Virus record (IMG/VR): IMGVR_UViG_3300025437_000009
Source of the DNA: a virus
Lineage: Duplodnaviria; Caudoviricetes
Strand: one strand, 5' to 3'
DNA: 64,000 nucleotides
In this document: in pieces, positions 1 to 64,000 of the stretch
Numbering within the stretch: the first letter of the stretch is position 1
How the letters are laid out: the number at the start of each line of letters is the position of its first letter
Notes under the pieces: model-generated
What the model saw: the letters and a program-made list of their open reading frames with translations, nothing else
Database searches by the model: none
What the model was told of the DNA's origin: nothing
Translations under genes and position numbers: made by a program

Positions 1-307
1 CAGGACCACCAATAACAAATATGGTTTTATCTGAATGCTGGGATTCAATTTCTAATAGTTTATCTACAATGTTGCCACTAAATGGCATGGCGTATCTAAC
101 AGGTCGATGTGTGGCTACATATACTGTACGGTTGGGTAAGGGTTTGGGCATTTTACTATCTTCCCAAGTACGTCGTCCGCAGACAACTACATGTCCTGTA
201 GTTAAGTCTTTAAACTGCTGTAAGTCTTCAGAGTTATGAGGCCACGGCAATGAGCCGTTAAACCCCATACCGCCGTTGAAGTCAACGGCAAATATGGCAT
301 TAATCAT
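1..307 (-). CDS. folA: Dihydrofolate reductase, 5' part (runs off the window edge; absent from the ORF track)
   Basis: Manual translation from ATG at 307: MINAIFAVDFNGGMGFNGSLPWPHNSEDLQQFKDLTTGHVVVCGRRTWEDSKMPKPLPNRTVYV...IFVIGGP. This carries the DHFR motifs LPW, GRRTW, PLPNR and IGG. ATGA overlap with the upstream ORF. Confidence 0.95.
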   Translation of the reverse strand, partial: MINAIFAVDFNGGMGFNGSLPWPHNSEDLQQFKDLTTGHVVVCGRRTWEDSKMPKPLPNRTVYVATHRPVRYAMPFSGNIVDKLLEIESQHSDKTIFVIGGP

Positions 308-651
308 AAGTTTTTTAAAAGTTGATCTGTGAAAGGTTGTACTACTTTTGCTACGCTATCTACACTAATATGAAAATCTACATCTTCAATAACATCATCG
401 AGAGCATGTAATTTTTCATTGATCAGTTGTTCTACATAATCTGGATCAGCACCTTCATCAATCATTTCTTTAATGTTGACATCGACACTGGTTCCATCTT
501 TGAGATTAACTGTAATGTATAGTAACACACCAATGGGAACCTGCTCTTTGTTTACTTCTTTGAGCAACTTCTCCCATTGGTCTTTACGATTTAAATTAAG
601 CCGCTTGCTTTTTGGCTGTCGTGGCTTTTTTGGCTCTTGTTGTTTTGACAT
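304..651 (-). CDS. Hypothetical phage protein
   Basis: 115-aa ORF whose stop overlaps the folA start. Confidence 0.75.
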   Translation of the reverse strand: MSKQQEPKKPRQPKSKRLNLNRKDQWEKLLKEVNKEQVPIGVLLYITVNLKDGTSVDVNIKEMIDEGADPDYVEQLINEKLHALDDVIEDVDFHISVDSVAKVVQPFTDQLLKNL

Positions 652-1315
652 TTTTTGCAGGTGTTAGTGATTGTGCTTCTTCTGTCAATCGTTTAGCTTC
701 AGCTAACAATTGAGCGGCTTGTTTTTGCATTTGATCAGCTTGGTCTAAACGTTGCTGTGCTAAATCTGCATCACTTAATACACCTTCACTTGGAATGTTG
801 CCCTTTAAGTATGCCGCAGCACTTGCAGTAGCATCAACATCAATGTTAGTGCGACTTACGCTAGTGTTGTTTGGAGGCATACCAACTTCACGGCCTTCAC
901 GTACACGCTTTTTAGGAGCCATACCTGCTTGCTTGTCAATTTCGGCTAGACGGTCAACAGCTTCTTGACCTTTGTCCATTTCGTCGAGAATATTATTTAA
1001 TTCATCTAAACGAACTGACGATTTCATAGTTGGAGTGATTAAAACTTGGCTTGTTGGAACCTTCTTAATCATACCTTCTTTGTGTAATACTTCAAGAGCA
1101 TTACGGCCATCGGACATAGTAGTACGGAACAGCACGTCGGAGAACTCCTTGGCGTTTTGTCCAATCGGGCTTTCTAGAGCCTTCATCACTTCGTCGTGAA
1201 TCAAGCGTGGTAGTGTGTCACTGTATAACAATAGTGCCATATGATCTTCATTAGGCACTTTGCGCCACAATAACACAATCTTTTTACCATTGTGTTTACC
1301 AACGTGTTTAATCAT
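596..1315 (-). CDS. Hypothetical phage protein with coiled-coil and basic C-terminus
   Basis: 239-aa ORF with SD-like AAGGA upstream. Confidence 0.8.
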   Translation of the reverse strand: MIKHVGKHNGKKIVLLWRKVPNEDHMALLLYSDTLPRLIHDEVMKALESPIGQNAKEFSDVLFRTTMSDGRNALEVLHKEGMIKKVPTSQVLITPTMKSSVRLDELNNILDEMDKGQEAVDRLAEIDKQAGMAPKKRVREGREVGMPPNNTSVSRTNIDVDATASAAAYLKGNIPSEGVLSDADLAQQRLDQADQMQKQAAQLLAEAKRLTEEAQSLTPAKNVKTTRAKKATTAKKQAA

Positions 1316-1327
1316 TTTGATTTTTCC

Positions 1328-1585
1328 TTATTGTGCAGCTGGGGCATCTGTTGTGCCTGCTGTTTGATCAGCTGTGGAAGCTGGTTGTAGTGCTCCACTA
1401 GCTTGGAGGAAGGTCACTAGACGATTGTATAATCCGCCCACTGCTTCCATCTCTTCTGCTTTAATGGCACCGCGTTGACTGGCAAGTTGTACAACCTGCG
1501 CTGCGAGCATTAAGTCTTGTAATTGTAACTGTACAGCGGGAGCCGCTTCAGTTGCTGGTGTATCTACTGTTGTTTGTTCTGACAT
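1328..1585 (-). CDS. Small hypothetical protein under late-type control
   Basis: 85-aa ORF, SD GGAGA, TAAATA at 1612-1617. Confidence 0.8.
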   Translation of the reverse strand: MSEQTTVDTPATEAAPAVQLQLQDLMLAAQVVQLASQRGAIKAEEMEAVGGLYNRLVTFLQASGALQPASTADQTAGTTDAPAAQ

Positions 1586-1587
1586 AG

Positions 1588-1632
1588 TATCTCCGTAATA
1601 AACTATGCATATATTTACACTCTACGGAGATA
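1588..1632 (-). promoter_or_regulatory. 10-bp hairpin sequestering the SD, with a late promoter (TAAATA) in its loop
   Basis: TATCTCCGTA (1632-1623) pairs with TACGGAGATA (1597-1588), which contains the SD; TAAATA at 1617-1612. Confidence 0.75.
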
Positions 1633-1644
1633 CCGAAAATTTTT

Positions 1645-1938
1645 TTACCAACCAAAATCTTGCTTGTTGATTTGATCCAAAATTAGGGCAAACATACTGG
1701 CTTCACCTGGTAATTCAAAAGCGGCTCTTTTATTTAATTGTACAGTATTATCGGCAGGATTTTTGTAGTACCAATCACCAAACCAAAAACGACCACTGAG
1801 ATTAGTCCAAATCCAATCACTGACAACTTTTTGATTACATTTTAAATCAAAGTCTACTGGAGTAAAATGTGGTGGGCAATGTTCAAGCTCTCGGAGCCCA
1901 AACACCGCCAGGGGATTCGCTTCACCATGCTTCAGCAT
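1645..1938 (-). CDS. Hypothetical protein
   Basis: 97-aa ORF in a tightly packed operon. Confidence 0.7.
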   Translation of the reverse strand: MLKHGEANPLAVFGLRELEHCPPHFTPVDFDLKCNQKVVSDWIWTNLSGRFWFGDWYYKNPADNTVQLNKRAAFELPGEASMFALILDQINKQDFGW

Positions 1939-2255
1939 TAGATAGCCTGTTGCTTGCTTTTAATTTGATCAATTACTTCTTGGCTGAGTTCACCTTCGAT
2001 AATCTTAAACTTAGCATCACCCTGTTCAATTTCTGGCAAGGTCAAACGATCTTTAAGTAATTCTTCAGCGTCGCGAGTAAAAGCATTAGTTACATCATAC
2101 TGTCGAGTGAACTGTGCAATTTCTGCAGCACGACTGATATCATCTAAACAGTTTTCGACTTTGAGTAATCTAATCTGTAATTGTAAGGCCAGTTCACGTA
2201 CTGCCTTGGGCTTCATTTTTGTTGGGTCTTGAAATTCCATTATTCTTCCGTCCAT
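1938..2255 (-). CDS. Hypothetical protein
   Basis: ORF coupled to its neighbours; start may be 2240. Confidence 0.7.
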   Translation of the reverse strand: MDGRIMEFQDPTKMKPKAVRELALQLQIRLLKVENCLDDISRAAEIAQFTRQYDVTNAFTRDAEELLKDRLTLPEIEQGDAKFKIIEGELSQEVIDQIKSKQQAI

Positions 2256-2413
2256 TCTGTGTAAACAAGTTTATAAGTGCCAAGTAAGCCAAACAACCAA
2301 GTACCAGTCTTAACCATTTTAAGTTGACGATGTCTTACTGTAGGCTTCCACGTATCTAAATTATAACGTACTTTTAGAAATTCGTCATCCGGTAATCGAG
2401 GCAACGGTTTCAT
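2240..2413 (-). CDS. Small hypothetical protein (MKPLPRLP...)
   Basis: Internal ATG at 2413 overlaps the upstream stop. Confidence 0.55.
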   Translation of the reverse strand: MKPLPRLPDDEFLKVRYNLDTWKPTVRHRQLKMVKTGTWLFGLLGTYKLVYTEWTEE

Positions 2414-2649
2414 CGCTTTAAGGTTTCCCACATTAACGTAGGATCGTTTTTGGGTACAGTGGCTACACATTCAATATAACCTTTCGCCAATGCCTGTTGA
2501 ATAGCTGTGGCTAAATTTCTTGGACAATCAGGGGTAATCAAAATGCCTGCTCGATTGGCTATAGTGAAGTCACCTTGTAGTTGAAAACTTGGATCACCTG
2601 ACTTTAGCGTGACCCAAGGTGTTTCGCTAACAGTAAATGTTATGGACAT
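2410..2649 (-). CDS. Hypothetical protein
   Basis: 79-aa ORF coupled to its neighbours. Confidence 0.65.
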   Translation of the reverse strand: MSITFTVSETPWVTLKSGDPSFQLQGDFTIANRAGILITPDCPRNLATAIQQALAKGYIECVATVPKNDPTLMWETLKR

Positions 2650-2801
2650 AATTTTACAATCTCTTCAGTACTACGACCAGACTTGGCCAGTTCTAATCTA
2701 CATTCTTTAGAACTTTTCATTGCTAGTCCGCCGGCCACAATCATAGAAACAATAACAAAGCCTATGCCCAAGAATAACCATTTTTCAAACTGTGTAATCA
2801 T
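2640..2801 (-). CDS. Small membrane protein (53 aa, not in the ORF track)
   Basis: MITQFEKWLFLGIGFVIVSMIVAGGLAMKSSKECRLELAKSGRSTEEIVKLCP; fills the gap, one TM helix. Confidence 0.55.
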   Translation of the reverse strand: MITQFEKWLFLGIGFVIVSMIVAGGLAMKSSKECRLELAKSGRSTEEIVKLCP

Positions 2802-2901
2802 TTTTAATCCTCACCTATTAGTTTAAGAATATGAATAACTACTACACACAATACAAAAGCAATAGCTATTATACAAAGTGCTTCGGCTATCCATTTTTCT
2901 A

Positions 2902-4161
2902 TCATTTATCGGCATCCTCGTAGTGTGCATAGATACCAAACTCTGGCTCTGCTGATTTGTTGCCTTTGATAATCCAAACAGTATCACAGTACTGTTCAAC
3001 TTCATCTGGGCTCCAACCAAAGAAACAAAAGTCAGTAAACATAATCAACTTCTTGGGTTCAATGCCATTGTCAATCAAGTAATTCCAAACACAATGTGGG
3101 TCTGTACCACCACCGCCACCTGGTTCAAAACTAGCAATATCTTCTAAGTTGTCTGAAGTAAATGTAGCTATATTGTGTACTTCAGTATCCCAGCCCATTA
3201 CAGTAATCTTATACTCATCGTAGGATTCCATAATACCTTGGATTTCACTTAAGAAAATCTTAAGATCGTTGTCAGTAATTGAGCCAGAAGTATCAATACC
3301 AATAACTACATCAATCTGCTCGCCGGGTTTCATACCAGGCATAACAGCATCCATATGCCACGATCTACGGCTAGGACGTGCCCAAGTAAAGTCTGATTTA
3401 ACAGTAGACTCGATCTGTTGTTGCAATAACTCACGCCAGTTCATGACAGGTTCAGTCAAATCTTTGATTAGACGTTTGACGCCGCCTGGTAAATTACCAG
3501 CACCACTGGCCTGTGCAGCCGCTAGTACAGCTTCACGAACTTCGTCACGTATTTCTTTCTTTTCTTGCTCAGAAAGTTTAGGGCGCCCATTACCACCCTT
3601 TTTGTCTCCGTCACCATCAGCATCATCACCTTCACCATCATCGCCATCTAAGTGTTCGTCCAATAGACGCTTCATTAGATCATCGATATTGATCTTGTCT
3701 GCGTTTTCGTACAAGTCATCATAGACTTCTTCTGCACTCATACCTTTGTATTTAGAATCGTATAGTGCAACGGGAATCTTATCACCAACACGTTGTTCTA
3801 CCAAGTCCCAATTTACACAATAGTCATCGGCAATGTTCCACAGTTTAGGATCACGATTGCCACGACGTCCCATATGATCATATACAGCATGTAGGACTTC
3901 ATGTCCAACTAAGAATTCTAACTGCTTCAATGGCATGTTATTAACAAATTCACTATTGTAGTAAAAACGACGACCATCTGTTGCGGCAGTAGGACACCAG
4001 TCATCTGCATTAATCAAATTCATACGGGTAGCTAAGTTACCAAAGAATGGAGCACGAAGCAATAAACCGATACGTGCAGTAACTAATTTTTCTTTAGCTG
4101 ACGCATCGATTTTGGGATCTGTTTCTGTTACTTTTTTAGATTTTTCTGCCAATGTAGTCAT
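2902..4161 (-). CDS. Metallopeptidase-like (HExxH) plus VWA domain protein (DUF2201-type), MoxR partner
   Basis: TAATDG, HEVLH zincin motif, acidic linker, MIDAS-like DTSGS; likely start MTTLAEK at 4161 after SD AAGGAG. Confidence 0.85.
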   Translation of the reverse strand: MTTLAEKSKKVTETDPKIDASAKEKLVTARIGLLLRAPFFGNLATRMNLINADDWCPTAATDGRRFYYNSEFVNNMPLKQLEFLVGHEVLHAVYDHMGRRGNRDPKLWNIADDYCVNWDLVEQRVGDKIPVALYDSKYKGMSAEEVYDDLYENADKINIDDLMKRLLDEHLDGDDGEGDDADGDGDKKGGNGRPKLSEQEKKEIRDEVREAVLAAAQASGAGNLPGGVKRLIKDLTEPVMNWRELLQQQIESTVKSDFTWARPSRRSWHMDAVMPGMKPGEQIDVVIGIDTSGSITDNDLKIFLSEIQGIMESYDEYKITVMGWDTEVHNIATFTSDNLEDIASFEPGGGGGTDPHCVWNYLIDNGIEPKKLIMFTDFCFFGWSPDEVEQYCDTVWIIKGNKSAEPEFGIYAHYEDADK

Positions 4162-4185
4162 ATAGAGCTCCTTTATCATACTTAT

Positions 4186-4230
4186 ATTATAGCATTTCGG
4201 CAATTATGTGTCTGTGGCTTTTTTGCAACA
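4186..4230 (-). promoter_or_regulatory. Early promoter with non-canonical -35 (CAGACA-17-TATAAT) and an upstream TGTTGCA box
   Basis: The same architecture recurs at 7217-7261. Confidence 0.6.
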
Positions 4231-4233
4231 CTC

Positions 4234-4677
4234 TTAGAAATTCAGCGTTAATAAGCCGTTGCAAACGTCTAGCATAACAGCATAGCGGCGTCGTTTGTAG
4301 TAATCACCGTTGCCTAAACTATAATCGTTGGTAACCCTGTGATCACGGACAGCACCGGTTTTATTGCTACGAACCCGATACACGTCCCACCCCTGTGCTT
4401 GAAAGGTATAACTACCACCAGCTGTCTTAATACGCCAGCGACTGTTTAGATAGTACTCACCTCGATCACGCCCAACGTTCAAGAATGTAAACGAGCTTTC
4501 AACCAAACTCTTATTACGCTTATATTCAGCACTAGCTTTGATACGGTCTAACTTACCACCGATACTGACAAGGTCCTTACCATCCAACCCCATGAGTTGG
4601 GCATACGCAACCAATTGGCGGACTTGTTCCTGTTTTTCTGCAGGAAATCTTTTAAATAGTAATTCTTCTTCTTCCAT
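4234..4677 (-). CDS. Hypothetical protein
   Basis: ORF; likely start MEEEELL at 4677. Confidence 0.7.
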   Translation of the reverse strand: MEEEELLFKRFPAEKQEQVRQLVAYAQLMGLDGKDLVSIGGKLDRIKASAEYKRNKSLVESSFTFLNVGRDRGEYYLNSRWRIKTAGGSYTFQAQGWDVYRVRSNKTGAVRDHRVTNDYSLGNGDYYKRRRYAVMLDVCNGLLTLNF

Positions 4678-4678
4678 A

Positions 4679-4993
4679 TTACCCCCACTGTAACATAAAC
4701 GCACTTAGCGTTTCGTCATCTTTAAAATATAAACGCATTTCGTTGTACTCGGTATGCCAAGCCCAACGAGTTGTTGATTCCATACGACACTGACCTTCAT
4801 TGCCAGCTGGCTTTGCACGTATCACAATCCACTTGGTTTCGCAACCTGGCCCAAATGCGTCGTGACACCAATTACGCCATTCTTTAAACCGTTCTATCCT
4901 GGGCTCCTTGCCCCAAATATCAAACGTAACTTCTACATGATATTTCATAACAGTATAACAGGTATGACGCCGATCTAATTTAGTTACTTTCAT
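4679..4993 (-). CDS. Hypothetical protein
   Basis: 104-aa ORF. Confidence 0.65.
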   Translation of the reverse strand: MKVTKLDRRHTCYTVMKYHVEVTFDIWGKEPRIERFKEWRNWCHDAFGPGCETKWIVIRAKPAGNEGQCRMESTTRWAWHTEYNEMRLYFKDDETLSAFMLQWG

Positions 4994-5750
4994 GATTTTT
5001 TATCATTCCTCGATTAAACATTTCGGGTAACAATATTTCATCTGTCCATTTTTCGCTACATGTTGGGCCTGGATGAAATAAATCATCGTGAAGCAAATTA
5101 TTTTTAAATGCATATTCAAACATAAAATCCATGGGCCTGTTTGGTATCCAAGGAATAGCACGAAGTTGTGCCAGTGTATTCTTGTCTACATATCCTTCAA
5201 ATTCGTGAGTAGTATCTCTCTTGGGAATATATGGCGGAAACAGCAGATTGGAATAAAAAGAAAAAACATAAGGTATATTTTTATCTTCTAGATATTTTTT
5301 AACTTCAAAAATTTTATCTGCAGATTCTTGCGCAACAATACTCTTATCAAATTTGGCAAATTTATTAACATTACTAATGCGTTGGTATTCAACTCCTCCG
5401 ATCAATGGTTGTATATTGCTGTTAATTATTTTTTGTTCTTTTCGATCTATACCGCTCCACATTACAATAACTATGCATTTTTCACGTTCGGCATTGTTAA
5501 ATGCATCAATTTGATACATAATGCTGTCGCCAATGAATTCGTTGCCGGCACCTGGGTAACTCCAATCCACGCAGTATTCGAATCCACATCGATCCAACAC
5601 AAATCCTGGCCAACTTGCACAAAAATCAGTCTGTAAAGTGTTGGCAGTAAAACTGCATCCACTGGTCAATAGTATGCCACGATCCACTGAATAATGTTGG
5701 GGGATACTGGGTGTCCATTTTAGAATTTTTGGTACCGGTAAAAACTTCAT
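4980..5750 (-). CDS. SGNH/GDSL-like hydrolase family protein
   Basis: Block I-like SGCSFT, GAGN, VIVMWS, C-terminal DLFHP (DxxH). Confidence 0.6.
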   Translation of the reverse strand: MKFLPVPKILKWTPSIPQHYSVDRGILLTSGCSFTANTLQTDFCASWPGFVLDRCGFEYCVDWSYPGAGNEFIGDSIMYQIDAFNNAEREKCIVIVMWSGIDRKEQKIINSNIQPLIGGVEYQRISNVNKFAKFDKSIVAQESADKIFEVKKYLEDKNIPYVFSFYSNLLFPPYIPKRDTTHEFEGYVDKNTLAQLRAIPWIPNRPMDFMFEYAFKNNLLHDDLFHPGPTCSEKWTDEILLPEMFNRGMIKNHESN

Positions 5751-5751
5751 G

Positions 5752-6021
5752 TTATTTGTATTTTCCTTCAATGTCTGAAGTACTTGATGCTTTATATTTG
5801 GATTCGGTTACTACTATTTTTTGAGCTTCGTCTTGGCACATGTCTTTACCATCTAACGAACGAGATATTTTGCAGTCCTTTCCGTTTATAGTACTTACAA
5901 CATGATCAGACATAGTCTTGCCTGTTGATTCGTTTACTCCTACACTAGCTACACCTGCTATAAACATAGGAACAGCACAACCTGGTAATAGCATTATAAC
6001 AAGTATTAGTATGTATTTCAT
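5752..6021 (-). CDS. Putative lipoprotein
   Basis: MKYILILVIMLLPGC lipobox-like signal. Confidence 0.65.
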   Translation of the reverse strand: MKYILILVIMLLPGCAVPMFIAGVASVGVNESTGKTMSDHVVSTINGKDCKISRSLDGKDMCQDEAQKIVVTESKYKASSTSDIEGKYK

Positions 6022-6080
6022 GCTATAAAAAGGAGGACTTACGGGAAAGGAACCTGCCTCCATGACGCTAGCGAAACTGT

Positions 6081-7181
6081 TTACTTACCACCAGCAGCAA
6101 TAATATACTTGCCGTAACGCTTGTGGAACTCATCAAAGTTCTTCAGCTTACCTGGTACCAAGGGTAAGTTATAAGTAGTCAATGCAACACGAGCACCCAT
6201 AACAACCAACTCAGTGGTAAAATTATCCATCATAAAGCGGAAGAAGTTATCTGCCATACCATGCCATTCACCAATCTTGTCTTTACCAAGTTTAGCGTAT
6301 GCATCTTGTAATTCATAGCACATACTAACAGTCAAAGAATACATAGCTGATACTTCTTTGATCTTGAGTTCTTTGACCTTACCAGCCAATACTTCTGATG
6401 GGTTAGGCATTTGTCCAGCTACCTTGCGGTGTGCCATAAACTTAATACCAAGACCATCACCAATAGTACCTGAGATCAAGTCTGCCAATTCTGCATCTGT
6501 AGCATCTTCGTCATACAAGAATTCTGATACAAATGACCAAGAGCGTGGAGTAGCAAAACTACGGCTAGAGCTCTTGGGATTAAAGTCCATCAAGTCATTC
6601 TTAGCAAAGCCAATATAACCTACCACGTCCTTGTGGATACGATGCTTAACAGCCCACTCGTTCCAAGAGTCATAGTCAGAACGTACTTCTAAGTGTACGA
6701 AACGATTTGCTAAGGGCATTGGCATACGGAAACTTACACCTTTGTCTGACTCACGGTTACCAGCCGCAACAATCACAACATTCTTTGGCAAGTGATATTT
6801 GCCTAGTCTGCGATTGAGAACCAACTGATATGCAGCCGCTTGCACAGCAGGAGCTGCCACGTTCATTTCGTCTAAGAACAGGGTAATAACTGGGAATTCT
6901 TTAGCCATTTCTTCAGTTGGCAAATCCACTGGTTCGGCCCAGTCCATCTTACCAATGTCTTTGTTATAAAATGGAATACCACGTAAGTCTGTCGGCTCCA
7001 TTTGACCTAGACGTAAGTCAATCATAAGACCACCAAGTTCTTGGGTCAAATCTGCAACCAACTCACTCTTACCAACACCTGGAGGACCCCAGAGGAATAC
7101 AGGACGTTGAACTTTGAATGCACGTAGCAAACGACTACGAGCTTCTGATACTGTTACTGTACGATTTTCGCTAACTGCCAT
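6081..7181 (-). CDS. MoxR-like AAA+ ATPase
   Basis: Walker A GPPGVGKS, Walker B LFLDE, AAGN, PLANRF. Confidence 0.9.
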   Translation of the reverse strand: MAVSENRTVTVSEARSRLLRAFKVQRPVFLWGPPGVGKSELVADLTQELGGLMIDLRLGQMEPTDLRGIPFYNKDIGKMDWAEPVDLPTEEMAKEFPVITLFLDEMNVAAPAVQAAAYQLVLNRRLGKYHLPKNVVIVAAGNRESDKGVSFRMPMPLANRFVHLEVRSDYDSWNEWAVKHRIHKDVVGYIGFAKNDLMDFNPKSSSRSFATPRSWSFVSEFLYDEDATDAELADLISGTIGDGLGIKFMAHRKVAGQMPNPSEVLAGKVKELKIKEVSAMYSLTVSMCYELQDAYAKLGKDKIGEWHGMADNFFRFMMDNFTTELVVMGARVALTTYNLPLVPGKLKNFDEFHKRYGKYIIAAGGK

Positions 7182-7216
7182 TTTAGTTTCCTTTCAAAAT
7201 TAACTACTAAAAATAT

Positions 7217-7261
7217 ATTATACAATAATGACATTTATGTGTCTGTTGTTTATCTGCAACA
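7217..7261 (-). promoter_or_regulatory. Early promoter CAGACA-17-TATAAT with TGTTGCA box
   Basis: TTATGTGTCTGT and TGCAACA are shared with 4204-4230 at identical spacing. Confidence 0.6.
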
Positions 7262-7597
7262 TCAGGTGATTTTAATGCTATTTTCTGCCATACGATCACT
7301 ATAAATCTTACGACCACGTTCACGGATCAAGTCAGCCATGGCCTGAGGATTATGCTCAAACATCTCACATACATCTTCTTTGCTAATGCTAGATTCCATA
7401 GTTACAGTATAAACTTCATAATGACGCTGACCGTTTGCACGAGCTCGCATCATAACCGCATTAACAATGTGATTGAGTCTGGGGGTTTGCTGGTCCTGTA
7501 GTGTAGCCCAGGTTGCTTCTTTTTCAAGGTCGGTGACATTGATTATAGAATCTAATCCTAGCATATCCCAACTTAACAAGAAGACGTTGCCTTCCAT
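7262..7597 (-). CDS. Hypothetical protein
   Basis: 111-aa ORF. Confidence 0.7.
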   Translation of the reverse strand: MEGNVFLLSWDMLGLDSIINVTDLEKEATWATLQDQQTPRLNHIVNAVMMRARANGQRHYEVYTVTMESSISKEDVCEMFEHNPQAMADLIRERGRKIYSDRMAENSIKIT

Positions 7598-7794
7598 TAT
7601 ACTTCTGCGATTTCCCAGTTATTGATACGACGCTCAACTTCTTCGTTGAGTACATCTTTAATAAGTGCTTCTGTGGTGTTGACAGAAGTACACTCATTGA
7701 ATGTTTCGGCCAAACCCATCAACTCCTGAACGCCCATATTGCGAACAAGTTGTTGATACTGTTCTTTGGTTAAGGTTTTATTAAATGTTGACAT
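7597..7794 (-). CDS. Hypothetical protein
   Basis: 65-aa ORF, SD AAGGAG. Confidence 0.65.
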   Translation of the reverse strand: MSTFNKTLTKEQYQQLVRNMGVQELMGLAETFNECTSVNTTEALIKDVLNEEVERRINNWEIAEV

Positions 7795-7803
7795 ACCTAC
7801 TCC

Positions 7804-8073
7804 TTATCTTGACAAGTTGATAATACGACCTTGGTATTCCATAAAACTAACTTTCCAAGGAACAAAAACAATTTCACCAACACGGCAACCATTGCGACGC
7901 TCAGTAAACTCTTTACCATCAAACACATCGCGAACTACACGAACCTTGTATGCTTGATAACCATTACTAGTATCACAACGATCTAGAACACGACCTTCAA
8001 CAAAACAATCACTACGGCCGAACATTGGTTTGAAATCATATGCACGGATATAATCGTTTACTTGAACTTCCAT
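7804..8073 (-). CDS. Hypothetical protein
   Basis: Likely start MEVQVND at 8073 after SD AAGGAG. Confidence 0.7.
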   Translation of the reverse strand: MEVQVNDYIRAYDFKPMFGRSDCFVEGRVLDRCDTSNGYQAYKVRVVRDVFDGKEFTERRNGCRVGEIVFVPWKVSFMEYQGRIINLSR

Positions 8074-8150
8074 TGTCTGCTCCTTATTAATTACTATACC
8101 CATAGTATAGCATTTCGGCAATTTGGCTACAACCAAAATTTGAGCCGTAA

Positions 8151-8176
8151 AAAAACCCCAAAAAAATGGGGTTTTT
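8151..8176 (-). terminator. Rho-independent terminator (possibly bidirectional)
   Basis: AAAAACCCCA-N6-TGGGGTTTTT with T/A tracts on both sides. Confidence 0.7.
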
Positions 8177-8199
8177 GACCGTTGTTTTTTCGCAACAGA

Positions 8200-9192
8200 T
8201 TAGATTTCAGCTAAATTTTCCCGGAATATCCGCCAACATTCTTCCCAAGTCCAATGCTGGCTAGATAGTTTAACTTGTGCCCGATCTAGGGTTAAACATT
8301 CGCGTACAGCCTCTTCTAAATCCCAATCCATGTATCCGTTTACACTCTGTTCGATAATGTCTACGGGTCCTTGCACTGGGAAAGCCGCTACCGGAGTACC
8401 TTGTGCCATTGCTTCAATAATAACCAGGCCAAAAGTATCTGCTTGGCTAGGAAATACAAACACGTCTGCTTGATGATAGTAGTCTACTAATTCTTGCCCC
8501 GATTTATAACCAACAAATGTAGCCCACGGTAACAGTCGACGAGCTTCCTTCATATATGGACCATCACCTACTATAACTAACGTATATTCAGTTGGATCCA
8601 GTTCTGCCAAAATCGCCAGACCTTTTTCACTGCTGACACGTCCTACATTGAGTAGTAATGGTTTCGTACGTTCACAACGTTCTTGGCTAGGTTCAAGGTT
8701 TCTGTTGACTCCGCGTGTCCAAACAACCATGCGTTCAAAGCCATGTGACTCTAAATCCTTTTGTATAGTCTTTGTAGTAACTAGCACACGATGACTGTTC
8801 TTATGAAACCAACGTAGATACCAATAGGTCAGGCTCTTGGGTACCCGATACATTGTCTTTAAGAACTCGGGGAAATCAGTATGATAACTAGTATTATAAG
8901 GAATATGATTGCGCTCACACCACCACCTTGCAAATAGGCCTACAGGGCCTTCTGTAGCGATATGTATAAAATCCGGCTGTATCGCTTTAATTTTCTTACT
9001 GATACCTTGCGGCCAACAGAGACGAACTTCAGGATAGCCAGGGCAAGCAAAATTAGGGAACTGCCCGGGATCAAGATAAACAATGTTATACCCATCACTG
9101 CGAGCACAATCTTCCAAGTTTTTGAAAGTTGTGACCACGCCATTAACTTGATCACGTAAGTTATCCGTTATTACTAGTATTGTTTTTATCAC
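8200..9192 (-). CDS. Glycosyltransferase family 4 (GT-B)
   Basis: HIATEGPVG, GRVSSEKG, DTFGLVIIEAMAQGTPV. Confidence 0.92.
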   Translation of the reverse strand: MIKTILVITDNLRDQVNGVVTTFKNLEDCARSDGYNIVYLDPGQFPNFACPGYPEVRLCWPQGISKKIKAIQPDFIHIATEGPVGLFARWWCERNHIPYNTSYHTDFPEFLKTMYRVPKSLTYWYLRWFHKNSHRVLVTTKTIQKDLESHGFERMVVWTRGVNRNLEPSQERCERTKPLLLNVGRVSSEKGLAILAELDPTEYTLVIVGDGPYMKEARRLLPWATFVGYKSGQELVDYYHQADVFVFPSQADTFGLVIIEAMAQGTPVAAFPVQGPVDIIEQSVNGYMDWDLEEAVRECLTLDRAQVKLSSQHWTWEECWRIFRENLAEI

Positions 9193-9940
9193 TAGATTGC
9201 GTCCATGTTACTATTTCCCAACGGCCGTCCCAATGCTCTACTAACGCTGTCATTGATTCTACCCAGTCGCCATCGTTCATATAAACAACACCATCTATTG
9301 TTTTTATTTCGGCGTGATGTATGTGACCACAGATAACTCCATCAAAGCCACGCTTACGACAGTAACCAGCAAGATTAAGCTCAAACTGAAAAATGAAATC
9401 CACGGACGATTTAACTTTATGCTTAAGGTACTTAGATAGACTCCAATACCCAAAACCAAGACGGTGACGAATCCAATTAAAACGACTGTTAAGGCCAAGA
9501 ATAAAATCATACAATTTATCCCCAAGGAAATTTAACCAAGGTGCTAGTTTACTTATACCATCAAACAGGTCACCGTGTGTAACCAAGTAACGTAGGCCAT
9601 CTAGACCTACGTGCTCGCATTGATTTACTATTTCAACTTGACCAAAGCCCATACCATATGGTATTAGTGGACGGAGAAATTCGTCGTGGTTGCCAGCTAT
9701 ATAAACTACTCGAGTTCCACGTTTAGCGTGACCTAGTATTCGTCTGATAGCATTGGTATGGCTTTGTTTCCATCGCCACTTGTTTTGTTGAATTTTCCAA
9801 GCGTCAATAATGTCGCCTACTAAGTAGAGGGTGTTGCAAGTGTTGTGTTTGAGAAAGTTGTTGAGTTCTTCGGCTTTACAATCGCGAGTGCCGAAGTGTA
9901 TGTCTGAAATAAAAATTGAGCGATAAGTCTTGGCTTTCAT
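9161..9940 (-). CDS. Metallophosphoesterase, LpxH/COG2908-like (UDP-2,3-diacylglucosamine hydrolase family)
   Basis: SDIHFG, GDIID, GNHD, HGD, GHIH motifs; likely start MKAKT at 9940. Confidence 0.9.
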   Translation of the reverse strand: MKAKTYRSIFISDIHFGTRDCKAEELNNFLKHNTCNTLYLVGDIIDAWKIQQNKWRWKQSHTNAIRRILGHAKRGTRVVYIAGNHDEFLRPLIPYGMGFGQVEIVNQCEHVGLDGLRYLVTHGDLFDGISKLAPWLNFLGDKLYDFILGLNSRFNWIRHRLGFGYWSLSKYLKHKVKSSVDFIFQFELNLAGYCRKRGFDGVICGHIHHAEIKTIDGVVYMNDGDWVESMTALVEHWDGRWEIVTWTQSSDKNNTSNNG

Positions 9941-9985
9941 AACCATATTTATCGAAACACTCTATTGTATGATGTTACAGAATTA

Positions 9986-10639
9986 TTACTCAACAATACC
10001 TTTTTGATATTTTTGAATTCGCACTAGATCCAGTGGTGGGTTACAGCTAGGTATACGTTGATATTTTTTATAGTATTCTAACAGTAGATCTAGTTCAGCA
10101 GTCTTACAATAACTAGGATGCATGGGCAAATATGCTTGATACACATGATCAATTTGATGCTTACCAAAGTTTTCTTTGAATGCTGTCCCACACCCATATG
10201 GACTCAATCGGGGATTTCTTACAGTACCTTTAAAGTCTGTACGACGACCCAACATACCATTGCGACTGGTAGCTCGAGATTGTCCTATATAAAACACTCC
10301 TTGGTCTAAAAAGTCAGCAGAGTCTGATGGTGCACCATCTAAAAATAATCCATAGACATAACAACCGGGGTGTGCTTTATCAAATCCCCAAGACTTATCC
10401 CATTTCTCGTCAATTTGATGCCATTGAGTAAAGGATGTTAGTGCAGGTCGAGTAAGAGTCTGTGTTTGAGTGGTGAACGCTCCTTTACCGCTGATCTCGG
10501 AACACTTGTATAAACTATAGGCTAACTGATCAACATTTGAACAATGTTTAAATACTTCGTAGAGTTGATCTTCAGTCAGCCCGTGATTACCAGATCCGGA
10601 TCTAATATTTTGTGCTAGTGCTTTGGCTAAGTCGTTCAT
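9986..10639 (-). CDS. GIY-YIG-like nuclease domain protein
   Basis: GCYVYG...VFYIGQS bipartite motif, followed by conserved-looking R, E and N residues. Confidence 0.55.
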   Translation of the reverse strand: MNDLAKALAQNIRSGSGNHGLTEDQLYEVFKHCSNVDQLAYSLYKCSEISGKGAFTTQTQTLTRPALTSFTQWHQIDEKWDKSWGFDKAHPGCYVYGLFLDGAPSDSADFLDQGVFYIGQSRATSRNGMLGRRTDFKGTVRNPRLSPYGCGTAFKENFGKHQIDHVYQAYLPMHPSYCKTAELDLLLEYYKKYQRIPSCNPPLDLVRIQKYQKGIVE

Positions 10640-11688
10640 TTTTTACCAATATACTCGTGGCTGTAGCAAACACGATACGCATCACGAACAGTAGTGGTGC
10701 CACCATAGCCTGCCATCTTACGTGCAGTACCATCTTTGTTTAAGTAACTGCCTACTCTAGATTTCTTATTCATTGACGTAGGGCGCCATAACGGTGACTT
10801 TTCACGATGTTCACCAAATGATGGGTGTGCTGTTTTACTAAAGTAGCGTAGTCCGCGGCTTACATATATTTCAGCAATAGCATCACTAAATGCTGTGCCT
10901 ATACCCATACCTTGGAACTCGGGTAGTATTACTGTACGATGGCCACGCCAATAACTATGAATATCTCTATTAGTAGAATGTATGGCGGCATGGAAGCCGA
11001 TAGGCTTGTCACCTAACAGTAAGACATAGTAGTGAGCACTTTTGCTAATTGCAGTATCTAGATAGTGATACTTACTGAAATATCTCCAATAGTCGACACT
11101 TGTGCTTTTGATGGTGAGTGTAAGTTCTGGTCTTGTCCCCAGTCGAAGAAGTGACCTCCGATTTTCTAAGACACAGAGATCCGTGTCATATACGTAGTCT
11201 GGATCTAACCATTCTACTATGTCCCTGTGGCAACTTGCAATGTATAGTGGATCTGTTGTGCCACGGCGATCATAAAACTTACGAATACTTAATGCAAGAC
11301 TTTTAGCAGTATCTCGGTCAACAACCGACGTAAACTCATCTACTGTGGTTAGCCCTTGATCTAAACTAATAGCCATTTCAAAGCGATGGTACTCGCCATT
11401 GCTTAATGTATTGGGTGATCGGAACCAAGTAGGAATACTACGAAGTCCGCAAGCAAGCAGCAATTCTTCTCCACGCTCTGCGGTAGTAAAGTTATCAATT
11501 GTTATACGAGTATTATCTACAGTTGGTTGACGAAGTTCACCTAGGCTACGCAAGATAGTACTCTTACCACTACCACTGGTACCTACTATAAGCACAATAC
11601 CATCTGTGGGTAATTCGGGAATGGTAACAGCAGGCTCTTTATAGTCTTTGATATCGTATTTCTTTTTGATTTCTTCTAAGTAGCTCAT
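10636..11688 (-). CDS. ABC-type ATPase fused to a GNAT acetyltransferase
   Basis: Walker A GTSGSGKST, signature LSNGE, Walker B TTVDEF; GNAT motif A RTVILPEFQGMGIG. Confidence 0.85.
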   Translation of the reverse strand: MSYLEEIKKKYDIKDYKEPAVTIPELPTDGIVLIVGTSGSGKSTILRSLGELRQPTVDNTRITIDNFTTAERGEELLLACGLRSIPTWFRSPNTLSNGEYHRFEMAISLDQGLTTVDEFTSVVDRDTAKSLALSIRKFYDRRGTTDPLYIASCHRDIVEWLDPDYVYDTDLCVLENRRSLLRLGTRPELTLTIKSTSVDYWRYFSKYHYLDTAISKSAHYYVLLLGDKPIGFHAAIHSTNRDIHSYWRGHRTVILPEFQGMGIGTAFSDAIAEIYVSRGLRYFSKTAHPSFGEHREKSPLWRPTSMNKKSRVGSYLNKDGTARKMAGYGGTTTVRDAYRVCYSHEYIGKK

Positions 11689-12158
11689 TTTGTAAATACT
11701 CCAGAAAACTGTTCCAGCAACAAGGGCAATATCGCAGGAGCAGTATCATCAGTCAAATTACTCATCACACGATTTAAGATAGCAGGCAACACTTGAAAGT
11801 TACTGGGAACATCAGCGCCGCCCTTTGATCTAGGAACAATATGATCTAGTTGTGGTTGATGCCATTCGTCATCTACATGCTCCAGGGGAATACGATTTTC
11901 ACCCTTGCCCCAATCGTATAATCTATACACACCCTGACCATCAGTCCAACCATCGGGTGCTTTGGCATACATTTCTTCAGCTTCGGCATCAGTCCACCGA
12001 TACTTGTTTTTATAGTAACCAAAAATAGCCACACGCTTTAGATCGCGAGTCTCGCAAAACTCTCTAAAGATATCCATGGTGTAGTATGTGTTATCTTCAA
12101 AGCTAGTGCAAGGCTCACGTTTGGCTATGCTTTCGTTGATAGTTTGGTAGTTCTTCAT
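11685..12158 (-). CDS. HNH endonuclease domain protein
   Basis: LDHIVPRSKGGADVPSNFQVLPAILN; likely start MKNYQ at 12158, next to the upstream stop. Confidence 0.85.
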   Translation of the reverse strand: MKNYQTINESIAKREPCTSFEDNTYYTMDIFREFCETRDLKRVAIFGYYKNKYRWTDAEAEEMYAKAPDGWTDGQGVYRLYDWGKGENRIPLEHVDDEWHQPQLDHIVPRSKGGADVPSNFQVLPAILNRVMSNLTDDTAPAILPLLLEQFSGVFTK

Positions 12159-12159
12159 A

Positions 12160-13359
12160 TTAGACCAAAGGCAATGTGAACTTGTTATTACCACTTGGCC
12201 ATGCAGGTTCTGCCCATGCAATCTCTGGGGCATACTTCTTACATACTTGCCAAATACCATGAGCAATAATCATTTCCTCTGGAACACGACTGTTGCTGTA
12301 GCTAGCTGAAGTTTGATCTTTATACTCATCCTTGATGTTTTTATGCAATTGACCACCTGTGTTGGCTTTAGTCCAACGCTTTTTAAGTGCGTTCATAATA
12401 GCAAAGTCCACGGTCATGTCATCTTCTTTGAGATTTTGATATTTGAGGAATTCCATCAATCCCCATGAATTTGCAGTATGGAATTTGCTAGTACCAAACA
12501 ACTGTGCATTGATTGTGGTAGCACGAGTAAAGTAATCCTGGCCGTAGGTAATACGATACTTGATCATGTTACCAATACTAGTAAGTACTAGCGCACGACT
12601 ACCATCATCGACTTTTTCGGCTACTGTAATACCTAAATTGCCAAACAATTCGCTGAGTTCATAGCTGATTGCATCTTCTGGCTCACTAGGCATACCAGCA
12701 TCACGTGCGGCCTGTTCACGTTGTACACGAATGCGGTAACGGTCAAACTCACTGGCTACAAGGCTATGAATGTTCAGAGCCGCATACTGTGACACGTCCC
12801 AAAACTCATCGTCACTGGTAATGTAGTTGATAGGTACATCTTCAATGCCTAGAATGATACAGCCCAATGTTCGATGCTGTGCATCATTAACAAACAAGTA
12901 ACCTTTTGAGTTCATACGACCCACACCAGGCAAGACTAAACCTGGATTAAAGCGGAAGATAATATCTTCAAAAATATGACGCAGGAATACGTCACGTTGT
13001 TTTTCGGCATTCTTAACTAACTTGTCTAGTGGTTGCAAGTTATCTGCTGTGTAGTTTAGTGCTTGAGTATTAAGTTTAGTAGCCGCATCGTTAAGGCTAT
13101 CATACACTGGCAGGTCAATGCCTAGCAGTGGATTGTCTGTGCCCATTAGCACAATTTTATTTAAACAGTAGACAACAATGTCTACCAGTGTGGGCTGTTT
13201 GCCTAGTGAACGAGTATTAACATACTCTGGAATACGTTTGAGGCGGCTCTTTTGCTCGGCAAGTGAAAGGGAGTTCCAAGGTACTCGATTGGCCTTTGGG
13301 CCCAATACCTTGAATAAGTCAGCACCGAATTGTGCTGTAATTTTTGGATGATATGACAT
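12160..13359 (-). CDS. ParB/Srx-like (DGQHR-type) domain protein
   Basis: LFVNDAQHR matches the ParB-like DGxHR signature; SD AAGGA. Confidence 0.65.
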   Translation of the reverse strand: MSYHPKITAQFGADLFKVLGPKANRVPWNSLSLAEQKSRLKRIPEYVNTRSLGKQPTLVDIVVYCLNKIVLMGTDNPLLGIDLPVYDSLNDAATKLNTQALNYTADNLQPLDKLVKNAEKQRDVFLRHIFEDIIFRFNPGLVLPGVGRMNSKGYLFVNDAQHRTLGCIILGIEDVPINYITSDDEFWDVSQYAALNIHSLVASEFDRYRIRVQREQAARDAGMPSEPEDAISYELSELFGNLGITVAEKVDDGSRALVLTSIGNMIKYRITYGQDYFTRATTINAQLFGTSKFHTANSWGLMEFLKYQNLKEDDMTVDFAIMNALKKRWTKANTGGQLHKNIKDEYKDQTSASYSNSRVPEEMIIAHGIWQVCKKYAPEIAWAEPAWPSGNNKFTLPLV

Positions 13360-13379
13360 TACATTTCCTTTAAGTGTGT

Positions 13380-13439
13380 TTTATAACAAAGTAAACGATA
13401 ACACGTTTACCTAGTTGAATCTACTTGATAACACAAGTA
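13380..13439 (-). repeat. Reiterated inverted repeats with a shared GATAACAC/ATAACA core in the operon leader
   Basis: GTAAAC-GATAACAC-GTTTAC (13391-13410), TACTTG-ATAACA-CAAGTA (13422-13439), TTT-ATAAC-AAA (13380-13390). Confidence 0.7.
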
Positions 13440-13447
13440 TTAAAGTA

Positions 13448-13476
13448 ATTATAGCGTCAAAGGATTATTGTGTCAA
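13448..13476 (-). promoter_or_regulatory. Consensus sigma70 promoter of the ParB-HNH-ABC/GNAT-GIY-YIG operon
   Basis: TTGACA-17 bp-TATAAT. Confidence 0.85.
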
Positions 13477-13504
13477 CCAGGCCCTAAGTTAGTGCCCACT
13501 AACC

Positions 13505-13885
13505 CTACTGCGTTAGTTCTATTGAGTCTAAATAGGCCCGCAAGTTACCCGAATGTAGAGTAAGCATCATGGCTTCTTCCTCCTCAAAGACAATTATCTT
13601 TTGCCGTTTGAGTAGATAGTAGGGACCTTTGAGATAGCGTTCAAGTTGTAGTAGGCCATGGTTAGTTAGCTCTTCGGGTAATTGAAATTCATAACTCTGT
13701 AGCTTGAGAACGGCCTTGACCATTTGAAGGCCTGCAAGACTTAGTCTTAGACTGGTATCATCTGTAGGATTTTTGAACCAACGTTTTTGCATGTCGGTTG
13801 TTTGACCAACAGGAATATCAGCCTGCGTTACAAATATTTTTGTTAGCTGACGTTGGGTGTAACGCTTAGGGGAAGATTTGCTCAC
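13505..13885 (-). CDS. Hypothetical phage protein
   Basis: 126-aa ORF. Confidence 0.7.
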   Translation of the reverse strand: MSKSSPKRYTQRQLTKIFVTQADIPVGQTTDMQKRWFKNPTDDTSLRLSLAGLQMVKAVLKLQSYEFQLPEELTNHGLLQLERYLKGPYYLLKRQKIIVFEEEEAMMLTLHSGNLRAYLDSIELTQ

Positions 13886-14153
13886 CTTGCTTTAACAAGA
13901 CCACTGAGAACTTGTCTGTCTTGTATAGTGTGTTTAATTTTTTGCAAAGGTTAATTGCATGTCCAGAATTACTAAAACTTATTTTAGAATATTTTGGGCC
14001 TGGATAGCTAGTGAGGATATTGAATGACCTCATGTTGATAGGTTGGTTGTCATAAAAGACCGCCCAGATGCCTTCAGCAGCTAGGACCTGCTGACTTTTG
14101 TAAGTTGATTTATTAACGTGGTCTAATAAAACCGTTGGCTTTGGTCTTGACAT
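13866..14153 (-). CDS. Hypothetical phage protein (TAAATA upstream)
   Basis: 95-aa ORF, SD AAGGA. Confidence 0.75.
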   Translation of the reverse strand: MSRPKPTVLLDHVNKSTYKSQQVLAAEGIWAVFYDNQPINMRSFNILTSYPGPKYSKISFSNSGHAINLCKKLNTLYKTDKFSVVLLKQGEQIFP

Positions 14154-14201
14154 TTCACTAATCCTTGATATACTGTTTATTTATCTCATAATATACGTAT
14201 A

Positions 14202-14417
14202 TTATTTAAAACTGCCGCCATCCATGTTAATAACAACTACATCGTCTACAGTAGAATTTTTACTTAATTGGCTGATTGTGGCCATCAAATCGTAAATTTC
14301 GGCATGCAAACTGCGTGCTTCTTCAGCATTTAAGGTCAATAATTTACCGTTGCTTTGATTCATTGCACGTACCTTACTGTTGAAATTTTTGATCTGTAAG
14401 GGCAAATTATTGTCCAT
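14202..14417 (-). CDS. Hypothetical protein
   Basis: 71-aa ORF coupled to its neighbour. Confidence 0.65.
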   Translation of the reverse strand: MDNNLPLQIKNFNSKVRAMNQSNGKLLTLNAEEARSLHAEIYDLMATISQLSKNSTVDDVVVINMDGGSFK

Positions 14418-14883
14418 TGGCTTCTTTCATAGCTTCTATCATACGTTCTTGACTCTTGAACGGACCTTCATACTCATAACGATTCAGTGTAATAAGTTTT
14501 GGGCAATATGCACGAACCCAAGTTGAACTGAATTTGATAATATAGTAGCCAGCACAGAAAAAACTCTTTGACTTAGCACCCTTGGTATAGATTGGCAAGT
14601 AGCGTTGAACGTCGAGGATTTCGTTGTGTGGTTGTGCGTTGGTCGGGAATCCATAGACATCATAAACATCTTGTTTGACCCGCTTTGGTCGTTCTGCTTT
14701 GACAAACTCAATATTATATTTCTTACTTAATAATTTAATTGATGCAAACTGTTCACGTTGATCATCATGTAAGTAAACTACACCACCTTCGTCGACCATC
14801 ATGATGTTGCCAACCTTGGTACCTTCGGATTCTACAATCCACATTTTATTTTTTACTACGGGTTTTGCAATTAGTTCGGTCAT
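14407..14883 (-). CDS. Hypothetical phage protein
   Basis: 158-aa ORF. Confidence 0.75.
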   Translation of the reverse strand: MTELIAKPVVKNKMWIVESEGTKVGNIMMVDEGGVVYLHDDQREQFASIKLLSKKYNIEFVKAERPKRVKQDVYDVYGFPTNAQPHNEILDVQRYLPIYTKGAKSKSFFCAGYYIIKFSSTWVRAYCPKLITLNRYEYEGPFKSQERMIEAMKEANGQ

Positions 14884-15083
14884 TGTGACTCCTTCAATTT
14901 TTTCCTACACTCTTCTTTCATAGCTGGAGTAAAGTCTGGACTTATCTCGGCTATACGACAATCATATCTTGGTGCCGCCTCTGGTAACATTGAGTTAATT
15001 CCATATAACAAAGCAAATAAGGAACCGCCCAGAAAGGCAAGTGCGGGCCACATCAATAGGTGTTCTTTTAATCTAGTAGCCAT
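14880..15083 (-). CDS. Small membrane protein
   Basis: One TM helix and a Cys pair. Confidence 0.6.
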   Translation of the reverse strand: MATRLKEHLLMWPALAFLGGSLFALLYGINSMLPEAAPRYDCRIAEISPDFTPAMKEECRKKLKESQ

Positions 15084-15263
15084 TTAATTATTTTTATAGA
15101 AAATATAATTTAGCCATGCAAGGCCAATGTCCCAGGCCATACCGGACCAGTTACCTCGACTAAAATCATCTAATGCACACATAGCTAACCAGCCAATCAC
15201 AAACCAAGTGATTTGCGTATAGTTACTGCGATACCATCTAACAATACTATTCATAACTTCTCC

Positions 15264-15446
15264 TTATTTTGCCGCAGGACGCCGGCGTTCATAGTCGGTG
15301 CGTTGTAGTTCTGTCCAGACACGATTCTTACGTTCATGATACAAATCTATAAGACCTGCTATGAACATAGTAATAAAAAATCCAAAAAATAACAACAATG
15401 CTAAAGCAAGTCCCGCAACTGGCACCCAAAAAACATCATTTATCAT
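15264..15446 (-). CDS. Small membrane protein
   Basis: Long hydrophobic stretch. Confidence 0.55.
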   Translation of the reverse strand: MINDVFWVPVAGLALALLLFFGFFITMFIAGLIDLYHERKNRVWTELQRTDYERRRPAAK

Positions 15447-16431
15447 CAGGATAACTAGCTTCTAAAAATCTAACATAACTGTCGGACTGCTCCGACATCT
15501 TGATCAAATCGTACTTGCCACAGAACTTTAAGAACTGTGCGCCTACCATTGGGCGATTAAGCGGTACTGCACCCTCGGCAATAGTTTCTGCTATCTTAAC
15601 TTTAATATCATCTGGTTGTGCAGTTAAATCAACCAGTGTTACGTTGCGATTATAGTCATCTAAAACTCTGTGCTCATCTCCGTTATGATCGGTCCAGCGT
15701 TGTAGCATTAGGTTATTCCAAGCAAAGCCTTTCGCTGTTTTGTCGTTAAATGCCTCAAGGAGTCCCACTTTATTTTTACTTCCCACTTTACGCACCCCTG
15801 GGAATGCCGAGAAAACGTTATCTGTGGGGTCGCCCCGCATACATTTTTCGAAAAGAATCCACTTAGGATCCGGAATGACTTTTGGTTCCTTAGTCTTTTT
15901 ATCGATGACTGCTTTACCTTTTTTGTCGAAAATACCTTGTATAGTATGGAGCTCATCTGAAATTCCGTTATATTGATTTACGTTTTCTGCCAGTAGTTGA
16001 TAAAAGTCTGTATCGCTTGATACAATAGTATGATGATCTTGGGGATGGCTTTGAATCCAACCTGCGATTAGATCATCAGCTTCTAAGTTAGGATGTTGCA
16101 ATACTGTACAGTTTGTTCGATTAGCAAGAAACTCTTTAAGATTATCAAAGGTTTCCCAAAACAGTCGATCTTCTTCAGCTTCTGCTTCGGTTAGAGCAGC
16201 ACGGGCAACTGCACGATTCTTTTTATAGGGTTCGTAAAAGTCTTTGCGCCAGCTACGTCCTTCTAAACAGAAAATAACGTGATCAGCTTTTTGATCTCTA
16301 AAACTCTTACTAACACTATTTAGTGTCACATGAATAGCAAATCCTAGCTTATCCCAGGTATCTGCCTGACGGTGGGCGGCGTGGCGAGCACGGAAGAATG
16401 TATTAGCGGTGTCAACAAGTAGATATCTCAT
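15436..16431 (-). CDS. T4 RNase H-like 5'-3' exonuclease / flap endonuclease
   Basis: LLVDTAN, EADDLI, SSDTDF, GDPTDNV; likely start MRYLLVD at 16431. Confidence 0.92.
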   Translation of the reverse strand: MRYLLVDTANTFFRARHAAHRQADTWDKLGFAIHVTLNSVSKSFRDQKADHVIFCLEGRSWRKDFYEPYKKNRAVARAALTEAEAEEDRLFWETFDNLKEFLANRTNCTVLQHPNLEADDLIAGWIQSHPQDHHTIVSSDTDFYQLLAENVNQYNGISDELHTIQGIFDKKGKAVIDKKTKEPKVIPDPKWILFEKCMRGDPTDNVFSAFPGVRKVGSKNKVGLLEAFNDKTAKGFAWNNLMLQRWTDHNGDEHRVLDDYNRNVTLVDLTAQPDDIKVKIAETIAEGAVPLNRPMVGAQFLKFCGKYDLIKMSEQSDSYVRFLEASYPDDK

Positions 16432-16437
16432 AACATT

Positions 16438-16466
16438 ATAGTAGCATATAATGATTATTGTGTCAA
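16438..16466 (-). promoter_or_regulatory. sigma70 promoter, apparently leaderless
   Basis: TTGACA-17-TACTAT-6 nt-ATG. Confidence 0.65.
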
Positions 16467-17201
16467 GTTCTTTTGTATAAGAGTTTGATAAAGGAATTCG
16501 GCCCAAGCACAATGGGCGTCTGCACCAAAATGATAGCTGTTTGGATTAACTGTTTTGAATCCTTTTGCTAGTAACCATTCATAGTAGGTGCCACTTCGAT
16601 TGTAAGGATCGATATAACTGCCCTCCCAATCGTACTCTTGTGCTCCTAGATAGCCTAAGTTTTTAATGTGACTAAAGTCGCGGTAGGTATTAAAGAATAG
16701 ATGTGGTATTTTTCTACTGTTTAAATCTTCGTGTAGTTTCCAAATACGGTCGTGTACTTCAACTATCTTATTGTTTATTACTGAATGGTCACTTTGTTCA
16801 ATAACCCATTTTTTATAACGTTCTTTGAGTGAATTGGGCACAGTATCAGTTCCACTGGCAGTAACTTGATAGTAAGTACCTTCATAGGACCATTCTTCTC
16901 TTTCCCAGGTTGACCAACCAATTACTATATAGTCGGGTCTGTTCACGGGCATATTCTGTACACCCTGCAGATGATTCCATGTGGTCCTAAAAATACGATC
17001 GTTACTAGCAGCCGACTCTGCGTCACATTCTAAAATGGCACCCATAAGGTTAGCTAGTTCGCAACCGTAACTAGCACGTAGATTATCGGGGTGTGGTTGT
17101 CGTCCTAATGCCCAGTACAAGGGATCATCTTGGGCAAATGCATATTTGTTGACTGCCTCTGCTCCGGCAGAATGGCTATCGCCGTTTACATATAAGATCA
17201 A
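16455..17201 (-). CDS. SGNH/GDSL-like hydrolase family protein
   Basis: NGDSHSAG, ASN, IVIGWS, C-terminal YHF..DAH. Confidence 0.65.
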   Translation of the reverse strand: MILYVNGDSHSAGAEAVNKYAFAQDDPLYWALGRQPHPDNLRASYGCELANLMGAILECDAESAASNDRIFRTTWNHLQGVQNMPVNRPDYIVIGWSTWEREEWSYEGTYYQVTASGTDTVPNSLKERYKKWVIEQSDHSVINNKIVEVHDRIWKLHEDLNSRKIPHLFFNTYRDFSHIKNLGYLGAQEYDWEGSYIDPYNRSGTYYEWLLAKGFKTVNPNSYHFGADAHCAWAEFLYQTLIQKNLTQ

Positions 17202-17686
17202 GAAACTTCAGTCTTTCCGTTGCCTAGATCTGTACGGTTGATAACTCTGGGACGTTCATTATAGGGCTGATTAGCTTCCCATTGCTCAAAGTTTTCTTGA
17301 GCAATATTTCGACAGATTTCTTGAAACCAACGATCGACAATATCGGAATCTGGTTCGTTGGGTTTGGTCTGATACCCGGCACGTACTAGATTAGCAACAA
17401 ACTTGTCGTTCCAATCTAATTCAAATGCACCATTGCCGATATTTTCTGGATCCAGTTCCACACTAAGAATAGCCACATAAGGCTCGCCCTTGGCAGTAGC
17501 AATGTCCTTAGGACTTTTACTACGAACTTTTAAAGTTTCTTTGGGCTTGGGTGCGGCCACGGTAGGTTTTGCTTTAGTTGACGTAACCTTTTTTGCAGGC
17601 GCTTTTTTTGCTGTGGTCGCAGAGCTTGCGGGGTTCTTTTTAGCAACCGTTTTCTTAGGTGTTGGGGTTTTCTTTTTTGTTGCCAT
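17198..17686 (-). CDS. Hypothetical protein with Lys/Ala/Pro-rich histone H1-like N-terminal tail
   Basis: MATKKKTPTPKKTVAKK...KKAPAKK followed by a globular domain. Confidence 0.7.
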   Translation of the reverse strand: MATKKKTPTPKKTVAKKNPASSATTAKKAPAKKVTSTKAKPTVAAPKPKETLKVRSKSPKDIATAKGEPYVAILSVELDPENIGNGAFELDWNDKFVANLVRAGYQTKPNEPDSDIVDRWFQEICRNIAQENFEQWEANQPYNERPRVINRTDLGNGKTEVS

Positions 17687-17687
17687 A

Positions 17688-17951
17688 CTAATTTCCTTTT
17701 AATTTCCATATAATATGTTCTGTAGTTTCGTGATATCTGAACTCAACCACAGGTTCGCCTGGGCCTGTCCACATTGCTGTGCCTTCGTAGACAAACTGTA
17801 AAAATAACCAACGACCGGTTAAGGAACTACGTTTTGGTAACCATAAAAACTTTAATCGCCAATGGGCACGATTATAGAAAGCATCGTAAGTTTCATCCAT
17901 GCCTGTATATAAGCCTTGTGGAAACATTACTTGCCCCAGCCATTGCCCCAT
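17688..17951 (-). CDS. Hypothetical protein
   Basis: 87-aa ORF. Confidence 0.6.
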   Translation of the reverse strand: MGQWLGQVMFPQGLYTGMDETYDAFYNRAHWRLKFLWLPKRSSLTGRWLFLQFVYEGTAMWTGPGEPVVEFRYHETTEHIIWKLKGN

Positions 17952-18787
17952 AGGTCCACATGCAATCTGGGACTATAATTAAATCCACGTTCGCAACAGA
18001 TATTGGCAATGTTTAGTTTATTTGATTCGTATGGATCAACAACACCACCCTGCGGCATTAAGTATACGGTACCTTTAAATCCACCTGCACGGAAAGCATC
18101 CACAGCACGTGTAGCTTCATTAACATGATCTTCAGTTTCAACAACAAACTTAAGATATACATGTCCATATGTTTGATAGATATTAACAATTAGTGGCTTA
18201 ATAGCATCATCCCACGATTCGCCTGATGCTGATAGTTTAGCACTGACTGAGAATGTAACTTCACGACCTGAACCAGCATCGGCCCAGTCAATCAAGTAAT
18301 CGCGGAAGTCTTCATGTAATTCTTGAGTACCATTTGTTTCAAACGTAATGTTCTTTAAGTCTGCCATACGTGGATGACTTAACAAATCAGCATAAGCACG
18401 TTGCCAGCCTAAAAGTGGCTCACCGCCAGTAATAACTAAATGTACATCATTGCCATTGTTCTGTACCCAACTACCGTTGGGAGTTAGGGCTAACATCTTG
18501 TCTACAAGTTCATCTGTAGTGTATGTTGGAGACAAATGTTTGAACGCAGGATGCCATGACGCATATGAATCACAGCCTGTTTCTACTAAAGGAAGATCTA
18601 AAAAATCTTTATACAGTTCTACCTTTTTAGCAACTTCATCTGCACCTGTAGACTTTTCACCAGGCTTACACCCAAACCCTGAACAGGTAAAGTTACATCC
18701 ATAAGTTCTTAAGAATACACTAGGTACTCCCACAAAGCGACCTTCGCCTTGTAGACTGTAAAATATTTCACTGACTTTAATCTTCAT
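17927..18787 (-). CDS. queE: 7-carboxy-7-deazaguanine synthase (radical SAM)
   Basis: SEIFYSLQGEG, FLRTYGCNFTC...CDS, ITGGEP, ETNG. Confidence 0.92.
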   Translation of the reverse strand: MKIKVSEIFYSLQGEGRFVGVPSVFLRTYGCNFTCSGFGCKPGEKSTGADEVAKKVELYKDFLDLPLVETGCDSYASWHPAFKHLSPTYTTDELVDKMLALTPNGSWVQNNGNDVHLVITGGEPLLGWQRAYADLLSHPRMADLKNITFETNGTQELHEDFRDYLIDWADAGSGREVTFSVSAKLSASGESWDDAIKPLIVNIYQTYGHVYLKFVVETEDHVNEATRAVDAFRAGGFKGTVYLMPQGGVVDPYESNKLNIANICCERGFNYSPRLHVDLWGNGWGK

Positions 18788-19055
18788 ATATTTTTGACCA
18801 TTCAACTAATTTTTGACTCTTACGCAACTGCGCCGCACGCAATTCTGCATCTGTATATACCTGATGTGCTTTGAGCAATTCTATTAATAGTGTAACATCT
18901 CCTAGCTCTTGAGTCAAGTGTTCTCTTTGGGTACCACCGTCTTTGTACCGATTTTCCATACCAAAGCGGCGGCATTTACTAATAGCCTGTATAACCTCAG
19001 CACACTCCTCTTGGAGTATGTCTAAGATTTCATTAACCTTCGAAGAGGTCTTCAT
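18777..19055 (-). CDS. MazG-like NTP pyrophosphohydrolase
   Basis: LQEECAEVIQAISK...ELGDV acidic motif. Confidence 0.75.
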   Translation of the reverse strand: MKTSSKVNEILDILQEECAEVIQAISKCRRFGMENRYKDGGTQREHLTQELGDVTLLIELLKAHQVYTDAELRAAQLRKSQKLVEWSKIYED

Positions 19056-19539
19056 TCCACTCACGATGTCCTTCACGGAACGCCATATTGCTTTGTGTTT
19101 CACGTACTTCTACACGATAACACCAAAGTCGATCAGCTTCTGCTTGACCCCACATGTCGGGAATATAAACTCCGTTTACAAACTTGTATAGTTGATCGGC
19201 TAGACCTTCACAACCTAGTTTAGGTAGGACGGTTAGTTTAGCTAGATTCTTTTCTTGCAATAATTTGTATGTTTCAAGCTCAGGATCATCCTCGGCTACT
19301 AATAATGTATGATCAAATTGACTTTCAAGAATGCCTTTGAGTTCTTTAAGACCGCCGTAGTCGGCAGCCCAATTACGCACATCTAGGTCATCTGTACCAA
19401 AGTAAAATTTCATACTAAACGAATAGCCGTGAATTAAGTTACAGTGACTATCAGCTCGCCATTGGCGATATGCACAGGGAAATGCATCGTGATACTCTTT
19501 AGTACTTGTGTACTTGTACTGCCTAGATTGGTTTGCCAT
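19033..19539 (-). CDS. queD: 6-carboxy-5,6,7,8-tetrahydropterin synthase
   Basis: CNLIHGYSF, DYGGLK, FDHTLL, VRETQSN. Confidence 0.93.
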   Translation of the reverse strand: MANQSRQYKYTSTKEYHDAFPCAYRQWRADSHCNLIHGYSFSMKFYFGTDDLDVRNWAADYGGLKELKGILESQFDHTLLVAEDDPELETYKLLQEKNLAKLTVLPKLGCEGLADQLYKFVNGVYIPDMWGQAEADRLWCYRVEVRETQSNMAFREGHREWNEDLFEG

Positions 19540-19544
19540 TATAA

Positions 19545-19612
19545 ATCTCCTATGTTAATTATAGCATAGGCGGCAGAATTTGTAAAGCGGGATGACGCCG
19601 AAAGGCCGCTGA
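19545..19612 (-). ncRNA. Candidate cis-regulatory RNA (preQ1-I-like pseudoknot plus anti-SD hairpin) in the queD leader
   Basis: AGCGG/CCGCU stem; loop GGCG or CGGCG pairs with downstream UGCCGCC; CCUAUG/CAUAGG hairpin covers the SD AGGAG. Confidence 0.5.
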
Positions 19613-19626
19613 TTTTGGGAATATAA

Positions 19627-19806
19627 CTATTTATCTTGCGCAACTGGTGGTGAAACATTTGTGTCCACTTTAGTTGTATCAATTCCCATCTTTTTAGATA
19701 AGTATGGATCGATGTAAGGTTTATTAACAGTTTCATCTGCAACATTCCACCCCACGGCACTGACAAATCCTACTAATAACCAAGTTCCAATAAGTTCGAG
19801 TATCAA
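19627..19806 (-). CDS. Small membrane protein (59 aa, TTG start, not in the ORF track)
   Basis: MILELIGTWLLVGFVSAVGWNVADETVNKPYIDPYLSKKMG...; its stop overlaps TAAATA at 19628-19633. Confidence 0.5.
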   Translation of the reverse strand: MILELIGTWLLVGFVSAVGWNVADETVNKPYIDPYLSKKMGIDTTKVDTNVSPPVAQDK

Positions 19807-20364
19807 TTAACGCCACCACTCTTCCCAGGGGAACACAGCCCACTGTGGTTCTTCATTTTTGTTAATACTTAGACCCATGTAATCCACATCTTTGAATTCA
19901 CTAGCTTCATTATTGATTAGTACAGCAAAGCGTACATTATTACCAAATACATTTGCCCAACGTGAATTATCTGGCAGACAACTTGATTGCCAATCTTTTC
20001 GAATCCAGTTAAGGGTAGCACCCGTGTCGTTGATGTCATCTACTATGAGAATATTTTTAGCATGTAGGCTAAAATCAAACGCACCATCTCCGCCTAAGGC
20101 TTTATAACTTCCATCAATCCAGCCAAATGCATCTTCGGCCATCCACAAGTTAGATTCTGGCCCAGCAAGGTCGTCGCGGAAACTTACTTTAAGTGTTTCC
20201 ATTGGTACATCTAAGTATTGACTCAGCATGTTAGCAGGAACTAGACCGCCACGTGTAAGACCTACAACGTAATCGGGCTTCCAACCATCGGCATTCATTG
20301 CACGAATAATTTCGTGTATCCAACCTTTAACAGTTGATTCTTTATAAAATACTTTTCTAGACAT
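19807..20364 (-). CDS. Purine phosphoribosyltransferase (Gpt/Hpt-like, type I PRTase)
   Basis: VVGLTRGGLVPA, PRPP loop ILIVDDINDTGAT, VFPWE. Confidence 0.88.
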   Translation of the reverse strand: MSRKVFYKESTVKGWIHEIIRAMNADGWKPDYVVGLTRGGLVPANMLSQYLDVPMETLKVSFRDDLAGPESNLWMAEDAFGWIDGSYKALGGDGAFDFSLHAKNILIVDDINDTGATLNWIRKDWQSSCLPDNSRWANVFGNNVRFAVLINNEASEFKDVDYMGLSINKNEEPQWAVFPWEEWWR

Positions 20365-20680
20365 ATTGTTCTGCTTCTTTTAAATTATGTGATTGTACGT
20401 GATCTATAAACTTTAATAAAAACATGCTTGCTGTACTTGCATCGGCACCATCAAAACGGATTAGTGTTAGATTAGTCCCATCTTTAGTTACATAACTAGG
20501 CTTTGCTTTACCGTATTGTACTTGTTTTATAGTATGTTCGCGACCTCGCCAGTCATATTCTTTAAGCATTGTGGCTTTTCCGCCAATCATGTTAAACCAC
20601 TCGCCCATTTCATCGGAGAGTTCTTTTACATAAAACCGAATTTCATAAGCTACCCGACATCCTGGTGGTAATTGAATCAT
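20357..20680 (-). CDS. Hypothetical protein
   Basis: 107-aa ORF. Confidence 0.7.
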   Translation of the reverse strand: MIQLPPGCRVAYEIRFYVKELSDEMGEWFNMIGGKATMLKEYDWRGREHTIKQVQYGKAKPSYVTKDGTNLTLIRFDGADASTASMFLLKFIDHVQSHNLKEAEQYV

Positions 20681-21030
20681 TGTTCTTCTGTTAAAGTTAA
20701 TACCATTTTAAGTTGTTCTTGTGCTAGTTCATACTTGGCCAGTGCATCTGCTACAGTAGCATTTTTAGCCGCAAGTTCTTTGATCTTTGATTCTTCAGAC
20801 ATTTTCTTTTGGCACCAATCTAGGGCACTAATAGCTGCACCGCTTAGGCTAACTTCAGCACTGGTACCAAACTGAATCCAAGTGCTTCCATTAAACACTT
20901 CCATATTATTACCATTCATACGAATCATGCCAGTGGCTGGATTATTATGGTCAGGGTAAATGTACGGACTGTTATTAAATCCTGAGACATTTAAATATCC
21001 TGAAGTATTGGAATAGATGCTGTTAATCAT
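20677..21030 (-). CDS. Hypothetical protein
   Basis: 117-aa ORF with coiled-coil C-terminus. Confidence 0.7.
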   Translation of the reverse strand: MINSIYSNTSGYLNVSGFNNSPYIYPDHNNPATGMIRMNGNNMEVFNGSTWIQFGTSAEVSLSGAAISALDWCQKKMSEESKIKELAAKNATVADALAKYELAQEQLKMVLTLTEEQ

Positions 21031-21254
21031 TTTTCAATATCCCGCAAACGAATACTTAAATCGCGAACATCGGTAATAAGTTGATTTTCGATCTTACTTA
21101 CAAGTTTTTTTAGTCGAGCGAGTCTGACGTGAGCATACACGATCGCAACAACTACGGCAGTAAAGGTCAATCCCCACCCAGCAATAATACCAACAATCCA
21201 AGACCAAAGGCCATTTACTTCACCAACTAAAGTTTGTATAGTTTGTGCTATCAT
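21027..21254 (-). CDS. Small membrane protein
   Basis: TM helix plus coiled coil. Confidence 0.6.
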   Translation of the reverse strand: MIAQTIQTLVGEVNGLWSWIVGIIAGWGLTFTAVVVAIVYAHVRLARLKKLVSKIENQLITDVRDLSIRLRDIEK

Positions 21255-21580
21255 GATCGTAATTTGCTCATAGTAATAATTTTGCCTAGTTCTCTATCAA
21301 AGTCGCTACCATCTGGGATAATGTATAACTCGCCGTTGTTATAATCATTTGTTTGCATCTGTATAATAGTGCCACCATTGGCTGGGGTAATTTTAATAGT
21401 CATTGTTTGACTAGACTGCGGTGCTTGTGCAACCCCATATCCAGCTGGATTAATATTAATAGTTCCTGGTGTGCCACCTAAGGTGTATGACATTGGTTTT
21501 TTATCTTTCTCTATTATAATTCTACCTGCCGCTAACCAGTTTAGTATACTGATGCGGAAATTCTTGAACCATAGCGTCAT
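21251..21580 (-). CDS. Hypothetical protein, paralog of 21577-21849
   Basis: PANGGTIIQ...IIPDGSD...GKIITM.KLRS. Confidence 0.7.
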   Translation of the reverse strand: MTLWFKNFRISILNWLAAGRIIIEKDKKPMSYTLGGTPGTININPAGYGVAQAPQSSQTMTIKITPANGGTIIQMQTNDYNNGELYIIPDGSDFDRELGKIITMSKLRS

Positions 21581-21849
21581 GAACGCAATAATTCCATGCT
21601 AACAATCTGACCAATACGTTCGCTAATATCTTCGCCGTCGGGGATAACGTGTGTGATATGATTGTTGCGATCAGTCTTGCGATCGTAGCAACGAATCTGT
21701 ACTACAGTTCCACCCTGTGCTGGCATAACATTAAATGACAAGCCTTCTACATCAACAGATCTAGAACCTACTACTACATCTTGCACAGGTTGACAGCTAT
21801 TCCAATCGTCACGAACCCATTTAACTACAATTTTCTTTAGCCATTTCAT
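21577..21849 (-). CDS. Hypothetical protein, paralog of 21251-21580
   Basis: PAQGGTVVQ...VIPDGED...GQIVSMELLRS. Confidence 0.7.
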   Translation of the reverse strand: MKWLKKIVVKWVRDDWNSCQPVQDVVVGSRSVDVEGLSFNVMPAQGGTVVQIRCYDRKTDRNNHITHVIPDGEDISERIGQIVSMELLRS

Positions 21850-21947
21850 CTTGGAGCAAAGTCCTGTTGTAATTTGATATTGTCCATAAACTCTTTTTTG
21901 GTTCCTGGATCTGTGTTGAATGCACCTTTTAATACTGTGGTTTTCAT
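21846..21947 (-). pseudogene. Stranded duplicate of the folE 3' end (33 codons)
   Basis: MKTTVLKGAFNTDPGTKKEFMDNIKLQQDFAPR versus the folE end TQTTVLRGAFLKDPATKKEFFDNIALQSRNGK. Confidence 0.88.
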
Positions 21948-23200
21948 ATCAACTCCCAAAAATGTATTTCACACAGGCCGCGATGATAGCAAATCTCATC
22001 AAGCCCAAAGTCCAGGTATTAGTCCAGAACTTTACTCGTTCCGCAAATTCATACTGTTCAAGAATGTTCATTTTTCTTTGCCTCTCTTATTTAATATCCC
22101 AAATACCTTTTATGTGTTTAATAACTGTTTGACAGGATTTGACTAATTCTTTATTTGTTGGTGTGCATTGTTGTTCAAATTCAATAATGCCTTCCATTCG
22201 TTGAATAGCAAATTCATCCATAAAGTGTGTAAGGCTTGTATGTTTGTCGTAATGAATTGTTTTCATTTCTCTTGTGCCTTTCTTATAATTGGTCTAAGCA
22301 TAAACACCCATACAGCGTGACTAACCCACCCAACAATGATACCCCAAACGAATGCGTTCATTCTTCAACTCCGAAATGTTTAATACCACTGTTTTTACAG
22401 CAACCAATTTTAACTTTAATCATAAATAAATTATACAGCAATCCTATAGGAAAGTCAATGTTTTTAGATAACAAATATACTAAAGTTTATTACCAAATTA
22501 TTAATCGAGCATTAACACGACCATACAAAAAAGTAAAGAATGATGGATATCAAAAACATCATATTGTTCCAAAATGTATTGGAGGCACTGATTCTACTGA
22601 TAATCTTGTAATACTCAGTTATAAAGAACATAGAGTATGCCATTGTTTACTGATCAAAATGCAACTTACAAAATCAGCAGAAATCAAAATGCGACACGCC
22701 TACGGATTTTTTAATAAGAGTAGCAGATATAATGGGCCACGATATAAACGAGGGAAAGACAATATATTTTCTACTAAGGAAATCGTCGATCAAGTTCGTA
22801 AGCGTATGAAAGAAAACAATCCAATGAAGGATCCACTCTCTCAACAAAAAAGAGTCGATACCTGGAGAGCAAATAGAGCCGCACGAGATTACATTCCGCC
22901 GCGAGTCCTTAAGGACAAATTCATTACGCCAAGCGGCATTTTCAAAACCAAAAAAGAAATACAAAAAGTTGTAGGTATTCCAGAATGGACACTAAACACT
23001 ATCTACAACGATTTAGATGCTTACCCTGTTACAAACGGCAGGGCAAGCAAAAAAATCAATCACTTAAATATCGATCCAACAAAAACTTGGAGAGACAATG
23101 GGTTTGGATTACTTGCCGTTTCTTGATTGTAACGCAATATTGTCAAAGAATTCTTTTTTGGTAGCAGGATCTTTAAGGAATGCTCCGCGAAGAACAGTAG
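21948..23200. mobile_element. Insertion carrying an HNH endonuclease, four small ORFs and a replacement folE 3' end
   Basis: Bounded by the two copies of the folE C-terminal coding sequence. Small minus-strand ORFs at 21949-22071, 22087-22266, 22263-22361 and 22358-22423. The right boundary is approximate. Confidence 0.65.
22458..23126 (+). CDS. HNH homing endonuclease
   Basis: YQKHHIVPKCIGGTDSTDNLVILSYKEHRVCH; basic C-terminal DNA-binding region; TAAATA at 22423-22428; convergent overlap with folE. Confidence 0.88.
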   Translation: MFLDNKYTKVYYQIINRALTRPYKKVKNDGYQKHHIVPKCIGGTDSTDNLVILSYKEHRVCHCLLIKMQLTKSAEIKMRHAYGFFNKSSRYNGPRYKRGKDNIFSTKEIVDQVRKRMKENNPMKDPLSQQKRVDTWRANRAARDYIPPRVLKDKFITPSGIFKTKKEIQKVVGIPEWTLNTIYNDLDAYPVTNGRASKKINHLNIDPTKTWRDNGFGLLAVS

Positions 23201-23912
23201 TTTGAGTCAAAGAGCTGTGTGCCATTATGCCCCTATTGGTGCAACAACCATGTTCACATTCTATATATACACCAATGTTATCGGAATCAGTGGCCTTGCT
23301 TATTTCACGTGCTATATCGTTACATAGCTCTTCTTGTAAAGTACCACGGCGAGCACACCATTGAGCAATGCGAGTATACTTGCTAAGACCAATAAGTTTG
23401 TTTGCGGCAATGATCCCAATATAAGCCACTCCACTAACTGGCTGATGATGATGGCTACACATACTACGAAGTTCAGAGCGTACAACCAACATACCCTCGT
23501 ATCTATCTTCACTGTCGTTTGGAAACGCTGTGGCGTCTGGTCTTGGTGCATATCTACCTTCCATAATTTCATTAAAATACATCTTGGCCAAGCGACGTGC
23601 TGTGCCTTGGCTATTTGGATCAGTTTCTCGATCGATTAATAGGGTATCTAGCACTTGCTCAAACGCTTCTGTAGCTTCATTAATAAGAATTTCTTTATCG
23701 CTTTCGCTTACATAATCACTGATATTGTCTCCAGCCCAGAAACGTTTCTTGTCACGCTTCATATTGAAACGGATAGCATCAGCAAGATTTGCTTCTTCAT
23801 ATCCTTTGTCGCTCATATTCATTGCGGCATCTTCATATCCAGGATGATATGGTGCTTCTTGTACTAGTAAATCTGCTATTTTTTGTTCTTCTGGTGATGC
23901 GTAGTTAGGCAT
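23109..23912 (-). CDS. folE: GTP cyclohydrolase I
   Basis: SMCSHHHQP, IGLSKYTRI, LQEEL, HGCCTNRG; likely start MPNYASP at 23912. Confidence 0.95.
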   Translation of the reverse strand: MPNYASPEEQKIADLLVQEAPYHPGYEDAAMNMSDKGYEEANLADAIRFNMKRDKKRFWAGDNISDYVSESDKEILINEATEAFEQVLDTLLIDRETDPNSQGTARRLAKMYFNEIMEGRYAPRPDATAFPNDSEDRYEGMLVVRSELRSMCSHHHQPVSGVAYIGIIAANKLIGLSKYTRIAQWCARRGTLQEELCNDIAREISKATDSDNIGVYIECEHGCCTNRGIMAHSSLTQTTVLRGAFLKDPATKKEFFDNIALQSRNGK

Positions 23913-23952
23913 TCGTTTCTCCGAGTTAGTGTCGTGGATGACTTTATTGTAT

Positions 23953-23981
23953 ATTATAAGGTATTTAGATCTGTGTGTCAA
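23953..23981 (-). promoter_or_regulatory. Dual promoter: consensus sigma70 with TAAATA inside the spacer
   Basis: TTGACA(23981-23976)-17-TATAAT(23958-23953); TAAATA at 23967-23962. Confidence 0.8.
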
Positions 23982-24022
23982 ATATAATTAAATTTATTTG
24001 TCCATTAACGGTTAAATACAGA

Positions 24023-25102
24023 ATGAAACGAGCTGTACTCTGCGTACCCAATCCACAAGACTATATTGATCAATGCAACAATTATAGCATCATGATCATT
24101 AATCCTCAAGCACCTGTTGCTCGAAATCAATACCTATTGGCCAAAAGCGACTACAGTCTATTGATCACAGAACATGGTGTGGAAGAACGTGACGGGCAAG
24201 ACTACCCAAATGAACGTTTACTTTGGTATACTAGCGGAACTACAGGTGACAGTAAATTTTGCAGTTTTAGTCAGGAACAATTAGACATACTGGCACGTAA
24301 AATCTGCAACACTTATCAAATTACAGCCAATGATCGATATGTGAGTATTATGAGTCTATGGCACGCACACGGACAGGGCTTTTACTGGGCTACCCGACTA
24401 GCTGGTTGTGAAACTCATTTTTTATCAGTTGCAAATATTCGGCACATGCCAGAATTTGATCCCACATTTGTTACTGCTATACCCGATGTACTAAAGACTA
24501 TTGGACAGTTTGATTTTAAAAGCCTACGTTTCCTACGTGGTGCTAGTTCAGCTCTTCCTAATCAATTGTATCTTGATCTAAAACACAAATTTGGGGTTCC
24601 TGTAATAGAAGCATTTGGCATGACCGAAGCACTGAGTCACTGTTTTACTAACCCTTTAGATGGAGAACAGCGCATAGGTACTGTGGGACTACCAGATGGC
24701 ATAGAAGCTGATATAGTCGAAGGACGTTTATATATTAGTGGCGCTACTGTTTTTACTGATGGTTGGTACGATACCGGAGATCTAGCTGATAGAGATGAAC
24801 AAGGCTACTATCGTATACTAGGACGGCATCGTGATCAAATCAATGTTCGCGGGATTAAAGTAAATCCTATTAGTATTGAAAATCAATTAGTACACTCAAT
24901 TCCAACTATAGGTGACTGTGCAGTATTTGGCAGTGACAGTTTAAAGTGTATCTATACAGGAGATACTGATCCCGAGGTAGTTAGAAAATTTTTGATCAGT
25001 TTAGGACAACAATGCAAACCCATGCTACTACAACACGTGGCTCAAATACCAGTTAGTCCTTCGGGGAAGATTTCAAGGACTTGGCTCAATGGCCAATATT
25101 AA
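24023..25102 (+). CDS. AMP-dependent acyl-CoA synthetase/ligase (compact)
   Basis: YTSGTTGDSK, EAFGMTE, GWYDTGD, GRHRDQINVRG, SGKI; likely start 24023. Confidence 0.88.
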   Translation: MKRAVLCVPNPQDYIDQCNNYSIMIINPQAPVARNQYLLAKSDYSLLITEHGVEERDGQDYPNERLLWYTSGTTGDSKFCSFSQEQLDILARKICNTYQITANDRYVSIMSLWHAHGQGFYWATRLAGCETHFLSVANIRHMPEFDPTFVTAIPDVLKTIGQFDFKSLRFLRGASSALPNQLYLDLKHKFGVPVIEAFGMTEALSHCFTNPLDGEQRIGTVGLPDGIEADIVEGRLYISGATVFTDGWYDTGDLADRDEQGYYRILGRHRDQINVRGIKVNPISIENQLVHSIPTIGDCAVFGSDSLKCIYTGDTDPEVVRKFLISLGQQCKPMLLQHVAQIPVSPSGKISRTWLNGQY

Positions 25103-25667
25103 GTAGTCTTAGATCGGGATACGGGTAGGCTTTTGGCGATTCTGCTACCTGTGGTAGTCGTTCTAAACCTAGTTGACAAGTTTCTAAAGTAGGACAATAG
25201 TGGTAACCTTGACTGAATGTCTTTTGATCTTGCCAAGGAGTGATACGTAAATCTCTACCATCACTACGCATACGACTCAATGCTTCATACGCAGTCGAAT
25301 CATCTAATAGTATAGCACCAGCTTTGCCTAGCTCTAGAGGTTTACCGTGACCAAAGCTCAGACATTGCATAGCACCCGGCCGATACATACCACGTTCTAG
25401 TCTACGGGCACTATCCCAGATGTTGGTTTTATAAAATTCATATTCACCCGTCCATTCGTCATCTGTTAGGCGATAATGAATGTTTAATTGATTCAACAGT
25501 TGGGGAATACTAAGATATGTCTGTGCGGGGAATTGGCAGTATCTGACTCGACGGTATCTAAAACACAGTTCAAGAGCATGAGTGCAACCATCAGTTGCCA
25601 CTGCATAGGGAGCACCGGTATATTCAGCTAGTGCAGATTCAAAGTCGAATAGTGTTTGGAAACTCAT
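25086..25667 (-). CDS. Short DegT/DnrJ/EryC1-like PLP aminotransferase
   Basis: FESALAEYTGAPYAVATDGCTHAL, DSAR, SFGHGKPL. Confidence 0.7.
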   Translation of the reverse strand: MSFQTLFDFESALAEYTGAPYAVATDGCTHALELCFRYRRVRYCQFPAQTYLSIPQLLNQLNIHYRLTDDEWTGEYEFYKTNIWDSARRLERGMYRPGAMQCLSFGHGKPLELGKAGAILLDDSTAYEALSRMRSDGRDLRITPWQDQKTFSQGYHYCPTLETCQLGLERLPQVAESPKAYPYPDLRLLNIGH

Positions 25668-26023
25668 TCTGATAGGTGATCTTTTTTGATTTCACGTACT
25701 GAGCACCCTAGTTTTTCTGCTATTAGATTTTTAAGTGCCACACGACGATTATTATGATCACGGATACTAATAGCACGACGTCCAATTTCTTCTAGACTTA
25801 ATTCAGCTTCTCGACCAGTTTTAAGTTCTGCTTCTAAATCCCAAATCTCATGGTGTATTTGTTTGAGTTGCTCGTATTCATCTACGATAAGACTAATGTC
25901 AATACGTAAGGCTTGATTCATGTACCATAACAATTCTTCTTCATTGGCTTTAGTACGTTTAAATTTTACTTCTGCAATAGCTAGTCTATCAACTAGTTCG
26001 ATAATAGGAAATACGGGGGTCAT
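25664..26023 (-). CDS. Hypothetical helical protein
   Basis: 119-aa ORF. Confidence 0.7.
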   Translation of the reverse strand: MTPVFPIIELVDRLAIAEVKFKRTKANEEELLWYMNQALRIDISLIVDEYEQLKQIHHEIWDLEAELKTGREAELSLEEIGRRAISIRDHNNRRVALKNLIAEKLGCSVREIKKDHLSE

Positions 26024-26026
26024 TGG

Positions 26027-26236
26027 TTATTGATCGTTTTCTGGCTGTCCGCCTGTACAAGATCCGCCTTCAAACCAAAGCCCTTGGGCTTCTTTTTGAT
26101 ATTGTGCTAGATCATATTCGTCTTTTTTACGCTTATACTCATCTTCAGTGAGAGCATGCCACCCACAGCACTTACCTATTGGGCTACGGCCGCAACCACA
26201 GCCACCAAAATTATCGTTACTTGTTCTTACTTGCAT
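26027..26236 (-). CDS. CDGSH-like iron-sulfur domain protein
   Basis: CGCGRSPIGKCCGWH resembles the CDGSH 3Cys-1His motif. Confidence 0.6.
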   Translation of the reverse strand: MQVRTSNDNFGGCGCGRSPIGKCCGWHALTEDEYKRKKDEYDLAQYQKEAQGLWFEGGSCTGGQPENDQ

Positions 26237-26429
26237 TTTTTAATTTCCAAATGGTTTCTTTAGCTTCTTGCAAATCTGTAAAAAGACTATCGTTTAGATT
26301 TTTAGCAACAGCTAGTTCTTCTCGAAGTTTTTGTTCACTATCTGTAATTTTTGGAGTTTCATTTTTGTCACTAACTCTACCAGCAACAAACCCGCAAAAA
26401 AGTGCAACAACAAATAATAATACGCTCAT
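26217..26429 (-). CDS. Small membrane-anchored coiled-coil protein
   Basis: MSVLLFVVALFCGFVAG after SD GGAGA. Confidence 0.6.
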   Translation of the reverse strand: MSVLLFVVALFCGFVAGRVSDKNETPKITDSEQKLREELAVAKNLNDSLFTDLQEAKETIWKLKNASKNK

Positions 26430-26629
26430 TGAGGTTTCTCCTTTAATCCTCGCCATTTTTCAATTTTTATTACTGTTTCCCAGCCCTTTTTCTTGGACCA
26501 AGTTTCTCTGTGCGGCCAAGGCCAATGTGCAGTCATTACATCATACTCGCCTTCGTTGACTGGATCGACGTCGCCAGGAAACCAATCGGTTAATAAGGAT
26601 TCAAGATCTTCGGTGGTAAAGGTTGTCAC
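26426..26629 (-). CDS. Hypothetical protein
   Basis: 67-aa Trp-rich ORF. Confidence 0.6.
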   Translation of the reverse strand: MTTFTTEDLESLLTDWFPGDVDPVNEGEYDVMTAHWPWPHRETWSKKKGWETVIKIEKWRGLKEKPQ

Positions 26630-26630
26630 A

Positions 26631-27836
26631 TTAATCCTCTAACTGAATAAATTCTTGTCTAAGTTCTTCCAGTGCGGCATTCATACCAGCAATAAACTCT
26701 TGTTTTTCGGTCTGGGTAATACAATATTTCTCACGATTGGCCTGACCTTCTTTGGTGTCTGGATCGTAATCAATAAATGAGAACTCGGTGCCATCACAAT
26801 CAGGGCAATGATCGTTATAATCGTCATCGGTCCTGCGTTCCTCACTCATACCTGTCCACCCACACTTTTTGTTGTCGCAGATGAGATCTGGCGGCTCAGG
26901 TGGTTGGTTGGCCCAGTTGCTAGTGTCCCAGTTGTATCCAGACCAGCGATCCACACTGGTGATAGGGTTGAACTTGCCAAATTCCCATTCACCAAAGTTG
27001 TTGCCATCCCAGTATAGGCTACCATGGGTAGTACCAAAATGACTCCATACAGCATTGTAATATCCTGGATATACCGGCTTGTGTTTGGCAAACTTAAAGG
27101 TGACAGACCTTTCCCAACTGGCCGGACTGGTGCCGTATTCTGGATGTCCCCAATCCTTCTCTCCGGGTTCATAGCGTTCAAAGTTGCCTTCGTCGTCAAT
27201 CATCCGTACCATATTAAACTCACTGCTCTTGCCGTCGGTTGAGCCGCCCCAATTGTCGATGTCTTCGCCATCATAGCTGATACCATGTACAATCTCTTCG
27301 TCGTCAAAGTCGGAAATATGTAAGGTTAATTTTTCAATATCAAATGGTGCTGTAAGTTCTAGTTCAGCTTCAAAGAATGTACCTTTTTCGTTTGAACTTC
27401 CTACAAACACAACTTCGCCTTTTTTGCGACTTCCAATCCAAACTTCATCATCGGTGTCGAGCTGTGCGCTATCATCACAGCCATCAAACTCTTCCAGACT
27501 TTTCTCAAGTACTGTATCACCGTTCTCATCTTCAATCTGTAAGGTGCCAGCATCACGACTAACACCGTGAACATGACCCATGCTGTCGCATTCGTACCAC
27601 GATCCTGGGTAGAACGGCAACTGGTCAGGATCAAGACCCATGTTTTCAGCGGCATCACTATCCCAAGCCAAATCGCTGAGATCTACTTGATGTTCCATGC
27701 AGTAATCCCATACCTTGGGATCCACTGTGCCCATGACCTTTTCGCCACCGTAGCCCCACATAGAGATTTTATAAGTACGTGGTGTAAATTTAAGAACTTC
27801 AATTAGTTGTTCTGCTGTGATATCTTTAGTTGCCAT
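26631..27836 (-). CDS. Acidic hypothetical protein with C-terminal zinc finger
   Basis: 401 aa; CDNKKC...CPDC. Confidence 0.75.
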   Translation of the reverse strand: MATKDITAEQLIEVLKFTPRTYKISMWGYGGEKVMGTVDPKVWDYCMEHQVDLSDLAWDSDAAENMGLDPDQLPFYPGSWYECDSMGHVHGVSRDAGTLQIEDENGDTVLEKSLEEFDGCDDSAQLDTDDEVWIGSRKKGEVVFVGSSNEKGTFFEAELELTAPFDIEKLTLHISDFDDEEIVHGISYDGEDIDNWGGSTDGKSSEFNMVRMIDDEGNFERYEPGEKDWGHPEYGTSPASWERSVTFKFAKHKPVYPGYYNAVWSHFGTTHGSLYWDGNNFGEWEFGKFNPITSVDRWSGYNWDTSNWANQPPEPPDLICDNKKCGWTGMSEERRTDDDYNDHCPDCDGTEFSFIDYDPDTKEGQANREKYCITQTEKQEFIAGMNAALEELRQEFIQLED

Positions 27837-27841
27837 TTTTT

Positions 27842-28090
27842 TTACCTATTTAGAGTTGACCAAGTGAGCCATTCCTTAAAAGCATTATACACTTCTTTGA
27901 CTTCTTTGTCATCCTGTTCGAGTTTCACGCCACGTACATAAAAGCCATCTTCGGCTACACGTAGCATTTCGGTTTCTCCTGAACATAGAGTAATATCGTT
28001 TTTTGGAGAAGTGAATACAACAGGCTTGGTATTAACGGCATTAGCCTTAACCATATTTTGATACCAAACCGGGTCAGTATTTACGCTCAT
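27842..28090 (-). CDS. Hypothetical protein
   Basis: 82-aa ORF. Confidence 0.65.
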   Translation of the reverse strand: MSVNTDPVWYQNMVKANAVNTKPVVFTSPKNDITLCSGETEMLRVAEDGFYVRGVKLEQDDKEVKEVYNAFKEWLTWSTLNR

Positions 28091-28093
28091 ATG

Positions 28094-29191
28094 TTATTTT
28101 CCGAGATTAATTAATAACTTGTCGGCACTAAAGAACTCTTGAGTCAACATGTCTGTTTGTTTTTGTAAAATTGGTAGTAGCACATCGTATTCTTCCATAT
28201 ACTGTTTAATTTTATTGCAAAGGAAGGGTTTGTACACTTCATAAGAACTATAGCTGTCAGTCCATTCTGAAGGATATTTAAATGCATCAAGAGCCATTTC
28301 TTGATAGCTCAAACGATCAGGAACCAATGGAATAGCATCGACTAAACAGCCTTCATACCAACTAATACCTAGGGTTTCTTGAAGATTAGCTGAAAATACT
28401 ATTTTTGCTTGACCCAATAAGGTATGATATTGATCTTTGGTTAGCGTTTGGTCTTGACAAACAACAAATTCATATTGCGGTAAGTCACGTGCTAGGTCTC
28501 TAAAAATTTCTACTTGTTTTTCTGGAGCAATACGGTGTGGGAAAAGGATGAGATCTCGTTTGGCAATTCCCTTGTATGGAGCAAGCGTGTCCTGCATATA
28601 CTCCATAGGCCAGCCTGAACGCACAATCTTTTTGTTCATGAATAGTGATGCTTTATCTTCACTAGCCCAAGGATTTTCGCTTTTAACCCCATTCTCTAAC
28701 AGGTTATCAACAAACATATTGATGTGAAAGTCAGTAGCAAAATAGTTGTGATCAAACGAGTGAAAGAAACTCTTTTCAGCATGTCTAACCCAAGGTGCAT
28801 CGCCAATCAATCTACCTAAGAAATCTTGAGGATCATATGAGCCAGCATGCCATAGTCCGTGTGTAGTCACTAGAATGTTCAGCAACTCACTCATGTATTT
28901 TAAGTTGATGATACCAGGATGCCAAGCATCAGTAAAGATAAAATGATCGCCAGACTGAACTGCTCCGGCACAAAATAGACGACCCAACTGTTCCACTTGG
29001 TTAGCTTTGTATATATTAGTACCACCAAAGTTAAGGAAAGCACCAGGGGTAGTGGCACTGGGAATGTCTGTAGGTCCTGCAATAACTTGAACATCATGTC
29101 CTGCCTTTCGTAGAAGATCGGGTACATGGCTCTTCCACTGGCCAGTGTACCTAGTTTCAACACTTTCTAAATCAATTAAAAATACTGTCAT
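28094..29191 (-). CDS. GT-B fold glycosyltransferase within the deazaguanine gene region
   Basis: FPHRIAPEK, FSANLQETLGISWYEG (Ex7E of the GT4 type). Confidence 0.75.
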   Translation of the reverse strand: MTVFLIDLESVETRYTGQWKSHVPDLLRKAGHDVQVIAGPTDIPSATTPGAFLNFGGTNIYKANQVEQLGRLFCAGAVQSGDHFIFTDAWHPGIINLKYMSELLNILVTTHGLWHAGSYDPQDFLGRLIGDAPWVRHAEKSFFHSFDHNYFATDFHINMFVDNLLENGVKSENPWASEDKASLFMNKKIVRSGWPMEYMQDTLAPYKGIAKRDLILFPHRIAPEKQVEIFRDLARDLPQYEFVVCQDQTLTKDQYHTLLGQAKIVFSANLQETLGISWYEGCLVDAIPLVPDRLSYQEMALDAFKYPSEWTDSYSSYEVYKPFLCNKIKQYMEEYDVLLPILQKQTDMLTQEFFSADKLLINLGK

Positions 29192-29640
29192 TTTCCAATA
29201 GTAATAGTTGCTGGATTTAGTGTACTATCGTTTTCAACATCTGTCAAATTAAATGTAGTACTAGAGCTAGTGTATGGTCCAGATGGGATAGTGCCCCACG
29301 GACTACCTGGATTAGCATATGGGCTATAGGGACTGCCCGGACCTGGCATGTATGGATTTACTGTGGGAGGTATGTAAGAATTTCTCTGTCTAACTTCATT
29401 CTCCACATTTGCCAGTCTGGAACGAATGCTCTTTAAATCTTCCTGCATTTGACGTAGTGGACCGTGACTGGTTTCTACTGCCATACGTCCATCGTCTTGT
29501 GGGCGTGTTAGCTCAATAATAGTTAGCAATCCACGTAAGGCACTTTGTACACGTTCGTCCTTGCTGGTCATTGCTTCATCTAAATACGCAAACATGCGTT
29601 CTATTTCATAATCTGCTTGGGTTTTCTCTCGCATACTCAT
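29188..29640 (-). CDS. Hypothetical protein with Pro-rich C-terminus
   Basis: 150-aa ORF. Confidence 0.65.
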   Translation of the reverse strand: MSMREKTQADYEIERMFAYLDEAMTSKDERVQSALRGLLTIIELTRPQDDGRMAVETSHGPLRQMQEDLKSIRSRLANVENEVRQRNSYIPPTVNPYMPGPGSPYSPYANPGSPWGTIPSGPYTSSSTTFNLTDVENDSTLNPATITIGK

Positions 29641-29773
29641 GTGTTACTCTTTGTAAATTTGGAATAAACTTTGAAATGGAATACTGTAAACAGAAAATCT
29701 AATAGCACTGGTTAGTGTGCTAAAAGATTTTCTAATTTTGCGACCACTTGAAATGTAGTAGCTGACTGTATAA

Positions 29774-30037
29774 TTAGTCACGTGGTTTCCAACTAGTATC
29801 GCGAGGTTTAAAATCCTTGCGATCACGTTTAGGAGTACGCCATTGATCCCAAGGTTCACGACCACGAACCATTTTCATGTATTCGCTATAAGGGCCACGA
29901 TCCTTATAAAGATCACGTTCGTCATATGAATAACCATAATCTCGACAGAATTGATGATATACTTCTAAATCATCAAAGATCTGCTTGACTTCGGGTTTCA
30001 TACGAAGATACTTGGTGAGCCATTCTGGTTTGGCCAT
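29774..30037 (-). CDS. Hypothetical protein
   Basis: 87-aa ORF, SD AAGGAG. Confidence 0.7.
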   Translation of the reverse strand: MAKPEWLTKYLRMKPEVKQIFDDLEVYHQFCRDYGYSYDERDLYKDRGPYSEYMKMVRGREPWDQWRTPKRDRKDFKPRDTSWKPRD

Positions 30038-30049
30038 TTTACTACTCCT

Positions 30050-30493
30050 TTAAATTACGATTGATTGAGCAGGACGGGTGAGGTTATAATCAATTGAGCA
30101 TCCGTTTTCACCGTCCTCGGATACTTCAATTGTTACAGCACGATCAGGATAACGTGCAGCAATTTGTACATACAAGTCATCTGCCATCATCTCGCAGGAT
30201 TTCCAGTCGAGCGCCAGCACACCGTCTTGATACAGATTAACGAGCCAGCGTTTGAACTGGATGAATTCAATATCTCGGTCGTTGTGGAACACATCGATAG
30301 AAACACGGAAATGAAACATATGACGATGAGGGCTAGCCAAAAACGATACATCATATTCTCCTGCGGTATTCAAGTTGGGGTCTGTGGCTGCCGCTGGATA
30401 GCAGTGGATGCCTTCTTTTTCAAACGTGACCCAAATCTGTCGTTGGGCCGCGGCCATTATTCTATCTACTACTGCACGTTGTTCTTGATTCAT
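30050..30493 (-). CDS. QueD paralog (T-fold), DpdL-like putative CDG decarboxylase
   Basis: LASPHRHMF matches the LxxxHRHxF motif; RDIEFIQFK, SCEMMA, EVSEDGENG. Confidence 0.7.
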   Translation of the reverse strand: MNQEQRAVVDRIMAAAQRQIWVTFEKEGIHCYPAAATDPNLNTAGEYDVSFLASPHRHMFHFRVSIDVFHNDRDIEFIQFKRWLVNLYQDGVLALDWKSCEMMADDLYVQIAARYPDRAVTIEVSEDGENGCSIDYNLTRPAQSIVI

Positions 30494-30494
30494 G

Positions 30495-31073
30495 TTATTC
30501 AAAGTCAAAGAGTTTAAGAGAATCTCTCATAGAAGAGATGATGAGTATTTGCTTCATTGCTGTATTAGTGATACGATATCTGTAGGAGTTAGGATGATTA
30601 AACCCATCAAATACCGCCCACCTGTTACTACTAGTAATAGTTTTTGTACGCACACCTGCAACAAGTTGCCGGCGTAAATCTTCATAAGCATCTTTTAGTT
30701 TGCTTTGAATTTCTGGTAAGGCCATATCTACAATTTTTACATCGGCAACTTCTCTAAATACCGGATCCCATGTTACTTGATTTTGATTTTGTACCTTAGG
30801 ATAAAAACCGGTTTCTTCCCAAACAGGGGTAGCAATAATATCGGAAATGGTCATCGACCCAACGGTATGATTGGCATTACTGCCTTTCTTACGAGTCTTG
30901 TTATCAATGTTATATTCGGGCATGTCGACACGACCTTTGGAATCGATTGTGTGACCCTTACGCATCATTTCTGCGTCTACCCATTGTCCTACATCACAGT
31001 CATTACGTACTTCCGGTAATGGTGCAAGTTTTTCAATGTTATCTTTAATAACACTTACTCGGGCTTGTTTCAT
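30495..31073 (-). CDS. Hypothetical protein, possible PD-(D/E)xK nuclease
   Basis: GQWVD...VDMPEYNIDNKT pattern; weak. Confidence 0.5.
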   Translation of the reverse strand: MKQARVSVIKDNIEKLAPLPEVRNDCDVGQWVDAEMMRKGHTIDSKGRVDMPEYNIDNKTRKKGSNANHTVGSMTISDIIATPVWEETGFYPKVQNQNQVTWDPVFREVADVKIVDMALPEIQSKLKDAYEDLRRQLVAGVRTKTITSSNRWAVFDGFNHPNSYRYRITNTAMKQILIISSMRDSLKLFDFE

Positions 31074-31582
31074 TTGATTACTTCGTCTTTAGTGTACTTC
31101 GACCAATCCGTAAATACCTTACGGTCCCTTAATTCATGTAAACTGTGACACCAAATACCTGGGTTAGTAGCCGCATAGTCTTTGTCATCGAGCTTAATTG
31201 TAGCATTATATCCCAGCAGTTGTATATAGGGCAATTTCACCGAAATCATTGGGATAAAGTTATTGAATTCTGTCAATCGACCACTGGTTATCTGTTCTAC
31301 GTTAGCAACATCAAAGTCTAAGGTACATAACCAACCTGCTTCTAAGCAGTCAGTGATCATCATTTCCCAATCCTGCATTTCATCTGAGTCCATATCCGAC
31401 TGAGGAAAACTTTGATTAGCACCAAAATAAATGTGTGTGCAATTATTGTTTTTAGCTTCTTGCTGAATAATTTGACTGTCTTGAATACCAACCACAAACA
31501 GAGTTTGATGCCCAAATGCTGGTGAGTGTTCAACTTCTGTGCCAGTAAAAAATTCTATTTCATCGTGCCCAGGTCTATCCAT
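31070..31582 (-). CDS. Uncharacterised protein immediately downstream of the TGT/DpdA gene
   Basis: 170-aa ORF (GTEVEH, HIYFGANQSF, NPGIWCH). Confidence 0.75.
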   Translation of the reverse strand: MDRPGHDEIEFFTGTEVEHSPAFGHQTLFVVGIQDSQIIQQEAKNNNCTHIYFGANQSFPQSDMDSDEMQDWEMMITDCLEAGWLCTLDFDVANVEQITSGRLTEFNNFIPMISVKLPYIQLLGYNATIKLDDKDYAATNPGIWCHSLHELRDRKVFTDWSKYTKDEVIK

Positions 31583-31772
31583 TTGCTTTTTGCTCTCTAA
31601 ATTCTAATTCAGATTTAAGTTTAACAATATTATCTTTAATATGCAACCTTTGTTGTTTCAATTTATGTAGATGCTCGTCATTAAATTTGCCTGTAGATTC
31701 CATGCCATCAATCTTTTTATCGATCTCTGCGTGTTCTTTTTCTAAATGTGCAATACGTCCTAAGAGTGTCAT
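31575..31772 (-). CDS. DUF465/YdcH-like coiled-coil protein
   Basis: LEKEHAEIDKKI...LKQQRLHIKD. Confidence 0.65.
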   Translation of the reverse strand: MTLLGRIAHLEKEHAEIDKKIDGMESTGKFNDEHLHKLKQQRLHIKDNIVKLKSELEFREQKANG

Positions 31773-33400
31773 TCTTCCCCCAAATGATCAAGTTTAGTTT
31801 CATCAAATCCAGAATCATCAATATGATGTTCTTCTTCCTCGTCTACTTCGCCTTCTACTACAAATAACTGGTCAAACATAGCGGAACCATTAATGGCTTT
31901 TGTACCTTTATTTCCACGGGTACCAATGATTTCAGTCCAGTACTTACTGTAGCCATCAACAATCTCCATACTTTTTTCTTTAGTGGGTGCTGCAAAGATA
32001 CTTTCTACAATATCTTCAAAGTATTCGCCACCGGGACCTGAGCTACGCATCATAGCAGGATGTTCCCCAAGATCAAATCTACGATTAGCTTCTTGTACTG
32101 CGGTTAAGTGTTGATAAACATTATGTCCCATCAATAGTGCATAACTGAAACTATCCCAACTGGTCTTACCCCATTTGCCATTCTTATTCATGTCAGGCAG
32201 TACATCATACATGTCAGGGTCTTTAAAGTTTTCTTCGGTGAGTGTAACACCTGCTTTAGGAACACCTGGTTTATAGATACAGATGTCTTTCATAGTTAAT
32301 AAATCACTAACAGGTGATTCTTGCCAAACATCATAGATTTTGTCTTGTATTACCCCATCTGACCATTTACGTGTGTCTGTAGCATACTTTTTATCATCTG
32401 CTGATGGTGCCATGCGATACGACCATTTGCCGTTGTTAGGGAATGTATTTTCGTGATAAACCTGTCCGTTAGCAGTTGCTAAGAAAGGACTAGCACAGTC
32501 AAAACTAATTGTAAAATTAGGATTGACATGACGGCGCACAGCACGTTGAATAACAGTAAGTAGTACTGCCCACTCTAATTTACTTGTACCTAGGAAGTGC
32601 ATCCAATCGTGAACGCCTTCTTGTAGTAAGTTATCATAACGTAGGGACACTAAACGACGCAGGACCAAGTGTACATCACACATGTTCTGACCACCCATGG
32701 CCCAACCATCAAAGTGCGTATCTGGATATTTCACAGGATCGCAGTAGTCCTTCATAATGTCATACCAGCGATCAGCGTCGGGATGATTACTGCCCTGTAG
32801 AACATTTAAGAATCTTGTACCGCCATTCTTAACACCCTTACGATGTTTCATAAAGTATTCGTTATTGTATTTGGTAGCTTCAACTGCTTGCGTTAGTGTG
32901 CGAATACCACACTTAGCACTGGCTTCTTTATCGTGGATTACCCAACTTGGGATATCCAAAATCATTCCATAGTCAGCAACACCATCTAACCATTTGAGTA
33001 CAGCATCGCGCTTGGCCTGTGCTTTGGGACAACCTGAGTTGGCTTTCCAATCACCTTCCCATAGGCCTTTACCAATTTGGAACCCACCAGAGTCACCTAA
33101 GATCAGTGTGTTAGGATCTCGATTACGAACCATGTCTTCGCACCAATCTTGTTTATTCAGGTCGAGGTTTGCGTGGCCACCGGAGTAAAGCGACCACTTA
33201 TAAGGAAACAAACCTTTATTAGCATCAAGCCAATTAAGTTGTTCCATATCTGTTAAGCCCTGCGGGAAACGTGCAGGATCTACATAAGGACCATTTATAG
33301 GGTCACGTTGCTTACCTATAAATGTAGCATAGAAACCACTAATAGCCGGAAGAAACACAGCATAGTCGTTTTGTTTAGCGGTTAAGTTGTCTTGCGTCAT
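31769..33400 (-). CDS. Large TGT-fold guanine transglycosylase (DpdA-like)
   Basis: DSGGFQ, LDIP, LQG, MGG, HFLG, FDCASP; no CxCxxC zinc site. Confidence 0.82.
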   Translation of the reverse strand: MTQDNLTAKQNDYAVFLPAISGFYATFIGKQRDPINGPYVDPARFPQGLTDMEQLNWLDANKGLFPYKWSLYSGGHANLDLNKQDWCEDMVRNRDPNTLILGDSGGFQIGKGLWEGDWKANSGCPKAQAKRDAVLKWLDGVADYGMILDIPSWVIHDKEASAKCGIRTLTQAVEATKYNNEYFMKHRKGVKNGGTRFLNVLQGSNHPDADRWYDIMKDYCDPVKYPDTHFDGWAMGGQNMCDVHLVLRRLVSLRYDNLLQEGVHDWMHFLGTSKLEWAVLLTVIQRAVRRHVNPNFTISFDCASPFLATANGQVYHENTFPNNGKWSYRMAPSADDKKYATDTRKWSDGVIQDKIYDVWQESPVSDLLTMKDICIYKPGVPKAGVTLTEENFKDPDMYDVLPDMNKNGKWGKTSWDSFSYALLMGHNVYQHLTAVQEANRRFDLGEHPAMMRSSGPGGEYFEDIVESIFAAPTKEKSMEIVDGYSKYWTEIIGTRGNKGTKAINGSAMFDQLFVVEGEVDEEEEHHIDDSGFDETKLDHLGEE

Positions 33401-33410
33401 ATTAATAATG

Positions 33411-34043
33411 TTATCCAGCAAAGAAGTTTACTGACTCAATAAGATCATAATCTTTAGTGTAATGCTGTTTGATCTTATTGAGGTATTTAGGGTTGTCTAA
33501 TAATGTAGAAAATATTTTTTTAAATGTTGCACGTCGGGTATCGCCATCTTCTCGATTTTCTGTAGTGTGCTGGTAATTATAACTGGCATATTTGTTTGGT
33601 ATTCCTTGATTTCTAAGGAACTGTTGAAAATATAATCTATAATCCAAATTACAGTAGAAAAAAGTTGTGCGAGTTGGATCAAGTCCTTCTATAAAATATA
33701 TCTGTTTTTCTGTATGGTCATCGAATGTCACTTGATCCATTATTAAATCAAAAAATGCTTGATTAAATTGCGTTGTGTCGATATCTCTATGATACAATGT
33801 AAAATATTCACATACGCCACTTAACCAACGTTCCACGGGATCTCGTAGCACCACCATGGCATGTTTATGATATAAATGATCCCAGTGGTAGTTGTAAAAC
33901 TCCCAGCCGAGATCTTTTAAGTTGGGCTTAGTCCATGAGCTAGCGCATTTGGGAATGTTAACATACATAAGGTCACTATCTGGCTTGCTCATGCAAGTAC
34001 CAAACGTATGACCTTTAGGTTCCCAATGTTGATGAAATAGCAT
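33411..34043 (-). CDS. Sulfotransferase family protein
   Basis: YVNIPKCASSW (5'-PSB), LRDPVERWLSG (3'-PB), Y..DY.L C-terminus. Confidence 0.8.
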   Translation of the reverse strand: MLFHQHWEPKGHTFGTCMSKPDSDLMYVNIPKCASSWTKPNLKDLGWEFYNYHWDHLYHKHAMVVLRDPVERWLSGVCEYFTLYHRDIDTTQFNQAFFDLIMDQVTFDDHTEKQIYFIEGLDPTRTTFFYCNLDYRLYFQQFLRNQGIPNKYASYNYQHTTENREDGDTRRATFKKIFSTLLDNPKYLNKIKQHYTKDYDLIESVNFFAG

Positions 34044-34777
34044 TACTTAGTTTGTGCTGGTAACATATAGTGATATACAGCTAGACCAGAGTCTACAGTA
34101 ATACAAGCAACACCTTCATCACTGATCTTAAATGTTTTATCTCCAGGTAAACTCAAAATGCTGTTAACAACTGACACAGGCCAATTTAACTGTTTAGTCA
34201 GTGTACCTGAAGTTGTGGCAAATGTAAATGATCCTGCATGTGACGAATGATCACCAAAGAAAAACTTTAGTTCGCCGTTTTCTGTGCGGCTAGAAAATAC
34301 AGTAGCATCTGAGTGTGCTTGGCTTTGGAATTTAAGTTTTTGAATACTTAGTGCAGTTGGCACTACTTCAACAGCCCACTTAACCTGTTTCATTTTAACA
34401 TTCTTAAGTTGGTCATTGATAACAGCAGTACTCATAAAACGATAATCGTTTTTAAAGTCACCAGATTCGTTTACAAAACTAATACCACTTGGCACATCTG
34501 TACCATCGCTGTCTTTTTGTGTGCTAACAGTAATTTTAGCATTATCCTTATACACTGGCAAGTTAAGAATTGTATTCAAACGATCTAAATTTGGCATACC
34601 AAATACACCGACAAATTCAGCAACAGGTGCTTTAAAGTCAGCATTTAGTACTACGGTTTTAGTAGCTTGGTCAAAGGCATTGATCGAAGTACTGGTTTTA
34701 TCGCCAGTGATCTTGATCATATTAATAACACCCAAGCCATAGGTGTGTTGTACAATATCTTTTAAATAGTCAATCAT
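34043..34777 (-). CDS. Sliding clamp (gp45/PCNA-like)
   Basis: 244 aa, beta-rich two-domain pattern, lies next to DNA polB. Confidence 0.65.
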   Translation of the reverse strand: MIDYLKDIVQHTYGLGVINMIKITGDKTSTSINAFDQATKTVVLNADFKAPVAEFVGVFGMPNLDRLNTILNLPVYKDNAKITVSTQKDSDGTDVPSGISFVNESGDFKNDYRFMSTAVINDQLKNVKMKQVKWAVEVVPTALSIQKLKFQSQAHSDATVFSSRTENGELKFFFGDHSSHAGSFTFATTSGTLTKQLNWPVSVVNSILSLPGDKTFKISDEGVACITVDSGLAVYHYMLPAQTK

Positions 34778-34800
34778 TTATATTCTCCATAAGTGTAGTA

Positions 34801-34829
34801 AGTTTAAAGTAATATTTAGAAAAAGTCAA
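34801..34829 (-). promoter_or_regulatory. Dual promoter: sigma70 plus TAAATA in the spacer
   Basis: TTGACT-17-TAAACT; TAAATA at 34818-34813. Confidence 0.6.
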
Positions 34830-35761
34830 ACGGTAATTCTTTTTATTTCGCCCAATACCTGATGGGCTTTAACTGTTTCAAGTGTGCCGGGTTTGGCAAT
34901 CTCAATCCAGGTAATAGTTTCAAAATCAAATTCTTTAGTGATATTGTAGCCCAGACTTTCGCACAGGGGAATCAATAAAGATTTTGGCATATAGCTTTGA
35001 GCAAAGTTTTCGGCCATACCTGCACCAACGGGCGTATCACCATCATTATAGCTGAACATAAATGTACCACCCGGTCTCAATAGATCAAATACTTGACGCA
35101 GATACAATTTCATAGTATCAAGACTTACATAGTTAAAATAACCCCAACTAAAAATAAAAGCCATTTGACCCTGGGGAAGTGCTGATAGAATATGATTATT
35201 CAGGGGATACTTGCGTAAACGATTTTGATAAGATTCAGGAAATCTATTATTGGTACTGTCTAAAAACTCTGCGTGACGATCTACAATATATAGTGGATCA
35301 GCAGCAACCATGTGTTGTGTCCATTCACCGTCACGGCATCCGATTTCTAATGCAGGATATTTCCAATTGCTGTATAAAAGAATACGTTGCTTGACAATTT
35401 CTTCTACATCGGAACGCACAAAAATTCTGCGACTATTTCTCACATAATCAACAGTACCATAGCGTTCTTCTAGTTCGTAATTGTTAGCAAAAAGAGTGCG
35501 TGTTATACTAGTGATCTCTTGATCGATATCAGCTAGTCGAGCTGTTGCATCATCCACTGGTGCATTGACTTGATCAATTAACTGATCATAAGTGTCTACT
35601 AAACTATCAATATAGTTACTATATTCTTCGCTTAGGACAGGAACCTGAAGTTTGATGTTAGATAGTCGAGATCTTAGGCTAAACAGTTCGTTGACAACTG
35701 AATCTGTTGTTAGATTCTGTTTTAGTGCTTTTCGAAGTAGTACAAGATCGTGTAGATGCAT
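34826..35761 (-). CDS. Class I SAM-dependent methyltransferase with N-terminal coiled coil
   Basis: ALEIGCRDG, YIVD, LLRPGGTFMF. Confidence 0.8.
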   Translation of the reverse strand: MHLHDLVLLRKALKQNLTTDSVVNELFSLRSRLSNIKLQVPVLSEEYSNYIDSLVDTYDQLIDQVNAPVDDATARLADIDQEITSITRTLFANNYELEERYGTVDYVRNSRRIFVRSDVEEIVKQRILLYSNWKYPALEIGCRDGEWTQHMVAADPLYIVDRHAEFLDSTNNRFPESYQNRLRKYPLNNHILSALPQGQMAFIFSWGYFNYVSLDTMKLYLRQVFDLLRPGGTFMFSYNDGDTPVGAGMAENFAQSYMPKSLLIPLCESLGYNITKEFDFETITWIEIAKPGTLETVKAHQVLGEIKRITV

Positions 35762-35762
35762 T

Positions 35763-38423
35763 TTATTCGAACGTAAACAAATCGTCAAAGGTTGTTTTAA
35801 TATCTGTACTTTCAGCAATACGCCACTCTAGTACACCCAACAAGTTTTCTACCTTTTGATCTACAATAGTTGATTCCATAGTTGAATCATCAAATGGTAA
35901 CTCTTTAAACCACGCAGGAATATGTGTTTCATCTGTGGGATAGCCTACACTAGTAAGTCCCAGTGGATTATCCTTTAGCTTACATACAATAGTTTTCATA
36001 CCATCAACAATGGCAGTACTATAGTTGTCGCCATGCATCTTTTTAAGACGATTCCAGTTCATTGCAGCACGAACGTGTCCTGGCATGTTAGCTTTGCCTA
36101 GACGTTCTTCTTCTGCCGTATATTTTGTTAAGTTATTAACACGTTTAGGTGTGCCTTTTTCCCAAGCTGGTCGATCAGCAAATTTAAGTTTAAACTCGCG
36201 AACCTTTTCAATAACACTTTCCTGCGTTGCGCCGGTTAATACGTCCATTAACAAATCACTTAAGAAGTCCTGCACTACCTTAGGAGTATCTGAACGCTTA
36301 AGGTCTAAGCCCATGGCCTTCATCTTACCTGGCTTGCCGTGTGTGTCTAAGCGCACACCTTCCATGTCGTAGATTAGTACACCATAGCGTTTCTTCTTGA
36401 TGAATAGTCCCTTTGATGCAACCATTTCACGACCGCCTTTGATGATTGAACCCATCTCTCTAGGGCAATGGCAAGCACGTTCCATAAACCCTGGGAAGCT
36501 ATCATTTACTGAATCGGCAATGGTATCATATAACTGTACACAGATTTCTCTGTTCCACTCCATGCGTCCTGATTCTACTTCCTCTTTGATTTGCGGCCAG
36601 GCTGAGAAATAGACCGAGTCCGTGTCTCCGTATATGACCGCTTTACCCACGTGGTCGTACTCACCGGTGATAGCTTCGTTGACATGCGAGTCCATGTGTT
36701 TGGCAATGATACGACCCGTAAGTGTCGTACTTTGGCCAATGCGCTGGTCAAAGAAGCGACAGCCCGGATTGAGGATCGCCCCGTAAAGCGAGTTGAGGTT
36801 AATTTTTTTGACAAGTTGCCTTTTGTCCCAGAACGCTGTGTCTTCCGGAGTTTCTGCGGCTTTCTTTTTAGCTTGCATTTCTTTTCGTTCAGCATACCAT
36901 CTCTCCAATAATCCAGGAATAATACCTTTCATATCATATTTAAATATTGTTCCGTTAGCACTGAATGTCCAAGGTTGATTACTATCAAATACCAATCGCC
37001 ACACATCTGCGGCTGACATTACATCACTGGAACCATCTTCCCAGTCTATGGTAATCTCTGTGCCTTGGTCCATGTTCATCACTGCTTGATACTCTAAGCT
37101 ACCAAACATGTTTTCCCAAGCATCAGCAAAACTACTACCACTGGCCATCTTTTCCTTGATGTAGTGATCAGTCATTACCGGACGTAACTGTCCTACGATT
37201 GTTTCTGGACCCATGTTAAGAGCACGGATCGCTGATGGGTAGAGCGAGTTGATGTCAATGGCGCCGATGTATTCGTGCATACCTTTTTTGGGATAAGCAA
37301 CATAGGCACCTGCGGCTTGCGTGTTTCCTTGGTCATCTCTAGATCTCCTGTTAGGCACAACCATGTTACGGCTGTGTGCTTCATTAATAATAGCTTGTTC
37401 GGTTACGGCTACAGCACCCATAGTTGTTTGTAGCAATACTGTATTATCATGTGCAAGTTCATTGGCCAAGTCTAAGAAACGTAATTTCTTATCTAGTTTG
37501 GCCAACAACATAGTATCTTGACGATTATAGTCAATGAACTTAGGAAAATCTCGATTGTATAGTTGATCTAGGGTACCATCGTATGCAACCTTAGATCCAA
37601 CTTCTTCATATTCGCCAATAGCGTCTAATGAATAGCTATGGCGTTCTTCATAGGTATACTTACGATACAGTTGCATGTAATCTAAGTGTACCCGACCCAA
37701 CAAATCAAATGTTAAGTTTTCTGCTCCAAAACGTTCGAATGTACGTTGCTTGGGCATCTGTCCCCATAGGCATAGTCTACGTGTGTCATCTTTTGATAGC
37801 ACACGAGTAATACGCATAACGGTATATGGGATATCAAAACCTTCACTATTCCAACCTGACAAAATATCTGCGTCTTGGATTAAGTCTAGGAACGTGTTGA
37901 GCATGTCTTCTTCACGTTCAAACAAGTAACAGTCTGTGAACTGATTGCAAATTTCTTGTGCGGTTTCCCATGAATAGCTCTTAGGCGGAACTACTAAGGT
38001 AACTAACTTATCCATCCAGTCTAGATAAACTGATATGCTAGTAATAGGATTAAATGGATCTTCAGGTTTAGAGTAGCCACGTACTGGATCAAAGTCGACC
38101 TCAATGTCGAAAAAGGCTGTTTGTAGTTTGGGGGAATCTACACCTAAGTAATTTTCTTCTAGACAACGGAAAATGGGATTAATATCTGATTCCCAAAGGC
38201 CTTTACCAGAATTAATACGTAGTTCTTTGTGGAATTCTTTTGAGTTGCGTGTAGCAAAACGTGTTACAGGCGTGTCAAAAATAGTGCGGAACTTACCGCG
38301 AGGGTCATCGTAATAGAATACATAGTTAGCTGGATATTCGCGATATACACGTTCTCCATTTACACGTTCTACTACATGAATGCGATCTTTGTCGCGATCA
38401 AATAATGCGTCAATATAACTCAT
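35763..38423 (-). CDS. polB: Family B DNA polymerase with 3'-5' exonuclease
   Basis: FDIEV, WNSEGFD, YNRQD, DINSLYPS, KINLNSLYG, YGDTDS, KKRY; no intein. Confidence 0.97.
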   Translation of the reverse strand: MSYIDALFDRDKDRIHVVERVNGERVYREYPANYVFYYDDPRGKFRTIFDTPVTRFATRNSKEFHKELRINSGKGLWESDINPIFRCLEENYLGVDSPKLQTAFFDIEVDFDPVRGYSKPEDPFNPITSISVYLDWMDKLVTLVVPPKSYSWETAQEICNQFTDCYLFEREEDMLNTFLDLIQDADILSGWNSEGFDIPYTVMRITRVLSKDDTRRLCLWGQMPKQRTFERFGAENLTFDLLGRVHLDYMQLYRKYTYEERHSYSLDAIGEYEEVGSKVAYDGTLDQLYNRDFPKFIDYNRQDTMLLAKLDKKLRFLDLANELAHDNTVLLQTTMGAVAVTEQAIINEAHSRNMVVPNRRSRDDQGNTQAAGAYVAYPKKGMHEYIGAIDINSLYPSAIRALNMGPETIVGQLRPVMTDHYIKEKMASGSSFADAWENMFGSLEYQAVMNMDQGTEITIDWEDGSSDVMSAADVWRLVFDSNQPWTFSANGTIFKYDMKGIIPGLLERWYAERKEMQAKKKAAETPEDTAFWDKRQLVKKINLNSLYGAILNPGCRFFDQRIGQSTTLTGRIIAKHMDSHVNEAITGEYDHVGKAVIYGDTDSVYFSAWPQIKEEVESGRMEWNREICVQLYDTIADSVNDSFPGFMERACHCPREMGSIIKGGREMVASKGLFIKKKRYGVLIYDMEGVRLDTHGKPGKMKAMGLDLKRSDTPKVVQDFLSDLLMDVLTGATQESVIEKVREFKLKFADRPAWEKGTPKRVNNLTKYTAEEERLGKANMPGHVRAAMNWNRLKKMHGDNYSTAIVDGMKTIVCKLKDNPLGLTSVGYPTDETHIPAWFKELPFDDSTMESTIVDQKVENLLGVLEWRIAESTDIKTTFDDLFTFE

Positions 38424-38427
38424 AAAT

Positions 38428-38497
38428 CTCCAATGTGTAATTTCGAGCTTACACTCACTCTACATGCTGATTAAGTCAGCGACTCTATTAATATTTA
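38428..38497 (-). promoter_or_regulatory. polB leader: TAAATA, two hairpins, SD
   Basis: GCTGA-N5-TCAGC and GTGTAA-N8-TTACAC, the latter 3 nt before SD GGAG. Confidence 0.55.
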
Positions 38498-38527
38498 CTC
38501 CTAACAGTATAGCAGTTAAATATTAGT

Positions 38528-39184
38528 ATGTCAAACATTTCACGACTCATTTCTTTTGGTTCTAGTCCTATAGCTGGCTTTGATCTTCCTGTGGCAAATT
38601 CATCATTTGCAAATATTATAGCACAACGATTGGGTTTAAGCTACCTTTGTCTTGCTAAAGCAATAGCATCAAATACCAAAATTGTTCGCAAGATTGTAAC
38701 CTATGATGGCTATGCCAACGATGCTGTAATAGTCATGTGGACCAGCGTAAATCGATATGAGTTTAAAACCATGCAAGGCTGGCGCAACTATGCACAAATG
38801 GACGCTGACAAGTCTGGGTCAAATTTTATAAAAGAATGGTTTGCGGGACCAGCTAGTTTAGAATACACAGAACTGTTTACTAGTCTTAAAGAGATTCTGT
38901 TGGCACAACAATTTTTAGAATCTCGATCGATACCTTATGTATTTTTAATTGACAATGATCAAATACCTGCGAGTCGTACTTTTAATTCCGATGATTTGTA
39001 CATCAATAATTTAAAAGGTATGATTAACTGGGATAAGTTTTTGACCTTCGACAATCAAGGATTCATGCCCTGGGCGAGATCTAAAGGATTTGAATTTACA
39101 TCAACCTCAAGTCCCCACCCAAGCACAGATGCACATCAGGCCGCGGCTGAATATGTTCTTGCTAGTGGGAAAGTAACATTCTAG
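38528..39184 (+). CDS. SGNH/GDSL-like hydrolase family protein
   Basis: FGSSPIAG, ASN, VIVMWT, C-terminal HP...AH; TAAATA-N5-ATG. Confidence 0.6.
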   Translation: MSNISRLISFGSSPIAGFDLPVANSSFANIIAQRLGLSYLCLAKAIASNTKIVRKIVTYDGYANDAVIVMWTSVNRYEFKTMQGWRNYAQMDADKSGSNFIKEWFAGPASLEYTELFTSLKEILLAQQFLESRSIPYVFLIDNDQIPASRTFNSDDLYINNLKGMINWDKFLTFDNQGFMPWARSKGFEFTSTSSPHPSTDAHQAAAEYVLASGKVTF

Positions 39185-39455
39185 CTAGGCCCACGCTGTC
39201 TATAGTTACTAAGAAAGCATAGTTAGCCAGTAGGCCAAAGCTACCGCGTGTATAACAGGTCCAGGCCGCGGCACAACACCCACTGATAAAAATTGAGTAT
39301 AACGGAATAACTGGAACTGTGGGAACAGTAGCAGCAAAAATAATAGCACTGATAACGCTACAGGCCCAGCTGAATAACTCAGCGCAGAAACGCAGGGGAT
39401 ATTCCCGAAAGTCTCTGCGTATATATTCAATAGTTCCGTTAAAGATTTCTATCAA
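39162..39455 (-). CDS. Small multi-pass membrane protein
   Basis: Three hydrophobic segments. Confidence 0.7.
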   Translation of the reverse strand: MIEIFNGTIEYIRRDFREYPLRFCAELFSWACSVISAIIFAATVPTVPVIPLYSIFISGCCAAAWTCYTRGSFGLLANYAFLVTIDSVGLARMLLSH

Positions 39456-39712
39456 AGTGTTTTACCTACTGTTTCGAGAATTGTATTCAATTCATCGTGG
39501 TCTTGATTAGTTTCACCTAGCTTAGATTTTTGTGCAATCTTAATAGCTTTTTTAAGAATAGCTGGTTTGATTTCCATTTCTTCAGCAATGGCTTTTACTG
39601 TATCGTTAAGTCCTGCATTAAGGTCTTCAATTTCTTGAAGTACTGCCATACCTTCGTTGATAATTTGAGTTAGTTTTAGTTTTTGCTCATTGCTAAACAT
39701 ACGTGCTGACAT
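39452..39712 (-). CDS. T4 DsbA/GapR-like dsDNA-binding protein
   Basis: IEDLNAGLNDTVKAIAEEMEIKPAILKKAIK pattern. Confidence 0.65.
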   Translation of the reverse strand: MSARMFSNEQKLKLTQIINEGMAVLQEIEDLNAGLNDTVKAIAEEMEIKPAILKKAIKIAQKSKLGETNQDHDELNTILETVGKTL

Positions 39713-39736
39713 TGGAATCTCCTTGTTAATTGAATT

Positions 39737-39765
39737 ATTATACAGTATTTAATTGTGTAGAGCAA
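39737..39765 (-). promoter_or_regulatory. Dual promoter: sigma70 plus TAAATA in the spacer
   Basis: TTGCTC-17-TATAAT; TAAATA at 39751-39746. Confidence 0.65.
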
Positions 39766-39782
39766 GAGACTTTTAGAAAAAT

Positions 39783-39877
39783 TGCTCACTTTAGAAAGTT
39801 TCGGGCACGACTCCGAAATGGTTCCAGGCCAGCAGCCGGCCACACCGCCGTTACAAGTAACGGGTCCTAAGGGTGTT
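39783..39877 (-). ncRNA. Candidate structured RNA (four-way junction)
   Basis: GC-rich intergenic segment with three hairpins (39848-39863, 39827-39841, 39799-39818) enclosed by CAC..TTAG/CTAA..GTG; strand inferred from the local transcription direction. Confidence 0.55.
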
Positions 39878-39882
39878 TGGTT

Positions 39883-40845
39883 TTATTTTGGTCTTCTTTG
39901 TGTGTAGTCATCCAATGACGAATAAAATTGTGGATCTTTTGCTGTTTGCGGCCAGGTGTTGGTTTTTTGTAAATTACGGTGAGCTGCGTATGAATAAACA
40001 TCCTTTGCAATATTGACATACTGTTGTAAAGTTAAATTGCTTTTTCCTTTGTTAATAATCCAAAGAACCCAAACAACATTTCCTGGTTTATATCCGCCGC
40101 CTGGGTTGATTTGATCAGGACTAGGGCTAGTCCACTCGCCGGCAGCTTTCAAAAACCCTTTTCCTATACTGGCACCAAACGGCAAACCACTGTAAGCACA
40201 ACGTTCCTGCTGTAAGTCGTGAAAAATATACCAGGCTTGCTCGATATCAAATTCTATTCCAGCTTTTTGACGTCCTAACATTCCTTGAATACTTTGTGCC
40301 CAATACTGATGCACGGTACTGTTTGGGTTAAACCCTTTACTTACAATTGATGTAATTTGCTGGTCCCATACCTGTGATGTTGGAATCCTAACAGGTTCCG
40401 TTGCTCCAGGTAACAAACTAGCTACATTTGAAGGGGGCACTTTAGTTGACGCCAACAAAACTTTTTTTAATGTTGAAATATTTCCTAAGACATGTTCGCA
40501 AAGACTTATAAAACTTGCCTGCGGCATATTCATTTTTACTGAATTTACACACCAACGAACAAACTGCACATTGTTGGCGGTATATCCAGCTGCAGGATTG
40601 ATTTGATCGGCACTGATCATGTCCCAGTTGCCGGCTCTCTCAAAACTAAATGGTTTACCTGTTAGAGCACACACTTGGCCTTGTCTTTGGAATATTGCCC
40701 AGGCTTCTTCTAACGACATTTGTGCTTTTTTGCGAAGGGTTGATCGCCAGAAATTTACAAACTGCACGTGTATAGGGTTGTTTGCATCGTACCCAGCAGT
40801 TCTGGCGGTATATGGATTGGCTTCGACAATTTCAAACGTTTTCAT
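39883..40845 (-). CDS. Tandem HNH-like domain protein with capsid-targeting-like N-terminus
   Basis: Two repeats: CALTG..SADQINP..GY..NVQFVRWCVN..K and CAYSG..SPDQINP..GY..NVVWVLWIIN..K; N-terminus MKTFEIVE. Confidence 0.7.
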   Translation of the reverse strand: MKTFEIVEANPYTARTAGYDANNPIHVQFVNFWRSTLRKKAQMSLEEAWAIFQRQGQVCALTGKPFSFERAGNWDMISADQINPAAGYTANNVQFVRWCVNSVKMNMPQASFISLCEHVLGNISTLKKVLLASTKVPPSNVASLLPGATEPVRIPTSQVWDQQITSIVSKGFNPNSTVHQYWAQSIQGMLGRQKAGIEFDIEQAWYIFHDLQQERCAYSGLPFGASIGKGFLKAAGEWTSPSPDQINPGGGYKPGNVVWVLWIINKGKSNLTLQQYVNIAKDVYSYAAHRNLQKTNTWPQTAKDPQFYSSLDDYTQRRPK

Positions 40846-40976
40846 ACTGGTTTCTTATAAATACCTAGTGCGGTAACAGTACAGCGTGATGCATCAAAGA
40901 ACCCGAGGATTTCCTGTACTTCCCCTCTGGGCAACAACGAATTGGCAGACGAGCTTTGTAGTGCATCGCCGCACAC

Positions 40977-41720
40977 TTATTTTTTTTTACGCCCTTGGCA
41001 ATGGGCACGTTGACTAAATCCTTTTGGGTGTGAACAATCAATACTGCGTTTGTATTTTTTAGACCATTTTTCATCTAAGACTGATTCATTTTTAGAACGA
41101 CCAGATTTCATATTAGCACACCAATGATACATCTTGGCACGTTCGCCTGAGGCACGTTTGGCTTTGGCACGTAGACTGGTCACACTACCTTTACAGCTGG
41201 CGCCTGCACGTTTGACACGCCCTGGACGACTTTTGCCTTTGACCTTGCCGTCGTGAAAGTTTTCTTTTAAGAATGTATCAGCTAGTCGTTTGCACAATTC
41301 TCGTAGTTTTGCGTTGTCTGTTTCTATGCTATCGTCGTGATCTTGTGTAGGATCTTTATATCCGCAATAGACGTGCTCTATGCCTGCATCAGCAATTATA
41401 TCTTCACAACTTTCGCCAGACCGGTCATTCATTGGACGATTACAAGGACTTAAGGTAGTAACAATTATACATTCTGGAGTAATATCACCGTAAGCATCAA
41501 TGGCTGCACGTTCAGCATGTACATATTTGTCATCAATTTTATAACTAGTACGGCAAACTTTTTGACCTTCGGGACCTAATACACAAGCACCAACCATGCC
41601 ATAATGGTCATTGTCTTTTTCTTGATTGTCAAGAACTAACTCGCATAATTCAGCAAGTATAGCATCTAATTCTTCTCGGGGATCACTAGACGGGGCTGTA
41701 AGGATTTCTTGGATAATCAC
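40977..41720 (-). CDS. Zn-dependent deaminase (CDA/RibD-like) fused to basic Cys-containing modules
   Basis: HAE...SPC...C, then modules following LKE and LDE. Confidence 0.75.
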   Translation of the reverse strand: MIIQEILTAPSSDPREELDAILAELCELVLDNQEKDNDHYGMVGACVLGPEGQKVCRTSYKIDDKYVHAERAAIDAYGDITPECIIVTTLSPCNRPMNDRSGESCEDIIADAGIEHVYCGYKDPTQDHDDSIETDNAKLRELCKRLADTFLKENFHDGKVKGKSRPGRVKRAGASCKGSVTSLRAKAKRASGERAKMYHWCANMKSGRSKNESVLDEKWSKKYKRSIDCSHPKGFSQRAHCQGRKKK

Positions 41721-41762
41721 TATTGTCGCCCTCGGCTTGTTCGGGATAAACTGGATATTCGT

Positions 41763-42125
41763 TCATTCTGGATTTTCTTCGCTGTAGTTACGCATGATAA
41801 CACCAGCAGTAGCATTAGCATCATTTTCTTCGTCACTGCCAGTGACTCCAGAATCTGGACCTAATTTGTTTTCTTGATCTTGTTTATAGTGTACTAGTTC
41901 GTGTGCTAGTGTACGGAATACATCTTTTGGGTGACGACCTTTTGACACTAGATAAATTGTTTTTTCTTCTGGTTTGTAAGCACCAAATGTTAGGCCTTCT
42001 GCATCAGGAACCTTAGTAACTACATCAATACGTGGGTGCTCGTCAATACCCAAATGGTCACAGGCAAACTTAACAAAGTTTGGCAATTGACTGTGTATTG
42101 GATCAACTACTTCGAAGATTTTCAT
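41763..42125 (-). CDS. Small HExxH zincin-like protein
   Basis: RTLAHELVH; N-terminus MKIFEVVD. Confidence 0.7.
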   Translation of the reverse strand: MKIFEVVDPIHSQLPNFVKFACDHLGIDEHPRIDVVTKVPDAEGLTFGAYKPEEKTIYLVSKGRHPKDVFRTLAHELVHYKQDQENKLGPDSGVTGSDEENDANATAGVIMRNYSEENPE

Positions 42126-42526
42126 TTTTTCGTTTTAAGTTGTATAGCACCAACTCGACGTGTTGGACTTGTTTTGTTTACTGTGTCTACTTCATCTGAG
42201 CCGTCTGGTGTAAGTTGTGTGTGATTAGCTTCCCAACCAAATGCTTTAGCAGCTTGATCTAAAATCTTACGCTCGCCTTCACTGTAGGCCACAGCAACAA
42301 GACTTTGTCCATTTGGACCATCTTTTTTTGGCTCGTGTTCATATTTGCCATCTGGTGCACCAGCACCACCTAAGAAGTAAGCAGCAAAACGCCAGGGGTG
42401 ATATGGACTAGAGTTATCTAGCTTATGGTGACTACGCATACCCGGTGTAGCACTTTGATGGCTATCTGGAATACCGTCGTTGTCCTGATCCTTTATATCT
42501 TCGGTGATAATTTCGTTTATTTTCAT
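42122..42526 (-). CDS. Hypothetical putative internal protein
   Basis: Start MKINEIITE at 42526. Confidence 0.7.
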   Translation of the reverse strand: MKINEIITEDIKDQDNDGIPDSHQSATPGMRSHHKLDNSSPYHPWRFAAYFLGGAGAPDGKYEHEPKKDGPNGQSLVAVAYSEGERKILDQAAKAFGWEANHTQLTPDGSDEVDTVNKTSPTRRVGAIQLKTKK

Positions 42527-42957
42527 TTTGTAGTAGCCCTTAACATCCATGCATGTTTTTGGAACGCATCCATACGTTCTGCTAGGAAGTTTGAGAAGCC
42601 ATGCTGTCCTTCTGCTTCAGCTAGATCATAAACACGTTTAAGAATTTTAACCATGTTTTCTGCATCTGCTAGCAATTCATCAACCATTGCTATGCCAGGC
42701 ATAACTTCAGTTTCATCTTCAATACGTGTTAGTACACTAAAGCGACTATTGCTACCGGGAGCATAACCGCCTAAGCTACGAATCTTTTCTGCAAATTCAT
42801 CTACTGTACCGTAAACTTCTGAATAGATAGTTTCAAATAGACTATGTAGTTCTTGGAAGTTGATGCCTTCTACGTTCCAATGAAAGAAATGTGCTTTCAA
42901 ATAGAAAGTATATTGACTAGCAAATCCAATCTTAGCGGCTTTGATTAACTGTTCCAT
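42523..42957 (-). CDS. dps: Dps / ferritin-like DNA protection protein
   Basis: HFFHWNVEG.NF.ELH.LFE...DEFAEKIR..G, KHAWML. Confidence 0.92.
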   Translation of the reverse strand: MEQLIKAAKIGFASQYTFYLKAHFFHWNVEGINFQELHSLFETIYSEVYGTVDEFAEKIRSLGGYAPGSNSRFSVLTRIEDETEVMPGIAMVDELLADAENMVKILKRVYDLAEAEGQHGFSNFLAERMDAFQKHAWMLRATTK

Positions 42958-42958
42958 G

Positions 42959-43444
42959 TTATTCCTTGTTTGGTACGCAGTTATTTACACGCACTCCACC
43001 TTTGACTTTGGTCTTAGGTGTGCCAATGTGTTTGCCTGACCAGCACTTAGGATCTAATCGTGTTTTAGTTGCTTTCGCTTCAGTTAATACTTGATTGTAC
43101 CATGTCATGGCATTTTCTAACATAACCATTAGATCCTGCACCGATTCGCAATGCCACTTGCGTAGAGCTTTGTTGATACGGCTGTTTGGATCACGTTTAG
43201 TTTTTGCACCAGCACGATGTTTCTTCATGCCCTTCATTCGAGCACAAAAACTCTTACGACGCTTAGAGGCTTTTGACCCCTTCTTTAACTTGCTAGGTTT
43301 TGTAGTAACGGCAGTCTGTAGTTTAGAGCCAGGATGACTACGGCGATAAGACGCAACACCCTTTTTATTTAGGCCGCCATTTTTGTTTTTGCCTTTACTG
43401 GTTTGCCAGGCTTCAGCTTCTACAACAAAATCTGAACTTTTCAT
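42959..43444 (-). CDS. Highly basic modular protein (putative head-packaged DNA-binding polyprotein)
   Basis: MKSSDFVVE, then K/R-rich modules ...RRKSFCARM...KWHC and ...KCWSG...NNCVP. Confidence 0.75.
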   Translation of the reverse strand: MKSSDFVVEAEAWQTSKGKNKNGGLNKKGVASYRRSHPGSKLQTAVTTKPSKLKKGSKASKRRKSFCARMKGMKKHRAGAKTKRDPNSRINKALRKWHCESVQDLMVMLENAMTWYNQVLTEAKATKTRLDPKCWSGKHIGTPKTKVKGGVRVNNCVPNKE

Positions 43445-43445
43445 A

Positions 43446-45500
43446 TTACTTGATGCTTTCTTTTAATTCGTCAACTAAACTATTTAGTTTTTTGCTTTTT
43501 TCGTTCTGTAGCTTAGTCCAGTAGTCGGTGGATTCATCTACATGTTTAGGTTTCTTATGTGCCTTCTTCATAGCAATAGCAATAGCGGCCTGCTGTGCTG
43601 GGCTACCAGCTTCTTTCATAATAGGCATAAGTGTAATTTTATCCGCTTTGGTTTTGTCGCCCTGATTATATAACTTCTTCTTCCAGTTATCGTGGAATTG
43701 ACGAGCTTGTTCATAGTAGTCAAATTGTTTAACAGGTTTACCAGCTAGACAAACAGCATATGGTTCTACTTTTTTAAAGTCTTGATATCCCTCTGCTACA
43801 CCCTGTTTTAATTTGCGTTCATAATCAGCTATAATCTCATTGCGATATTGTGGACTTTGTGCAATAGCACGATTGATATGATCAGGATATACAGGAGTCT
43901 TGGCTTGTCGGTTTACTACTGCATGGTGACGTGGATCTGGATCATCTTCCCATTCGCCATCATCAAAATCATTTTCAAATTTCATATTACCACCAATTGG
44001 ACTTGCGCTATCGTTAGCCATAAAGTCATTACTGTCTTCATCAACACCTGTTAATGCTATCACAGGATCTGCACTTTCTTTAGCCCATTGATCGTGCTCG
44101 CTTGACCAGTCGTTTGTACCATCATACCAACTGTCTTCTTCAAGTCCAACCATTGTATACTTGTTAGCAGGATCTCTAACACCAATCTGCATGCCAGGAT
44201 ATTTGTTTTTGATAGCCTGTGCGTGACGCTGTGCCAACTCTTGTGACTCATGCGACTTAATAGGTACCCAATCTGCTCCTACACGTTTGCATACAGTATG
44301 ATACCCTGCCGCATTAGGTACTGTAAGTCCTCGAATAGCTAGGTCTTTCATGCCGCCTTCTTCTAATTCACCTTGATTGGGATCGGATACAGGTTTAACA
44401 TAAGCGCCTTTGTTGGTAAGATATTCGTGAATAAACTGTAACAAATAACTAGGATTACCAAATAGATTTAACACTAGAGTCTTTTTAGTTTCTGAATCAG
44501 GCATTGCAGATAGGATGTCCATGACACCTTTAATCTGTTTGCGTTTGATTTTGATTGGAATCAAACTGCCCGGAGCTTCAATATCTACTGTATCGTGATT
44601 CGCTACATACGCATTGACAAATTTTTGTAAATTATCATCTGCTACTTGTTTAACAAAAGGAGTTGGGTTAACAGCTTCTGCTACCTTTTGTCCACCCACT
44701 AGACTTAATAAACTAGCCGCTTTTTGTTGTCTTGCTGTACCTAGGTCTTTTACTTTACCTGCACCAGTAGTGGGCTTTGGTTGAACAGTGGGTTGATTAG
44801 CAGCCCAATTAGTAGCTGGTTGTGTTTGATACTGAGCCAATTGTTGTTTTGGACTTACTACTCGTCCTGGTGTTTGTGTCAATTGACTAGCCATCTGACC
44901 TAGTGCAGGACTTGCAGTAGGTTCTTGAGTTGTTTGAGCAGTAGGCTCTTGTGCCGTTTGTTGAGTCTGTTGAGGCTCGGCGGCAGTTGATGATGTTCTT
45001 GGAACAATAAATGTAGGAGCTGTTCTTGTTTGTGCAGGCTTAGTTGAAGCCTTAGGAGTTCCAGTAACTGGATTAAATAAGTCTTTGGGTTTTTGTGTTA
45101 CCTTAGGTTCTTCTCCACGCTCAATATCCTGTGCAGCACGTGCTTGCTCGGGCGGTGTAAGATCCATACCGGCAACTTTTTGTGTAAAGTCTTGGAAACG
45201 ACGTTCTTTGTCTTGTACAAACTTGTTAGTAGAATCGATCTGTTTATATAAATCTTTTTCTTGTTTTTGCAGTTGATCAATTTGTTGTTGCTGTTGTTGA
45301 TTTAACTGATCAGTTTTCCAACTGTGCGCCGCCAGGGCTTCTACATCATTAGCACCGGGATATTCTTTACGTGCAGCATCAATGGCCTTGCGAGTATCTG
45401 CATACTTAGTAGTTTTATAAAGATCTTTATCCTGAGATTTCTTTGCGCTAGCTTTTGCTTCTGCAAAGGTCAATGGATTAACTAAGTCGTACAAATTCAT
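43446..45500 (-). CDS. Large modular putative internal head protein
   Basis: 684 aa; segments separated by FAE, VAE, LEE, MKE and VDE sites; Q/T/P-rich linkers. Confidence 0.75.
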   Translation of the reverse strand: MNLYDLVNPLTFAEAKASAKKSQDKDLYKTTKYADTRKAIDAARKEYPGANDVEALAAHSWKTDQLNQQQQQQIDQLQKQEKDLYKQIDSTNKFVQDKERRFQDFTQKVAGMDLTPPEQARAAQDIERGEEPKVTQKPKDLFNPVTGTPKASTKPAQTRTAPTFIVPRTSSTAAEPQQTQQTAQEPTAQTTQEPTASPALGQMASQLTQTPGRVVSPKQQLAQYQTQPATNWAANQPTVQPKPTTGAGKVKDLGTARQQKAASLLSLVGGQKVAEAVNPTPFVKQVADDNLQKFVNAYVANHDTVDIEAPGSLIPIKIKRKQIKGVMDILSAMPDSETKKTLVLNLFGNPSYLLQFIHEYLTNKGAYVKPVSDPNQGELEEGGMKDLAIRGLTVPNAAGYHTVCKRVGADWVPIKSHESQELAQRHAQAIKNKYPGMQIGVRDPANKYTMVGLEEDSWYDGTNDWSSEHDQWAKESADPVIALTGVDEDSNDFMANDSASPIGGNMKFENDFDDGEWEDDPDPRHHAVVNRQAKTPVYPDHINRAIAQSPQYRNEIIADYERKLKQGVAEGYQDFKKVEPYAVCLAGKPVKQFDYYEQARQFHDNWKKKLYNQGDKTKADKITLMPIMKEAGSPAQQAAIAIAMKKAHKKPKHVDESTDYWTKLQNEKSKKLNSLVDELKESIK

Positions 45501-46258
45501 TATAGTGTTCCTGCTGATTTCTGTTTAATTTGTTGTAGGTTTTGAATTAACTTGTTAGCATCGGCTGGATTGGCATTTACTAGAGCATCTTCAACACCCT
45601 TGCCAAGAGCACCAACAATCTTCTTACCAGTCTGATCCATACCAGCTCCAGTAGTTGGGTTGACATTAGGATTCTGTGCGTTAGCTACAGCAGTCTTGGC
45701 AGCTTGACTTGCACCAACTCCAGTTTTAATTCCAACTAAATTTTGTAACTTTTGGAATGCTTGACCAGTCTGTGCTGTTTGCTGAGCCAGTTGTCTTTGT
45801 TTAATAGGGTCTTGACCCTGAGGAGGATTATTTGCACCAGCTTCTTTTACTGTTTCTTGTTCTTTTACAAATTGTTCCCATGCGGCCATTAGTTCTTCTT
45901 CTAAGTCACCGTTTATTGGACTGCGACTATCATCAGGACCTGCACCCTGTACATAGTTCATCTCTAGGCCACTTTCTTCCATACCGCCTACACCCATACC
46001 TGGCTTAGGTGGGTTAGGATCAGTACCTTTCCAATAGCCACCAAACTTTGCACCCGATGGATGCTTTTCAGCATCAGCCATAGAACCTTCATCCATGTCG
46101 CCCATGATGTTGTCCCAAAATTCTGCGTGCTCATGTCCCCATTTTTCACAGAACTGATCACGTGTCATGCGCTCGGCATCACGCCACATGGCTTCTTTGG
46201 TCATGCCTTCATCTAAGCGTTTGAATGTCTGCAGAATGTTGTAAAAATTATTATCCAT
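45500..46258 (-). CDS. Modular putative internal head protein
   Basis: LDE/G, MDE/G, MEE/S, VKE/A sites. Confidence 0.72.
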   Translation of the reverse strand: MDNNFYNILQTFKRLDEGMTKEAMWRDAERMTRDQFCEKWGHEHAEFWDNIMGDMDEGSMADAEKHPSGAKFGGYWKGTDPNPPKPGMGVGGMEESGLEMNYVQGAGPDDSRSPINGDLEEELMAAWEQFVKEQETVKEAGANNPPQGQDPIKQRQLAQQTAQTGQAFQKLQNLVGIKTGVGASQAAKTAVANAQNPNVNPTTGAGMDQTGKKIVGALGKGVEDALVNANPADANKLIQNLQQIKQKSAGTL

Positions 46259-46713
46259 TACTTAGGAGCCTTAATTTTAACAGGACCGCCTTTGGTCATT
46301 TGATTAGTATAGGTCTTTTGACGCTTGATCATTTCGGTAGGCATATTACCCTGCTGAGAAAAACTTACGGCAACACTAGGGCTACCAGTAGCACCAGCAG
46401 TGGCATTTTCATTCAGACTTTCAGTGAACATACGTTCTGCATCTCTAGCATCAAATCCTGGAACTTCTGGTTGATGTCCCATTTCGTGCTGACTTTTTAA
46501 ATAATCAGTAACAGCATCAATCATACCTTTGGCAACAGCAATTTTTTCCTGGCACCATTCTGGGATATCTTCGTTATTTTTTAAACTTTTGGCTAGTTCA
46601 ACTGCATCGCGAACCATAGTATGTAGGTTATTTTTGACCATACCCACTTCGTCACTATACTCGTACTTTTCTGCTGATTCTGCGTATTTGTTAATAAAGT
46701 CTGTAGTTTTCAT
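46258..46713 (-). CDS. Modular putative internal head protein
   Basis: MKTTDF..YAE, LNE/NA; TAAATA at 46740-46735. Confidence 0.72.
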   Translation of the reverse strand: MKTTDFINKYAESAEKYEYSDEVGMVKNNLHTMVRDAVELAKSLKNNEDIPEWCQEKIAVAKGMIDAVTDYLKSQHEMGHQPEVPGFDARDAERMFTESLNENATAGATGSPSVAVSFSQQGNMPTEMIKRQKTYTNQMTKGGPVKIKAPK

Positions 46714-46737
46714 AATATAATTCCGTTGTTAGTGTAT

Positions 46738-47010
46738 TTATTCTGTTGTTGTAAACTCGTTTGCGGAAACAACATCATCTACTGTTATGTTCTTAGTCTG
46801 TATGCTTCCGCTTGAATTTATCTGCTCTACTCGTAACACATGTGATCCGGGCAGTAAATTTACTATAATATTTTCACGCACAAATACTTCGTGAGCTGAC
46901 CAAATAAAATCTCGTTCAGTTAATAAATCACGGTCTACATATATGCGATATGTGGGATTAGATTCTCCTCGACGTGCATATACATCTACGGTGATTTTAT
47001 GTTCGGTCAT
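46738..47010 (-). CDS. Hypothetical beta-rich protein
   Basis: 90-aa ORF. Confidence 0.65.
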   Translation of the reverse strand: MTEHKITVDVYARRGESNPTYRIYVDRDLLTERDFIWSAHEVFVRENIIVNLLPGSHVLRVEQINSSGSIQTKNITVDDVVSANEFTTTE

Positions 47011-48014
47011 GGGTTAAATGCTAACTTAGCACGTTCTGCTTTAAGTTGCTCAATTCGTTGTTTGAGCTTTTCTTTATATTCTGCAGGTAATTGTTCTGTA
47101 GTAATACGTTGTTTAATTTCGTCAATTAAATTTCCTAAATGCTCGATCTCTCGCATAGTTAAACGATCAACAGCACTGGGCTCTGTTTCTGCTAAATCAA
47201 ATGCTTTAAGGCTTTTTTTAATCTGTCCGGGACGCACATCTTTAGTCAAACTCATTGAATAGCGTGGATCATTGGCCTGTGCTTTACTAGCAACAACACC
47301 TACACCCGCGGCTTCACCAACTGGTTCGGGTTTTCCTACCTTTTGTAGCTGGGCTTTATTTTTTAACTGTGGTGGTTCTACAGATTTTGCTGGCAACAGT
47401 TTATTATCCATAATCTGTTGAGCTTCGTGAGTATAACGTCCGTACAAATCTTTGATTATTTGTTGACGTTGAGCATTATCGGCTTTTGCGTATAAATTTC
47501 TAATGCTAGTAGCACCAGTAATTTTTTGTCCTAGTATTTCAAATTCTTGTACTTTGACAGTTTGAACGTATGCGTGTTTATCTGCACTTTCAACTGAGGT
47601 TTGATCATTGGGTAAGGGTTGTAATTTTTTTGGAGTACCGTCTGATTTTGTTCCGCCATTGAATAAGCCTGGTTTTTCATCTACGTCTTTTTGGCTTACA
47701 GGGAAGATCATAACAGTATGGCTAAGATCATTGATTCCCAGTGCTTTGGCAGCAACATCGGGGTTATAGTTGTTTGATAACTGTAGTATGCGATCAGATG
47801 GAATTCCCAACAAGTTCATGAAATAAACTCGTTCGGAAAGTGTAAAAGGACTGTCTGGGAGTTCTACTTTACCGCTGGTGCCAATATAGACATTTTCACG
47901 TCCGTATGTACCAACTAGGTTGTTGTAGACTGCAGCATGTCCGCGATGGAAGGGCTGGAATCTACCACAAAAAATAACAACAACACGCCGTTCGGCTAAT
48001 TCATTAATAAACAT
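47007..48014 (-). CDS. Cytidylyltransferase-like (HxGH) nucleotidyltransferase domain protein
   Basis: GRFQPFHRGH, SATxIR-like GATSIR; N-terminus MFINELAE. Confidence 0.75.
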   Translation of the reverse strand: MFINELAERRVVVIFCGRFQPFHRGHAAVYNNLVGTYGRENVYIGTSGKVELPDSPFTLSERVYFMNLLGIPSDRILQLSNNYNPDVAAKALGINDLSHTVMIFPVSQKDVDEKPGLFNGGTKSDGTPKKLQPLPNDQTSVESADKHAYVQTVKVQEFEILGQKITGATSIRNLYAKADNAQRQQIIKDLYGRYTHEAQQIMDNKLLPAKSVEPPQLKNKAQLQKVGKPEPVGEAAGVGVVASKAQANDPRYSMSLTKDVRPGQIKKSLKAFDLAETEPSAVDRLTMREIEHLGNLIDEIKQRITTEQLPAEYKEKLKQRIEQLKAERAKLAFNP

Positions 48015-48044
48015 AGTAACAGTTCTCTATTACTATATTTATCT

Positions 48045-48500
48045 TTAAATGTTTTCAAGCAACCATATGTAAAAGGGTGATTCGACCGGTAAGGTCCACG
48101 AGCCGTTCCATCCTAGATCTACACAGTTATCAAGCACAGGCCTGGAGGGATCGTCCCCAACAAATGTGCTTTTTCTCCACGTTAATTCACCTATATCAAT
48201 ATCGTCAATCTCAACGCTATCAATATGTAATAACATGTCTTTGACAATCACAAAATCTTCTTTGGTTTCGTCATCTTTGACCACTTGATCATTGGTTTTA
48301 TTTTCAAATCGAATCGTAAGTTTACAGGGACCTTCATCAACTGAAACATCAAATTCAACAAATTCAACTATGCCCGACTCTTGGGAGATAATACCTTCGG
48401 AGTATTTTGTGTCATTTACTAAGACAGTATACTGGGGTTTTTTATCCCAGTATACGCCCGAAAGACCAATTTTAAAATGAAGATTTTCTGTACTAGACAT
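48045..48500 (-). CDS. Hypothetical acidic protein
   Basis: 151-aa ORF. Confidence 0.7.
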   Translation of the reverse strand: MSSTENLHFKIGLSGVYWDKKPQYTVLVNDTKYSEGIISQESGIVEFVEFDVSVDEGPCKLTIRFENKTNDQVVKDDETKEDFVIVKDMLLHIDSVEIDDIDIGELTWRKSTFVGDDPSRPVLDNCVDLGWNGSWTLPVESPFYIWLLENI

Positions 48501-48502
48501 TG

Positions 48503-49387
48503 TTATGGTGTTGGTGTTGCTTGTAGTGCTTTTTCCATTTGAGCACCCTGTGCTTTTAGTGTATCTTCAATGATACCCATGCTACCACGCTGACCGATAG
48601 CAATCTTATCTAAGTCACCAGCATATTCGTAATGTCCAACGTGGTTCAACAATACTTTACTGTGTGCCCAAATTTCGCCACCTAGTTCTTGCCAACGACG
48701 GCAGAATAGCCAATCTTCTGACAAATAGTGACCACGTTCGTCGATCTTGCAATCGAAGATTGAGTACATCATTGGCTCGTACTGCTTACCTAGACCTACA
48801 TCGTCTACATATTTGCACTCTGGATGTGCAGCAATTAACTTTTCATATACTGAACGTTTGAATAGTAAGAAGCCTGTGCCCATTGTATCTACTGTAAAGA
48901 TATCGCCTTGAATCTTAGTCTGTGGCATCAAGTTAATAACATAACTTACAGGTAGGGCCTTCTTAGGATACAAGCCACCGATGACTTCTTTATCGTAAGC
49001 CAACATACTTAGAATTGATTCTGGTTGGAAACGAATATCAGCATCAATAAACATGAAGTGAGTGGCCTGTGTGTTAGTCATCATCTTAGCCATTAAATTG
49101 TTACGAGCACGTGTTACTAATGATTCGTTAACCATTGTGTCTAATGACCAATTTAGACCAGCTTGTGCGGCTAGTAATGTAAACCGTAGGAAGCTGGTCA
49201 TTGTTGGTTCTGAAACCATACCACCATAGCATGGGATACCAATGTGCAAGTGAATTTTGCTAAAGTCAAACGGTTGACCTTGACCTTGTGGTTGTGCCAC
49301 TGGAGCAGCGGCTGCTTGTTTTTGTTTTGCGGCTGCTGCTTTGATTAAATTCACAGCATCGGCTTGACTGATTTTCTTATCGCTCAT
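48503..49387 (-). CDS. GT-A fold glycosyltransferase-like protein
   Basis: IGIPCYGG, SLVTRARN, FIDAD, SEDWLFC, H.G. Confidence 0.8.
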   Translation of the reverse strand: MSDKKISQADAVNLIKAAAAKQKQAAAAPVAQPQGQGQPFDFSKIHLHIGIPCYGGMVSEPTMTSFLRFTLLAAQAGLNWSLDTMVNESLVTRARNNLMAKMMTNTQATHFMFIDADIRFQPESILSMLAYDKEVIGGLYPKKALPVSYVINLMPQTKIQGDIFTVDTMGTGFLLFKRSVYEKLIAAHPECKYVDDVGLGKQYEPMMYSIFDCKIDERGHYLSEDWLFCRRWQELGGEIWAHSKVLLNHVGHYEYAGDLDKIAIGQRGSMGIIEDTLKAQGAQMEKALQATPTP

Positions 49388-49411
49388 TGATATCTCTCTT
49401 TAGTTAATTGA

Positions 49412-49576
49412 TTAGGCTGATGTTACTTCAACAAGTGTGCCTGCACCTGCTAATTCTTGTACTACTGCTTCTAAACTAGTAATTAGGTCTTCATTTACGG
49501 CTGTACCAGCGGTGTCTGAATCTTTAATTAATTTACTGATTTTAATAACCAGCACATCTTCTTGTAATTTTGCCAT
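49412..49576 (-). CDS. Small hypothetical protein (54 aa, not in the ORF track)
   Basis: MAKLQEDVLVIKISKLIKD...; SD AAGGAG and TAAATA upstream. Confidence 0.6.
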   Translation of the reverse strand: MAKLQEDVLVIKISKLIKDSDTAGTAVNEDLITSLEAVVQELAGAGTLVEVTSA

Positions 49577-49601
49577 CACAGGCTCCTTGAATAATATGCT
49601 A

Positions 49602-50336
49602 TTATTTATCGGCCACTACAACCAGCTCGTGAATATTTGAAACCAAACCTGGAGAAATTAATGCAATAAAAGTAGTGACACTAGGATCATTTGTGTAAAA
49701 ATATCCATTCCACATGTAGCTACTAGATTTGGTTAGCATGGTCAAAAATCCATTGGGTATTTTAACCATTTCTGGCCCAAGAGAATTAAGATAGTTTAGT
49801 ATGCTGTCCTTAACGTCTTTCGAATACTTACCATCACGGAGCACAACTTTATGGCTATAGCCAAGATTCTTTTTGCGTATAATAGCACCAGAATCTAATA
49901 AATTCTTTGAAGTATCATCTTCTGGGCCAGTGATATTTTCAATATAGACGTGGTCTTTGGGACTAAAATATGTATCAATTATAGTTGTTAATTCTTCTTC
50001 GGAATTAGCGTATAGTTGTAGTCGAGGCTCTTCAATTCGCATTTTAATATTAGGTAATCGCTGATGCCTTAAGGCTTTCATACGCTCAAGGAATTCAGGA
50101 TCAGCCTTGTCTATATTTTTTGCTAGTCTTTCTCCCCACCATCCTTTGATATTTACGGATAAGACTCTGCGATGTTCTAATTCATCAACCACTGACCTTT
50201 TACTGTCTACAGCACGACCAGCTGGACAAAATACGATTAATCTATATAGATACCGCCCATAAAACTTTTTAGAAGTATGATCCCGTACAATCTTAGGATT
50301 GTACAGAATCCATTTTGATATATCCATTAGCATCAA
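49602..50336 (-). CDS. Hypothetical protein
   Basis: 244-aa ORF; start uncertain. Confidence 0.7.
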   Translation of the reverse strand: MMLMDISKWILYNPKIVRDHTSKKFYGRYLYRLIVFCPAGRAVDSKRSVVDELEHRRVLSVNIKGWWGERLAKNIDKADPEFLERMKALRHQRLPNIKMRIEEPRLQLYANSEEELTTIIDTYFSPKDHVYIENITGPEDDTSKNLLDSGAIIRKKNLGYSHKVVLRDGKYSKDVKDSILNYLNSLGPEMVKIPNGFLTMLTKSSSYMWNGYFYTNDPSVTTFIALISPGLVSNIHELVVVADK

Positions 50337-52581
50337 TCATAGGAGTTGCTGGGATAAATTGACCCAGAGCAGTAAATTCAAAAGCATCATCCCGCCAATC
50401 GACTTCAATTACGGTGTGTGCAGGAATAGTGTCGAACAAAATCTTTTTACTTAGTGGTACTTTAATCAAATCGTTAATCTTACGACCTAAAGGACGAGCA
50501 CCCATTTTACTATCGTAGCCAACTTCAGCTAAATGATCTGTTGCTGCTTCAGTTAACCGAATCTTCAGTGATTTTTCACTTAGTAGATCATTCATTTCGT
50601 TAATAAACTTAGCAACAATCTTCTTAATACTGATAGTATCTAACTTATTAAACTTACAAACACCATCTAAACGATTGCGGAACTCTGGTTTAAAGAAGTC
50701 TTTAACTGCTTTGTCATCTTCACCAGACTTTTGTAATTCACGACCAAAGCCAATGTTATTACGTTCGTTATCTGCAGCACCAAGGTTACTGGTAAGAATA
50801 ATAATGGCGTTACGTGCATCTGCTTTTTTACCGTTACTACTTGTAATAGTACCTTCGTCCATTAACTGTAGTAAGATATTCATTACATCCGGGTGTGCTT
50901 TTTCGACTTCGTCAAATAGAACAACACAGTTAGGATTCTTTTCAATGTCGCTGATTAATAATCCGCCACCAAGATTTGAGTCATCATATCCAACATAACC
51001 TGGAGGAGCACCAATTAATTTAGCGGCTGCATGCTTTTCTTGATATTCACTCATATCGTAACGTAGCATCTTCATGCCCATACCTTCGGCCAACAATTTA
51101 GCAAGTTCTGTTTTACCAGTACCAGTTGGTCCCAGGAATAAGAAATTACCAATTGGTTTGTTCATTGATTTTAGTCCAGCACGTGCTACATAAATTTTAT
51201 CCAGGACTGTATCTACTACAGAATCTTGTCCGTATAGTTTAGTTTTGATTGTTTCTTCCAGCCCCACAAGACTTTTAGTTGATTCAGATCCAATTTGTTC
51301 TGCGGGAATCTTAGTAAACTTACTGATAATGTCAACGATATGACTCTTACGCACAGTCCATGCTATGGCATTAATTTTTAATTTAGCTGCGGCTGTGTCA
51401 ATTAAGTCAATGGCTTTGTCTGGTAACTTCTTGTCTGGTTGATAACGAACACTCAAATCAACAGCGGCATCAATAGCTTCATCACTGATTGACCCTTCGT
51501 GGAATGCTTCAAAATATTCTTTAAGGCCATGTAAGATTTCTTTAGCTACTGCGGGAGTTGGTTCCTCGATGGTCATACGTACAAAGCGACGCATAAGGGC
51601 ACGATCTTTTTCAAATGATTGTGTGTATTCTTCCCAAGTGGTTGATGCAATAACTTTAATTTGTCCTTTGGCCAGTGCAGGTTTAATCATATTAGCAAAG
51701 TCTACTGAACTGTTACTAGCTGAACCAGCTCCACGCATTTGATGTGCTTCATCAATAAACAAGATGCACTTGCCTTTGGCCTGTAGTGCACCAATGACAT
51801 CTTTAAACTTTTCTTCAAACTCACCACGATATTTAGATCCAGCAAGCAATGACCCAATATCTAAATTCCATACTGTGTAGTCGCGTAAGTATTCGGGAAC
51901 ACTACCCTCAACAATATTGCGGGCAAGTCCTTCGGCAATAGCTGTTTTACCCACACCGGCATCACCAACCATTAAGATATTACACTTGTTACGTTTGGCC
52001 AAGACCTGTGCTATTTCATCTAGTTCAAATTCACGTCCGACTACTGGATCAATTTTACCGTCTTTGGCCTGCACATTTAAATTTTCACAGTATTCACGTA
52101 GAATATCATCGGCACGTGCATTGGCCGGCAAACGTTTGGCTTTACTTTCTACATAATTTTGATTATAGAATTCAACCAATTGACTGCGTTCTAATCCATA
52201 TTTGATAAAGAAATAACTTGCGTGGCTATTTGCTTCGCTGGCTATACTTAAAAAGATATCAATGACTTGTACATGATTACGTCCACTAAACAGGACCTGT
52301 GTAAATGCACGATTAAAAATTCTTTCAAGACTGTGAGTTTTCTTTGGAATATGATCTGCGTCAGGGGAAACTAGATATGTTTGTTTATTTAAATAATCCT
52401 CGAGGTCTTTAACTAGAGCATCAGCATCTATACCATAGGCCACAAGTAAATCATTAAATGGTTTAAATGTTACAAGTCCGTGTGTTAAGTGTTCTATGGT
52501 AACATATTCGTGGTTATAATTTTTTGCTAGATCAGTTGCACTAGCAATAATAACTTCAATTTCTGGATTGTGTTGGATCAT
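50293..52581 (-). CDS. clpA: ClpA-like Hsp100 ATPase
   Basis: Clp N domain, two AAA modules (GDAGVGKT, GPTGTGKT), KYRGEF and PPGYVG pore loops, IGF loop, no ClpB M domain. Confidence 0.9.
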   Translation of the reverse strand: MIQHNPEIEVIIASATDLAKNYNHEYVTIEHLTHGLVTFKPFNDLLVAYGIDADALVKDLEDYLNKQTYLVSPDADHIPKKTHSLERIFNRAFTQVLFSGRNHVQVIDIFLSIASEANSHASYFFIKYGLERSQLVEFYNQNYVESKAKRLPANARADDILREYCENLNVQAKDGKIDPVVGREFELDEIAQVLAKRNKCNILMVGDAGVGKTAIAEGLARNIVEGSVPEYLRDYTVWNLDIGSLLAGSKYRGEFEEKFKDVIGALQAKGKCILFIDEAHQMRGAGSASNSSVDFANMIKPALAKGQIKVIASTTWEEYTQSFEKDRALMRRFVRMTIEEPTPAVAKEILHGLKEYFEAFHEGSISDEAIDAAVDLSVRYQPDKKLPDKAIDLIDTAAAKLKINAIAWTVRKSHIVDIISKFTKIPAEQIGSESTKSLVGLEETIKTKLYGQDSVVDTVLDKIYVARAGLKSMNKPIGNFLFLGPTGTGKTELAKLLAEGMGMKMLRYDMSEYQEKHAAAKLIGAPPGYVGYDDSNLGGGLLISDIEKNPNCVVLFDEVEKAHPDVMNILLQLMDEGTITSSNGKKADARNAIIILTSNLGAADNERNNIGFGRELQKSGEDDKAVKDFFKPEFRNRLDGVCKFNKLDTISIKKIVAKFINEMNDLLSEKSLKIRLTEAATDHLAEVGYDSKMGARPLGRKINDLIKVPLSKKILFDTIPAHTVIEVDWRDDAFEFTALGQFIPATPMIDANGYIKMDSVQS

Positions 52582-52589
52582 AAAAATAT

Positions 52590-53450
52590 TTATTGTGGAT
52601 TAGTTAATGAACGAACTATTTCTAATTGTTCTGTAGTAAGGTTTTGTGGTACAGTCAATGCTACTTCAACGTATAAATCTCCTCGACGATCTGAATTTAA
52701 TTCGTATAAACCTTGTTCTGGTAATCTAAATTTTATACCAGGTTGAGTTCCGGCAGGTAAAGTTAATATAAATGTTTTGCTATCTAATCCCACTATGGTA
52801 ATATCACCACCTGCTGTTGCTAGTAAACAGTTTACACTAGCTCGGTGGTATAAGTCAATGCCATTGGTAATAAATCCGTCGGCATTATGTACTTTAAAAT
52901 GAACATAAAGGTCACCTCGAGGTAAAGTATTGAATAAATTATCTCCAAGTCCGGAATATTTAATTTGTGTACCATTGGTCACACCCCTTGGTATTTTAAC
53001 TTCTACTGTTTCACGATGACCGTTAGTAGTCTGTACACTGATAGTTTTTGATTGTTCTTCTAAGGTTGTAACTAGGGGTAATGCAATTTCAATACGCAGG
53101 TCTTTGTTGCGTCTTTGTTGTTGTCTAGCTTGTGCAAAAGGATCTCCGCCAAACCCAAAACCAAAATTTCTAAATATTTCGTCAATGTTGGGATGATTCA
53201 CGCCACCACTGTGCCAACGGAATATCACATTCTCATCACCGACACCACCACCAAAGCCATTACGTTGCATGTCATAGTGTTGACGTTTATTTGGGTCACT
53301 GAGTGTGTCGTATGCTTGTTGTATTTCTTGAAACTTGGCCTTGTCTCCACCCTTGTCAGGATGATGCTGACTAGCTAGTTTTCGATAAGCTCGTTTGATT
53401 TCGTCGGGAGAAGATTTGTCCCCAACCCCTAAAATTTCGTAATAATTCAT
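52590..53450 (-). CDS. DnaJ/CbpA-type co-chaperone
   Basis: J domain with HPD, G/F region, C-terminal domain, no zinc finger. Confidence 0.92.
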   Translation of the reverse strand: MNYYEILGVGDKSSPDEIKRAYRKLASQHHPDKGGDKAKFQEIQQAYDTLSDPNKRQHYDMQRNGFGGGVGDENVIFRWHSGGVNHPNIDEIFRNFGFGFGGDPFAQARQQQRRNKDLRIEIALPLVTTLEEQSKTISVQTTNGHRETVEVKIPRGVTNGTQIKYSGLGDNLFNTLPRGDLYVHFKVHNADGFITNGIDLYHRASVNCLLATAGGDITIVGLDSKTFILTLPAGTQPGIKFRLPEQGLYELNSDRRGDLYVEVALTVPQNLTTEQLEIVRSLTNPQ

Positions 53451-53456
53451 AGTGCT

Positions 53457-53485
53457 ATTATAAATGAAAAAGCCGGCAGAGTCAA
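53457..53485 (-). promoter_or_regulatory. sigma70 promoter (leaderless dnaJ), overlapping a terminator-like hairpin
   Basis: TTGACT-17-TATAAT-6 nt-ATG; AGCCGG..CCGGCT followed by a T tract. Confidence 0.65.
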
Positions 53486-53515
53486 CTTACCGGCTATCAA
53501 ATTGTAGAAAATGGA

Positions 53516-53671
53516 TTATTTCTTTTTCTTGGCAGGTGCAGTTGGTTTATCGTCTGCAACCTTGATTGATGCTTCTGCTTTTTTATGCTTTTTAATTTCT
53601 TTTTTTGGAGTAGCGGCAACTGCTGTAGTAGCGATCATCGCCATGATTAAGATTGATAATAGTTTTTTCAT
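53516..53671 (-). CDS. Small secreted basic protein (51 aa, not in the ORF track)
   Basis: MKKLLSILIMAMIATTAVAA signal peptide, then a K-rich tail. Confidence 0.6.
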   Translation of the reverse strand: MKKLLSILIMAMIATTAVAATPKKEIKKHKKAEASIKVADDKPTAPAKKKK

Positions 53672-53682
53672 TTTTAAATTCC

Positions 53683-54357
53683 TTACATTAAAGGTTGTGT
53701 TGTTTGAGGTACAACTTTTTGTCCGCTTGCGTTTAAAGTTGGGGTTGTTGGTGTGGTTGAACCGAAGCCACCTGTAGTCGGTGTAGTTGCGGTACTACCA
53801 AATCCACCTGCACTAGCGCCGCCAAATGAACCTGTGGCTGGTGTTGAACCAAAACCACCTGCGGATGCGCCACCAAAACCACCACTGCTTGCTCCGCCAA
53901 AGCTACCTGAGCTTGCGCCGCCGAAGCCCCCGGTTGATTGGCCGCCAAATCCACCACCCATACCTGAGTTCATACCTCCGCCAAATCCACCACCCATACC
54001 GCCACCCATACCACCACCCATACCACCGGCCATGCCAGCTGGTACACCACTCATGTTAGTAGTGTTAACAGAAATTTGTTCTGTAGCTGTTGGATTAGCT
54101 GCTGTGCCTGCTAGTTTTTCTTGTGTTCGACCAAATGCTGAAATACCTAATACAGCACCCATAGCAATGTGAAATAAGCCAGCACCTTGAAGTGTTAACG
54201 GGTTCCACTGTGTAATAGGTACATGGTTCATACCTTGCCATAAGGCCCATAGTACTGGAAACACCATCATGTCTGCGACGCATATTAACATATACATCCA
54301 GCCCATCATTGGACGCCATAGAGTCTGCATCCAATCTTCTCTTTTATTCTTTGACAT
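53683..54357 (-). CDS. Holin-like membrane protein (3TM holin type) with Gly/Phe-rich low-complexity tail
   Basis: WRPMMGW...HIAMGAVLGISAFGRTQEK, then GGFGG/GGFGS repeats. Confidence 0.65.
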   Translation of the reverse strand: MSKNKREDWMQTLWRPMMGWMYMLICVADMMVFPVLWALWQGMNHVPITQWNPLTLQGAGLFHIAMGAVLGISAFGRTQEKLAGTAANPTATEQISVNTTNMSGVPAGMAGGMGGGMGGGMGGGFGGGMNSGMGGGFGGQSTGGFGGASSGSFGGASSGGFGGASAGGFGSTPATGSFGGASAGGFGSTATTPTTGGFGSTTPTTPTLNASGQKVVPQTTQPLM

Positions 54358-54391
54358 ACCTAGCTCCTTATAATTGATTTTATAAGTGTAT

Positions 54392-54589
54392 TTATGCGTA
54401 AGTGTTAGTATTTTGTGGGGTTAGCTCGTGTGTTACTTGATCTTGGGCATTGTATACTTTAACAGAATGTGCATCAGTTTGATCTTTAGCAAATCCTAAT
54501 GCTTCTTCAAGTTCCTCAAATAAATGATCTGTAAAATGTAGGATGCCATTGATCCAACTGTGTTTTCTTACTTTGTGTGACATACTCAA
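54392..54589 (-). CDS. Small protein, tandem paralog A
   Basis: HKVRKHSWINGIL...IKVY-like segment...NTYA. Confidence 0.65.
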   Translation of the reverse strand: MSMSHKVRKHSWINGILHFTDHLFEELEEALGFAKDQTDAHSVKVYNAQDQVTHELTPQNTNTYA

Positions 54590-54592
54590 TCC

Positions 54593-54790
54593 TTAAGCGT
54601 ATGTGTCAGGCGTTTGTCCTGATAAATTGTGTGTAATATTATGTTCGTGATCAAAAACTTTAATACTATCTGCCATTTCGACGCTGTTGGCAAATGTCAG
54701 TGCTTCGGCTTCTGAACCAAAAAATGCATCTTTGACTTCTAAACGACCATTGCGCCAGTGATGTGTTCTCACTCTGTGTACTCGGCTCAT
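54593..54790 (-). CDS. Small protein, tandem paralog B
   Basis: HRVRTHHWRNGRL...SIKVF...DTYA. Confidence 0.65.
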   Translation of the reverse strand: MSRVHRVRTHHWRNGRLEVKDAFFGSEAEALTFANSVEMADSIKVFDHEHNITHNLSGQTPDTYA

Positions 54791-54791
54791 A

Positions 54792-55850
54792 TTATTTTTC
54801 CTTAAATTGCGTAGTCCATATACGCTTTGTTTTATCTGTGTATTTAGTTAAATTACGCTGATTAAACCATACGTTAGTTTGTGGACGTCGATAAGTTCTT
54901 AGTAGGACGTTGGCTATTTGACTGCTTTCTGTGGGGTCGGCCCAACAAAAACGTGTTGCCCAAGGAATTTCATTGCAACCTACAATAGGTACACCTTGAC
55001 TAATCAAATCTGCTGACACAATGTTAAACGTTTCTGAAAAATTACATTGCATACCGATATCCATACTAGCACAGGTTTTTAAGAATTCTTCACGTGGAGC
55101 CCATTCGTGCCCAATTAGCTGATGTCCAGTGTCGGCCAATTGCTGGAAAAATCCACGTAGATTATGTAGCACAGGACTGCCCTGCATTTCAACACGGCCC
55201 GCATTGATATGAAAACGCAACTGTTTACCAATTTTGTTAGCAAACTTTAGTGCCGCTACTGCTTGCACCATATGATTTTTTAAGGGACGTACTGCACCAA
55301 AGCACGCAATGTCTACCCAATACTTGTTGCGATCAAATTCTTTAGTTACATAGTCTTGTGGATAGTAATTTGGAAGATAGAAAATACGACTATCGGTTTC
55401 TGTTTGACCCCATCCTTTTTTAGTACTCAGGTATGTTCTAACTTCGTCAAGCATACGTGGAGCATTTACACCAATATCAATCTGTGGGAAATTGATATAA
55501 TCCCCTAACCAGTCCATGGCCATACCTTCACCAGCCATAAAGGGCATTTCTGAATGCAGTCGAATGATCCATCGAACACCAGGATGTAGTTTGGTTAAGA
55601 CACTAAACTTACTAGGAACTACCCATAGTGCTTCAACAATAACATGTGTTGGTTGATGCTTGGTTACTAGCCTATCAATACAGTTATTATCAATAGCAAC
55701 TTCAATAGTAGTGTCAATACCTAGGTCATTCAACATTTCAACCATAAAGTTGGCAGAATTAAATAGGCCAGTTGACAGGCCTAGGGGAGAATGTTTGACA
55801 GGATTGAAGTCTTCTCGTCTCTTGAGAATAAACAGTATTTTTGTTTTCAT
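54792..55850 (-). CDS. Putative GT-B glycosyltransferase
   Basis: CFGAVRPLKN, FSETFNIVSADLISQGVPIV; assignment tentative. Confidence 0.6.
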   Translation of the reverse strand: MKTKILFILKRREDFNPVKHSPLGLSTGLFNSANFMVEMLNDLGIDTTIEVAIDNNCIDRLVTKHQPTHVIVEALWVVPSKFSVLTKLHPGVRWIIRLHSEMPFMAGEGMAMDWLGDYINFPQIDIGVNAPRMLDEVRTYLSTKKGWGQTETDSRIFYLPNYYPQDYVTKEFDRNKYWVDIACFGAVRPLKNHMVQAVAALKFANKIGKQLRFHINAGRVEMQGSPVLHNLRGFFQQLADTGHQLIGHEWAPREEFLKTCASMDIGMQCNFSETFNIVSADLISQGVPIVGCNEIPWATRFCWADPTESSQIANVLLRTYRRPQTNVWFNQRNLTKYTDKTKRIWTTQFKEK

Positions 55851-55914
55851 TGAAAATCCACAGTATAACACTATTTATGTTTTACTGTGGATTTAAATGT
55901 TACAGATTGATTTA

Positions 55915-56304
55915 TTATTGTGCTGGAGCGTCAACTACTGGAGCTGGTGCTGGAGAAACAATTTGACTCTGTTGTGTAGCTAAGTCAGCGGCATGAGCAG
56001 CAGCTAATGTCTTATATTTCTCAACGTCAGCTTCGGCAGCGGCACGTGCGGCATTGGCGGCATCAACTGCCGTTTGATGCAGTTCAGCGGCCTTGGTCAA
56101 TGCGTCTTGCAAATCTGCTTTTAGTTTGTTGACTAAATCGTTTGCGGCTAGCGCATCTTCGCGAGCTTGATCAAAAACTGTTTTGACTTCACCCAAAATT
56201 GCGTGTTCGATTTTTTGTACTTCGTTGATAACTGCCGTCTCAACAGTCTTGGCTTTGCTAAATGCTCCTAATAGTGCATCTGCAATTTTCTTTTCAATAC
56301 TCAT
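55915..56304 (-). CDS. Ala-rich coiled-coil protein
   Basis: 129-aa ORF, SD AAGGAG. Confidence 0.7.
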   Translation of the reverse strand: MSIEKKIADALLGAFSKAKTVETAVINEVQKIEHAILGEVKTVFDQAREDALAANDLVNKLKADLQDALTKAAELHQTAVDAANAARAAAEADVEKYKTLAAAHAADLATQQSQIVSPAPAPVVDAPAQ

Positions 56305-56314
56305 TTGATTCTCC

Positions 56315-56572
56315 TTAGATTGCTCCAGCGATCAGTAACAGACCGTTGATGCAAGTATTTAATGTTTCTTTAAACTGCAACTGGCTCATATCCTGGATAA
56401 TTTCCAATTGTCGTTGCACGTCTTTTAGCGTTTCCGCTAGCTCTTGTGGACTTAACTGTCCAGATTGTGCTGCTTGTGTTGCTTGTGCTACATAATTTGC
56501 GGCATTGGCAAAGGTAGGATCACCTGAGTTTACCAGTGCTGCTAATTGGTTGTTGATATCATCTAATGTCAT
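56315..56572 (-). CDS. Hypothetical protein
   Basis: 85-aa ORF. Confidence 0.65.
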   Translation of the reverse strand: MTLDDINNQLAALVNSGDPTFANAANYVAQATQAAQSGQLSPQELAETLKDVQRQLEIIQDMSQLQFKETLNTCINGLLLIAGAI

Positions 56573-56973
56573 CTTGGTCTATTCCCTAGAACGTGTTGTA
56601 TTGTATCGGCACTATGCTCGATTCCTTCAAACTTCAATTTGCAAAAAAATGGGCTGACTGGCGTACCTGTGTTGTATTGTGTAACTAACCCCTGAGCTAT
56701 TTCGTTTAAGGCTTTAGCAGCTTTAGTACCATCGCCGTTACTAGGTAAGTTTTCACTGTAGGCTTCGAATAACTCAGTCTTTTGTGCCATAGCTACAGCA
56801 TTAGGTTGGCTCATAACAGGATTACCGCATGCTTGAGCATAGTGTCGAGCATCAACACGTATTTCAGATATTAGCAGATATTCGTTAGGATCATACTTGG
56901 TCATAGTCACTGCATCATATACAGCACAACCAGATAAATTCAATACAAATAGGGCTAATATGAGTCTGCGCAT
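56569..56973 (-). CDS. Lipoprotein
   Basis: MRRLILALFVLNLSGC lipobox. Confidence 0.75.
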   Translation of the reverse strand: MRRLILALFVLNLSGCAVYDAVTMTKYDPNEYLLISEIRVDARHYAQACGNPVMSQPNAVAMAQKTELFEAYSENLPSNGDGTKAAKALNEIAQGLVTQYNTGTPVSPFFCKLKFEGIEHSADTIQHVLGNRPR

Positions 56974-56974
56974 A

Positions 56975-57532
56975 TCAAAACCAAAGCCAGAGGCCTTGAC
57001 TCATTAATAGTAGGCCTGTGCCGGCAACTAAGAAGCTGGCCCAGAACAGTTCCATACGTACTGCCAAGATACTGGCAGATAGTAGCACGATTGCTAACTG
57101 ATATGCAGTTGACGCATAGCCAATCCAGGGTGATTTCTTTTTAGCTAGGTCGCGTTCTGCTTCTAGTCGTTTAGCGTGTGCATACAAGGCCTTCTTGCCT
57201 TCTTCACCTTCTTCGTAGCTAGCGGCTTTGTCACTAAACTTTTTAGCCAACACAGGATCTTTAACTGTTAATGCAGTTAGTTCATATTGTGTTTGCTTGA
57301 TCGATTTAGCTTGATAAAAGTTCCAAAGATCGTTTGCTTTAATAGTGTTGTTCATTACTGTTGAACTAAGACCGCCACCGATAACTGTGTTGAATGCCAA
57401 CAATGCGGCAAACACGTTGATGACCATACCTGCTTTGTCTTTGATCTTTGCTTCACGTTCTGAACGTGAGCCTGTTAAAGGTTCTTTGCGACCTTTACTA
57501 ATCATGTTTAATACTGAATCAATTAATGCCAT
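56975..57532 (-). CDS. DUF4337-like membrane protein
   Basis: FAALLA, ANDLWNFYQAKSIKQ, QLAIVLLSASIL. Confidence 0.7.
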   Translation of the reverse strand: MALIDSVLNMISKGRKEPLTGSRSEREAKIKDKAGMVINVFAALLAFNTVIGGGLSSTVMNNTIKANDLWNFYQAKSIKQTQYELTALTVKDPVLAKKFSDKAASYEEGEEGKKALYAHAKRLEAERDLAKKKSPWIGYASTAYQLAIVLLSASILAVRMELFWASFLVAGTGLLLMSQGLWLWF

Positions 57533-57546
57533 CTTCCGCTCCTTTA

Positions 57547-57819
57547 TTATTGTAGGCCTTGCCAAATTTTTTGTTGGGTATTATACCAGTTTTGCCAACC
57601 TTCATACTTTTCTTTGAGTATGTAGTATTGTGTATAGTTTTCGTTTGAATTTTCAATCAAATCGCTTAGGTTTCTCTGCTCAGGCGCTAAGGGAGTTAGC
57701 TCCGGTGCTGGTTGTTGTAAATCTGTAGGTGCTGTAGGCCACTTTGGAATAATCTGTGCTTGATTACTAGCACAGGCCGTGAGTGCAAACATTATACATA
57801 CCAAAATTAATCTTTTCAT
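57547..57819 (-). CDS. Outer-membrane spanin (Rz1-like lipoprotein)
   Basis: LTAC lipobox, Pro-rich WPTAP segment, downstream of i-spanin and endolysin. Confidence 0.75.
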   Translation of the reverse strand: MKRLILVCIMFALTACASNQAQIIPKWPTAPTDLQQPAPELTPLAPEQRNLSDLIENSNENYTQYYILKEKYEGWQNWYNTQQKIWQGLQ

Positions 57820-58289
57820 TTCTTAGTATCCAATATTTTGCTGCCCGAATTTTTTACAGCACGGTTATAATCTTCCCATGCATCGTCGTTAAGTTTTGCA
57901 CAGTCACGATCAATCTTAGCCTTATCTTTTGTGATAATCTGCTTAACACCATATGCTCGTCCGTTCACCAGATGTTCATTTGCAGCTAATGCATCTGCTA
58001 GTTGTTTGCTAGCATCTGCACTTGCTTGTTCGGCTAGCTGAGTTTTCTGTTGAGCTTCTTGCAGGGCCTGCTGTTGAACAGCAATTACTCCAGCACCGCC
58101 ATAAAAGAACACACCCAGAACAAATACTATAAAAGCAACGGGACGTGCTATTAAGGCATACAGTCTAACAGGTGGAATATGGCTAGCAATACCAGCAATG
58201 ATGTAGGTAGCTACACCACCACCGGCCATAACGGGAAATACCCAGGTGGGTATGTTACCTAAGAAGTGATTGACTATTAGTTCAAACAT
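57816..58289 (-). CDS. Inner-membrane spanin (Rz-like)
   Basis: N-terminal TM helices, coiled coil, C-terminal Cys. Confidence 0.7.
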   Translation of the reverse strand: MFELIVNHFLGNIPTWVFPVMAGGGVATYIIAGIASHIPPVRLYALIARPVAFIVFVLGVFFYGGAGVIAVQQQALQEAQQKTQLAEQASADASKQLADALAANEHLVNGRAYGVKQIITKDKAKIDRDCAKLNDDAWEDYNRAVKNSGSKILDTKK

Positions 58290-58924
58290 TATGATTGTAG
58301 TATCTGTAGGGCTCGTTGGTAGTGAGCAATACGCTCATCTAATCCAAGGAATCCACCGTTAATTTTGTGTGTCATGGTTTTCATGTCACCGGCATCAGCA
58401 ACATCATTTAAACTGTTTGCTTCCCAGAACCAACAAGCTGACTGTACACAACCTTCAAAGGTCAACAAAAACTCGCTGACCTGTTCTGGTGTACTATCGA
58501 TACTTTGTCCAAATGCTGTATAGTTGGCACGACCAGTGAGCTGAATCAAGCCACGACCACAAAAGCGCCATCCGTCTCCACTAGCTTCGTCACCGTTACC
58601 CATGCGATTAGCGTAGATGCGATTAGCAATAGCTTCTTGTTTGTTAGGTTGCGAACAGTATTGTTGAATTTCATCCATACCGCTAAAATGATGACCAAAT
58701 AACTTCATTAGAGTCTCTGGACGATAGTTTAGATTTTCTTGGATTGCTGTATAGCCAGCAGATTCTACTGCTGTCTGACCTAAAAAGGCCGCAACACGTG
58801 CTACAGTACTGATGTCATAGTCAGGTAATACTTTGCATAATGCCTCGTACCAATGAGGTACGTGCTGATTTTGTGGCAAAAATTGCTGTAACTGGTCCTG
58901 AGTAAAATTGAATTGAAACGCCAT
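58289..58924 (-). CDS. GH19 endolysin
   Basis: AAFLGQTAVES, ENLNY, YANRMGNG, GRGLIQLTGRANY, INGG. Confidence 0.92.
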   Translation of the reverse strand: MAFQFNFTQDQLQQFLPQNQHVPHWYEALCKVLPDYDISTVARVAAFLGQTAVESAGYTAIQENLNYRPETLMKLFGHHFSGMDEIQQYCSQPNKQEAIANRIYANRMGNGDEASGDGWRFCGRGLIQLTGRANYTAFGQSIDSTPEQVSEFLLTFEGCVQSACWFWEANSLNDVADAGDMKTMTHKINGGFLGLDERIAHYQRALQILQS

Positions 58925-58925
58925 A

Positions 58926-58956
58926 GCTAACTCCTTACTTGATGTAAGTATTTAGC
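58926..58956 (-). promoter_or_regulatory. SD-sequestering hairpin overlapping the late promoter of the endolysin gene
   Basis: GCTAA-ATA-CTTAC-ATCAA-GTAAG-GAG-TTAGC-T-ATG; TAAATA at 58954-58949. Confidence 0.7.
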
Positions 58957-58987
58957 AATTTATACTATTTGAGATATTACAACTGTG

Positions 58988-59536
58988 TTAGCGTATGATT
59001 CCAGCCAGATTTCTTAGAGATTCTGTGTAATCATTTTTGGGTGCTTTGGTAGTAACTTCTACACCTGCTACAGCTTTTAGTTTGTCAATGGCTTCTTGAC
59101 CGTATTCTCTCTCGTAGGCTTCTGGAGTTAGGGGAATTAAGTCTTGTAGGGATTCTAGGCTTAAAGCAGTTTCTTTGTGAGCTTTATAGTAACGTACACG
59201 CCAATCTTCAATTTGTTGATCAGTTACATTCATTAGGTCATTCATCAAGCTCATGATATTTTCGGGAGCAGATTTGTCACGATCAAGTTCAACAAACACG
59301 ATATAACTACCGTCTTCCATTTCACCTGAACTGAGGTCGGCATCTAAAACCCAGTCGTAGCCTTTTTCAACAAAACTAACCAGATCAGCAGCTGATTCTT
59401 TGGCACTGAGTTTAAAACTTAGTACAATAACGTCTGAGTCGTCGCCCAGTTTGCTTTTAAATTCATCAACGTGTAATTCAGGGTGAACCAAACGCTTTAG
59501 ATCGCCTAGTTCTAGGCCTTCAAATAACTTATGCAT
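58988..59536 (-). CDS. Hypothetical phage protein
   Basis: Likely start MHKLFEG at 59536. Confidence 0.7.
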   Translation of the reverse strand: MHKLFEGLELGDLKRLVHPELHVDEFKSKLGDDSDVIVLSFKLSAKESAADLVSFVEKGYDWVLDADLSSGEMEDGSYIVFVELDRDKSAPENIMSLMNDLMNVTDQQIEDWRVRYYKAHKETALSLESLQDLIPLTPEAYEREYGQEAIDKLKAVAGVEVTTKAPKNDYTESLRNLAGIIR

Positions 59537-60056
59537 TTTGAACATTTTCCTCAGGACCTGACACGTTAGAATTTTCATCTTCACCAGTTTCATATGCTTG
59601 GTCAATATCTTCTAGGTCAACTGTACCACTAGCTAATTCTAAAGCACCCTGCTCAATGTCTTTCATCAGCTTTTTAGGCATAACAATAGTAACTAACCAA
59701 ACTGGTGTTTGAACCATTTTAGGTACTTTAGTTCCTGGTTTAAAATCCTTGGGATCTTTTACTTTTTTTGTGTGCTCAAAAAAGTCTTGTTTGTACTCAA
59801 CATTACAGTCGTATTCGGCTAATCGTGCTGCACCCTTGGGGTTTGGCATTTTTTTGTAGGGCCACATAAATGTGCAGGTCACAAAGTATTTTTCGTAGAT
59901 AGGACCCTCTACAAGTTCACCTTGCTTCCAATGTTCAAAAGCATAAAGATCGAGTTCATCTAAGACACGTTCAAAATCCAGCAGGGTTGAGACTGCTGAA
60001 TCCGTCATGAATATTTCTTTTGTATTGTTTAGTAGGTCTCTAATATTAGCCGGCAT
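59529..60056 (-). CDS. Hypothetical phage protein (late)
   Basis: 175-aa ORF, TAAATA at 60070-60065. Confidence 0.75.
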   Translation of the reverse strand: MPANIRDLLNNTKEIFMTDSAVSTLLDFERVLDELDLYAFEHWKQGELVEGPIYEKYFVTCTFMWPYKKMPNPKGAARLAEYDCNVEYKQDFFEHTKKVKDPKDFKPGTKVPKMVQTPVWLVTIVMPKKLMKDIEQGALELASGTVDLEDIDQAYETGEDENSNVSGPEENVQNA

Positions 60057-60077
60057 AGTACAGTTATTTATCTGATA

Positions 60078-61262
60078 TTAGAACTTATAGAATTCGTTAG
60101 CACCGGTACTTTGGTAATTTGCTGTGCCAATTTTATAAAATGGACTTAAAAACCCTACAAATCCCACAGGTTTTCCTAATTCCTTGTTGAAATATTTAAG
60201 GTCTATGTTATCAACTAAGAACGCAAGTCCTGCCTTCCATACATTGTATGCATGGGTATCTTGAAAGTTTGTATAGAACCAGTAGTCCATTTCGTTGTAA
60301 AAACTATTGGTAGGTTTGCTAGTCTGAAATGTAGTATGATCGTAGTCAGGGTATATCAAGGGTTTAATAATTTGTTCAAATGTAGTGCGCTGACTAAAAC
60401 TGTAATTTGGCCAACGTACTAGATGTTGAAGATATTGATTAGACTGTAAATTAAACCAATTTTTAATTAAATGTGCTTGTTTAGCCAGTAGCTCGGGCAG
60501 ATCTGGACTCCAATAAAAATATTCATTGGTAACATTGGTATAATCTCCTACATTGGGATTGGCACTATTGGCCTGTATATCCATGAAATACAAATACCAA
60601 TGGCCATCCTTGATACATATCTTGGGTTTATCAATGCCCCATAATAGACAAATACTTTTGCCTTGATTTAATGTTTCTTTGTGATCGTCTACAGCATCAA
60701 CTGTAAATTTAAAAGGATGTCCGGGCTGGAAATAATCTCTAGTATCATACACCCAACTTTCATCGTGTTTACTATTGAGCATGTCAATGCTGTAATCATG
60801 TACTGTTATTTTTGTACTTGGACTGTGTACAGCAATCCAGTCTAACAAGGGTTTGGCAGCATAGCGCCATTCGCTTAGTGTATTTTCGGGTTTGGTATTA
60901 AAGGGATCATCAGTGACATTCTTTTCACCAGCCTTGGGATAACGAAATACAACTTCATCGAGATGTATGTTGTTCTTGATAAAACTATAAACTACAGTAC
61001 TGCTATCACCACCGCCACTGACCTCGAGACGGATATAATCGTAACGTTCTCTAATCTGTTGAGCACGTATTCGATATAATTCTTGTAGCGGGGTAGACGG
61101 TTCAACAAGCCAGTCGACCTGATCAAACTCTTCTTTATTATAATTCCACTCAGGGAAGATATTTTGTTTAGTAGCTTCAATAAGTGCATCTACTTTATTA
61201 AAATATCTCTGTTCCCCTACTTGATAAAAACCTAACCTGGGATTTTGTTCACGTATAGCCAT
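60078..61262 (-). CDS. PP-loop (adenine nucleotide alpha hydrolase) superfamily protein
   Basis: VSGGGDS motif. Confidence 0.7.
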   Translation of the reverse strand: MAIREQNPRLGFYQVGEQRYFNKVDALIEATKQNIFPEWNYNKEEFDQVDWLVEPSTPLQELYRIRAQQIRERYDYIRLEVSGGGDSSTVVYSFIKNNIHLDEVVFRYPKAGEKNVTDDPFNTKPENTLSEWRYAAKPLLDWIAVHSPSTKITVHDYSIDMLNSKHDESWVYDTRDYFQPGHPFKFTVDAVDDHKETLNQGKSICLLWGIDKPKICIKDGHWYLYFMDIQANSANPNVGDYTNVTNEYFYWSPDLPELLAKQAHLIKNWFNLQSNQYLQHLVRWPNYSFSQRTTFEQIIKPLIYPDYDHTTFQTSKPTNSFYNEMDYWFYTNFQDTHAYNVWKAGLAFLVDNIDLKYFNKELGKPVGFVGFLSPFYKIGTANYQSTGANEFYKF

Positions 61263-62173
61263 TACTTGACTGATATCCCGTCGGTCATCTTTTTCCAGAA
61301 ATACTTTGATTCGTTGTAGTATGCAACTGGATTTTCATTTAGCATTTCTCTTGTAGGACTACAAAAATCATCTGCTATAGCTTTTTTAACTAAAGGAGTT
61401 TTTGCGGCTTCCACTAATACTTTGCGCCAGGCTGAATATTTTTCTTCTGATACATTGGTAGGGACAATTAACTGTGCTGGACTTCCCATACGGGCCATAG
61501 CCGGCCCAAACCCTTGATCAAGCAGTAGTGGTTTGTTGTTGATAGAAACAGAACCACCTATGCCTAACACATACATGCGTGACTTGGTACTATTTTCTTT
61601 TTCGTACTGTGTGGTATCGCCAAGAAGGTTAACTGCAAAATCAGTTTGCCCACTCAGTGCAGACATAACTGCTTCACTGGTACTCTTAAATGCAAGAATA
61701 TCTAAATTGGGATATCGTTTGGCAATTTGAATAGCAGTCAAGTGTGTAGTTGTGCCCATACCACTCATACCAATGGTCAATCTTTTGTCGGTGGGTACTT
61801 CTTTCCAGGACTTGTATTTGGATGAACTAATACCGAATGGTCCAAAACACACAGGCATAAGTTCTTGGAAGTTGTCTTGATTGTAACCTGACTCTGGATA
61901 CAAGTTAGAACGAATAAAGAAAGCCGAACTGGTTGCTAAAATAGTATTAGGGGTTTTTGCCACATGAGCTGCTGCAATAGCACCTCCAGCCCCAGGCTTG
62001 TAATCAACAATAAAGTTGTATTTTGACTGTAGCTTGTTAGCCGATTCGGCCAAAGCACGATAGTAGTTAGCGGCAGTATCGCCTGCGGTCCAAGAATAAA
62101 TGATTGTTACGTTTTCAGCCGATGCCGCAGTCAGTGCAAAGGTAGATAGCAAAATTGCTATAATTTTTTTCAT
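61262..62173 (-). CDS. Bug/TctC-like tripartite tricarboxylate transporter solute-binding protein
   Basis: Signal peptide, KPGAGGAIA, GMGTTTHL, ALSGQTD. Confidence 0.8.
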   Translation of the reverse strand: MKKIIAILLSTFALTAASAENVTIIYSWTAGDTAANYYRALAESANKLQSKYNFIVDYKPGAGGAIAAAHVAKTPNTILATSSAFFIRSNLYPESGYNQDNFQELMPVCFGPFGISSSKYKSWKEVPTDKRLTIGMSGMGTTTHLTAIQIAKRYPNLDILAFKSTSEAVMSALSGQTDFAVNLLGDTTQYEKENSTKSRMYVLGIGGSVSINNKPLLLDQGFGPAMARMGSPAQLIVPTNVSEEKYSAWRKVLVEAAKTPLVKKAIADDFCSPTREMLNENPVAYYNESKYFWKKMTDGISVK

Positions 62174-62198
62174 AAAGATTCCTAATTTAGATTATGTA

Positions 62199-62227
62199 AT
62201 TGTATAAGAAATGTAAGTGTATGTCAA
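62199..62227 (-). promoter_or_regulatory. sigma70 promoter
   Basis: TTGACA-17-TACAAT, overlapped by the inverted repeat TGTAAGTGT..ACACTTACA. Confidence 0.7.
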
Positions 62228-62245
62228 CCACACACTTACATCAAT

Positions 62246-63197
62246 TTAACTACGTTTGATTTGGTCAATCAAGCCTGGGGTAAAAGTCGGCTCAAACTTT
62301 TCATACACTGACTGGGTTTTGGCTTTCCAATCTGCTCGTTCTTCGGGGGTTAGGTCATGGATATTAACGCCCTCGGCTAATAAACGTTCGCGAGCTTCTT
62401 CACCATCGGCAATAGTTGCTTCGCGTTCTTTACGTCCGGCTTTGATAGCAGCATCTTTGATTACAGCACGTACTTCTGGGCTTAACTGTTGCCAAAAGTC
62501 ATTACGCATAATCATAGTGGTTAAGAATAAACTATGCTTGCTATCAATTACACTTTTAGTAACTTCGTTTTGTCCCAACGGGTAAACACGGCTGTATACA
62601 CCTTCGCCTGCATCACAATCACCTGCTTTGATATGTTCAGCTAGGTCTTCGATTTCACAAACATAAGGTTCATCAACACCCAATGCTTTAAATGTTTCTT
62701 GTGCTACAGGATTACGGTTAGTTCTGATCTTCATCAGTTAACCCTTTTAGTGTACTTACTTGTTTGTTGCTCAACACATTGCGGAAACCGCCCGAGTATG
62801 TAAATGCCATGCCACGTACATTTGATTTTTCTGTAATCTTGTCTAACAAGAATTCGCCAACTTCGCCTTCTAACACACGAGTAGCGTGATCATGATCTTC
62901 AAAAATAAATGGCATTTCTAATGCCAACATATCTTGTTCATACTTTTCAGCTAACCAAGTTGTGTACATTTGGCTCATTTCAATCTTACCTTGTTCCATT
63001 AGGTCAAGTAAGTCATGTTTAGTAACTACAACACCATCATTATACTTTTGTGAATACTCAGCCAATGTCATAACTTCTACTTCAATCTTTTCAGCTGTTT
63101 GAGCGGCATTAACAAAGTCTTGGAAATCTTTGGCAGCACGCACAAATAGACTCAATGGTTCGTGAGCAATAACCCAACGAATTTTAGTTGTTTTCAT
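62246..63197 (-). pseudogene. TRAP DctP-like solute-binding protein, split by a frameshift near 62730
   Basis: N part 63197-62718 (...YSGGFRNV...) and C part 62734-62246 (MKIRT...) are consecutive halves of one fold in different frames. Confidence 0.7.
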
Positions 63198-63353
63198 TTT
63201 TAATTCCTTTATGTATATGTATTTTGGCTGGCGTTCTACGTGTATCACAGTAGTAAAAGGGTACTTACCCCAGGCGTCTGACGTCAACAAGAGTGTCGGC
63301 GTTGCTACTATTATTTATCCGTGATTAAAATCTATTGTGGATATTGATCCGAC

Positions 63354-63686
63354 TTGCAGTTAAGTCTCGAAGACTATGCCAAACAAAACAATGTCATTAG
63401 ATTCGATGCGGCCTTTTGTCTAGGATCAATCAACTTTGGATCTGTAGAAGATATCGAACATCAAATTGGTCTAGTGGTGCAATTACTAAAAACAAAAAAT
63501 TCGAGAATTTATTGGCGTTGTAATCCCGGCCGTAAAGATCATAAAAATCCAGACTGTGAATCAATTGACTTTTATCCGTGGTCGTTTGACGATCACCATA
63601 GGCTCGCTGAAAAATTTGGTTTTACTGTTAATGAACTTGATTGGGACTCTAATAATAGGATTTATGCAGAATGGGTAAAGAAATAA
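63354..63686 (+). pseudogene. Probable 5'-truncated class I methyltransferase-like ORF
   Basis: FDAAFCLGSINF...RCNPG resembles the C-terminal half; no motif I; an IDP-coding remnant lies upstream in another frame. Confidence 0.4.
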
Positions 63687-63805
63687 CAACTCAGCATAAT
63701 ATTTAATCCAAATGAGTTGTATATAAACACGCTGTTTATCATCAGGAAACCAGAGCCTAAATACTTGTGTAGGTAGCACGACACTACTACTTCAAGGAGA
63801 CAAGA

Positions 63806-64000
63806 TTGTCTAGACGTCAAAAGAGAGCTTCCGCTCTATTAGTAAACGATAGCAGTATCAGCAGTTTCAGCAGTAACAATACAGTAAGAATGGACTTGTA
63901 TCAAAAAAATTCAAAACCTCAACAACGTCCAATAACACTTCTACCAAAAAGCCTAACACAAGAAACATATATTGATCTATTAACTGATCCTAGCCGCCTG
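63806..64000 (+). CDS. phoH: PhoH-family ATPase, N-terminal part (runs off the window; not in the ORF track)
   Basis: SD AAGGAG, TTG start, MSRRQKR...ITLLPKSLTQETYIDLLTDPSRL, the segment that precedes the PhoH Walker A; TAAATA upstream. Confidence 0.65.
   Translation, partial: MSRRQKRASALLVNDSSISSFSSNNTVRMDLYQKNSKPQQRPITLLPKSLTQETYIDLLTDPSRL

Follow-up and report, generated by a model that had tools for sequence, protein, structure and literature searches.

A GC-rich intergenic stretch of the phage genome analysed here belongs to a large new family of pseudoknotted RNAs with over 200 members, which comparison of related contigs supports well and which has a relative in at least one cultured phage. 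The least variable exposed bases of this RNA are exactly complementary to helix 69 of the 23S rRNA, so the RNA probably pairs with host ribosomes; we put the probability that it is a scaffolded antisense RNA pairing with host 23S rRNA at about 0.5.

The element lies at positions 39783–39876 (to about 39878) on the minus strand of the window, by which we mean the whole 64,000-nt stretch of DNA, and is approximately 95 nt long. It is bounded on this strand by an HNH/EndoVII-like gene upstream and a DsbA-like gene downstream. The sequence and coordinates given in an initial annotation of the stretch were correct, as was its description of a GC-rich intergenic region, because the element forms a GC island of 49–53% between flanks of about 30%. 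The same annotation had assigned the RNA to no known class, and a search with Rfam 15, which it had proposed, agreed: there was no match at the gathering score and none on the element at E ≤ 10, and the copy at locus L005 likewise matched no family (E ≤ 10). Among the covariance models without a match on the element were those of ribozymes, riboswitches, HEARO and omega RNAs, group I introns, and sRNAs. ARAGORN predicted no tRNA or tmRNA gene in the window, in line with the reported misfit to a tRNA cloverleaf, and there is no terminator-like site at the element, which had been described as having no U tract. An intrinsic terminator was rejected on the same ground: no U run directly follows a GC hairpin, and in many copies the tail is followed by AAUAAUUCC-type sequence. 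We also rejected a guide RNA of a neighboring nuclease of the HEARO/IscB or TnpB type, because the genes upstream of the element come from at least 10 ORF families and this nuclease occurs there in the lineage of the window only. Literature searches by sequence words and by topic retrieved no paper on such an RNA. The text of a catalogue of more than 10,000 phage RNA candidates does not mention 23S, which leaves room for an unnamed entry among its single motifs (PMC10690425).

Homologues, which the initial annotation had suggested looking for by BLAST and covariation, were present in related phage contigs, and with covariation. Using the DsbA-like protein as the query, we collected 80 IMG/VR loci, about 26 of which contained the element at 70–80% identity by BLAST, and a pattern derived from two conserved blocks retrieved at least 119 further contigs with one copy in each. 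A covariance model of the element (R1), run on the DsbA-anchored sources, detected it in 64 of 81, always on the gene strand and always as a single copy. In the window, the sole R1 match was at 39780–39877 (78.4 bits, E = 1e-12); a second copy was looked for within the window and none was found. Exactly one copy was present in each of five large contigs, including a 354-kb contig that is 98% complete. Altogether, homologues were found in well over 200 IMG/VR phage contigs with one copy per genome; judged by these sequence matches, the element is conserved in hundreds of uncultured giant phages and is single in each genome. It is missing from about 15 related loci with enough upstream sequence and is thus facultative or dispensable. 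In three cultured phages (Phosso, Atu_ph07, and PA5oct), R1 gave no match upstream of the DsbA-like gene. A BLAST search of the region against cultured phages matched only the DsbA-like gene of PA5oct relatives, a search with a sister-clade copy gave no meaningful match, and the exact block CCTTAGGACC was not present in KVP40, T4, nt-1, or Phosso. A scan of bacterial genomes gave three matches, of which two were MAG contigs that are probably phage and the third, in Salinimicrobium, was a chance match inside a coding frame (17.5 bits); we therefore recognized no cellular homologue.

Folded as a single sequence, the element had a minimum free energy of −28.2 kcal/mol against a shuffle mean of −28.3 kcal/mol (z = 0.03), and neither strand folded better than its shuffles. 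The minimum-energy fold of the window copy looks like the structure drawn in the initial annotation and has the same stability as those of the shuffles. Because the single-sequence fold is at chance level, the case for a structure rests on comparison with relatives, which gave the helices P1, P2, and P3 and a pseudoknot (Table 1). All seven P1 pairs of the model showed double changes (for example ACACU/AGUGU, ACCCU/AGGGU, and AUUCAC/GUGAAU), and P1 closes a loop that holds the invariant CCUUAGGAC(C) and an optional hairpin, P1b, which is missing in L019, L041, and L044. The 4-bp stem of P2 was 99.5% and 99.3% paired in two alignments, and G-C/C-G swaps occurred at three of its four pairs, in 22–28 sequences. 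P3 is long and variable and is reduced to a 3-bp mini-hairpin in L021 and L045; all six pairs of its lower stem covary, and its tip GGAGUCGUGCC is invariant in the clade of the window, while sister clades have GAUUCGCUACC in its place. Bases 2–7 of the P2 loop form a 6-bp pseudoknot with AGU(G)AGC of the tail, and the strands of this pseudoknot enclose P3. In independent lineages the two sides changed in concert, the loop/tail combinations including GACUACU/AGUAGU, GGCCACU/AGUGGU, UGCCGCU/AGCGGC, GGUUACU/AGUAAC, GUUCCCC/GGGGAC, and GGGUGCU/AGUGACC. In the last of these, C:G is replaced with G:C: in the second alignment, this pseudoknot pair (48:126) was C:G in 59 sequences, G:C in 11 distinct ones, and never mismatched.

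Table 1. Components of the RNA element and neighboring features in the window
Feature	Position	Strand	Remarks
P1, 5' strand (ACACC)	39872–39876	−	pairs with 39842–39846
P1, 3' strand (GGUGU)	39842–39846	−	pairs with ACACC
Invariant loop block CCUUAGGACC	39863–39872	−	antisense to 23S rRNA 1921–1930
P1b hairpin (CCGUUA-CUUG-UAACGG)	39848–39863	−	optional, variable
P2 hairpin	39827–39841	−	stem 39838–39841 with 39827–39830; 7-nt loop GGCUGCU at 39831–39837
P3 hairpin	39794–39825	−	lower stem GGAA/UUUC, upper stem UUUCGG/CCGAAA, tip GG-A-GU-CGU-GC-CC
3' tail UAAAGUGAGCA	39783–39793	−	39784–39790 pair with P2 loop 39831–39836, G39787 bulged
Putative sigma70-type promoter of DsbA-like gene	39737–39765	−	−35 TTGCTC at 39760–39765, 17-nt spacer, TG-extended −10 TATAAT at 39737–39742
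86-aa DsbA-like DNA-binding protein gene	39452–39712	−	phrog_12534 (8.7e-19), phrog_639; syntenic anchor of the element
Tandem HNH/EndoVII-like gene P0001 (320 aa)	39883–40845	−	phrog_3322, phrog_1035; directly upstream of the element
886-aa ORF	35763–38423		DsbA-like gene lies upstream of it; taken as DNA polymerase by synteny with cultured relatives

Over the whole model, 90.9% of the cells were paired in the DsbA-anchored alignment, against 36–42% for slid partners, and 90.1% against 32–39% in the second alignment, whose members had been chosen only by two loop blocks and hence independently of P2, the pseudoknot, and the tail; since the model served to fit both alignments, these values are somewhat biased in its favor. 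Double changes occurred in 21 of 26 pairs in the former and in 20 of 26 in the latter, the covariation scores were 0.46 and 0.40 compared with 0.10 or less for slid partners, and none of 500 shuffles reached the observed pairing or covariation values. The same compensatory changes were seen in raw MAFFT alignments. Between the compensatorily changing stems, the alignments contained four invariant blocks (CCUUAGGAC, GGCUGCU, GGAGUCGUGCC, and AAAGUGAGCA), and approximately 35 bases in the loops and the tail are invariant. Since G.U cells outnumbered A.C cells in the helices (98 vs. 22), the folded strand is the gene strand. Taking these results together, we regard it as next to certain that the element is a conserved, structured noncoding RNA of no catalogued class.

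The comparison changed the architecture that had been proposed from the single sequence. The three hairpins of that proposal are real and conserved: CCGUUA/UAACGG corresponds to the optional P1b, GGCC/GGCC to P2, and UUUCGG/CCGAAA to the upper part of P3, and covariation is seen in P2 and P3. The closing stem CAC-CC-UUAG/CUAA-A-GUG had to be abandoned, because its 5' half is invariant (CCUUAGG) while its partner varies freely (CUAA, CGAA, AAAA, or UUAA). ACACC pairs instead with GGUGU in P1, and GUG of the tail takes part in the pseudoknot with the P2 loop. The four-way junction was accordingly replaced with P1, P2, P3, and the pseudoknot, which have covariation support.

We checked complementarity to rRNA on the actual E. 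coli rrnH operon. In the invariant loop block, CCTTAGGAC is the exact reverse complement of E. coli 23S rRNA 1922–1930, and the exact 10-nt complement of the block, GGTCCTAAGG, is present on the plus strand of the window. Positions 1–8 of the block were unchanged in 125–129 of 129 copies that had been picked without regard to it. At positions where a wobble is possible, 8 substitutions kept the wobble and 2 were disruptive, counted as sequences and not as independent events, and 1 of 516 cells was changed at the positions without a wobble option. With lineage-specific flanks, the exact runs to 23S rRNA reached 12–15 nt in most copies, all within 1917–1933, while the window copy had a run of 10 nt and its longest run to any rRNA, 11 nt, was to 16S rRNA. 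In a longest-run test with mononucleotide shuffles, P was 0.087 for the window copy and 0.02 to <0.001 for other copies. Gapped antisense alignments running through P1b to 23S 1907–1933 scored 25–36 against a shuffle mean of about 20 (sd about 2); for the window copy, P1b and the loop block scored 28 against 23S 1907–1930, compared with a shuffle mean of 20.3, and 1 of 200 shuffles scored as high. The duplex energy of the whole molecule with rRNA (−53.4 kcal/mol) was no better than that of shuffles (mean −53.1 kcal/mol).

Among 155 distinct copies, complementarity was 96–98% at nine of the ten positions of 23S 1921–1930 and 83% at 1922, 47–79% over most of 1908–1919 with 38% at 1915, and 37–60% at 1931–1933, and it did not exceed 10% from 1934 onward or up to 1903. 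As read from these aligned copies, the footprint of complementarity is helix 69 and the junction towards helix 70 (about 1907–1933). The 21-nt target is identical in E. coli and one Bacteroidota isolate. The P2 hairpin CCGGCUGCUGG is also complementary to an rRNA, namely 16S rRNA 517–527 in the helix of the 530 loop. We treated this match as incidental because its invariant core is 9 nt, a length expected about 1.6 times by chance, and because it is lost in variants that keep the pseudoknot. The P3 tip (39803–39815, minus strand) shares AGUCGU, in the sense direction, with what we take to be 16S rRNA 1493–1498 of helix 44; a match of 6 nt is not significant.

A second block bears on the same region of the 23S rRNA. 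In sister clades, UUCGCUACC within the P3 tip GAUUCGCUACC is complementary to 23S 1929–1937, the stretch adjoining the target of the loop block. The tip GGAGUCGUGCC of the window clade has no rRNA complement within two mismatches, so the window copy lacks the second block. The two blocks occurred together at the right spacing in at least 120 contigs, compared with 4 for a control with the second block reversed, and R1 assigned 76 of 100 two-block loci to the scaffold of the element. Both blocks are also present in the cultured Pseudomonas phage PA5oct (MK797984.1), in a 136-nt gap at 115474–115609 (L213:1500–1635). There, CCCUUAGGACCG and GAUUCGCUACC stand right after the stop codon of EST35_0189 and are followed by an intrinsic terminator; they are complementary to 23S 1920–1930 and 1929–1937, respectively, and in the predicted fold the first block is masked against CUUAAGG. 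This gap is not among the four published ncRNAs of PA5oct (PMC7318152). A few loci (L297, L222, and L303) carry the same two 23S-antisense blocks on a different scaffold, without P2 or the pseudoknot; here a terminator hairpin with a U run behind it carries the second block in its loop, and a GATAAATA motif is located just upstream. From this arrangement, the RNA of these loci looks like a stand-alone late sRNA.

We propose that the pseudoknotted body of the element serves as a rigid scaffold that keeps a seed of 7–10 nt, CCUUAGGAC, unpaired. The RNA would be produced within read-through transcripts of the upstream late genes, the seed would pair with 23S rRNA 1921–1930, and from there the RNA may invade helix 69; its substrate would be either the free 50S subunit or 23S rRNA that is still being made. 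In the mature ribosome, 23S 1920–1924 is part of the helix 69 duplex, so the RNA could pair there only by invading the strand or by meeting rRNA that is still immature. Since this helix makes up intersubunit bridge B2a, pairing would tether large subunits to phage mRNA or withdraw them from subunit joining. A synthetic PNA against helix 69 blocks translation and the growth of E. coli (Kulik et al., 2017, as cited in PMC12828698), which indicates that the site is reachable by antisense; the PNA has the same target helix and is an artificial oligomer, whereas the phage element is a natural RNA. The selective benefit is not obvious because the phage itself needs ribosomes, and the short 23S run of the window copy, the dispensability of the element, the lack of an rRNA match in the P3 tip of the window, the whole-molecule duplex energy at the level of shuffles, and the base pairing within part of the mature target also count against pairing. 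We consider it slightly short of an even chance that giant phages have a dedicated pseudoknot-scaffolded RNA which pairs with 23S helix 69 and captures, tethers, or silences large subunits.

In its proposed action, the element resembles CopA/CopT of plasmid R1 and RNA I/RNA II of ColE1, which are loop-presenting antisense RNAs. As in these systems, a folded scaffold would expose a short unpaired seed to a structured target hairpin, and seed pairing could extend into a longer duplex. Unlike in these systems, where an mRNA or primer encoded in cis is the target, the presumed target here is a host rRNA, the pairing with it is a prediction, and a pseudoknot provides the scaffold. The element can also be compared with rRNA-guide RNAs, the snoRNAs of eukaryotes and the C/D box sRNAs of archaea (PMC6009581), since it shares with them an exact complementarity of 10–15 nt to a universally conserved, functionally central part of the rRNA. 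It differs from them in having no C/D or H/ACA boxes and an unrelated fold, and we know of no partner RNP of the rRNA-guide type in bacteria or phages.

The genomic position of the element suggests a different explanation. The element is located at a plastic gene boundary, behind the stop codon of an upstream gene, ahead of an early-type promoter, and near the DNA polymerase gene. Its upstream neighbors belong to at least 10 ORF families, and in most loci their stop codon is a few bases from P1. Across the relatives we found neither a promoter nor a terminator that is conserved and belongs to the element itself, so the simplest reading is that the element is part of read-through transcripts of the upstream genes, and the description of the RNA as stand-alone in the initial annotation was not supported. 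The tail is followed in order by a sigma70-type promoter (TTGC.., 17 nt, TATAAT), an SD sequence, and the ATG of the DsbA-like gene. The hexamers and spacing of the promoter are kept across relatives while the spacer sequence is variable, and we infer that 39737–39765 functions as a sigma70-type promoter. Because this conserved promoter lies between them, the element is not the early leader of the DsbA-like gene, and the earlier remark that a leader role is not required holds. We rejected a 5' leader or operator of the DsbA-like gene for this reason and because 0.6–2 kb of accessory genes separate the element from the promoter in at least 13 loci. The inserts in this gap encode radical SAM proteins, a fatty-acid desaturase, ferredoxin-like and Asn-synthase-like proteins, and one NUMOD3 homing endonuclease (L026:535–2088, L030:913–2967, L039:1291–1998, L041:2311–2955, L048:1793–2923, and L002:709–1440), and several of the insert ORFs start 8–30 nt after the RNA tail without an obvious SD sequence. 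In the window, the gene directly upstream, P0001, is a lineage-specific insert that is absent at the same place in L005-type loci; it encodes a tandem His-Me (HNH/EndoVII-like) protein whose N-terminus (MKTFEIVEA...) is of the T4-like capsid-targeting type. Another conserved element, about 115 nt long (element B), is present at 40856–40976 on the plus strand of the window and at L005:2703–2830. A perfect T4-type late promoter, TATAAATA (40856–40863), stands before it, and its match to the Rhizobiales sRNA Atu_At1 (RF02496) stays below the gathering score of 60, reaching 37 bits for the window copy and 45.5 bits for that of L005. Element B adjoins the 5' end of the pseudoknot RNA in L005-type phages, while the HNH gene stands in between in the window, and its complement to rRNA is no more than expected by chance.

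With this layout, the element could be a cis-acting gene-boundary structure whose knot terminates the late transcript from upstream, protects it, or acts as an insulator of the early promoter, and which also serves as a conserved crossover point for swaps of accessory genes, the rRNA complementarity being incidental. The order of stop codon, structure, sigma70-type early promoter, SD, ATG, and next gene is that described for the PeSL (promoter-early stem-loop) cassettes of T4-type phages, which are many dispersed, simple G/C stem-loops and terminators (Arbiol et al., 2010; PMC2839356). The element is likewise at a plastic spot of accessory-gene exchange near polymerase and internal-protein loci, with diverse accessory genes right behind it in the loci with inserts and varying genes upstream. 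Unlike the PeSL repeats, which are many in a genome, it is a pseudoknotted RNA of about 95 nt with invariant loops, present once in each of the five large contigs and in the window, and it has no U tract. A simple hairpin would suffice for such a boundary, yet some 35 loop and tail bases are invariant, and the occurrence of two blocks that track adjacent 23S stretches on two scaffolds would be left unexplained. We consider a gene-boundary role with incidental rRNA complementarity unlikely.

The invariant bases of the loop, tip, and tail could instead be contacts for a phage or host protein for which the RNA is a docking site or operator, the alternative P3 tips co-evolving with the partner protein. 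Invariant unpaired bases on covarying stems and the existence of several discrete types of P3 tip (GGAGUCGUGCC, GAUUCGCUACC, and UACGCCAG) would suit this explanation, as would a likeness to the pseudoknot operator of the T4 gene 32 mRNA, which also lies about 67 nt upstream of a start codon in the T4-type replication region and is mentioned in PMC10690425. In contrast to that operator, the element has a promoter between the knot and the gene and is often 0.6–2 kb of inserts away from it, and that gene codes for a protein other than gp32. With this promoter behind it, the element cannot be the operator of the next gene on early mRNA; no protein gene co-varies with it in presence, the neighbors differing on both sides, and the wobble-preserving substitutions in the loop are those expected for RNA pairing. 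We regard protein docking as improbable.

Phage gene boundaries often hold ribozymes, and the size of the element, its pseudoknot, and its conserved unpaired bases are typical of self-cleaving ribozymes or ligand-sensing aptamers, a new one of which could process or gate late-early read-through. We think this quite improbable, since the search at E ≤ 10 brought up no Rfam ribozyme or riboswitch, no expression platform is present, and P3 tolerates both an exchange of its tip and a reduction to a 3-bp mini-hairpin. Even less probable is a DNA-level, rDNA-like target site for homing endonucleases with the RNA structure being secondary: a nuclease gene abuts the element in the window, as the NUMOD3 homing endonuclease does in L002, and TAACGGTCCTAAGGTAG overlaps the I-CeuI site of the 23S rDNA, but the neighboring inserts are mostly accessory genes and not endonucleases, uninterrupted similarity to rDNA usually extends over 12–13 bp and nowhere over more than 17 bp, and the strand-specific G.U and compensatory changes point to selection on a folded single strand.

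Even if the proposed pairing with helix 69 proves false, the element represents a new structured RNA family with a clear pseudoknot, and its relative in a cultured phage makes bench tests possible. No natural bacterial or phage RNA is known to us to act antisense on mature or nascent rRNA, and host takeover through such an RNA-rRNA contact was described in none of the papers we found and in no Rfam family. If the pairing is true, the element would be, as far as we know, the first natural antisense RNA of bacteria or phages on rRNA and would provide a naturally validated antisense site on the ribosome. It would also mean that phages control or recruit ribosomes by direct RNA-rRNA contact at the bridge where the subunits join.

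Follow-up and report, generated by a model that had tools for sequence, protein, structure and literature searches.

A gene block with leaders resembling the T4 capsid-targeting sequence that probably encodes modular head cargo of a giant freshwater T4-type phage

Introduction

The window, i.e., the whole stretch of 64,000 nucleotides that was analysed, contains 11 consecutive minus-strand genes at positions 39883-48014 (Table 1). The block adjoins the DNA polymerase gene and lies among replication genes, not in the head module. Most of its proteins begin with similar short peptides, and the locus raises the question of what these leaders do and why the larger proteins resemble chains of unrelated segments. 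The initial annotation proposed that they are effector polyproteins packaged in the capsid and cut after Glu by a T4-type prohead protease.

The source phage is a giant freshwater T4-type phage; its close relatives are all uncultured contigs. In T4, IPI, IPII, IPIII and Alt carry a capsid-targeting sequence (CTS) and are processed by gp21 (Mullaney and Black 1996; review PMC9026906). T4 offers a precedent for the principle, but no account of the modular polyprotein form was found in the literature searched. We consider it quite probable that the block encodes head cargo of a jumbo phage of the T4 superfamily, packaged through the leader and cut by a gp21-type protease.

A shared leader resembling the T4 tag

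We searched the window with the pattern M-x3-[DE]-[FILVM]-[FILVMA]. It matched 8 of the 11 block genes and 1 of ~105 other ORFs, a DnaJ (Fisher 2e-9); one further block gene had a longer leader variant, bringing the leader to nine of the 11. The seven N-termini quoted in the initial annotation were all found. We profiled 147 leader N-termini, drawn from the window, from 82 related loci and from the complete genome of one relative. Preferences appeared at positions that the pattern does not fix, namely K/R at position 2 (70% vs 16%) and E at position 9 (44% vs 7%). The general form is ~9 residues long, M-[KR]-x-x-[ED]-[FIL]-[ILV]-x-E, and a consensus such as MRAQEFIAE corresponds to T4 MKTYQEFIAE minus one residue. 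In the T4 record, both ipII and ipIII begin MKTYQEFIAE/A. According to T4 genetics, the tag residues that matter are the aromatic or hydrophobic ones at positions 4 and 7 and I-x-E at 8-10, and the leader of the window lineage agrees with the T4 tag at these residues. The proposed likeness to the T4 CTS was therefore borne out by comparison with the T4 record. Codons were not the same from leader to leader, indicating that the peptide, and not the DNA, is conserved.

The terminal Glu was missing from two leaders, those of the deaminase and the zincin-like protein. The latter has Asp in its place, and its orthologue in locus L001 has MKIHEVLTE/N; an Asp ending the T4 CTS stops processing but not targeting (PMC9026906). 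The leader MKINEIITE of the 134-aa protein starts at an internal ATG of the longest ORF (start 42550, overlapping the Dps gene), and the relative in L025 starts right at this peptide. The Dps/ferritin-like gene showed no sign of a tag; it is part of the conserved gene order and is present in 26 related loci.

Table 1. Genes and candidate promoters of the block. A slash marks the position after a Glu at which cleavage is predicted.
Feature	Position	Strand	Basis or remark
ATAAATA box, candidate T4-type late promoter	48036..48042	-	22 nt upstream of nucleotidyltransferase start
Nucleotidyltransferase, 335 aa, GRFQPFHRGH	47007..48014	-	Pfam PF01467 1.7e-4
90-aa protein without leader, overlaps nucleotidyltransferase stop	46738..47010	-	Conserved in relatives
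Second ATAAATA box, candidate late promoter	46735..46741	-	22 nt upstream of 151-aa gene
151-aa protein, leader MKTTDFINKYAE/S, then EYDDEAGM...PEWCQEKI module	46258..46713	-	IMG/VR relatives
252-aa modular protein, longer conserved leader MDNNFYNILQTFKRLDE/G, joints MDE/G, MEE/S, VKE/A	45500..46258	-	Relatives compared
684-aa polyprotein, leader MNLYDLVNPLTFAE/A, Q/P/T-rich stretch, ~8 modules	43446..45500	-	Relatives compared
161-aa protein, leader MKSSDFVVE/A, two basic modules joined at LTE/A	42959..43444	-	Pfam DUF6321 4.7e-16
Dps/ferritin-like protein, 144 aa, without leader	42523..42957	-	Pfam Ferritin 1.5e-23
134-aa protein, leader MKINEIITE/D	42122..42526	-	N-terminus read; no known family
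Zincin-like protein, 120 aa, HELVH, leader MKIFEVVD	41763..42125	-	PHROG metallo-protease 1.2e-5
Deaminase protein, 247 aa, GTG start, leader-like MIIQEILT	40977..41720	-	Pfam PF00383 3.3e-8
HNH-like protein, 320 aa, leader MKTFEIVE/A	39883..40845	-	PHROG endonuclease and endonuclease VII 1e-26

Proteins behind the leaders

The initial assignments of an HxGH nucleotidyltransferase (motif FHRGH), a deaminase and a basic peptide all held in Pfam (Table 1). The zincin assignment stood on its HELVH motif and a weak PHROG match, and fell below the Pfam cut-off; the gene is conserved in 17 related loci. The proposed tandem HNH corresponds to two endonuclease-VII/HNH-like repeats in PHROGs, but both have D-Q where HNH has D-H. 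This protein also matched Srd/sigma-decoy families (PHROG) and had no match in any of the 82 related loci.

In the nucleotidyltransferase, the leader MFINELAE/RR directly precedes the first Rossmann strand, and leaderless relatives begin at the core (MTTIVIMPGGF). Its C-terminal residues ~207-335 are additional modules, segments of which match parts of large polyproteins in L036 and L022. In the 161-aa protein, the DUF6321 module (net +23) is followed by an RLDPKCW...NCVP module (net +8), each with two Cys. Many modules of the block are likewise small, strongly basic and two-cysteine, and resemble internal peptides associated with DNA more than they resemble effectors.

The deaminase protein consists of a CDA-fold core to ~residue 150, FLKE/N, an NFHDGK... 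module (net +12), VLDE/K and a KWSKKYK... module (net +10). In its fold model the core is predicted with confidence, and the nearest folds are dCMP, cytosine and tRNA deaminases (E ~1e-4); pLDDT is <50 at 151-165 and 209-247, and the joints E153 and E217 sit in these low-confidence, probably flexible stretches. In four related loci (L006, L045, L049 and L050) the NFADGK module is encoded separately, by a 65-68-aa gene that starts with the leader MRAxEFVTE/N, and the deaminase of L032 has neither basic module.

Modules are exchanged at hydrophobic-x-Glu joints

The 684-aa polyprotein, whose start MNLYDLV...FAE/A fits the leader, matched no family in Pfam or PHROG. Its joints are VAE/A, LEE/G, LEE/D, AKE/S, VDE/D, VAE/G, MKE/A and VDE/S. 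In relatives of 875-1007 aa, its modules were reordered or found in other proteins, with borders at Glu sites. For the 252-aa protein, the GMTKEAMW module stands behind MAE/ in L001, whose leader is followed by an inserted PAQQAAIAIA module, and in L008 and L011 the next module sits directly behind a leader. The EYDDEAGM module of the 151-aa protein (residues 18-84; 126 relatives in IMG/VR) follows a leader in some relatives and in others lies within a polyprotein, preceded by ...GVAE/ or a similar site.

The same module was thus found in two contexts: in one phage it stood straight behind the leader, in another it followed an internal x-x-E. This applied to NFADGK, KWSKKYK, RLDPKCW, PAQQAAIAIA, DUF6321 and EYDDEAGM. 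Across six module families, the module started ≤5 residues after a hydrophobic-x-E in 97 of 123 instances, compared with 15% at random control positions. The 11 sites listed in the initial annotation all exist in the proteins, and at least seven of them are module borders seen in relatives (FAE/A, LEE/D, VAE/G, MKE/A and VDE/S in the 684-aa protein; LDE/G and MDE/G in the 252-aa protein). Therefore, module comparison across relatives confirmed that the larger proteins are chains of swappable segments with hydrophobic-x-E joints. The anticipated enrichment of such sites over background was not seen: their density was 1.5-3.2 per 100 residues in tagged proteins and 4.9 in the untagged Dps, so that a simple enrichment test would fail to separate these proteins. 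Most hydrophobic-x-E sites must escape cutting, and the sequence by itself does not show which are cut. The residue following Glu was varied in this lineage (N, K, A, G, D, S, T, E), and at the three T4 sites compared it was Ala. Several fragments between joints were short and acidic.

A gp21-type protease and tagged virion proteins in related phages

We looked for the protease among relatives. A PF03420 gp21-type prohead protease gene, which the initial annotation had proposed to locate, was present in all five large relatives. A leader-bearing gene of 72-80 aa lay beside it and a gp67-like gene in the head module of each, and in G001 this gene adjoins an ORF read as a putative portal gene. 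The G001 capsid protein has LAE/N ~10 residues upstream of its segment alignable with T4 gp23, which has LTE/A at the corresponding place. Leaders in relatives also preceded GH19 and SLT cell-wall hydrolases, NUDIX and GNAT proteins. Cell-wall hydrolases are typical of ejected virion proteins.

Cultured T4-like cyanophages share modules and gene order with the block, and the data support the occurrence of tag-bearing proteins in their virions. All five S-CREM2 ORFs with a strict T4-type tag (a SAM hydrolase, a kinase, gp13, gp136 and a cytidylyltransferase) are in the published virion proteome, in which 52 of 219 ORFs were detected (hypergeometric probability ~6e-4; PMC10665884). The S-CREM2 module polyprotein gp160, with a CW...NC-type basic module (not DUF6321), was also detected. 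The T4-GC190 cytidylyltransferase, with N-termini of the pattern MKxFSxFLxE/ (MKSFSQFLTE in P-SSM2, MKKFSAFLSE in Syn9), was detected in virions of S-SM1 (PMC3037559), S-CREM2 (PMC10665884) and S-SZBM1 (PMC9146016). These proteomes report presence in purified particles, not position inside the head, and their authors mention possible carry-over.

S-WAM2 has a similar gene order, with a nucleotidyltransferase and, three genes later, a tagged EYDDEAGM protein (gp170, start MKTFKQLREE); a leaderless 187-aa S-WAM2 cytidylyltransferase gives a weak direct link to the tagged nucleotidyltransferase of the window (pairwise E 0.001), which is distantly related to the cytidylyltransferase family. DUF6321 ends a cyanophage protein annotated "structural protein, T4 GC0119" in the S-E7 record. 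It also occurs in pelagiphage and cyanophage records of 35-54 kb; judging by size, these phages may lack a gp21-type protease, and if so the DUF6321 module itself does not need such processing.

Proposed packaging and processing, and alternatives

By analogy with T4, the combination of a T4-like tag and modules joined at head-protease cutting motifs makes packaging into the capsid, with cutting inside it, the most likely fate of the tagged proteins and module chains. The leader would act like the T4 CTS, binding the scaffolding core and bringing the protein into the prohead. Cleavage after the hydrophobic-x-Glu of the leader would follow, carried out by a gp21-type prohead protease, and the same protease would cut the joints between modules. 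The predicted products are freed enzymes (nucleotidyltransferase, deaminase, zincin-like and HNH-like proteins), small, strongly basic two-cysteine modules, probably located on the packaged DNA, and acidic spacers that are likely lost or left as internal peptides. As leader and joint share the same end motif, a module would yield the same mature product from its own gene or from an in-frame fusion, which would explain free swapping between proteins and phages. The cargo may be ejected into the host and act there, and the injection and the anti-defence or takeover roles that had been suggested are inferences. The packaged-polyprotein reading of the initial annotation thus gained from the leader likeness, the lineage protease, the swappable modules, the Glu joints and the tagged cyanophage virion proteins, and lost its expected site enrichment.

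Alternatively, the joints may be flexible linkers or recombination handles and the N-terminal motif may serve translation, folding or another localisation, with the proteins acting unpackaged in the cell. The position among replication genes and the background density of hydrophobic-x-E favour this. However, the differing leader codons, the match to the T4 tag at genetically important residues, the tag-bearing cyanophage virion proteins and the leader on a head-module gene in 5/5 relatives argue otherwise, and the kept hydrophobic residue two places before Glu is left unexplained; we regard this as unlikely.

Slightly less probable still is that packaged polyproteins are cut by the co-encoded zincin-like protease and not the prohead protease, as has been proposed for the "polyvalent proteins" of phages and plasmids. 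A tagged HExxH protein does lie inside the block and is kept in related loci, and Iyer, Burroughs, Anand, de Souza and Aravind (2017; PMC5512222) propose that zincin metallopeptidase domains process virion-delivered multidomain proteins. However, the T4 gp21 family is known to be specific for hydrophobic-x-Glu and all five large relatives encode such a protease, whereas the zincin match is weak, the polyvalent-type peptidase family was not matched, the zincin has its own gene and is no part of the chains, and cyanophage loci examined with the same modules show no adjoining zincin gene.

A degraded, expelled scaffold-like core resembling T4 gp22, gp67 and gp68 would fit the acidic fragments and the cutting of T4 core proteins at many L/I-x-E sites into small peptides, but it is the least probable reading, as intact nucleotidyltransferase and deaminase folds and leader-borne cell-wall hydrolases make little sense as scaffold, cyanophage homologues were detected in mature purified virions, and strongly basic modules should be retained by DNA.

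Comparison with known systems

Packaged, gp21-cut cargo would be closest to the T4 internal proteins, with which the block shares a short tag ending in hydrophobic-x-Glu, its attachment to otherwise unrelated proteins (enzymes and small basic proteins among them), a protease of the gp21 family in the lineage, genes outside the head module and loci varying strongly among related phages. Unlike in T4, the leader is one residue shorter, chains of several modules with internal cut motifs are frequent, the same module turns up in different genes, and the cargo set is far larger, including two-cysteine basic mini-modules. Polyvalent proteins, described from phages and conjugative elements, similarly combine several unrelated domains per chain, with predicted DNA-accompanying delivery, predicted cutting and an associated zincin-like peptidase; in the available part of that report an embedded zincin domain would process them and no common N-terminal tag or joint motif is described, whereas the joints here fit a prohead protease and most modules are tiny and without known function.

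In the giant phages phiKZ, 201phi2-1 and SPN3US, a gp21-related protease cuts ejection and inner-body proteins at A/S/G-x-E (PMC5694885, PMC10052503). Many head-internal proteins are processed after Glu there, as is predicted here, and their propeptides are thought to target proteins to the prohead, as the leader would. However, these propeptides mostly exceed 100 residues and are not a shared short tag, the third-last residue of the motif is small and not hydrophobic, and no modular shuffling at joints is described. T4-like cyanophages with virion-associated "non-structural" proteins share with the block the DUF6321, CW...NC basic and EYDDEAGM families and a similar nucleotidyltransferase-first order, and they have a T4-type tag, with virion presence measured by mass spectrometry; their tag has 10 residues, as in T4, unlike the block leader. 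The cyanophage reports examined call such proteins (T4-GC190, the SAM hydrolase and the kinase of S-CREM2, the protein annotated T4 GC0119) virion-associated without remarking on tag or cut motifs, and a literature search joining "capsid targeting sequence" with "cyanophage" returned nothing beyond a general T4 review.

Candidate late promoters

The block is probably expressed late, a timing suggested by two putative promoters read from the ATAAATA motif (Table 1). This motif was rarer than chance in the window (13 found, 24 expected); 11 of the 13 boxes were on the coding strand and, as read off the ORF list, most lay just upstream of gene starts.

Leader-bearing genes and proposed mechanism

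We consider it likely that the leader-bearing genes in the stretch 39883-48014 of the window (the block) encode proteins that are loaded into the phage head. In the mechanism that we propose, a short N-terminal leader, likened to the capsid-targeting sequence (CTS) of phage T4, would bind the scaffolding core, and the protein would thereby be enclosed in the prohead. A protease of the T4 gp21 type would remove this leader (or tag) and would then cut exposed joints, i.e., internal hydrophobic-x-Glu sites between modules. The enzymes and basic peptides freed in this way would stay with the DNA, and part of these products would reach the next host by ejection. The sequence patterns, the shuffling of modules, the protease gene in relatives, and the tag-bearing proteins in virions of cultured cyanophages are shown here; core binding, cleavage, timing, ejection, and the role in the host are inferred.

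The window is a phage sequence. Its family-B DNA polymerase shares 52% identity with the enzyme of Sinorhizobium jumbo phage Phosso and 48% with the one from Agrobacterium phage Atu_ph07; Rak2-like and T4-like phages are farther off. No near-identical DNA was found among cultured phages, and a tblastn search of phage records with the 684-aa protein gave no match. The block comprises 11 tightly packed minus-strand genes, in which the deaminase starts with GTG and the HExxH protein (zincin) scored below every Pfam cut-off. L001, an IMG/VR contig, carries the same block in the same gene order. For the 151-aa protein, IMG/VR yielded 126 relatives; 80 loci, together with the whole 374-kb genome of one relative (G001), were taken for comparison.

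Coordinates of features in the window and in related phage loci
Feature	Coordinates	Strand	Basis
Family-B DNA polymerase	35763-38423	-	
320-aa protein, two HNH-like repeats	39883-40845	-	domain search
Intergenic gap	40846-40976		
247-aa deaminase	40977-41720	-	domain search
120-aa HExxH protein (zincin)	41763-42125	-	domain search
134-aa protein	42122-42526	-	
144-aa Dps/ferritin-like protein	42523-42957	-	domain search
161-aa DUF6321 protein	42959-43444	-	domain search
684-aa protein	43446-45500	-	
252-aa protein	45500-46258	-	
151-aa protein	46258-46713	-	
90-aa protein	46738-47010	-	
335-aa HxGH nucleotidyltransferase	47007-48014	-	domain search
ATAAATA sites (among 13)	9946-9952, 14178-14184, 19628-19634, 46735-46741, 48036-48042	-	
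ATAAATA sites (among 13)	52587-52593, 54389-54395, 55872-55878, 63312-63318	-	
S-RIM2 SWTG_00074, 109 aa	L084:4251-4577	+	
211-aa protein with Tat signal	L007:16073-16705 (= G001 103509-104144)	+	

A conserved N-terminal leader

All seven N-termini that the initial annotation had quoted are in the sequence, one of them (MKINEIITE) at an internal ATG of its longest ORF. The leader of the 684-aa protein, MNLYDLV...FAE/A (a slash marks the predicted cut after Glu), also fits, and the 252-aa protein carries a longer conserved variant of 17 residues. The pattern M-x3-[DE]-[FILVM]-[FILVMA] matched 8 of the 11 block genes vs. one of the ~105 other ORFs of the window, a DnaJ (Fisher 2e-9). Codons vary between the leaders, indicating that the conservation lies in the peptide and not in the DNA. 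We collected 147 distinct N-termini fitting the pattern from the window, related loci, and G001. At positions that the pattern leaves free, these had K or R at position 2 (70% vs. 16%), I, A, or L at position 3 (79%), and E at position 9 (44% vs. 7%). The resulting consensus was M-[KR]-[IAL]-x-[ED]-[FLI]-[ILFV]-x-E, with MRAQEFVTE, MKINEIITE, and MRANEFITE as typical leaders.

The T4 proteins ipII and ipIII both begin with MKTYQEFIAE/A (T4 record NC_000866). Compared with this CTS, the leader of the lineage is one residue shorter and retains Phe, Ile/Val, and Glu. A T4-type CTS is a tag of this kind, of ~10-19 residues, on otherwise unrelated proteins, and such tags are found in the block at lengths of 8-17 residues. 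According to T4 genetics, CTS positions 4 and 7 matter for targeting and positions 8 and 10 for processing (PMC9026906). When the tag ends of nine tagged block proteins were checked, seven had the protease motif (LAE, YAE, LDE, FAE, VVE, ITE, and IVE), the zincin leader ended in VVD, and the deaminase leader had no Glu at the expected place. In T4, Asp at the last CTS position permits targeting and blocks cutting (PMC9026906); the zincin leader thus follows a T4 precedent of targeting without cutting. The deaminase protein may keep its N-terminus because its leader lacks the Glu. In the nucleotidyltransferase, MFINELAE/RR lies directly ahead of the first Rossmann strand, and leaderless relatives begin at the core.

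Modules and joints

Comparison with the relatives resolves the larger block proteins into strings of modules that are exchanged from gene to gene; the 684-, 252-, 247-, 161-, and 335-aa proteins consist of 2 to ~9 modules each. PAQQAAIAIA follows MKE/ in the 684-aa protein of the window and LDE/ in a 335-aa protein of L001; likewise, GMTKEAMW stands after LDE/ in the window but after MAE/ in L001, and DSNDFMANDS after VDE/ and MDE/, respectively. RLDPKCW...NCVP forms the C-terminal end of the 161-aa protein in the window and is internal in an 894-aa protein of L001.

The hydrophobic-x-Glu sites listed in the initial annotation are all present, and at least 7 of the 11 are module borders in relatives. 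However, such sites are no denser than background, and Dps, which is untagged, has more of them per residue, so that the suggested enrichment test would have failed. The third-last residue of the joints is mostly V, L, I, M, or F, and the residue following Glu is widely variable; among the many hydrophobic-x-Glu sites, sequence alone cannot single out those that are cut. Six module-family profiles were built and each match was projected to the first profile position; a hydrophobic-x-Glu site lay within 5 residues upstream in 97 of 123 distinct module instances vs. 15% at random positions in the same proteins, a count whose nominal probability is not literal because the instances are mutually related.

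An alternative, which we regard as improbable, is that the joints serve only as linkers or as handles for recombination and that the proteins are not packaged; the background density of the sites is in its favor. The most informative pattern is that the same modules also occur behind leaders. In the window, NFADGK follows FLKE/ and makes up the C-terminal portion of the deaminase protein; four other phages encode it as a gene of its own, 65-68 aa long, that starts MRAxEFVTE/NFADGK. The same fusion and fission was found for the KWSKKYK, RLDPKCW, PAQQAAIAIA, DUF6321, and EYDDEAGM modules. Modules thus stand either behind a leader or behind a joint, indicating that the two are interchangeable. 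With the joints as protease sites, a cut after Glu would yield an identical product in the fused and separate arrangements.

The predicted fragments are of three kinds: strongly basic peptides with exactly two cysteines and a net charge of +8 to +23, acidic spacers, and enzyme cores. A fold model of the deaminase protein had a confident core and pLDDT <50 around E153 and E217; the fold search returned only the generic cytidine-deaminase fold (E ~1e-4), with no finer class assignable. The model of the DUF6321 protein, of only moderate confidence (mean pLDDT 63), consists of small helices.

When 73 leader-bearing proteins of the related loci L001-L082 (alignment A1) were scanned against Pfam, DUF6321 was assigned to seven, cytidylyltransferase-like domains to six, the cell-wall hydrolases GH19 and SLT to three and one, respectively, and NUDIX, GNAT, ASCH, and a Tat signal to one each; the majority had no Pfam family. 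Tagged cell-wall hydrolases would be in keeping with proteins that exit the virion when infection begins. A 211-aa protein of one relative (L007 and G001) reads MRATEFVTE/MDRRGFLRGLAGAGA; a twin-arginine (Tat) export signal directly follows the predicted cut, so that cutting would expose it.

Prohead protease and head genes of the relatives

All five large relatives have a gene for a prohead protease of the T4 gp21 type (212 aa in G001) that scored above the curated cut-off of PF03420; it is adjoined by scaffold-like and gp67-like genes, as judged by eye from position and sequence likeness. Beside the gp67-like acidic protein and the protease, all five also have a gene of 72-80 aa with a leader-like start (MFVTELFDP, MLLNEFIYF, MLLQEFFKK, MLLQEFWKK, or MNLFEILEP). 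In G001, this small gene adjoins a 569-aa ORF that, judging solely from its position, is the putative portal gene. The G001 capsid protein has LAE/N ~10 residues before the segment aligning with T4 gp23, which at the matching place has LTE/A, its maturation site.

Alternatively, the zincin encoded in the block could do the cutting, as proposed for polyvalent proteins (Iyer et al. 2017). These proteins have 2-15 distinct domains per chain in phages with portal and terminase, which is also found for the block chains, and an embedded zincin-like metallopeptidase (PMC5512222). In contrast, the block chains have no peptidase domain and the HExxH protein is a separate gene. We consider zincin cutting slightly less probable still than the linker explanation, and favor the gp21-type protease.

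Tag-bearing proteins in cyanophage virions

Tag-bearing proteins have already been detected in virions of cultured cyanophages, and some of them carry the same modules as the block. The published virion proteome of S-CREM2 lists 52 of 219 gene products (PMC10665884). We assembled its genome from record OR473000 (loci L112-L117) and scanned all ORFs for a strict T4-type tag. Five had it at the annotated start: gp6 (SAM hydrolase, MKDFDSFLEE), gp13 (hypothetical, MKDLHSFLTE), gp14 (kinase, KRFDAFLTE after a GTG start), gp136 (hypothetical, MQTFSMFFSE), and gp154 (cytidylyltransferase, MKNFSSFLTE). Each of the five appears in the virion list (hypergeometric probability ~6e-4, worked by hand), and the sole further match in the genome sits at an internal Met. 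A chain with a basic two-cysteine module of the CW...NC type, gp160, was also virion-detected. Variant tags are seen in the virion proteins gp15 (MNFSEFNE) and gp12 (...LRFASFMAE/A from residue 17). The tag is unmentioned in the proteome paper (PMC10665884).

The cyanophage T4-GC190 cytidylyltransferases have the same design as the nucleotidyltransferase of the window, with the tag straight before the core (P-SSM2, MKSFSQFLTE; Syn9, MKKFSAFLSE), and the homologue in the Rak2-like coliphage A4 is untagged. The homology between the window and cyanophage enzymes is weak (pairwise E 0.001); what links them is a motif in common, a comparable gene order, and the tag. T4-GC190 was detected in virions of S-SM1, S-CREM2, and S-SZBM1 (PMC3037559, PMC10665884, PMC9146016). 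The three proteomes include tag-bearing proteins, with tag removal unreported, and the authors call the enzymes virion-associated without explanation (PMC3037559, PMC10665884, PMC9146016). A literature search for the capsid targeting sequence together with cyanophage returned one general T4 review only.

In S-WAM2, EYDDEAGM lies three genes after the cytidylyltransferase, in an order similar to that of the window, and the protein containing it starts MKTFKQLREE. DUF6321 is the end of a T4-like cyanophage protein annotated "structural protein, T4 GC0119" in the S-E7 record. As a weakness of our reading, DUF6321 is likewise present in small records from pelagiphages and cyanophages, which may lack a gp21-type protease. 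S-RIM2 SWTG_00074, which adjoins a DUF6321 chain, has the T4-type tag MKSYKQFMSE/S.

That tagged proteins are scaffold-like parts, degraded and lost, is the least probable of the alternatives, given the detection of tag-bearing cyanophage proteins with purified particles. These proteomes record such association and not position inside the head.

Relation to known systems and implications

Tagging and protease processing are textbook T4 biology, known since the 1990s. Variable loci of tagged basic proteins in T-even phages (PMC9026906), processed head proteins in phiKZ-like phages (PMC5694885, PMC10052503), and virion-delivered multidomain proteins (Iyer et al. 2017; PMC5512222) have also been described. 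The phiKZ-type head proteins have an (A/S/G)-x-E motif and long propeptides, whereas the block has joints with a mostly hydrophobic third-last residue and leaders of 8-17 residues. A short shared tag outside the T-even group, combined with module chains having joints of the same motif, was not found in the literature searched. The window mainly adds the link to published virion proteomes and detailed evidence of fusion and fission.

More tentatively, phages across the T4 superfamily, marine cyanophages as well as freshwater jumbo phages, might share one combinatorial capsid-loading system. Cargo would enter by a tag of ~9-10 residues or by in-frame fusion at a protease-site joint, and would evolve by cassette exchange. 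One protease would free a changeable mix of protamine-like two-cysteine DNA-binding peptides, DNA-delivered enzymes, and proteins with a further N-terminal address, the last kind being suggested by the Tat signal directly behind the predicted cut in one relative. If the proposed packaging is correct, tag and joint motif would make head cargo predictable from sequence across a very large group of uncultured aquatic phages, and dozens of genes per genome now labeled "hypothetical" would become candidate proteins for delivery alongside the DNA. Such packaging would also explain the cytidylyltransferases, SAM hydrolase, and kinase in cyanophage virion proteomes. Cargo could change via in-frame cassette exchange at joints, and leaders could serve as natural tags for bringing foreign proteins into capsids of non-T4 phages.

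Candidate late promoters and other features of the block

ATAAATA, a motif similar to the T4 late promoter core, is depleted in the window (13 found vs. 24 expected). The coding strand holds 11 of the 13 copies, the majority shortly before a gene start as read from the ORF list, and two boxes lie 22 nt before the nucleotidyltransferase and 151-aa genes. These copies are candidate T4-type late promoters across the window, and the boxes and strand bias suggest that the block is probably expressed late. Sigma-70 promoters and terminators scanned for in the block were no more numerous than in shuffles.

The Dps/ferritin-like gene is untagged and is kept inside the cargo block in 26 related loci. 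Both repeats of the HNH-like protein read D-Q-I-N-P, with D-Q where D-H is expected in HNH nucleases; further PHROG matches of the protein (E 1e-11 to 1e-13) are to families bearing the names of T4 Srd and 'decoy of host sigma70'. The protein may thus bind without catalysis and not be a nuclease. No homologue of it was found in any of the 82 related loci, and the 131-bp gap between it and the deaminase gene is the sole sizeable one in the block; together, these observations fit a recent insertion of the HNH-like gene.
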